This document shows positions 1 through 64,000 of a stretch of DNA of 64,000 nucleotides, piece after piece. A program made the translations under genes and the position numbers. Below the pieces are notes generated by a model. The model ran no database searches and was not told where the DNA came from. It was given only the letters and a program-made list of their open reading frames with translations. Numbering within the stretch: the stretch's first letter is position 1; every line of letters begins with the position of its first letter. Source of the stretch: Macrostomum lignano (Eukaryota); assembly GCA_002269645.1 (NCBI GenBank), contig NIVC01001574.1, positions 202,190 through 266,189 of the forward strand, written 5' to 3'.

Positions 1-111
<111 letters not shown>

Positions 112-1297
112 AACTGCAAGCCGCATAATTGTGCAAGATTCCCATTTGACTCGCTATAATAATAAAAACTAAACGTGTCTGTTGATTACTTTAAATAATA
201 CTCAAACACAACTTAAGACAATCTGTCGCAGTCACTCTGTCAGATGTGTGTTCTTACCATGCCTGATTAAATATAAGCAAAATCTGAACTGTTAAGCCTT
301 GTTTTAAAAGCACAAACTCTGCGATGTTTTATTTTCTGTTTTAATATGCTCTTGATGCATAAAGACGTTTGTTTCTAGAAAAAAGAATAGCCGACAACTC
401 ATAAGCAGCTGCGTAAAGCTAATCTGTATGTCAGGGAGTACGGGGATTAAAAATGCCTCGTTACCTGGCGGGGATGTAACTTGGCTTTCTGACTGAGGCC
501 GAGAATAGATCAGAGTTGATTGATTGACTTGACTGGTTGGTAGTGATTGACTTATTGATAGTTGGCAAATCTTTATCTGCCTCCGAAAAATACGCAAATT
601 CTCGGCACAATCACTTGCTCTAAATCCGAAGGCTGCCGAAATTGAATGCAGTTTGCCGAATTAAAATATCAGTTTGTCTAAATATAAACTCGTGTTGTCT
701 GTTCAAATTGGTTCTTGGTTAGTCGAATTCGAATGCAGTTTGGATATCCGGCCTTAGCTGATGCCGAAAATAAAAGCCAGTTTGCCGAAATTGAATGCAG
801 TTTTGTCGAAATTTATAACGCAAAAAGGTGTATCAAATGAAAACATTTGGTCAACAGCAGGGTGGTTCGTATTTTGCAAAAGGTTTGAAGTTTAGATTTG
901 AAAATAAGGCAATCAAATGCAACGGTAGCGTAAAGCTTGTTACCGCAACAGTGCCCTCACCCCAGAAAAACCCACCAGTTCACCCTCCCCAGTGCAATCA
1001 CCCCAGTCAACCCCGCAGCTCATCGACCCAGTGATTTTCATTTAAAATTGATCACTTAGCTGCGTTCAGTAGCTTGTAGGTAATTCGGCGTGACTGGATC
1101 AGATTATGGCAACTTGCATTGCAGCCATAAACTATAAGTTTTAAAACCACAGATGGGTAAAAGCGGTAGTGCATACGAGCTATAGCTATGTATATGTAAC
1201 ACTTATCGTTAAGTTGCTTGCAGACGACAGAAGCCAGTGATTTTCCCAACAACTTTCACAACTGCAGAGACTTTACCAGCCGTCAAATCTGCAGCAA

Positions 1298-2532
1298 ATG
1301 CTGGCGCAGCACCTTTGGCCGATGGCTGCTCTCGTTTTGACTGGCGCACTGCTCGGTGAGTTCGAGTTCGCTGTTGAGCATGGCTCTTATCTCTTTTGAA
1401 AAGTACCGTCAGACACTCGTGCGTTACTCGTTGGCATAGAAGCCGGTTTTTCTCTTTTAGGCCGAGCTCAGGTCAATGCGAAGTCAAACGACACAATTAA
1501 CTGCTACAGTGGCTGGGATGTTTACGTGACTAGCGAATTTCCCAAGGGCATGAAGACCTGTCGCAGCTCGACCGTCTGCTCCGAGTATCAATCGTGGAAG
1601 AACTGGAAAGAGAGACCCGGCTTTTTTGTGAGCAGCTCATCATCTGATTGAGTGATTGTACAGGCTTGGGTATCTCAGTTGCAGTTGGCAGTTGCTGACC
1701 TCAGAATAGGGAGAGAGCCATCAGAGAATGCAGCTTTTTCATGCAACTTTGTTGGCTTGTTGCGGATTCATACAAAATTAGGACGACAGAACCCGCCCGA
1801 GTCTCAAACAGAGTTCTGTATTTTCAACTCAAGAAAACTCATTACTATACTCGTAGCTACAAGCATATACAATGAAATCACTTGTGCTTCAGGAACTCTA
1901 TATGCACTGCGGACCCTGCTCTGATCACGAATTCACGGAAGGGAACTTTACTCAGTGCCGCGACTGCATCACGGATTTGTGCAACGACAAATTCGCCAAA
2001 CAGCTGGTGCCGAAACGTCAGAGTTTAATCACCTGCTACGCTTCATCAAACTTTGAAGAGGCAAAGATTTTTCATCCGATATGGAGGCTGTGCCCCAGAG
2101 AACACGGCTGCGGCACAGGTTTTGTTTTAAACGGTGTAAGTTGTCCAGTTTACTCAAAATTTTCGCATCCATACAAAACTAAGCTGTCAGATTCCCAGCT
2201 GTCGCATTGATCCCAACAAAACCATTCGATCGTCCACTCTGCTCAAATTCCAGTTGACAGCGGTTGGCTGTGGGAACGACTGCGAGGATCTCGGCTGGAA
2301 AATGTGCAGCCGCTGCTACAGCCGCCTGTGCAACGACAGGGGCGACTATTGGAATTACGGAGATCCAGATGCCAAACCGAGGCCTTATCTAAAAGACAGG
2401 AAGCTTCTCAGCGATGAGGCAGTTTCTGTGAGCAGCCCGGTGACCCGACCGACCGCCCTGGTGTCCGTTCTCTCACTGGTGACAGCGCCGGCTCTGGGGC
2501 TGGTCTGGCATCAGCAACTGCTCATGCCCTAG
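1298..2532 (+). CDS. Ly6/uPAR (three-finger)-like protein with two 8-Cys domains, signal peptide and probable GPI signal (~248 aa)
   Basis: Exons 1298-1355, 1461-1627, 1893-2135 and 2254-2532 join in frame through GT-AG introns (phases 1,0,0). N-terminus is MLAQHLWPMAALVLTGALLG. Both domains begin with xxCY and end CxxCxxxLCN (CRDCITDLCN, CSRCYSRLCN). Hydrophobic C-terminal tail ALVSVLSLVTAPALGLVW. Confidence 0.8.
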
Positions 2533-2916
2533 CTTGAATAGCTGCACTGTGTGCTCAGGACCCAAGTACTCAGCGAATTTGCCTGCTTCAGTTTTCTGTA
2601 GGAGTAGCTCGGTCAGTAGATGGGCTGGAATATTGCATGCGCAATTAGATTTGCTGCAGACTTACTCGTAGTTTTCAAATGTTGCTCTTCGTTGAGCAGC
2701 AGTGTTGCTTTTGAATTTACATTTGGCTGTGCCAGAGCAAGTTATTGAGTCAATATAACACTTTTCCGTTTGCACATAAAATTACAGATTGCAAAAATGC
2801 GCCCAACTCATAAATTTACTGGCTTAATTTGGCTATCCCCGAGCAAGTAATTCCTCTTTGTTAATTCCGCAGTCGGAGCACGAAAGCAGCCATCGGTGCC
2901 GCTCATCCCCTCGTAT

Positions 2917-2979
2917 CTAGTTACTCTAGTTACTCTAGTTACTCTAGTTACTCTAGTTACTCTAGTTACTCTAGTTACT
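2917..2979. repeat. 9-bp tandem repeat (CTAGTTACT), 7 copies
   Basis: Direct reading of the sequence. Confidence 0.95.
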
Positions 2980-5134
2980 AATGTTACTTGGACGCAAAGA
3001 GTAGAACAAGTGTTACAGGGGTCTTGGGGAAGGGAAGTTTACCAAATCTGTCGTGGGGGGAATTTATGGGATTCTTGGGATTTCTGAAAGATATGCTAGT
3101 TTTATTACTAATAGGAGTAAGCCAATGGTTGCTCCTGGTGGCGTGAGTGTCCGAGCGGCAAGACACTGTCTATATATCTCTATTCAGTCCGAGTATTTAG
3201 AGGGGGGGGAGTAAGGGCTTCGCGGTGGACTTGAGTTGCCTGAGGAAATTAGCGCACTGGGGAACTCTAATATTCAGCGGGGAATGCCTGGCATCAGGGG
3301 GTATCCAGATGGGGAATTAAGAAGGCAATATACCTAATCCAGGAATGAAGGGAGGCTAGGATTTTAGCCTTAGTAAGGAGGCAATATGCCTGATGCGGGA
3401 AGTAGATAGATAACTTAGGCAATAGGCCTAGTGGGATAAGGAGGCAATATGCCTGATGTGGGAGTTAAAGCCAGGGCAAACAGGGAGTCTGGTTGGGGAG
3501 TTGGCTGATCGCCGGATCAACTGAGGGGTCTGGGAGTAGGGAGAGGCTGTACGCCTATTCAGCTTGGGAGGAAGGGGGGTTGCAATTCGCCAGAAAGGGA
3601 AGGGGTTGTACGCTCTCGAGAGAGGAGTATAGGGGTAAAGGGGTGACTGTTTGCCTTTAAAGAACCGAGTCTGACTCAATAGCTATTTTTAGAACAAGGC
3701 GGCACTAAGGCCTAATAGCTAGAAGGCGGTAAGTCAGATCGCCAGGACGCAGGCAAGTAGCTCCTCTATCCATATATTTAGCTTCTTTATATAGCAAAAA
3801 TAAAAAAATGGCGGACAATTATAAACAAATAGTACGTCTCGAAATGGTTAAAAGATTGTAAGTTAGCAAAATAAGAACTTATTAGCGCAAATATATATAT
3901 ATTCAGCATCATACTATAATTAGAACTATTTTTAAGAATATTTCAAACGTTAAAAACGAGCTATAGAAGGAATAGGCAGAATATATAAACTTTATTGAGG
4001 CACACAGAACATACTAAACAAATCAACTGTCTCACAAGCGATCACCAAAACTTCGAAGTATTTATTTAAAGGCAAAGTCTATAGCAGCCATCGACCCCGA
4101 CCGCAGTAGCCTTGCTGGCGTAACAGCCTTGTTCAGAGTTTGTCGCCGGCAAGCGCGGTCTAGATAGTATTGTGTCGAGCCGTCTGATCGAACGGGCGAG
4201 CGCGAGTTCGCTTCAGTCCGTTGGCCAGACTGAGCTTCGATTCTGAGCTTCCTAAACTTCCTAAGTACTGTTCCCAAGTCCAGTACAATTCCAAAAGTAG
4301 TAACTCAAACACGAAAACTTACTGGCAATGATCAACTCAGTGTATGAACGACTCTGTGGAGAACAGGTGGCGTGATTAGCTAAGTGGATAGTTTCGGTAG
4401 TAAGTATTCTGTTTGATGGTCGAGTTTAAGTTGCAAGCCTGCGCGCCCCCTGCTCACCGCCAGCGATTCTCATTATATTTCGGCTGCCTAGTTTAAGCCC
4501 TATGGTCCCACGCCAGACGGCACTAGACACGCCAGAGGGGTCAAAAATGCAATGTGTAACAAAATCAGCCAATCAAAAGAATGGGGGGGATTGGGGTGAT
4601 GCAAACGTGGGGCAGGGGGCGATGCAAACAAACGGGGGCGAAAAAACTGCAAGGGGGGTTTGGCGTAGGCAGAAAGAGGGCACAAACATTTTAGGGGGGG
4701 GGTAAAAGTGCAGCGTCGGGCCCACCTGCCTGAGAGTCAAAGATCGCTCATCAGTGCAAGGCACCCCGGCACAACAGTAGGAGCTGTCGGTTTGACACAG
4801 TACGCGACCTCGATCCCGAGGGCCACAGTGTTGCACTGAAGGACATATCTTCTTTTAGGATTTGGGATTTAGGATTTAGGATTTGGCCAAAAAATCGATG
4901 AACTGTCCAGCCGTCTGAGTCCTCGTCTGAGTGTAGGACCTTTGGGATTAGGCCAGGTGTTTTCTCCGTTAGTCCTGTGTTCTGCATGGTTTCATCTGTT
5001 CACGTCTTCTTCCAGCGCTGAGATCCGCTTGTAAATTTGCGTTGTTTATATTGGGGTCGTACTACATGCATAAAGCTGTCGTAGCGTAAATTCGATCGTA
5101 CGTCTAAACTTTTACACTGCAAAGATAGGAGCTA

Positions 5135-6226
5135 TGAGCTGCATAAAATGCAGTCATATTTGCAAATTACGCAGCAAGTTTTAGGTGCAGCCGTCCTTTG
5201 CAAATATGACTGCATTTTATTCAGCTCATATCCCTCCGTGGTTGAAAAAACTTCGACACCTCGAAGCATAGTTTAAAGTTGAACCGTGCTGGAAAACACC
5301 AGTCATGAGTATAGCTAGTAATGTTGGTCTCCTCCAGCCGGGTCGCTACCATTCTTCAATTCGCGCTGCTCTAAGGGGGTCAGCCTTGAAGTCCGCCACC
5401 TCGGAAACGGGCATGCAGTCCTCGTGAGCTATCTTAAGTAGCTTCACTGGCATGTCTCTTGCATGCACAGATCGTGCTCCGGTCTTCCTGCCGGATGCAC
5501 CGCAGACTTCCCTCACAGTCTTCTTGCTGTGGGGAGGCGACTCTTGGCCTTTGGGCCGAAACACTGCTCCGCTTTTGAGACGCATCGCCTCTCAGGGCAG
5601 GAAAATTGATCTGCATGCCGGTCGCCGAGACAGTGACGCCGGGGCTGACTCTCTTCTTGTCGATCCATCCGAACGGCAGTTGAACACGCGTCAGTTGGGG
5701 CGGCGGCTGCACCGTGGTGGCAGTTAAACTGAACCACCGTTGCGACTTAATGCCGTCAAGCACGCCAACGACGCAAGATGTCCTCTGGTCGCCGGATCTC
5801 GATTTGCTGATGTTGTGCTGTCCTTCAACCGGCTTCTATTCAACCCTCCGTTATCCTTCGTGACAGGAACTTCATCTAGCAGACTCACGCGATCAGGGAA
5901 CCATTGTAACAGGTAGGATTTTGTGTCCATCCTGCCTGCACCTTCTGCTCACGTCGGATAACAAAGAATTGAACTCGAAGCACGGCTTTTCTGGGCCCAG
6001 GCTGCTGCGGCCTACAGCCCAGCCGAGGCAATGGCCATGCCTTTAGGCCCGCAGATGCGGGCGAGAGGAAAGTGAAGCGAGCGCCTCCACTGTCTCTCCT
6101 TTTTATTTAAAACATAAGCATACGCGTGAGAACGAAAATTCTTATGTTACACAGAAAAAATGAAAATTGCGCAGTAGTTTAGGTGCAGCCGTCCTTTGCA
6201 AATATGACTGCATTTTATGCAGCTCA
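5135..6226. mobile_element. Non-autonomous TIR DNA element (~1.1 kb) with an internal duplicate of its right end
   Basis: Perfect 32-bp inverted termini, TGAGCTGCATAAAATGCAGTCATATTTGCAAA (5135-5166) and its reverse complement (6195-6226). Flanking direct repeat TAGGAGCTA at 5126-5134 and 6227-6235. A second right-end copy sits at ~5180-5229. Confidence 0.7.
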
Positions 6227-7594
6227 TAGGAGCTAAGATCGACCTTATCTTACGATGACTTTATAGAGCGGGCCCATTATTTATTATTCAAGTATTAAAT
6301 TGCGTTTGGGGATTGCGTCATCTAACCCGTGTAATTCTTAATTAATCAAATTAAAGCATTTGAGTCTTAATGTCAGTCAGCATCATTATCATTTGAAATA
6401 GGATTATCACTCAATCTAAATCTATCTGGAATCGTGTTCAACCGTGTTCTTTATTTACTTGTACCGTACCTGCGACTATTGGAGAAAGCTTGTAAGACTC
6501 GTCGACCGGCGATAGGCAAATAGGACCATGCAGTAGTGTGACGTTGCTAGTTTAAATGGTCCCGCAAAAGGGCCGTTGGACTATAGTTTCCCTTGCAATT
6601 TCTCATATTAATTTCTCCAATAGTTTATTTCAACGTTTACTTATAGTAGCGTGCAAATAATCTGTATCAACTGCTATTTCACTGTGTATTTGGTAGGCCT
6701 TGCGCTCGTCTGTGAATTTTGGCACGATCGATAATTTCAAGTTCTCTCGCCAGCCAATGAAAACTCTCCGTGTTTTACGCTACCCCCTTTTGCGCTCTTT
6801 ATTAACCCTCGCCTGGCGGGCTGGGGGCTTCTCTTGTGTTCTGTGTTCTCTCTCCTTAGGCTTGTCCTCCGTCCCGTCTGGCTTGCCTAGCCTTGTCTAG
6901 CCTTGTTTTCCTTCTCTCTGTCTGGCTGCCTCGAGCCTCCTTATCTCACGCCACGGCTGACGCCAACCTCGCCACTGCTCATCTGCCTGCCTACTGCGTC
7001 TCACTGCCTTCACTGTGCTCATTGCCATTGCTCCTCACGTTACGTCGCCATTGCATCATTCGTCTGCCACTTGACTTCACATTCAATTTATCTTCAAAAA
7101 CCATTGTTGCAGCCGCCAGTGCCCAGAAAGCTATAGTTTGTGTATTGACAGTAATAGCCAAGCCTAATATTGATACTACCAATCAAAACAACTACGGCAG
7201 TTCCTGCCTTTATCGCCAAGTGCTCCGCTACAAAATCTGCTTTACAAGAGTTGACTTCAACTTATTTTGAGACTACGACTCACTACAACTCTCGTCAAAA
7301 CGGCCCTTTCAAGGGTCATAGCCATAGTTAGCCGCTACGCCAATAACGTGACAGTAGCTTTAAAATCTCCGATCGCTCCAATCAATAAGTTCGGCTAAGG
7401 CCTAAACTATTTGCCGTATCGCAATGTATTAAATATTACACTAGAATCTCTCGTTATTGGCTGGCATCTGTAATTATGACGCTTGCCAGTCACGAAGCGC
7501 TTGAATCGGTTGGCAGAGATTAAAAAACGGTGCACGGCCAACATAGCTATGCTCGTATGAAATGAAGCCGAATCTGAAGTACGAGTAATTACAG

Positions 7595-8905
7595 TAGTGA
7601 CAGTCACAGTAACATTGACAGTGACATTGACAGTGACAGTGACAGTGACAGTCACAGTAACATTGACAGTGACATTGACAGTGACAGTGACAGTGACAGT
7701 GACATTGACAGTGACAGTGACATTGACAGTGACAGTGACAGTGACAGTGACAGTCACAGTAACATTGACAGTGACATTGACAGTGACAGTGACAGTGACA
7801 GTGACAGTGACATTGACAGTGACAGTGACATTGACAGTGACAGTGACAGTGACAGTGACAGTGACAGTGACAGTGACATTGACAGTGACAGTGACATTGA
7901 CAGTGACAGTGACAGTGACAGTGACATTGACAGTGACAGTGACAGTGACAGTGACATTGACAGTGACAGTGACAGTGACATTGACAGTGACAGTGACAGT
8001 GACAGTGACATTGACAGTGACGGTGACATTGACTGTGACAGTGACAGTGACAGTGACATTGACAGTGACATTGACAGTGACGGTGACATTGACAGTGACA
8101 GTGACATTGACAGTGACAGTGACAGTGACAGTGACATTGACAGTGACAGTGACAGTGACAGTGACAGTGACGGTGACAGTGACAGTGACATTGACTGTGA
8201 CAGTGACAGTGACAGTGACAGTGACATTGACAGTGACAGTGACAGTGACATTGACAGTGACGGTGACGGTGACAGTGACAGTGACAGTGACAGTGACAGT
8301 GACATTGACAGTGACAGTGACAGTGACAGTGACAGTGACAGTGACAGTGACATTGACAGTGACAGTGACATTGACATTGACAGTGACAGTGACAGTGACA
8401 GTCACAGTAACATTGACAGTGACATTGACAGTGACAGTGACAGTGACAGTGACATTGACAGTGACAGTGACATTGACAGTGACAGTGACAGTGACAGTGA
8501 CAGTGACAGTGACAGTGACAGTGACAGTGACATTGACAGTGACGGTGACATTGACTGTGACAGTGACAGTGACAGTGACAGTGACATTGACAGTGACGGT
8601 GACATTGACAGTGACAGTGACAGTGACATTGACAGTGACGGTGACATTGACAGTGACATTGACAGTGACGGTGACATTGACTGTGACAGTGACAGTGACA
8701 GTGACAGTGACAGTGACATTGACAGTGACATTGACAGTGACAGTGACAGTGACAGTGACAGTGACAGTGACAGTGACATTGACATTGACAGTGACAGTGA
8801 CAGTGACATTGACAGTGACAGTGACATTGACAGTGACAGTGACATTGACAGTGACAATGACATTGACATTGACATTGACAGTGACAGTGACAGTGCCAGT
8901 GACTA
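7595..8905. repeat. Hexamer satellite (GACAGT)n with GACATT/GACGGT variants, ~1.3 kb
   Basis: Direct reading; accounts for the TV- and LS-repeat ORFs. Confidence 0.98.
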
Positions 8906-9521
8906 TGCTATTTTCTCATCTTTTGTTACACTTTTGCATTCAGCTGACTGTGCTGCCTAGTACTCTCGTTATCAAAATTTGAATACGTACCTTCTCTGAT
9001 TGTGCCCGATTGGCATGTTTTGCATATTGTATGAGTGCACTCCTAATATGATTGTTCACACAATCACAAAGTGATCACCTTTCTTTCGTTACTTAATTTT
9101 TAAATCAGTCGTGTAAATGGTTCGAAGAGTAATGTCAGTAGACATGTGTCCAGAAACCGTGGATAAAGCTATGCTACTATCGCGATGCAATGCATCGACA
9201 GTGGCGATGCGACAAATATAAGTTCCTTACCGACCTCCAGCTCGTTTCCAAGAAAACCAAGTGCTGCCTCCTTTTACTGCACCTGTGCACGTTGTCACTC
9301 TGAACCTCCTAACCCGTGCTAAAAGCTCCGAAAGTGTTTTACCATATTGGTCGGGACAACAAGTGACAAAAGCAACGGGAATTACTGGATTCATCCAATT
9401 AACGCTGTTCTCCGAATGGGGGGGGATCCAGTCAAGCTAAAAATGACTCCGCATCCTCGAATGGCTGATTTTTGCGGGTATAGTCATAGGAAGAAAGTGA
9501 TTGAAAAAGTAAAATAAAAAA

Positions 9522-10125
9522 ATGCCAAGCAGTCTCCTCCTACGCTTCATTGTTGCCATGGGCACCGCTGCCTCGTTTCTCTTTGCTGCCGAGGGCGGCA
9601 ACTTGGCCCTGCAATTCACCAAGTCCAGCAGTGACAGCGCTGTCGCTCCGGAGCAAGCGAGCTCGGCTGCGGCTTCTTGTGCGGCCGCAGGCCGGGCAGC
9701 TTCGGCTTCTACTGGCTGTTTGGAGTGTGTCGGCTGTTCGACATGCAGACGTTCTTCGATGCCAGCGCCTGGGTCAGCACCGGCATGTGCGACGTCTTTG
9801 TACTAGGTAGGCTTTTTGTAAAGTCTTCAAGAGCCCACTGCATATAGATCGGTATTGATAGCCTATGCAATGACTTTAACTCTCATGTCTTTTCGTCTCG
9901 GATTCAGTTTTTGAGAAGCTGCGCATGCAGATTCCCGACTGCGAACAGAGCTCAACAGATTGGGACAGAGTCTGCGATCCGGCCATTGACGGCAACACGA
10001 ACTCGATCCAGCACGCGCACACTCCAAAGAACATAAATGGCACAAACGAGTGGTGGGAGGCCGGCGTCGCAGTCCCGTCTCTCGTGTTCTTCGTCACCAT
10101 CTACAACAGGCAGGACTGCTGCGCT
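9522..10125 (+). pseudogene. Secreted PAN/apple-like plus F-type lectin (fucolectin) gene, frameshifted and truncated by a LINE
   Basis: ATG at 9522 gives a signal-like MPSSLLLRFIVAMGTAASFLFAAEG. After a one-base shift near 9650 the frame reads SELGCGFLCGRRPGSFGFYWLFGVCRLF (PAN-like). A phase-1 GT-AG intron at 9807-9907 joins in frame to QSSTDWDRVCDPAIDGNTNSIQHAHT...EWWEAG...VTIYNRQDCCAR, which carries the F-type lectin QSS, AIDGN, HT, WW and NRxDCC motifs. Confidence 0.65.
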
Positions 10126-12048
10126 CGCCCGGGCCAGGGCCCATGGCACCGGGCGTCAGACGGCGCCCGCCTTCCCGAGGAAGTTCAGCACAGCGATGCA
10201 GTTCTCAAAAACTGCCGCGGGCTCCGGGCTTGGCCCTCAAAGGCGGCAGCGGTGTGGAGTCAGGGCGGGGCAGGAGATCAGCAGATGGGCCGCCGTCTCC
10301 TCTCCATCGCCACAGAAACGGCAGGTGGGGGCCACGTCAACGCCGATGGCGGCCTGGAAGCCTCGCAGGGCCGGGCAGCGGTCGGCGCGCAGCTGGCAGA
10401 TCAGCCGCTCCTGCCGCCGCGTGAGGTCGCTCGTCGGTGGAGGCGGCAGGCGGCCCGCCGTGTAGCTCGTGCTCGCCGCCTCGGTGGTCACTGCTTTGTA
10501 GATCTGGTGCCAGCGGGCGAGGCAGTGGCGGCGGACGGCAGCCTGCGCGGCAGCCAACGGGACGGGTGAGGTGCCTTGCGCCAGCGTGGAGCCTCGCTCA
10601 TGGTGGCGCCCGTCGACCCGGGGCTGGACGCGAGCGCGGTAAGCGCGCTCAAGGAGTCAGAGCAGATGCGGACCGGCGACAGTTCTGCAGGGTCCGGGGC
10701 CGCGAGCACCCACAGGAGGGCCTCAGTTATGGCCACTAGCTCGGCGTGGAAACTGGACGTCACGTGGCCAGCAGCGACGCACAGCGTGGTGTTGGGCTCG
10801 ACCAAGACGCCGCTGCCGCCGTCCAGGATTCCGTCCTTCGCCGCTCCGTCGGTCCAGACCACGGTGCCGGCGGGCGACAGGGCGGCGAGCGTCTGCTCCG
10901 CCGCGACTCTCCGGGCCTCCGGCAGGTCCCCCCGCGTGGTTGGGGAGGCCAGCTGCAGCCCGAAGGTGACGGAGTCCATCACAGCCCAGGGAGGTGTCGT
11001 CGGGACAGCGTGGACGGACTCTCGCGGGTAGACGCCTAGGCCCGCAGCGCTGCAGACGCTGGCCGCCGCCTCGCGCCAGCCGCGGGCGCTTTGGAGGCGA
11101 CGGCGCGGGCCGACGCTGACCGCGCAGGCGCGCAGCGGGTTGTCGGGCGGCAGCCGGAGGGCGCGCTCGTAGAGGAGGCCGGCGTGCATCTCCGCGCGGA
11201 CTGCCATCGGCGGCAGCCCAGCCTCGCGCTCCAGCACCTCCGACCTGGTGTTGCGCGCGCCCAGGCGCTGGGCCCGGGGCCAGTTGGTTGATAGCCGTCT
11301 TGCAGGCCGTCGGCATCCAGGCGCCGGCAGCGTACTCCAGCACCGGCCGCACGTAGGCCGTGTAGAGCTGGCGCACGTCACTCTGCTTGGTGCCCCAGTT
11401 GCTGCCAGACAGCGCCGCCAGAACGCCGCAGCGGGCGCGGACGCTGCCGGCGACATTGGCGGCGTGCGCCGAGAAGCTGAGCAGCCGGTCCAGGATGACG
11501 CCGAGGAAGCGCGGCTGGCGGTCCGTCGAGAGCGGGGCGTCGTTCAGCCGCAGACGCAGCTCGCGGCTGGCCTTTCCGGCGGTGGTGGTGAACAGGGATA
11601 AGTTACTTCTGATCGCAGCCTGCGCCTTCGTCTCGGCCTCCTCCACGGTCAGGCCTTGCACTCCGATGGCCAGGTCGTCGGCGTAGAGGAACGGCGTGCA
11701 GTCGGATGGCAGGTGGTCAGGCAGGTCGTTGATGAACAGCGCAAAGAGCAGAGAGCAAGGACACTCCCCTGTGGCAGGCCCTCGCGGAAGAGCCGCCAGC
11801 TGCTCAGCGCGCCGACCACCCTGACGGCAGCACGGCGATCGGCCAGGAAGCTGCTGAGTCAGCAGACCCCGGCCGCTGGGATGCCGGCGTTGTGCAGCTT
11901 GTGCAGCAGGCCCTGCTTCCAGACGATGTCGGGAGAAGTCCGCCTGGCAGGGGCCGCCTGATGGCCGTCGCTGATGAGCTGGGTGAGCCGGGCGATCTGG
12001 TCCTCGGTGCTGCGCCGCTTGCGGAAGCCGGCTTGGGCGGGGTGCAAG
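10126..12048 (-). mobile_element. 5'-truncated, degenerate non-LTR retrotransposon with RT, RNase H and C-terminal CCHC (I/Ingi-like)
   Basis: Minus strand reads QAGFRKRRSTEDQ, FLYADD (~11674-11691), RFLGVILDRLLSF, GSNWG, YVRPVLEYA, RNase H motifs WTDG, FHAEL and SDSLSAL, and CRFCGDGEETAAHLLISC. It has several frameshifts and deletions and no endonuclease or ORF1. Confidence 0.92.
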
Positions 12049-12410
12049 CTATAATACTAAATTAGATATTTTAATTAATTTTTAATTAATTTAATTTAAA
12101 CTGGAACAGCAAATTGATTGAATTGTTGATTTAAATTGAATATTTAATTAGTTAAATTTATATGATTTTTTGATTGAAATTGAATTTTTGATACGTGAAT
12201 TTTACTGATTTATTGATTAAAATTGAATTATTTATCATCCAAATTTAATTGAATTATCAAAACTGAATTTTCAACAACGTTTAATTTACTTACTAATTGC
12301 AAAATGATTGCAAAAATGCACAAAAACATCCCGGGATGAGCTGAGGCTACTCAAAGAGCCTCGGAATATTCGTTAGCTATTTTTCTAAAATGTCTACAGC
12401 CCAATTTCAG

Positions 12411-12546
12411 GTGGAAGGGCGCACTTATCAAACCAGCCTTCGTGAGCGGGCCCTCCACACCCTCCCCCGAGCTCTGTGTCACCCGCCGTCTCCTGGACGT
12501 TGACATCACCGTCCAGAAGCAGTTCCCTAATCTCAACCTCCAATAA
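12411..12546 (+). other. Possible residual exon, perhaps the second half of a lectin domain
   Basis: An AATTTCAG acceptor is followed by an open frame WKGALIKPAFV...CVTRRLLDVDITV, weakly like the WxxxL...CxxRLxxFxIxV part of F-type lectins. It cannot be joined confidently to the upstream exons. Confidence 0.2.
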
Positions 12547-12971
12547 GAAAAGACAAGACAGACAGTTTCTGTTATGTTGCTAGGAATGGGCTTCAATAAG
12601 TTTGTATTGTATAATTCACGATGAAACGGCTGCGACATTGACATTGACGTGTTTCTCTACAGCAGAGCGCATCAGATATTTTAATTAATTTAAAACTATT
12701 TTGCACAAGGCAGGTGCAAAGTCATTTATTACCTGCAATAAATGACTCATTTTATGCATTGCAATTTGTGCGCGTACTCAGTCACAAATGAGCACGAATT
12801 AAAGGGTCGAGAGGTTAAAAAAGAAAATAGTTTTTTTATTATCCTCTACTGTTAACAGTAGTATATGATCGAAGTGCTCTTATAAATAAAGTGTTTTTAA
12901 GTAGTTGAATCTCTCAGTGGTCAAGAATAAATTTATAATTAAAATTACAATAATATAGTAATCATTGATCG

Positions 12972-13200
12972 CACCTGCCCCAACTCAAACCAGGTGTGCA
13001 ACCGACAGCTCAGCCGCAGCTATTGCTCGGCGCCTCCGAAGGCTGCGTACGGCTGTTCAGTCCAAGGACTGGGGGTCGCCTCACACACCCTCAATTACCC
13101 CCAGCTAATGCTGGCACATATTTTACAGCTGGGTGAACTGAAGCAAAGCAGAGCTAATAAACACTCTATAAACGCTCTAAACACTGGGCTACAGCCTCTT
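12972..13200 (+). mobile_element. Dispersed SINE-like repeat, copy 1
   Basis: GTGCAACCGACAGCTCAGCCGCAGCTATTG...GAAGGCTGCGTACGG...AATTACCCCAGCTAATGCT recurs inverted at ~51955-52105 and partially at 50712-50758. Confidence 0.65.
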
Positions 13201-13416
13201 CTGAGCTGCTCCATCACAGCAGGGGCTGTCGCGAAGCGGTGATAATTATTTCAAACAGCCTTTTTATCTGTGTACTAACCGCTCCCAAATCTGCTTAACC
13301 TGCACCTCTGAGTCAACTTGCAAAAGTTGACAAAACGAATGCTGATAAAAGGAATTCTGTATCGAAGACGGTTTGACCATGCAGTGTTGCAGAAATATTT
13401 ACAGACGCCTCTGCTT

Positions 13417-38709
<25,293 letters not shown>

Positions 38710-38968
38710 CTTCTCAGCCGTAATTACCGATAAGTTGCGCAGCATTTTCTCAATATTTCTTAGAAACGGAGAGGTGTCCTTTCTCTAAGCTCTTCAAGAT
38801 CAATTCTTGAAGCAGTCAGCCGCTGACAATGGGCAGCAAAGTGACTGAAGCTGTGGCGTACGCAATCATCTCTGAGCGAGAGGAGATGGGGATGAAGCCG
38901 CTTGTCCAGAGTCTTGAGCCCTCTCTCTCTCTCCTGGAGCTGAAGTGAGCAAGGGCTCATGGCTGGGA

Positions 38969-39113
38969 TTTTTATACGCCCGTCCAGTTCGTCCCCCTTG
39001 AGCCTCTATATCCCACAAATTAGTGGGACTTCCACTGGGCGGGGGGCATTGCAGCGGCTCTGCAGCTCTGGCAGCTCTGGCTCGCCGCTATTGGCTGCTG
39101 AGCACCGACCAAT
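38969..39113 (-). promoter_or_regulatory. Probable core promoter of the Ig gene
   Basis: TATAAAAA on the minus strand at 38976-38969, GC box GGGCGG at 39037-39042, and CCAAT boxes in both orientations at 39090-39094 and 39109-39113. These lie ~260-400 bp upstream of the ATG at 38709. Confidence 0.55.
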
Positions 39114-39249
39114 CAGAGCGAGTCTCCGACTGAAGGGCTGGGCAGATTCGAGACGGACAGATCGACACTTGTTTTGGTCCTGGCCAAATACTTTCTAAAC
39201 GTTTTAGCATGGCTGCTGGCATACTCGCTGGCGGCGGGTCCACTGCAGC

Positions 39250-41672
39250 GTGCAATCAGTGGGAGTGCAATCAGTAGGTGTGCAATCAGTGGAAGTGCAA
39301 TCAGTAGGTGTGCAATCAGTGGAAGTGCAATCAGTGGGAGTGCAATCAGTGGGAGTGCAATCAGTGGGAGTGCAACCAGTGGGAGTGCAATCGGTGGGTA
39401 TGCAATCAGTGGGTGTGCAACCAGTGGGTGTGCAATCAGTCGGAGTGCAATCAGTGGGAGTGCAATCAGTGGGTGTGCAATCAGTGGGAGTGCAATCAGT
39501 GGGTGTGCAATCAGTGGGTGTGCAATCAGTGGGAGTGCAATCAGTGGGAGTGCAATCAGTGGGAGTGCAACCAGTGGGAGTGCAATCGGTAGGTATGCAA
39601 TCAGTGGGTGTGCAACCAGTGGGTGTGCAATCAGTCGGTGTGTAATCAGTGGGAGTGCAATCAGTGGGAGTGCAATCAGTGGGTGTGCAATCAGTGGGAG
39701 TGCAACCAGTGGGTGTGCAATCAGTCGGAGTGCAATCAGTGGGAGTGCAATCGGTAGGTGTGCAATCAGTGGGTGTGCAATCAGTGGAAGTGCAATCAGT
39801 GGGAGTGCAATCAGTGGGAGTGCAATCAGTGGGAGTGCAATCAGTGGGAGTGCAATCAGTGGGAGTGCAATCAGTGGGAGTGCAATCAGTGGGAGTGCAA
39901 TCAGTGGGAGTGCAACCAGTGGGTGTGCAATCAGTCGGAGTGCAATCAGTGGGAGTGCAATCAGTGGGAGTGCAATCAGTAGGTGGGCAATCAGTGGGTG
40001 TGCAATCAGTGGGAGTGCAATCAGTGGGTGTGCAATCAGTGGGAGTGCAATCAGTGGGAGTGCAATCAGTAGGTGTGCAATCAGTGGAAGTGCAATCAGT
40101 GGGAGTGCAATCAGTGGGAGTGCAATCAGTGGGAGTGCAATCAGTGGGAGTGCAATCAGTGGGAGTGCAATCAGTGGGAGTGCAACCAGTGGGTGTGCAA
40201 TCAGTGGGAGTGCAATCAGTGGGAGTGCAATCAGTGGGAGTGCAATCAGTGGGAGTGCAATCAGTGGGAGTGCAATCAGTGGGAGTGCAATCAGTGGGAG
40301 TGCAATCAGTGGGAGTGCAACCAGTGGGTGTGCAATCAGTCGGAGTGCAATCAGTGGGAGTGCAATCAGTGGGAGTGCAATCAGTGGGAGTGCAATCAGT
40401 GGGAGTGCAATCAGTGGGAGTGCAACCAGTGGGAGTGCAATCGGTAGGTATGCAATCAGTGGGTGTGCAACCAGTGGGTGTGCAATCAGTCGGTGTGTAA
40501 TCAGTGGGAGTGCAATCAGTGGGTGTGCAATCAGTGGGTGTGCAATCAGTGGGAGTGCAACCAGTGGGTGTGCAATCAGTCGGAGTGCAATCAGTGGGAG
40601 TGCAATCGGTACGTGTGCAATCAGTAGGTGTGCAATCAGTGGAAGTGCAATCAGTGGGAGTGCAATCAGTGGGAGTGCAATCAGTGGGAGTGCAATCAGT
40701 GGGAGTGCAATCAGTGGGAGTGCAATCAGTGGGAGTGCAATCAGTGGGAGTGCAACCAGTGGGTGTGCAATCAGTCGGAGTGCAATCGGTGGGAGTGCAA
40801 TCAGTGGGAGTGCAATCAGTGGGAGTGCAATCAGTGGGAGTGCAATCAGTGGGAGTGCAATCAGTGGGTGTGCAATTAGTGGGAGTGCAATCAGTGGGAG
40901 TGCAATCAGTAGGTGTGCAATCAGTCGAAGTGCAATCAGTGGGAGTGCAATCAGTGGGAGTGCAATCAGTGGGAGTGCAATCAGTGGGAGTGCAATCAGT
41001 GGGAGTGCAATCAGTGGGAGTGCAATCAGTGGGAGTGCAACCAGTGGGTGTGCAATCAGTCGGAGTGCAATCAGTCGGTGTGTAATCAGTGGGAGTGCAA
41101 TCAGTGGGTGTGCAATCAGTGGGTGTGCAATCAGTGGGAGTGCAACCAGTGGGTGTGCAATCAGTCGGAGTGCAATCAGTGGGAGTGCAATCGGTAGGTA
41201 TGCAATCTGTGGGTGTGCAATCAGTGGGTGTGCAATCAGTGGGTGTGCAATCAGTGGGTGTGCAATCTGTGGGTGTGCAATCAGTGGGTGTGCAATCGGT
41301 AGGTGTGCAATCTGTGGGTGTGCAATCAGTGGGTGTGCAATCTGTGGGTGTGCAATCAGTGGGTGTGCAATCAGTGGGAGTGCAACCAGTGGGTGTGCAA
41401 TCAGTCGGAGTGCAATCAGTGGGAGTGCAATCGGTAGGTATGCAATCTGTGGGTGTGCAATCAGTGGGTGTGCAATCAGTCGGAGTGCAATCAGTGGGAG
41501 TGCAATCGGTAGGTATGCAATCTGTGGGTGTGCAATCGGTAGGTGTGCAATCAGTGGGTGTGCAATCAGTGGGTGGGCAATCAGTGGGTGTGCAATCTGT
41601 GGGTGTGCAATCAGTGGGTGGGCAATCAATGGGTGTGCAATCAGTGGGTGTGCAATCTGTGGGTGTGCAATC
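39250..41672. repeat. 15-bp minisatellite (TGCAATCAGTGGGAG)n, ~160 copies, with higher-order block duplications
   Basis: Direct reading. A diagnostic variant block recurs at ~39590 and ~40445. Confidence 0.98.
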
Positions 41673-42142
41673 ACCGAGTCCAACCGCCCCGTGCTGCTGC
41701 AGCATTGACAGTCAGAGCCGACAACCGCACGCACCAGTGGCTCCAGCTTCCCAAGCCAGCCCTCTCGAGCTGTGGATGCTTCAAGAGCCCCCCACACGAT
41801 CTGCACGGAGACCCGCAGCAAGTGGCTCGCGGCGGGGGGTCCGCAGATTTGCAGTGGAATTTTTATTTATCGAGTTTGATGGCAGCGCTCGGAGACTGGC
41901 GATGAAGATGCTTTACAGTGCGCTGGCACGGAGCGGAGAGCCACTTTGGACATGCCGGAAATTGGCGGGCGACCCTGGATCGATTGATTACGAGAGCTCG
42001 ATTGAAAATTTCTATTTTTTTATACAGAAGCTGGATGAAGGTTTGTGGCGATTTTTACGATGCAGACACCGGCGAAGTAAGGATTAAAAGGACGGTTGGG
42101 CAGCCTCAGTTCAGCTGCAATCTGCAGAAGTGGTTCGTTTCA

Positions 42143-42663
42143 ATAGATAAACATCCCAAACACTCGATAAACATCCCAAACACTCGATAAACATCCTAAA
42201 CAGTCGATAAACATCCCAAACACTCGATAAACATCCCAAACACTCGATAAACATTCCCAAACACTCGATAAACATCCCAAACACTCGATAAACATCCCAA
42301 ACACTCGATAAACATTCCCAAACACTCGATAAACATCCCAAACACTCGATAAACATCCCAAACACTCGATAAACATTACCAAACACTCGATAAACATCCT
42401 AAACACTCGATAAACATCCTAAACACTCGATAAACATCCTAAACACTCGATAAACATCCTAAACACTCGATAAACATCCCAAACACTCGATAAACATCCC
42501 AAACACTCGATAAACATTCCCAAACACTCGATAAACATTCCCAAACACTCGATAAACATTCCGAAACACTCGATAAACATTCCCAAACACTCGATAAACA
42601 TCCCAAACACTCGATAAACATTACCAAGCACTCGATAAACATTCCCAAGCACTCGATAAACAT
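42143..42663. repeat. 20/21-bp minisatellite (AAACACTCGATAAACATCCC)n
   Basis: Direct reading. Confidence 0.95.
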
Positions 42664-43117
42664 CCCTAAATCCAAAGCACAAAATTCGGAAGACAATATC
42701 CGTATTTTAGGGAGATTATCCCCTCAAAATCTAGCAGCAGAAATGAAGAACCACACAAAGAATATTTTGCCACCCTACAACAGCCAGCCCCATCAATGCG
42801 AAAGCATTTCTGTGATGAATGATCTGCATTAGGCAAAGCCCTAAACCAATTAGTGGCACGTGAAACGCCCACATCCTTTACTAGGGCGGCCGAATGCTTA
42901 CAGAAGGCGATGTTGGCACCAAAATATTCGAGTGTAAAACCAGAAATGCCAATTTGTGCGAGTGCAGTCTAAGCCTAGAAAAATTGTAAGTGTCCGGAAT
43001 TTATCTTCCTGGCTTTGTTTCTGTATCCTTTTCGTGCATCATTAAATGTTGAAAGCTGAGGTTTTCTGTGAGATGGTTCACCGAGCTTCAATGAAAGTTG
43101 CATTGTGAAAAGACAGA

Positions 43118-43310
43118 CACTCATTTTGGGGCCGCAGGCACTCATTTTGACGCTGCAGGCACTCATTTTGGCGCCGCAGGCACTCATTTTGGCGCCGCAG
43201 GCACTCATTTTGGCGCTGCAGGCACTCATTTTGGCGCCGCAGGCACTCATTTTGGCGCCGCAGGCATTCATTTTGGCGCCACAGGCACTCATCATTTTGG
43301 CGCCGCAGGC
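43118..43310. repeat. 21-bp GGCGCC-core minisatellite (GCAGGCACTCATTTTGGCGCC)n
   Basis: Direct reading. Confidence 0.92.
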
Positions 43311-43529
43311 GCTGTGTTGTTGCCCTGCAGCAAAATTATTGATTTCTATAATGGACCACAAGGTGAGGTGGGGTGGGGGACAAAGCATTGGCACGTCCCC
43401 CCATAGATTTTACTGTGGGGGACATGTCCCCCCTGTCCCCTCCCCGGTGGCGACGCCCCTGGGGGATTTGTGCGAACTTTAGACTGGAATTTGTGTGAAC
43501 GGTCGTTGGTATTAGCGTGTACATCGGTT

Positions 43530-43760
43530 AGGGTTTATCTGAACATTGGTTGGGGTTTGTGTGAACATTGGTTGGGGTTTGTGTAAACACTAGTTGGGGT
43601 TTGTGTGAACACTAGTTGGGGTTTGTGTGAACACTAGTTGGGGTTTGTGTGAACACAAGTTGAGGTTTGTGTGAACACAAGTTGAGGTTTGTGTGAACAC
43701 TAGTTGAGGTTTGTGTGAACACTAGTTGGGGTTTGTGTGAATATTGGTTGGGGTTTGTGT
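43530..43760. repeat. 22-bp minisatellite (GTTTGTGTGAACACTAGTTGGG)n
   Basis: Direct reading. Confidence 0.9.
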
Positions 43761-44319
43761 GAAAGTGAGTTGCAAATCGAGTCAGGTTTGTTGGGTTTTG
43801 ATTAAATAAAAATGCAAAACTGGAAAGCAAATACTCAAAAAGGCCAAGTTGCATTGTGCTAATATACAAAACTGTCTAAAAAATAGTTCCTAAAGTTTAT
43901 TCTACCAATTTATTTACTACAAAGTTTCGATGGGAAAAGTAACTCTCTGCTAATAAATTCTAAATGTCTAAATGAGCAGCGCTATGAACTGAACAGAATC
44001 CAACATTACAGTCGGTGTGATCTCAAATAATACAATTATTTGAGAAATAATACAAGCTAACAGTCACTTGACAGCTGGCCAGTGAAGACAAGCGTGAAAG
44101 CAAATACAAAATACTCCATCTTCACTGACCATCTGGGACTGAAAAAATAGCAAAAGCAATCTTTTTTGATAAAAATAGGCGCACTAAACTACTCGTCAGT
44201 AGGGAGATCTGGGCTAAATGTGTCAGGCAAGGCTGCGGGGTTCAAGAGCTGAGGGATAACAGGTGACTGGTGTGTCTGACTGCCTGATGAGCCAGTTTAA
44301 TGAGCTTCCTGAGTCTCTG

Positions 44320-45030
44320 ACTGAATCTTCCTGACTCACTGTCTGACCCACTGACTGAATCTGTCTGACCCACTGACTGAATCTCCCTGACTCACTGACT
44401 GAATCTTCCTGACTCACTGACTGAATCTCCCTGACTGACTGACTGAATCTCCCTGACTCACTGACTGAATCTTCCTGACCCACTGACTGAATCTGTCTGA
44501 CCCACTGACTGAATCTCCCTGACTCACTGACTGAATTTCCCTGACTCACTGACTGAATCTCCCTGACTCACTGACTGAATCTTCCTGACTCACTTACTGA
44601 ATCTCCCTGACTCACTGACTGAATCTTCCTGACTCACTTACTGAATCTTCCTGGCTCAATGACTGAATCTCCCTGACTCACTGACTGAATCCTCCTGACT
44701 CACTGACTGAATCTCCCTGACTCACTGACTGAATCCTTCTGACTCACTGACTGAATCTCCCTGACTCACTGACTGAATCTCCCTGACTCACTGACTGAAT
44801 CTCCCTGACTCACTGACTGAATCTCCCTGACTCACTGACTGAATCTCCCTGACTCACTGACTGAATCTCCCTGACTCACTGACTGAATCCTCCTGACTCA
44901 CTGACTGAATCTTTCTGACTCACTGACTGAATCTCCCTGACTCACTGACTGAATCTCCCTGACTCACTGACTGAATATCCCTGACTCACTGACTGAATTT
45001 TCCTGACTTACTGACTGAATCTGTCTGACT
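44320..45030. repeat. 22-bp minisatellite (CTGACTGAATCTCCCTGACTCA)n
   Basis: Direct reading. Confidence 0.95.
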
Positions 45031-45528
45031 TTCTGATCTTTCTCAATCCTTTCTAGCGGTCAGACAAAGCAGGCAGAAGAGGTACAGAGTCAGAGTCTAC
45101 AGTTAAAACTCTGGAAAATAAGAACTAAAAGAACTAGACAAAAGCAAGCTTGTACATGACACTGACAGACTGCATCAGAGTATGAGCAGTTGATAAAAAA
45201 ACACATGCGAATGCAAAAAAGCACATTTAAAAAGACTTACAGTTGAACACAACACTAAAACACTGAATTCAAAGCTAAGGATAAGTTAATTGTGAGGCGA
45301 TAACGATAATTGATCAACCAGCTGCATTGATTACTAACAGTAGAAACACTAGGATTGTTTCGGTAATAAAATATTAATGTCCCGCTGCACCCTAACTGAG
45401 CCAGGTAGAAGAATTTCACACTGATAATAACCACTGCTTGACTCTACATTTCTCTAAGCTCAGGTGCAGCAGGACAGAATTAAACCAGAATTGGGACCCT
45501 GCTGTGAACAGTCAGACAGACTGGGGGG

Positions 45529-48500
45529 TCACATGTGCTCAGGGTGCTCCCGCAGCTGCTCAATAAAGTCCTGCGGCTTCATCTGGCCCGAGCAGATGAG
45601 GTGCACCGCCACCATCAGGGGGAACCGTTGCAGCTGGCCCTCCTCCTGCAGGGCTCGGTGCACCTCGGCCGCGATGAGGGGGCCCTGCAGACGCTGGCCG
45701 TCCAGCATCTCCTTCTCCAGCTGGCGCAGCGGCTTGCCGGTGAGGACCATCGCCTCTCCCAGCTTGCGGTTGCGGCCGCCGTAGCAGGTGGTCACGAGAT
45801 CGTGCATGCCAAGCGGCCCAGAGCCGTCATGGGTGGCTGCGGGTGGGGTGGTAGGCGGGTAGATAGGTGGATAGGTACCTAGGTAATTGGGTAGGTAGAT
45901 AGGTAGGTAGGTAGATAGGTAGTCAAGTTTGATAGGTAGCTAAGTAGATAGGTAGATAGATAGGTAGCTAGGTAGAAAGGTAGGTAGATAGGTAGGTAGA
46001 TATGTAGATAGATAGGTAGCTAGGTAGAAAGGTAGGTAGATAGGTGGGTAGATAGGTAGCTAGGTAGAAAGGTAGGCAGATAGGTAGCTAGGTAGAAAGG
46101 TAGGTAGCTAGGTAGATAGGTAGATAGGTAGGTAGATAATAGGTAGCTAGGTAGCTAGGTAGATAGGTAGCTAGGTAGATAGGTAGCTAGGTAGATAGGT
46201 AGGTAGTTAGGTAGCTAGGTAGATATGTAGGTAGTTATTTGGGTAGGTAGGGTAGCTTGTGGCGAGGCAGTGCATCTCAGTGGTAACGGTGCGTGTCTGA
46301 CCCTCGCGCTAGAGCACCCCCATGTTTGATTCGGCACCGGGCCACATTAACTTGGGGCCTTCTTTAAAAAAAATAACTTGAGGCTGTTCCAGCAGCCTGA
46401 GCGGAAGAGCTCAGCGGAATGGGCCTGCCTGCCTCCTGGCTGCAGGTGGCCTCGAACTTCTGCGACTTACTTAAGCGTCGGTAGCTTGTAACAGGTGGGC
46501 AGTAACAAAAGCAAGTTACGCAAATTTGCCAACTCACCCGCCCATTTGACATCCTTGGTGTTGTAGCAGGAAGAGATGATGTCCCCCATGCCGCAGCTCT
46601 GCATCAGTGTGCGCTTCGTCACGCCTGGGCGATAAATGATTGCGTAACGGCTGGATTGGCGTTGTTGAAAGACAGACAGACAGACAGACAGACAGACAGG
46701 CAGACAGACACTAAGACAGACAGATAGACAGACAGACAGACAGACAAACACACAGACAGACAGACACTAAGACAGACGGGACAGACGGACAGGCACACAC
46801 AGACACACAGACCGCAGTCTCACCAGCAGAGCCGTAGAACCGCTGCACATATCGCAGTATCTCCATGAAGCCCAGCCGGATCACAGCAGCCTTGGTGTTG
46901 TCCCCGAAGCCCAGAGCGTCGCAGAAGCCGGCCCCGGTGGCCACGATGCTCTTCAGGGCACCGCAGATCTCCACGGAGAATTCGTTCTCAATGATGCTGA
47001 TCCGGAAGTACGGCGTCTGAAACAGGCGCTTGAGCTCGGCGGCCCGGATGGGGTCCCGGCAGCCGAGGGTGGCCTCGCAGTACACCTCCTTGGCGATCTC
47101 TGGGGCGAGGTTCGCGCCCATCAGCACCGCGCATTCCATGCCGAGGTTGCTGCGAATCAGGTCGGTCAGCAGGCTGAGGCCTCTCGGCATTGGCTCCTGG
47201 GAATCACAGATCGGCTGGTTGTTCACTGAGCACCGCTGCCCTCCCTTGATTCTTCACTGAGCACCGCTGCCCTCCCCTGATTCTTCACTGAGCACGGCTG
47301 CCCTCCCCCTGATTTTTCACTGAGCACCGCTGCCCTCCCCTGATTCTTCACTGAGCACCGCTGCCCTCCCCCTGATTCTTCACTGAGCACTGCTGCCCTC
47401 CCCCTGATTCTTCACTGAGCACGGCTGCCCTCCCCCTGATTTTTCACTGAGCACCGCTGCCCCCCTCCCCTGATTCTTCACTGAGCACCGCTGCCCTCCC
47501 CCTGATTCTTCACTGAGCACCGCTGCCCTCCCCCTGATTTTTCACTGAGCACCGCTGCCCTCCCCCTGATTTTTCACTGAGCACCGCTGCCCCCCTCCCC
47601 TGATTCTTCACTGAGCACCGCTGCCCCCCCCCTGATTCTTCACTGAGCACCGCTGCCCCCCTCCCCTGATTCTTCACTGAGCACCGCTGCCCTCCCCCTG
47701 ATTCTTCACTGAGCACCGCTGCCCCCCCCCTGATTCTTCACTGAGCACCGCTGCCCTCCCCTGATTCTTCACTGAGCACGGCTGCCCTCCCCCTGATTCT
47801 TCACTGAGCACCGCTGCCCTCCCCTGATTCTTCACTGAGCACCGCTGCCATGGCCCTGATTCTTCACTGAGCACCGCTGCCATGGCCCTGATTCTTCACT
47901 GAGCACCGCTGCCCCCTCCCCTGATTCTTCAATGAGCACCGCTGCCATGGCCCTGATTCTTCACTGAGCACCGCTGCCATGGCCCTGATTCTTCACTGAG
48001 CACCGCTGCCCTCCCCCTGATTCTTCACTGAGCACCGCTGCCCTCCCCCTGATTCTTCACTGAGCACCGCTGCCATGGCCCTGATTCTTCACTGAGCACC
48101 GCTGCCATGGCCCTCACCTCTTCCTGCCCAGCAAAGACGCCCTTGATTAGCGAGACTGCACAGGCACCCGGCCGCGTGTGACCCTTCAGCCCAGCGAGCA
48201 CTCGAGGCAGAAACTGCTGAGGCAGCACAAATATGAGGATGTCAGCCCAGCTGCCCAGCTCAGCAAGGTCAGTGACAGCGATGGCATTCTCTGGAAGGCG
48301 AGTGCCCGCCAAGTACTTCACATTCTCATGCCGTGTATTGATAATGTCTGAAAGCTTTTCTTCACCAATCAGCTCCTCGTGAACCCAGATTCGCACCTGA
48401 TTGTTGAATTCAAATGATGGTAAACACAGATGAGTCTCACAGGTTATTGAACTAATAAACTGAATGCACTTTCACTAAAAGCTATTTTTGTGTTTAACAA

Positions 48501-49267
48501 AAATAAAAGCTTCATTTTCTATGAAGCTTTCTTAAAAGGTGTATAAACAACTTTTTAAACTATATTAGCCAACACACATTCTTTTACAAAGAATTCATCC
48601 CATAAAATTGTACTTAAAAATTAGACAATTTAGCCTAGATATTACATTAGACTTGATACAAATTTAAAGACTGTTAATGATTACTATTATCTAAACTGGT
48701 ATTGTTGTTATACCCAAAAACAAAATAAAATATAGCAAAAAACATGAAATAAAAACATAATTGCTTTATGAATTATACTAACTTCAGCACTAGTTGCTTA
48801 AAGCAAAGATTATTTAATAATTAAAATTCATAAAATTTATATTTAGCCTTAGGATAGAATGCATGGATATAAGGTAATCTTTCAATATTATACCATGAGA
48901 AACAAAATGATAGACCTTGCTGAGTCTATATTTGAATGTTTTAGGAATTGAATCTCAAGGAACCAACTAAATATTATAGGTCTAATAAATTTATAGATTA
49001 TATTGACATGTTTTACTGCCATATAGGCCAAATTGGGAGCCAATATTCTACTACACTTGAAATATTACTAATAAAATTTGTTTAGGCCTAGTAAAGTGAC
49101 AAAAGCACAAATCAAAAACCGATTTTTGAAACATAAGTCAGATGAGTTGACAATTTTCATTTTACCTCATTGCAAAACTCAGTTGAGCTGCGGGCATTGA
49201 GTGCGCATATTTTTGAAATGCAAGATCCCATATTGCCTGAACCAACAACAGCGACATGCTTTTCCAT
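45529..49267 (-). CDS. GPD1: NAD-dependent glycerol-3-phosphate dehydrogenase (GPD1/GPD1L family)
   Basis: Exons on minus strand: 49267-49166, 48396-48118, 47214-46824, 46624-46538 (cassette), 45836-45529, all GT-AG. Motifs VAVVGSGNMG, INTRHENVKYL, SLIKG, LMGANLA, VEICGALK, GDNTKAAVIRLG, DLVTTCYGGRNRK, GQRLQGP and a C-terminal HPEHM match GPD1. Length is 388 aa with the cassette and 359 aa without. Confidence 0.93.
45860..46250. repeat. Compound (TAGG/TAGA/TAGC)n microsatellite in the last GPDH intron
   Basis: Direct reading. Confidence 0.92.
46670..46805. repeat. (GACA)n microsatellite with CACTAAG interruptions in GPDH intron 3
   Basis: Direct reading. Confidence 0.9.
47222..48112. repeat. 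~29-32-bp minisatellite (CTGATTCTTCACTGAGCACCGCTGCCCTCCC)n forming GPDH intron 2
   Basis: The array occupies almost the whole 903-bp intron (47215-48117). Confidence 0.95.
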
Positions 49268-50150
49268 TACGCCGTGTGATTTAACTACCGATTACTGGCA
49301 CAAGTGCAATCAACCGAGGAAAAGCAAAAAGTGAAAAGCAAACGAATAGAGAAACAATTATCATAGAGAAAAAATCCAAAGGCTCACAATCTAGCAACTG
49401 ACATGTCCGTGTGTTGAACGAATTAGGCGAACTAATTAAAAATAGACTGTTTAAATATTGAGTTGACGCCAACTGCTGATCATTTTAAGCTATTGAATTT
49501 AATAAGTTACAGAAATAGAGTTACCTGACTTAAATCTAGTTTTTTAAAAATAAAACTCGTTTACTAGCTGTAGATATGTTTTTGGTTTTTGTTTTTTCTT
49601 TCTAAAGCCACGCGATAATATGTAAACCATATTTCAAAGTTTCAATCGTCTGCTTCACTTGTGAAGAGGTCGAGAGTCGTGCTTTAAAGTTTGCGTTACA
49701 AATATATGTATTTATTATACCATTCCATTATATTGTACCATACATATATAGCCAAAATATTGTCACAAAATATTTTTGGTTAGGTTGCTTTTGTCCATAT
49801 AATCTAATCTATAATCTATATAATCTATGATATTAATTCGTTTAATACCTTTTCCCCAAAAACATGCAGATGACCAATTTTTCTGAGATATACAGCTTCT
49901 ACTCTCGTAGCTTTAGGAGCACTTAAGTTCAACCTGTTTTAAAAATATATTTAATTTTTATTGATTTTCGTAGGGTCACAAAGATACTACGAAAAATTGT
50001 CTTTTGAGTCAATATCATTGCTTCAAGCAGTGTAGCGTTCGAACATAAAATTTTACTAAAGATAGCTCATGCATTGCCACTATGGATATACTAAAACTAT
50101 GCTTGGAGGCAAAAAAATATGCATGTAACACCTCGATAAAAAACGCGTGG

Positions 50151-51027
50151 TCACTCCAGGTGCGAATCTTCGGCTTCCACCTTCTGGTTTTTTGGCTGAC
50201 CCTCGTAATAGCCGCTGTAGACACTGTTCTGGGACTTTCCTCCGCAGTACTTTTTCCGTTCACCGGGGCAGGGAATGTAGCACAGGTCCTCTGGCGCTCT
50301 GCCGTGGAAGCCATACGAATCACCGCACCAGCACTCGGTACCGCGCTGCAGTCCGATGTAACCCGACTTGAACAGCTTGCACATCTGAAAGCACCTTTCT
50401 ACCGTCATGTCTGCAGCGTTGCCCGCCCGATTCGGCAGGTCGCGGTCGTCGCTGCGATCGTCATAGCAGCCGATGTACCTTGCGCTGGCGAAGGCTGCGC
50501 GAAAAAAAGGTTTTTAGTTTGGTTGGGCTAAAAGATTACTTGATTTAAAACTAAATAGACGGCTTGCAAGAGTGCACTGAAAGAAGTTCTATAAAACTCA
50601 GTTACATGCGCGCCATTCCCTGTGTGCCATTATATGTGTATATAATAATAATAATAACAACAATAATAATAATACTAAAAATACTAATAATATTAATACT
50701 AAAAATAATTGATTACACCTGCCCCAAATAGGCCAGATGTGCAACCGACAGCTCAGCCTACTTATACATGTATAACATATCGCTACATAGAGCTAGTATG
50801 ATTTATTCCTTTAAGACTTAAGCTTGACGTCTTATGCACTCTTTTTGGCTGATCTTAGAATTAAACCAACTCAACTTGTGTGCTTCTGTAATTAAGAAAG
50901 TTAATTAGGCAGATCAGCTCAGCTCACCGTCAATAGCAACCTTCATGCAGCTTGAGGCCCAGTGAATTCGCAGAGCGGTCATAAAGGCAATCAGCATGAC
51001 CGTCACGGCGTGACCTCTGCGCGACAT
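50151..51027 (-). CDS. Secreted single-WSC-domain protein A (~147 aa)
   Basis: Exons 51027-50928 (signal-like MSRRGHAVTVMLIAFMTALRIHWASS) and 50494-50151, joined by a phase-1 GT-AG intron. WSC motif YIGCYDD...MTVERCFQMC...YIGLQRGTECWCG...CYIPCPG...CGG..NSVY. Confidence 0.88.
50712..50758 (+). mobile_element. Truncated copy of the SINE-like repeat
   Basis: CACCTGCCCCAA...GTGCAACCGACAGCTCAGCC matches 12975-13015. Confidence 0.55.
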
Positions 51028-51714
51028 GGCGTCGGGATTAAAACTGTTGGCAGGTAAATCTTTTTAGTTTCACTGGTGCCCTGGTGCATAAATGCTAAAG
51101 CTGGATTCAGCTTCAAGTATATAAGCCTGAAATAAATTTATAGTGTTGCAGCTCATTCAGCTGCAAACTTAAATGCCCCATAGACGATAGTTACTATGAT
51201 TTAGCTGGGAAACTTCAGCTTGGGTTCTTAGAAAGTCCACAAATGCCTTGCTATGTTGCTGCATCTGGTCTCGTGTACTCTTGGGAAGCGAATCGATGTC
51301 AATTCGTTCGAGATGGTCAACCGACAGAGAGTGGATTCTCTGGTAGATCTGACAGTTGTATGTCATGCACCGACTGGGCATCGTTAGCTGGATTTTTCAA
51401 GAAGCGAATAAACGCATCAAGATTGTCTTTATTTGCGTGGTCCGTTGCACTCAGTAGAGAAATGAAGTCCATTTCGGTGCGAGTTCCTCCGTTAAGAGAA
51501 TCAGTAGTCTATGGCCGAAATCTATGCAGTCTAAATGCAGTCTCAGTTTTTGATTTGCTGAGGTAGCGTTACGCAATGTTCTATAGTCTATGGTAAAAAC
51601 ATAGTTACAGTAAGCTTATTCACAGTTAAACAAGAGTTAAAAAAAAGCAGAAAATTCACGAGTGCGCAGCTGACAGCGTTCGAAGTCATCAAACTTCTTG
51701 ATCTATATCCTCGA

Positions 51715-51935
51715 CACTCAAAGATCGTGTAATGTTTTGGAGGCCGATTTCCGTAAAAAAATACACTGCGGCGATAGGAAAAGTTCATTTTTTCATCACA
51801 AAAATCTATGATGGCATTTTATCTGGGTCAGTGATAACTAAAAAAGACTCATAGTCGTCCTCTGATCTGGCTTAATGAAGACTACCATTCTTTGACGGAT
51901 TTTGGCCTCCAAAAACATTACTCGATCTTTGAGTG
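51715..51935. mobile_element. MITE-like element (221 bp) with ~45-bp imperfect TIRs
   Basis: CACTCAAAGATCGTGTAATGTTTTGGAGGCC...CCGT on the left is inverted relative to ACGG...GGCCTCCAAAAACATTACTCGATCTTTGAGTG on the right. No ORF. Flanks are GA and TA. Confidence 0.7.
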
Positions 51936-51954
51936 TAGCCTCCTGATATACTGC

Positions 51955-52105
51955 TAGTGGTCTTTGATGGGTACTAGCATTAGCTGGGGTAATTTTGTGT
52001 AGGCGCCCCCTCCCAGAGTCTTTGGATTGAACATCCGTACGCAGCCTTCAGGTGTGCCGCGCAATAGCTGCGGCTGAGCTGCCGGTTGCACATCTGCCCA
52101 TTATC
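51955..52105 (-). mobile_element. Dispersed SINE-like repeat, inverted copy
   Basis: The reverse complement aligns with 12985-13110. Confidence 0.65.
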
Positions 52106-52975
52106 GGCTCAAGCGAGAGGCCTGGTGGCCGGGTCACTACAACGACGTCGAGCGATACGTCAAGCAGTGTGTGAGATGCGCGGAGATCCGCACGTCACCA
52201 GCCCGCACGATGCACACCTTGGCCAGCGGAGACAACGGGCGGAGACAAGCGACCACGAGCACGTGCAAGGAGCCGGCTCCCTCCTCATCGCGATGGACGC
52301 CTACTCTGGTTGGCCGGAGGCGGTGCTGGTGCCCGACAAGACGGCCAGAACGACGCTGCGGATCCTGCGGGCGATCTTCTCGAGGCGAGGCGTGCCCCGG
52401 ACCCTGGTATCTGCAGACAACGCGCCAGAATTCTGCGACGGCGAGCTGCAGCATTGGCTACAGCGCATTGGGTGCAACCTGGTTCACTCGCCGCCGTACC
52501 ATCCGCAGTCCAACGGCTGTGCTGAGCGCATGGTCCAGACGGTGAAACACGGGCTCCGGGAATTCGCAGCGCACCGCGGATCCTTCGAAGCGTACCTGGC
52601 CAAGCTGCTGCTCAATTACCGTTCGACGGCGAGGAGCGACGGCCGGGGCAGCCCGTCGGCACTGATGGGCCGACAGCTGAGGAGTCCGCTCACGATGGCC
52701 TTAGAGATTGACGCACAGTTGTTTACCAGCCAAGCTCCAGTGCAACGGCCGAGCCCGCTCGCTAAGTGGTCCAAGCTGGCAGCAACACGGCGGTGATCAT
52801 CCGCGACAACAACCGGCCGGTCCTCGCCCATCGGGACCAAATTCGGCCGCTGACCGTCGACTCGACAGTCACGCCAGGGCAGGAGCAAGTGACCGAGCGC
52901 GGACCGAGACTCCCGAGGCCAGGCAGCCCCAACACCGAAATCGAGGTGCCGGCGGCTCCGAGGCGTAGCAACCTT
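52106..52975 (+). mobile_element. Ty3/gypsy-type LTR retrotransposon integrase remnant (frameshifted)
   Basis: Zinc-binding end WWPG..VERYVKQCVRC; catalytic core MDAYSGWPEA, GVPRTLVSADNAPEF, HSPPYHPQSNGCAERMVQTVK; SPSALMGRQLRSPL; C-terminal RRS motif. No RT or LTR recognised. Confidence 0.88.
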
Positions 52976-53479
52976 ATTGCTACGACACGATTAAAAGTGC
53001 TTTTTTATCGGCAACTTTTTCTTGTCTTAAAATTCTGCTGCAAAACCCCAGAGTGACAAAGTGACAAAAGAAAACTTATTAAAGTCTATTTAGTTAATAA
53101 AGTAAATGGTAGACAACTTGTTGCAAGAAAACACCTTTGTATTGCTAAGTTTAAAGCCACAAAAATTCGAGAAATAAATATTCAAGTTCCAGACAAGGCT
53201 TATTGGGACGGATCTTATTTCTGAGGCCATCGGTACACATGCACTGTGAAGGCATATATTCCAATAAGTGGTGCAAAAGCCTTTGGCATGGGTGACTAAA
53301 CCTAATTAAAAAAAAAAACCGTCCCTAATTTGCACTGCCGTGGGAGGGGGAATGTTCAGGGCAGAAAAAAACTTCTACAGATGGTTTATGCTCCTTGCTG
53401 ACGTCGCATGATGGCGAAGCTCCGTAGCTGCAGAACTAGAAACTTGCTAAGGGGAACTATAGAGTCATCCGCCGGCCTC

Positions 53480-54641
53480 TCAGTACACAATCTTGTACAC
53501 CGAGTTGTGCAGCAGGCCGCCGCAGCGGTCTTTACGCTCTCCGACGCACCGAGTTGAGCACATGACCTCTTCCGCTTTGCCGTGCTTGCCGAACTCCTGG
53601 CCGCACCAGCATGAGATGCCCTCCTGCAGGCCGAAGTACTTGGCTTGGTACTTGCGGCACCAGGTCTCGCACAGTTCCCGCTTCATGTCCGGGTTGTAGC
53701 CGGCCAGGGTGGGCAGGTCTCGGGGGACTCGCTTGTCCACGTAACAGCCCTCGTAGACTGGATGTGGCTTAGGGGCCGCCGCCTTTATGACTGCGAGCGA
53801 GGGGTGACAGAGTGGGGGAGTGACAGAGTGGGGGAGTGACAGAGTGGGGGAGTGACAGAGTGGGGGAGTGAAAGAGTGGGGGAGTGACAGAGTGAGGAGT
53901 GACGGAGTGGGGGAGTGAAAGAGTGGGGGAGTGACAGAGTGAGGGGTGACAGAGTGGGGGAGTGACAGAGTGGGGGAGTGAAAGAGTGGGGGAGTGACAG
54001 AGTGAGGGGTGACAGAGTGGGGGAGTGACAGAGTGGGGGAGTGAAAGAGTGGAGGAGTGACAGAGTGAGGAGTGACGGAGTGGGGGAGTGAAAGAGTGGG
54101 GGAGTGACAGAGTGAGGAGTCGGGGAGTGACAGTGGGGGAGTGACAGAGTGGGAGGAGTGACAGAGTGAGGAGTGACAGAGTGAGGATTGACAGAGTGAG
54201 GAGTGGGGGAGTGACAGTGGAGTAGTGACAGAGTGAGGAGTGAAAGAGTGGGAGAGTGACAGAGTGAGGAGTGACAGAGTGGGGAGTGACAGAGTGGGAG
54301 AGTGACAGAGTGGGGAGTGGCAGAGTGAGGAGTGACAGTGAGGAGTGACAGAATGGGGGTGACAGTGAGCAGTGGCAGAGTAAGGATGAGAGTTGGGCGA
54401 GTGACAGGCAGTTAATTATGAGCTACTTAATTTAAGCAACTCAAGAGTAAACAAACCATAAATACTTTTATACTCATGGCTAAAAAACACAATTTCGATA
54501 CATATCCCTGATAGCAGTTCAGATCAAAAGAAAGCCGGTCTCACTGGATTTTTTGCAAGCCAGAACGCCGCGCGTCATCAAGGCGAAGCTGAGCAGCGCA
54601 AGAGCGACTTTCACAGCGTTGAAGCCGCAGGGTCCAGGCAT
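53480..54641 (-). CDS. Secreted single-WSC-domain protein B (~135 aa)
   Basis: Exons 54641-54545 (MPGPCGFNAVKVALALLSFALMTRGVLA) and 53790-53480, joined by a phase-1 GT-AG intron. Motif YEGCYVD..RDLP..MKRELCETWC..YFGLQEGISCWCG..CSTRCVG..CGG..NSVY. Confidence 0.88.
53800..54405. repeat. ~16-bp purine-rich minisatellite (GAGTGGGGGAGTGACA)n in the WSC-B intron
   Basis: Direct reading; runs up to the acceptor. Confidence 0.92.
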
Positions 54642-55074
54642 GGCCTGATTCTATAACTTACTCGCGGTTTTGGAATATTCTTGCAATGGAAACAAGCGTT
54701 CTATCTGACAGCTTCTCTCTAGGCCTGATCGAGCGTGAGCCAAGTGAGGCTTGACTCTATAGAGAGCAAGCGTTCGCCACTTAACTTACATCAGCTGTCT
54801 ATGGTTCGAAAATTTCCTTTTCTTGCGATGTGATGCCTCTAAAAATAGACTACTAGCTCGTATTGAATAGCGCCACACCTCTTAATTGCGAGGGTAAATT
54901 ATATGAAACGGGTTGCAAAAATATTAATGAGGTCACTTTCCCACTTTGTGTTTTACTTCTGTCAAAGTTTCAATTCATTAGTAAACATGTAACATGTCGA
55001 TTTATTAGCTAATTTTGACCGTTTACCGATTCAAACCTCCTGTCAGTTAATCTACAAACCTCACAATGAATAAT

Positions 55075-55370
55075 TCCGCAGACCCCAAGCACTGTCAGTC
55101 ACTCCGCAGACCCCACCGTCAGTCACTCCACAGACCTCGCTGTCAGTCACTCCGCAGACCCCACTGTCAGTCACTCCGCAGACCCATTGTCAGTCACTCC
55201 GCAGACGCCACTGTCAGTCACTCCGTAGACCCCACTGTCAGTCACTCCGCAGACCCCATTGTCAGTCACTCCGCGGACCTCATTGTCAGTCACTCCGCAG
55301 ACCTCACCGTCAGTCACTCTGCAGACCTCACCATCAATCACTCTGCAGACCTCACCATATCAGTCACTCC
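55075..55370. repeat. ~24-bp minisatellite (CAGTCACTCCGCAGACCCCACTGT)n
   Basis: Direct reading. Confidence 0.88.
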
Positions 55371-55702
55371 GAAAACCTTTTGATGCTTTTGGTTTTGCGG
55401 ACTGCACCCTGAAACGCAGCTGTACTGAAAAAACTGAATAAGTACTTCCACTTCCACATCAATTAGGCCCCTCTCTGATGCTTTTTAATACAGGTCAGTA
55501 GCTTGAAAAGTGGAAACATAAATATAGTACCCTCAGCAGCGTGCATAAGACTCATTTTAAAGCTGACTCCGGCGAGTTTAAAATTGTCGGTTCACAAATT
55601 CAATTGATCATGAATAGCCTAGATTGATGGATTGATTGACTCAAAATTTTGTAGTGCATTTTTATTAGTTTAAAAAGCCAAACAAATCTCCCTCCACCAG
55701 CT

Positions 55703-55775
55703 GCCTCGTTAGCGCAGTAGGTAGCGCGTCAGTCTCATAATCTGAAGGTCGTGAGTTCGATCCTCACACGGGGCA
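55703..55775 (+). tRNA. tRNA-Met (CAT), elongator type
   Basis: 73 nt, GCCTCGT...ACGGGGCA, with a paired acceptor stem, D-arm, anticodon CAT at 55736-55738, T-loop GTTCGAT and a T-run terminator at ~55781-55785. Confidence 0.97.
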
Positions 55776-57059
55776 CTACATTTTTGTAATAGATTCTTTT
55801 TACAGTTAATGGGTTAACAGACTCTGAGACAAAGTATACTAGTAGGTTTATGAATTTGTGGGCTTCATTTTGCAAAAAAATATCTAACTGATTAGTTTTG
55901 CTGATTATTCCTAAGTAGAAACGGTACATATACACGTGCGCCGTACGGCAAGATTTTGTAATTTGACCAAATTAAATATGCATATACAGTTCCATTTCTC
56001 AGAAACTAGTCCAAAATAAAAATTATATTTGATTAAAAACCCTACATTTTTTTAAATGCACATCAGAACTCGGAAATATTTATTGAAATGTTTTCTTAAC
56101 TTTGCTTCAGAATAACGGGTCTTACGAAACATATCCAGTAAAAATTCAAGTCGAATGAATGAGTCCGATATTAAATTAAAGTATCTAAATATTATTTTAT
56201 AGCATGACAATAATCTTGTTATTTTGAGAAACCCGTTGAATTTTTTCTGAAATTTTGAGTTTTAACTTCTTGCTTTTTGCAAAATTTACACGCAAGACTC
56301 GCAGATATATATTTATTTATAATAAATCTCGTTAAGATGTCTGTATGATGCTACTGGTGATAAGTAGGCCAAGAATTAGTGCCAACATGTTAACTTTTGT
56401 TTAAATAAACGACGCAAACGAAAAATTGTGCGCCTATTTATGTTTAGAAACGACAAATTTATTGCAACCACACGGATGAACAGAGAGCATTTTAAACACC
56501 AACTAAAAGTTAAACAGACAGGCAGTGAAAACATTGGTGAAGAAAAGCCGGTGACTTGTGACTGGCTGAACTGAATGCAAATAAATTACTAAAAAGTAAT
56601 GAGAAGTGAATTTCAAAAGCAAAAAAATCATTTAGTGTGCGATACATGCTACTGTCTCCTGCCAATTAAGCGAGTAGAAGACATATTTTTGTAAACTTCA
56701 TAGCTGACTAGGGTGAAATTAGATTCAAAGGCTATTTTTCAAAGAAATGCAAATCGTGAACAGCGTTATTGCATCACATGTTGGATCTGAGCCTTTGTAA
56801 TGTTAGGAAGAATTTCAACAGAATAAAAATTCTATAATTATGACGAATATCAAAGTGAAAACAATACAAATGGAAGGCATATACTACCTGTGTTCGTTGG
56901 TAGGAGCGCAATTTGGAGATAAACAGATGACAGATGTTGAAGATTACAAGCACTGAACGGGGGTCACATATCAAAGTAACTGAAGTAGCACATAAGCGGG
57001 CAGCTTGGACGAGAAAATATGTGGAATGGATGATTCAGCATATGAGATCCACTATGAAT

Positions 57060-57640
57060 CCAGGATTTGGGATCTAGGGATCTGGGATCTGAGATCTCGG
57101 ATCTGGGTCTAGGGTCTGAGATCTCGGATCTGGATCAAGAATCTGGGATCTGGGATCTGGATTTGGGATTTAGGATCTGGGATAGTAGGAACTGGAAGCT
57201 GGGATCTGGGATTTAGGATCTGGAATAGTAGGAACTGGAAGCTGGGATCTGGAATAGTAGGAACTGGAATCTAGGATCTGGGATAGTAGAAACTGGAATC
57301 TAGGATCTGGAATAGTAGCTAGGAACTGGAATCTAGGATCTGGAATAGTAGGAACTGGAAGCTGGGATCTGGGATTTAGGATCTAGGATAGTAGGAACTG
57401 GAATCTAGGATCTGGGATAGTAGGAACTGGAAGCTGGGATCTGGGATATAGGATCTGGAATAGTAGGAACTGGAAGCTGGGATCTGGAATAGTAACAACT
57501 GGAATCTAGGATCTGGGATATAGGATCTGGAATAGTAGGAACTGAAAGCTGGGATCTGGATTTGGGATTCAGGATCTGGGATAGTAGGAACTGGAAGCTG
57601 GGATCTGGATTTTGGATTCAGGATCTGGGTCAGTAGGAAC
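57060..57640. repeat. Compound GGATCTG-core minisatellite on the left flank of the LINE
   Basis: Units such as GGATCTGGAATAGTAGGAACTGGAATCTA. Confidence 0.9.
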
Positions 57641-58055
57641 AGTTAGGGGGGGCAAACGGCAACTTAAACCGAGGGACTCTGTGACATCCGCCAGCTTTTC
57701 GTTTTTCGAGGAGGCTCTTCCCCCTCCTTTTCGTTCTGGCCTGGCGTGGAAGCGGCTAGCTTCCTCGTCTTGGTCTGCTAGTGGGGGCGGATCCCCCCTG
57801 CTGCTTTTTTTGCGGGGCAGTGGCTGCCTAAGTAGTTGGCTGCTGGCTAAGCGCCAACTACCCATCGACAGCCCTTAGTTGCAACTGGTACCACACGGGT
57901 TCTCGAGGGCCGCTCTTGTGGGGAGGGCTCGGGCGTCGGCTGTCAACTCGACCTGGCGCCTGTGTCCAAGCCGCAGCCGGCCTCCCGCCCCCTGATCTTG
58001 CAGAGTGTGGACCGGGGGCCTGCCGGAGCCTCGCCTGGGAGCAATCCTGGGATAA

Positions 58056-63008
<4,953 letters not shown>

Positions 63009-63026
63009 TAAGTAAGTAAGTAAGTA

Positions 63027-63790
63027 TGATGGAATCTGGGATCTGCATGATGGAATCTGGGATCTGCATGATGGAATCTGGGATCTGCATGATGGAATCT
63101 GGGATCTGCATAACAGAGTCTGGGATCTGCATGATGGAATCTGGGATCTGCATGATGGAATCTGGGATCTGCATGATGGAGTCTGGGATCTGCATAACAG
63201 AGTCTGGGATCTGCATGATGGAATCTGGGATCTGCATGATGGAGTCTGGGATCTGCATAACAGAGTCTGGGATCTGCATGATGGAATCTGGGATCTGCAT
63301 GATGGAATCTGGGATCTGCATGATGGAGTCTGGGATCTGCATAACAGAGTCTGGGATCTGCATGATGGAATCTGGGATCTGCATGATGGAATCTGGGATC
63401 TGCATGATGGAATCTGGGATCTGCATGATGGAGTCTGGGATCTGCATAACAGAGTCTGGGATCTGCATGATGGAATCTGGGATCTGCATGATGGAATCTG
63501 GGATCTGCATGATGGAGTCTGGGATCTGCATAACAGAGTCTGGGATCTGCATGATGGAATCTGGGATCTGCATGATGGAATCTGGGATCTGCATGATGGA
63601 GTCTGGGATCTGCATAACAGAGTCTGGGATCTGCATGATGGAATCTGGGATCTGCATGATGGAATCTGGGATCTGCATGATGGAATCTGGGATCTGCATG
63701 ATGGAATCTGGGATCTGCATGATGGAATCTGGGATCTGCATGATGGAGTCTGGGTGGAGTCTGGAGTCTGGATGATGGAGTCTGGATGAC
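63027..63790. repeat. 21-bp minisatellite (ATGATGGAATCTGGGATCTGC)n with a periodic ATAACAGAGT variant
   Basis: Direct reading; accounts for the MMESGIC, IMQIPDS and HHADPRF ORFs. Confidence 0.97.
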
Positions 63791-63815
63791 ACAAAAAAGC
63801 AATTTGCTGACAGAC

Positions 63816-64000
63816 CTGCAGGCCTTCCTGGTAGAAGCGCACTGTGGGCTTGGCCTGCTGCCCGCCGCTGCCGTCGCCAGCAAACAGGCGTCACCGCAGC
63901 GCACGGCGCGCACTGGCAGGTGGCCCGTGATGGGCGTGAAGCCAATCAAGGATGAGGCATCGAAGGGGTCGCGGGCCGACACCTCATCGTCAGCCTCGTC
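63816..64000 (-). other. Possible exon fragment of an unidentified gene entering from beyond the window
   Basis: GC-rich, protein-like frames (DEADDEVSARDPFDASSLIGF; VRFYQEGLQ) end at a CAG|GT junction next to the satellite. No family recognised. Confidence 0.25.

What the first reader, a model, noticed from the sequence alone, without database searches (positions are those of the whole stretch)
45755..46624. GPDH carries a duplicated, diverged copy of its substrate-binding segment as a symmetric cassette exon
Seen: the 87-nt phase-1/1 exon 46624-46538 encodes GVTKRTLMQSCGMGDIISSCYNTKDVKWA. The next exon starts [27 protein letters not shown]. The two align without gaps from GM onward (GMGDIISSCYNTKDVKWA vs [18 protein letters not shown]) and share GGCATG. 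Established: this is the human GPD1 [19 protein letters not shown] segment containing D260, T264, R269 and N270. The cassette keeps TxxxSCG but has K and D at the R269/N270 positions, while the terminal exon keeps GGRNR but has lost SC. Possible isoforms: skip (359 aa), include (388 aa), or the cassette joined to a weak internal GAG acceptor at ~45755, which would swap the segment. Inference: an alternative-splicing switch between active and altered or inactive enzyme.
Basis: partly seen in the sequence, partly recalled or inferred. Interest (0 to 1): 0.7.

Follow-up and report, generated by a model that had tools for sequence, protein, structure and literature searches.

The report
Internal segment duplication in flatworm GPDH
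A divergent glycerol-3-phosphate dehydrogenase gene of the flatworm Macrostomum lignano carries an old in-frame duplication of 29 codons. The duplication created an extra 87-nt exon that is already annotated and looks constitutively included, so this is a small evolutionary curiosity and there is no evidence for a splicing switch.

Summary
The window is Macrostomum lignano. On the minus strand lies a 5-exon NAD-GPDH paralogue. Its 87-nt exon 4 (46624-46538, phase 1/1) and the first 81 nt of the terminal exon (45836-45756) both match the same 29-residue GPDH segment (human 249-277). A family matrix scores both copies far above every other 29-mer in the window.

The 'alternative-splicing switch' reading is not supported:
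- The exon-including 382-aa protein is identical to PAA66267.1, from an annotation built on RNA-seq transcripts. Every other annotated M. lignano copy also includes the exon. No skipped form was found.
- The copies have decayed in complementary halves. Copy 1 keeps the invariant T..SCG and has lost GGRNR. Copy 2 keeps [13 protein letters not shown] and has lost TFLESC. Only the including form has the full set (+20 bits over skip or swap).
- The canonical paralogue has its last intron at exactly the exon 3|exon 4 position and phase. This points to a tandem duplication of intron plus exon start.
- The exon is as conserved between homeologues as the other exons (85/87 nt; whole-gene dN/dS 0.12).
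- AlphaFold models the including form as a normal GPDH fold with a disordered ~23-residue loop.

Low to moderate interest.

The parts
49166..49267 (-). Exon 1 (ATG at 49267; MEKHVAVVGSGNMGS...FCNE), 102 nt, donor GAG|gtaaaa
   Evidence: The annotated gene span in L006 (3739 nt) equals 49267-45529.
48118..48396 (-). Exon 2, 279 nt (VRIWVHEE...FAGQEE)
   Evidence: aligned to human GPD1
47215..48106 (-). Intron 2, almost entirely a 32-nt minisatellite (~28 copies)
46824..47196 (-). Exon 3, 373 nt, ends in phase 1 (…RFYGSA + G of the split codon). Carries K204 and the N205->S change (GALKS).
46625..46823 (-). Intron 3 (199 nt, mostly (CTGT)n). Same position and phase as the last intron of the canonical paralogue Mlig030757.
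46538..46624 (-). Exon 4, copy 1 of the duplicated segment (87 nt, phase 1/1): GVTKRTLMQSCGMGDIISSCYNTKDVKWA. Keeps T..SCG and has lost GGRNR.
   Evidence: Included in PAA66267.1 and in all other annotated copies.
45837..46537 (-). Intron 4 (701 nt). Contains an 8/28-nt tandem array (45858-46234) and a repeat-like element.
45756..45836 (-). Copy 2 of the duplicated segment (first 81 nt of the terminal exon): [27 protein letters not shown]. The N-part is decayed and 2 codons shorter. D260, T264, R269 and N270 are intact.
45529..45836 (-). Terminal coding exon (308 nt including the TGA stop)
45755..45757 (-). Weak: G at -3, and 45% pyrimidines upstream against 55-75% at the four real acceptors.
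   Evidence: No protein using it was found.

Best explanation
This is a lineage-specific, divergent paralogue of cytosolic NAD-dependent glycerol-3-phosphate dehydrogenase in Macrostomum lignano (BOX15_Mlig024885g1).

Origin (inferred). On this paralogue's lineage, an old tandem duplication copied the last intron together with the first ~86-87 nt of the ancestral terminal exon. Both copies begin right after a phase-1 acceptor, so the first copy became a new symmetric 87-nt exon and the reading frame was kept.

Current state. The exon is spliced in as a normal, essentially constitutive exon. This is shown indirectly, through the transcript-based annotation. The protein therefore carries the 29-residue segment twice.

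Division of labour (shown). Selection has kept one good copy of each half:
- The N-terminal half (T..SCG) comes from exon 4.
- The catalytic half (D260, T264, GG-R269-N270-RK) comes from the terminal exon.
- The two inner halves, MGDIISSCYNTKDVKWA and [10 protein letters not shown], have decayed.

Structure (predicted). The decayed inner halves form a ~27-residue insert. It is modelled as a largely disordered loop next to the active-site helix of an otherwise canonical GPDH fold.

Function (inferred). It is most likely still an oxidoreductase of the GPDH type. Activity may be altered, because N205 is Ser and 9 other near-invariant positions have changed.
For: 1. Identity. The including isoform is 100% identical over 382 aa to PAA66267.1, and the gene span matches exactly. 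The best PDB match is human GPD1, E = 3.5e-102.
2. Transcript basis. GenBank models of Mlig_3_7 come from StringTie/TACO plus a de novo transcriptome and TransDecoder, with isoform-frac 0.75 (PMC5730564). All six other M. lignano models or predictions contain the exon.
3. Intron position. The canonical paralogue P0127 splits the Gly codon before [11 protein letters not shown] in phase 1, exactly as exon 3|exon 4 does here.
4. Complementary decay (matrix scores):
   - Positions 3-12: copy 1 scores +8.0 (null fraction 2e-5); copy 2 scores -27.5 (31% of null is as good).
   - Positions 22-29: copy 1 scores -19.8 (13% of null is as good); copy 2 scores +24.1, against +25.0 for the canonical sequence.
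5. Profile HMM of 96 canonical GPDHs. Copy 1 N-half joined to copy 2 C-half scores 502.9 bits. Skip scores 482.8, swap 483.1 and include 503.5.
6. Alignment. MAFFT places the family-invariant C and G in copy 1, and D, T, C, Y, G, R, N in copy 2.
7. Conservation against the ~93%-identical homeologue L001:
   - The exon is 85/87 identical, with no indels and both splice sites kept.
   - Other exons are 97.6-100% identical; introns are ~92% identical and have indels.
   - Across the CDS there are 16 synonymous and 6 non-synonymous changes, dN/dS 0.12.
8. Structure. The AF2 model of the including form has pLDDT 88 and TM 0.95 to 1x0v. Only residues 271-293 fall below 50.
9. Splice sites. The exon has a strong donor (CGG|gtgagt) and a normal acceptor.
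Against: - I have no read-level junction counts. The annotation filter would hide a skipped isoform below 75% of the major form.
- No orthologue from another species was found. Conservation is therefore shown only across the recent homeologue split (dS 0.06), where 87 nt carries little power (1 synonymous and 1 non-synonymous change).
- AF2 is driven by the alignment and gives only moderate confidence to both copies of the helix: 65 for 261-270 and 58 for 291-300. It models the skipped form with a higher mean pLDDT (92.7), although residues 251-260 drop to 56. Structure prediction therefore does not discriminate between the isoforms.
- The intron co-duplication step cannot be verified. The two introns share no detectable non-repeat similarity.
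- The protein differs from the family at 10 of 109 columns conserved at 95% or more, including N205S and the W of GSGNWGS. It may not be an ordinary GPDH.
Confidence: 0.7

Rival explanations
1. Regulated cassette exon. Exon 4 is included or skipped to switch between two enzyme forms of 382 and 353 aa.
For: - The exon is symmetric (87 nt, phase 1/1), so skipping keeps the frame.
- The skipped form keeps D260, T264, R269 and N270 and has near-canonical length.
- AF2 folds the skipped form with pLDDT 92.7.
- The annotation filter could hide a minor isoform.
Against: - All transcript-based models include the exon.
- The skipped form replaces six consecutive residues that are 82-96/96 conserved (TFLESC) with DGSGPL-type sequence and carries a 2-residue deletion. 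It loses 20 bits and drops to pLDDT 56 in that stretch.
- The intron flanks show no extra conservation.
- Both splice sites of the exon are strong.
Confidence: 0.12
2. Swap resembling mutually exclusive exons. Exon 4 is joined to an internal acceptor at 45755 and replaces copy 2, giving a 355-aa protein with K/D at positions 269/270.
For: - The AG at 45755 is the only in-frame AG in the first 130 nt of the terminal exon. It lies exactly at the homologous end of copy 2.
- The resulting protein aligns to the family without gaps.
Against: - The acceptor is gGAG|AG, with G at -3 and no pyrimidine tract (45%).
- No such protein was found in any database searched.
- The product would lack R269 and N270. 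Their Ala substitutions cost 9.1 and 5.6 kcal/mol in human GPDH (PMC9119304).
- The position of the AG follows trivially from the ancestral ...CTGGCTGAGG... sequence.
Confidence: 0.03
3. Decaying gene or pseudo-enzyme. The duplication damaged a redundant paralogue, which is drifting, so the exon has no functional meaning.
For: - It differs at 10 of 109 near-invariant family positions, including N205S and W->M in the NAD motif. The canonical paralogue differs at none.
- The canonical paralogue's cluster contains a 314-aa sequence sourced from Logan. No Logan-sourced sequence was found for this gene.
Against: - dN/dS is 0.12 between homeologues, with an intact ORF in three loci.
- Seven of the eight residues of the active-site network are retained.
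- The complementary, non-random pattern of decay implies past selection on the composite.
- The gene is transcribed, since the models are annotated from RNA.
Confidence: 0.12
4. Assembly artefact, meaning a local false duplication.
For: The assembly is PacBio-based, redundant and repeat-rich. One copy (L004) has homopolymer indels.
Against: - The same exon is present in four loci, including a 93%-identical homeologue with its own substitutions.
- It also appears in the UniProt-only protein predictions.
- The two copies are only about 48% identical at the DNA level, which is unlike an assembly duplication.
Confidence: 0.01

Closest known systems
Human cytosolic glycerol-3-phosphate dehydrogenase GPD1 (PDB 1X0V, 1WPQ, 6E90) and the canonical M. 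lignano GPDH Mlig030757 (P0127)
   Same: - Same two Pfam domains (PF01210 and PF07479).
- 47-48% identity to human GPD1 and 63% to P0127.
- Predicted fold TM 0.95.
- K120, K204, D260, T264, R269, N270 and Q295 are present.
- Same position of the last intron as P0127.
   Different: - Carries the 29-residue segment twice (net +27-29 aa).
- N205 is Ser, and the W of GSGNWGS is Met.
- In total, 10 near-invariant positions are changed.
- No other GPDH among the top 150 representatives of 1.84 billion proteins has an insert at this site.
Tandem exon duplication, the usual source of mutually exclusive exons (Ivanov & Pervouchine 2022, PMC9013439; Martinez-Gomez et al. 2022, PMC9741552)
   Same: Two adjacent homologous coding pieces that arose by local tandem duplication. 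The new exon is symmetric.
   Different: - The second copy is not an exon of its own. It is the start of a longer terminal exon.
- Annotated transcripts carry both copies.
- The copies decayed in complementary halves. They did not stay interchangeable.
Engineered in-frame tandem duplications of a helix in T4 lysozyme (Matthews laboratory; recalled from my own knowledge, not checked here)
   Same: A duplicated segment inside a globular enzyme is tolerated. One copy occupies the native site and the surplus loops out.
   Different: This is a natural, old case split by an intron. Which helix copy sits in the native slot is unknown.

Membership tests
NAD-dependent glycerol-3-phosphate dehydrogenase (GPD1/GpsA family) | N-terminal NAD-binding Rossmann domain plus C-terminal helical domain (Pfam PF01210 and PF07479) | tested here: met
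   Precomputed Pfam hits on P0001. phmmer against PDB GPD1, E = 3.5e-102. AF2 model TM 0.95 to 1x0v.
NAD-dependent glycerol-3-phosphate dehydrogenase (GPD1/GpsA family) | Active-site network K120, K204, N205, D260, T264, R269, N270, Q295 (PMC9119304) | tested here: inconclusive
   Seven of the eight are present in the including form. D260, T264, R269 and N270 come from copy 2. N205 is Ser. Catalytic activity was not assayed.
NAD-dependent glycerol-3-phosphate dehydrogenase (GPD1/GpsA family) | GxGxWG dinucleotide-binding motif (GSGNWGS) | tested here: inconclusive
   The motif is GSGNMGS. The glycines are kept and W is replaced by M (55/56 canonical sequences have W).
Mutually exclusive exons from tandem exon duplication | Two adjacent homologous exons of the same length and phase | tested here: not met
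   Copy 1 is an 87-nt exon. Copy 2 is 81 nt at the 5' end of a 308-nt terminal exon, with no boundary after it except a weak gGAG|AG.
Mutually exclusive exons from tandem exon duplication | Mature transcripts contain exactly one of the copies | tested here: not met
   All annotated, transcript-derived proteins contain both copies. I could not inspect read-level data.
Alternatively skipped cassette exon | Frame-preserving exon with evidence for both including and skipping transcripts | tested here: inconclusive
   Frame preservation is met (87 nt). No skipping product was found. RNA-seq junctions are not available here.
Alternatively skipped cassette exon | Raised conservation of flanking intron sequence relative to constitutive exons | tested here: not met
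   Flanks of exon 4 are 58/60 and 54/60 identical to the homeologue. Flanks of exons 1, 2 and 5 are 60/60, 60/60 and 58/60.

The most novel reading that the evidence does not exclude
The two homologous helices, GMGDIISSCY from exon 4 and [10 protein letters not shown] from the terminal exon, compete for the same slot next to the active site. Under this reading the including protein is a natural 'duplicated-helix' conformational switch. It would be active when copy 2 is docked and inactive when copy 1 is docked and GGRNR is displaced. Low-level regulated skipping of the exon might tune this further. AF2's only moderate confidence for both helices (65 and 58) and the conservative substitutions in copy 1's helix (L>I, T>S, T>S) are compatible with this reading. 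They do not show it.
Probability: 0.06. Interest if true: 0.6.

Novelty: new member of a known kind. Interest (0 to 1): 0.3.

Why it matters
If the reading is right, this is a clean natural example of what happens after an in-frame tandem duplication inside the catalytic domain of a globular enzyme. The intron-plus-exon-start duplication supplied a new exon ready to be spliced. The two copies then divided the work, each keeping one half, and the surplus became a loop beside the active site.

It is useful in three ways:
- as a teaching case for exon origin and for complementary degeneration within a single exon-sized segment;
- as a caution against calling homologous neighbouring exons 'alternative' from sequence alone;
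- as a pointer to a divergent GPDH paralogue (N205S) whose activity is untested.

It does not open a major question. The exon is already in the public annotation.

Tried and rejected
- Orthologues or transcript fragments. Two word-index searches and one exhaustive HMMER search of 1.84 billion representatives returned only M. lignano's own copies with the duplication. Longer GPDHs in that list have inserts elsewhere. Caveat: one search did not return P0001 itself, so absence in that index is weak evidence.
- Expression data. The term 'Mlig024885' occurs in no paper text. It also does not occur in the supplements of two M. lignano expression papers.
- Exact look-up of the skipped isoform. The tool turned it away, and I did not pursue it by other means.
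- Residual homology between introns 3 and 4, or with the canonical paralogue's intron. There is none outside microsatellites, so the intron co-duplication step stays inferred.
- Alternative-exon signature in flanking introns. Not present.
- AF2 as a discriminator between the including and skipped forms. Both fold, so it is not decisive. No coordinates are returned, so I could not tell which helix copy occupies the canonical slot.
- The truncated annotated copy PAA47401.1 (P0125) as evidence of an alternative acceptor. Rejected: its locus, L004, has single-base homopolymer deletions near a contig end.
Full report
**What is there**

Reading the minus strand gives a five-exon gene:
- exon 1: 49267-49166
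- exon 2: 48396-48118
- exon 3: 47196-46824, ending in phase 1
- exon 4: 46624-46538, 87 nt, phase 1/1, cccag|...|gtgagt
- terminal exon: 45836-45529, ending in TGA

Splicing all five exons gives a 382-aa protein. It is 100% identical to GenBank PAA66267.1, 'hypothetical protein BOX15_Mlig024885g1' of the flatworm Macrostomum lignano. The annotated gene span of 3739 nt equals 49267-45529. The best solved relative is human cytosolic NAD-dependent glycerol-3-phosphate dehydrogenase GPD1, E = 3.5e-102.

Exon 4 encodes GVTKRTLMQSCGMGDIISSCYNTKDVKWA. The terminal exon begins [27 protein letters not shown]. phmmer aligns both to overlapping residues of human GPD1. The first stretch runs to residue 262 through exon 4, and the second starts at residue 257 in the terminal exon.

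I built a position matrix for the 29 columns from 96 canonical metazoan GPDHs. Positions 6-27 ([22 protein letters not shown]) are almost invariant. Copy 1 scores -5.1 and copy 2 scores +20.9. All 43,449 other stop-free 29-mers of the window average -95 +/- 12, with a maximum of -42.6. There are exactly two copies.

I get 353 aa (skip), 382 aa (include) and 355 aa (swap).

**It is not a misassembly**

The same exon is present in four loci of assembly GCA_002269645.1. Two of these loci are 99.4-99.9% identical to the window (L004, L005). One is a ~93%-identical homeologue (L001, Mlig026562g1). The exon also appears in the UniProt-only M. lignano protein predictions (P0005, P0126, P0129, P0130). 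My understanding that those derive from a different assembly is from my own knowledge and was not checked here.

**Where the duplication came from**

M. lignano also has a canonical GPDH (P0127, Mlig030757, 351 aa, 63% identical). It carries the segment once: [29 protein letters not shown]. Its last intron splits the Gly codon before V in phase 1 (...GACCGGG|gtgagt...ctgcag|GTGTCCGT). This is exactly the position and phase of the exon 3|exon 4 boundary here.

So exon 4 starts where the ancestral terminal exon started, and copy 2 also starts right after a phase-1 acceptor. The simplest origin is a tandem duplication of the intron together with the first ~86-87 nt of the terminal exon. If the unit included the last exon base and the donor, the first copy would have received a ready acceptor and donor and a length divisible by three.

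This step is inferred. The two introns are now filled with different microsatellites and share no detectable non-repeat similarity. The only hint is GTGAGTTG, shared by the exon 4 donor and the canonical paralogue's donor.

**How the two copies evolved**

This is the most informative result. The table gives matrix scores by part of the segment.

| Part of segment | Copy 1 (exon 4) | Copy 2 (terminal exon) | Canonical |
|---|---|---|---|
| Positions 3-12 (T..SCG) | +8.0 (null fraction 2e-5) | -27.5 (31% of null is as good; also 2 codons shorter) | +26.0 |
| Positions 13-21 (helix) | +3.2 (conservatively changed: D kept, L>I, T>S, T>S, CY kept) | +24.2 | +32.1 |
| Positions 22-29 (GGRNRK..) | -19.8 (13% of null is as good) | +24.1 | +25.0 |

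A profile HMM of the 96 canonical enzymes gives these scores:
- artificial composite, copy 1 N-half plus copy 2 C-half: 502.9 bits
- including form: 503.5 bits
- skipped form: 482.8 bits
- swapped form: 483.1 bits

MAFFT places the family-invariant C and G in copy 1, and D, T, C, Y, G, R, N in copy 2. Only the protein that contains both copies has the full set of family-invariant residues. That pattern is expected if selection has acted on the including form. It is not expected if either single-copy isoform were the working enzyme.

**Transcript and conservation evidence**

The GenBank annotation of Mlig_3_7 was derived from RNA-seq. The pipeline was StringTie merged with a de novo transcriptome by TACO at isoform-frac 0.75, then TransDecoder (PMC5730564). 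The including isoform is therefore transcript-supported and is the major form, or nearly so, at each annotated locus. All other M. lignano models or predictions also contain the exon.

The one truncated model (PAA47401.1) is explained by homopolymer deletions near a contig end.

Against the homeologue L001:
- Exon 4 is 85/87 identical, with one synonymous change and one M>I change. It has no indels, and both splice sites are kept.
- The other exons are 97.6-100% identical. Introns are ~92% identical and contain many indels.
- Across the CDS there are 16 synonymous and 6 non-synonymous differences, giving dS 0.060, dN 0.0069 and dN/dS 0.12.
- The intron flanks of exon 4 are not better conserved than those of the other exons. 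The usual signature of regulated alternative exons is therefore absent.

**The proposed switch**

Skipping is frame-preserving and cannot be excluded at a low level. The swap needs the acceptor gGAG|AG at 45755. That site has G at -3 and 45% pyrimidines upstream, against 55-75% at the four real acceptors.

The swap product would carry K and D at positions 269 and 270. In human GPDH the R269A and N270A substitutions cost 9.1 and 5.6 kcal/mol of transition-state stabilisation (PMC9119304).

No skipped or swapped protein was found in two index searches or in an exhaustive search of 1.84 billion representatives.

**Structure**

AlphaFold2 with a 58-sequence alignment models the including form with mean pLDDT 88.2. 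It superposes on human GPD1 with TM 0.95 and rmsd ~2 Å to 1x0v. Details of the region:
- Residues 271-293 have pLDDT below 50.
- A short helix at 255-261 (KRTLMQS) precedes the insert.
- Both helix copies are predicted, at 265-271 and 291-297, with moderate confidence (65 and 58 for their 10-residue blocks).

The skipped form folds with mean pLDDT 92.7. It loses the 255-261 helix and drops to 56 over residues 251-260.

AF2 therefore says the insert can be accommodated as a loop next to the active-site helix. It does not decide between the isoforms, and I could not see which helix copy is docked.

**The gene as a whole is unusual**

The protein differs from the family at 10 of 109 columns that are at least 95% conserved. 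The canonical paralogue differs at none, and the other 56 sequences average 0.9. The ten changes are:
- W>M in GSGNWGS
- G22A
- H>Q in PHQF
- V161I
- N205>S (human numbering, in GALKN)
- G>A in CDGLG
- F258L
- E260Q
- A265G
- T>I in GPxTAAE

N205 belongs to the hydrogen-bonded active-site network (PMC9119304). Together with dN/dS 0.12, this suggests a constrained but functionally shifted paralogue. It does not look like a dying gene.

**Comparison with what is known, and verdict**

The closest known kind is tandem exon duplication, which often yields mutually exclusive exons (PMC9013439, PMC9741552). This case fails two defining features of that class. The second copy is not a separate exon, and the transcript models carry both copies.

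It works more like the engineered tandem helix duplications in T4 lysozyme, where the surplus segment loops out. That comparison is from my own knowledge and was not checked here.

No other GPDH among the best 150 representatives has an insert at this site.

The duplication is real, old, transcribed and conserved. It is already part of the public CDS, though I found no description of it as a duplication. The splicing-switch interpretation is unsupported. Interest is low to moderate.

Noticed in passing
window 47215-48106, 46670-46812, 45858-46234; whole window: Three of the four introns of the GPDH gene are largely tandem repeats. Intron 2 holds a 32-nt minisatellite of ~28 copies, intron 3 holds (CTGT)n, and intron 4 holds an 8/28-nt array. 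The 64-kb window contains more than 20 large minisatellite arrays, for example 39250-41673 (15-mer x162) and 33777-35785 ((CTGT)x506). This fits the 15% tandem-repeat content reported for this genome.
   Followed up: partly
window ~46261-46350 (minus strand, intron 4): By eye, this stretch looks like the reverse complement of a tRNA-derived (SINE-like) element (…GGTAACGGTGCGTGTCTGACCCTCGCGCTAGAGCACCC…). It is conserved in the homeologue L001. ARAGORN did not call a tRNA here.
   Followed up: no
window 50151-50408 and 53480-53740 (minus strand); L001, L004, L005 upstream of the GPDH gene: Two WSC-domain genes (Mlig029383 family, 135 and 147 aa products) lie directly upstream of the GPDH paralogue in the three paralogous loci. 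ORFs with WSC-like Cys motifs sit at the matching positions in the window. One UniProt prediction (P0126) wrongly fuses a WSC gene to the GPDH.
   Followed up: partly
window 52086-52796 (+): A 236-aa ORF carries a retroviral/LTR-retrotransposon integrase core motif (…PPYHPQSNGCAERMV…), recognised by eye. It lies between the two WSC-like ORFs.
   Followed up: no
window 55703-55776 (+): A tRNA-Met (CAT) gene predicted by ARAGORN.
   Followed up: no
exons 1-3 and the terminal exon of the window GPDH (protein positions 13, 22, 94, 161, 210, 221, 258, 260, 265, 335): The paralogue has changed 10 of 109 near-invariant family residues. These include N205>S of the active-site network and W>M in the GSGNWGS NAD motif. 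The canonical M. lignano paralogue has changed none. Activity or specificity may differ.
   Followed up: partly
L004 9365-9558 (NIVC01004466.1, near the contig end): The annotated 297-aa protein PAA47401.1 (Mlig024885g3) is truncated by single-base deletions in C and G runs relative to the window. This is most likely an uncorrected long-read error, not biology.
   Followed up: yes
P0037 vs P0014 (Lingula anatina GPDH isoforms X1 and X2): Isoform X1 has a 40-aa insert right after GALK. The start of the insert (DIVGISADIIDCV) faintly resembles the following NVTATGAGFVDGL. This may be another duplicated-segment exon in a GPDH.
   Followed up: no
tool behaviour: A search with the C-terminal 180 aa of P0001 did not return P0001, P0122 or P0124, although they contain the query exactly. 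Negative results from that word index should therefore be read cautiously.
   Followed up: no
cluster 3 (P0128): The canonical GPDH cluster contains a 314-aa sequence sourced from Logan. No Logan-sourced sequence was found for the duplicated paralogue. This may hint at much lower expression of the paralogue.
   Followed up: no
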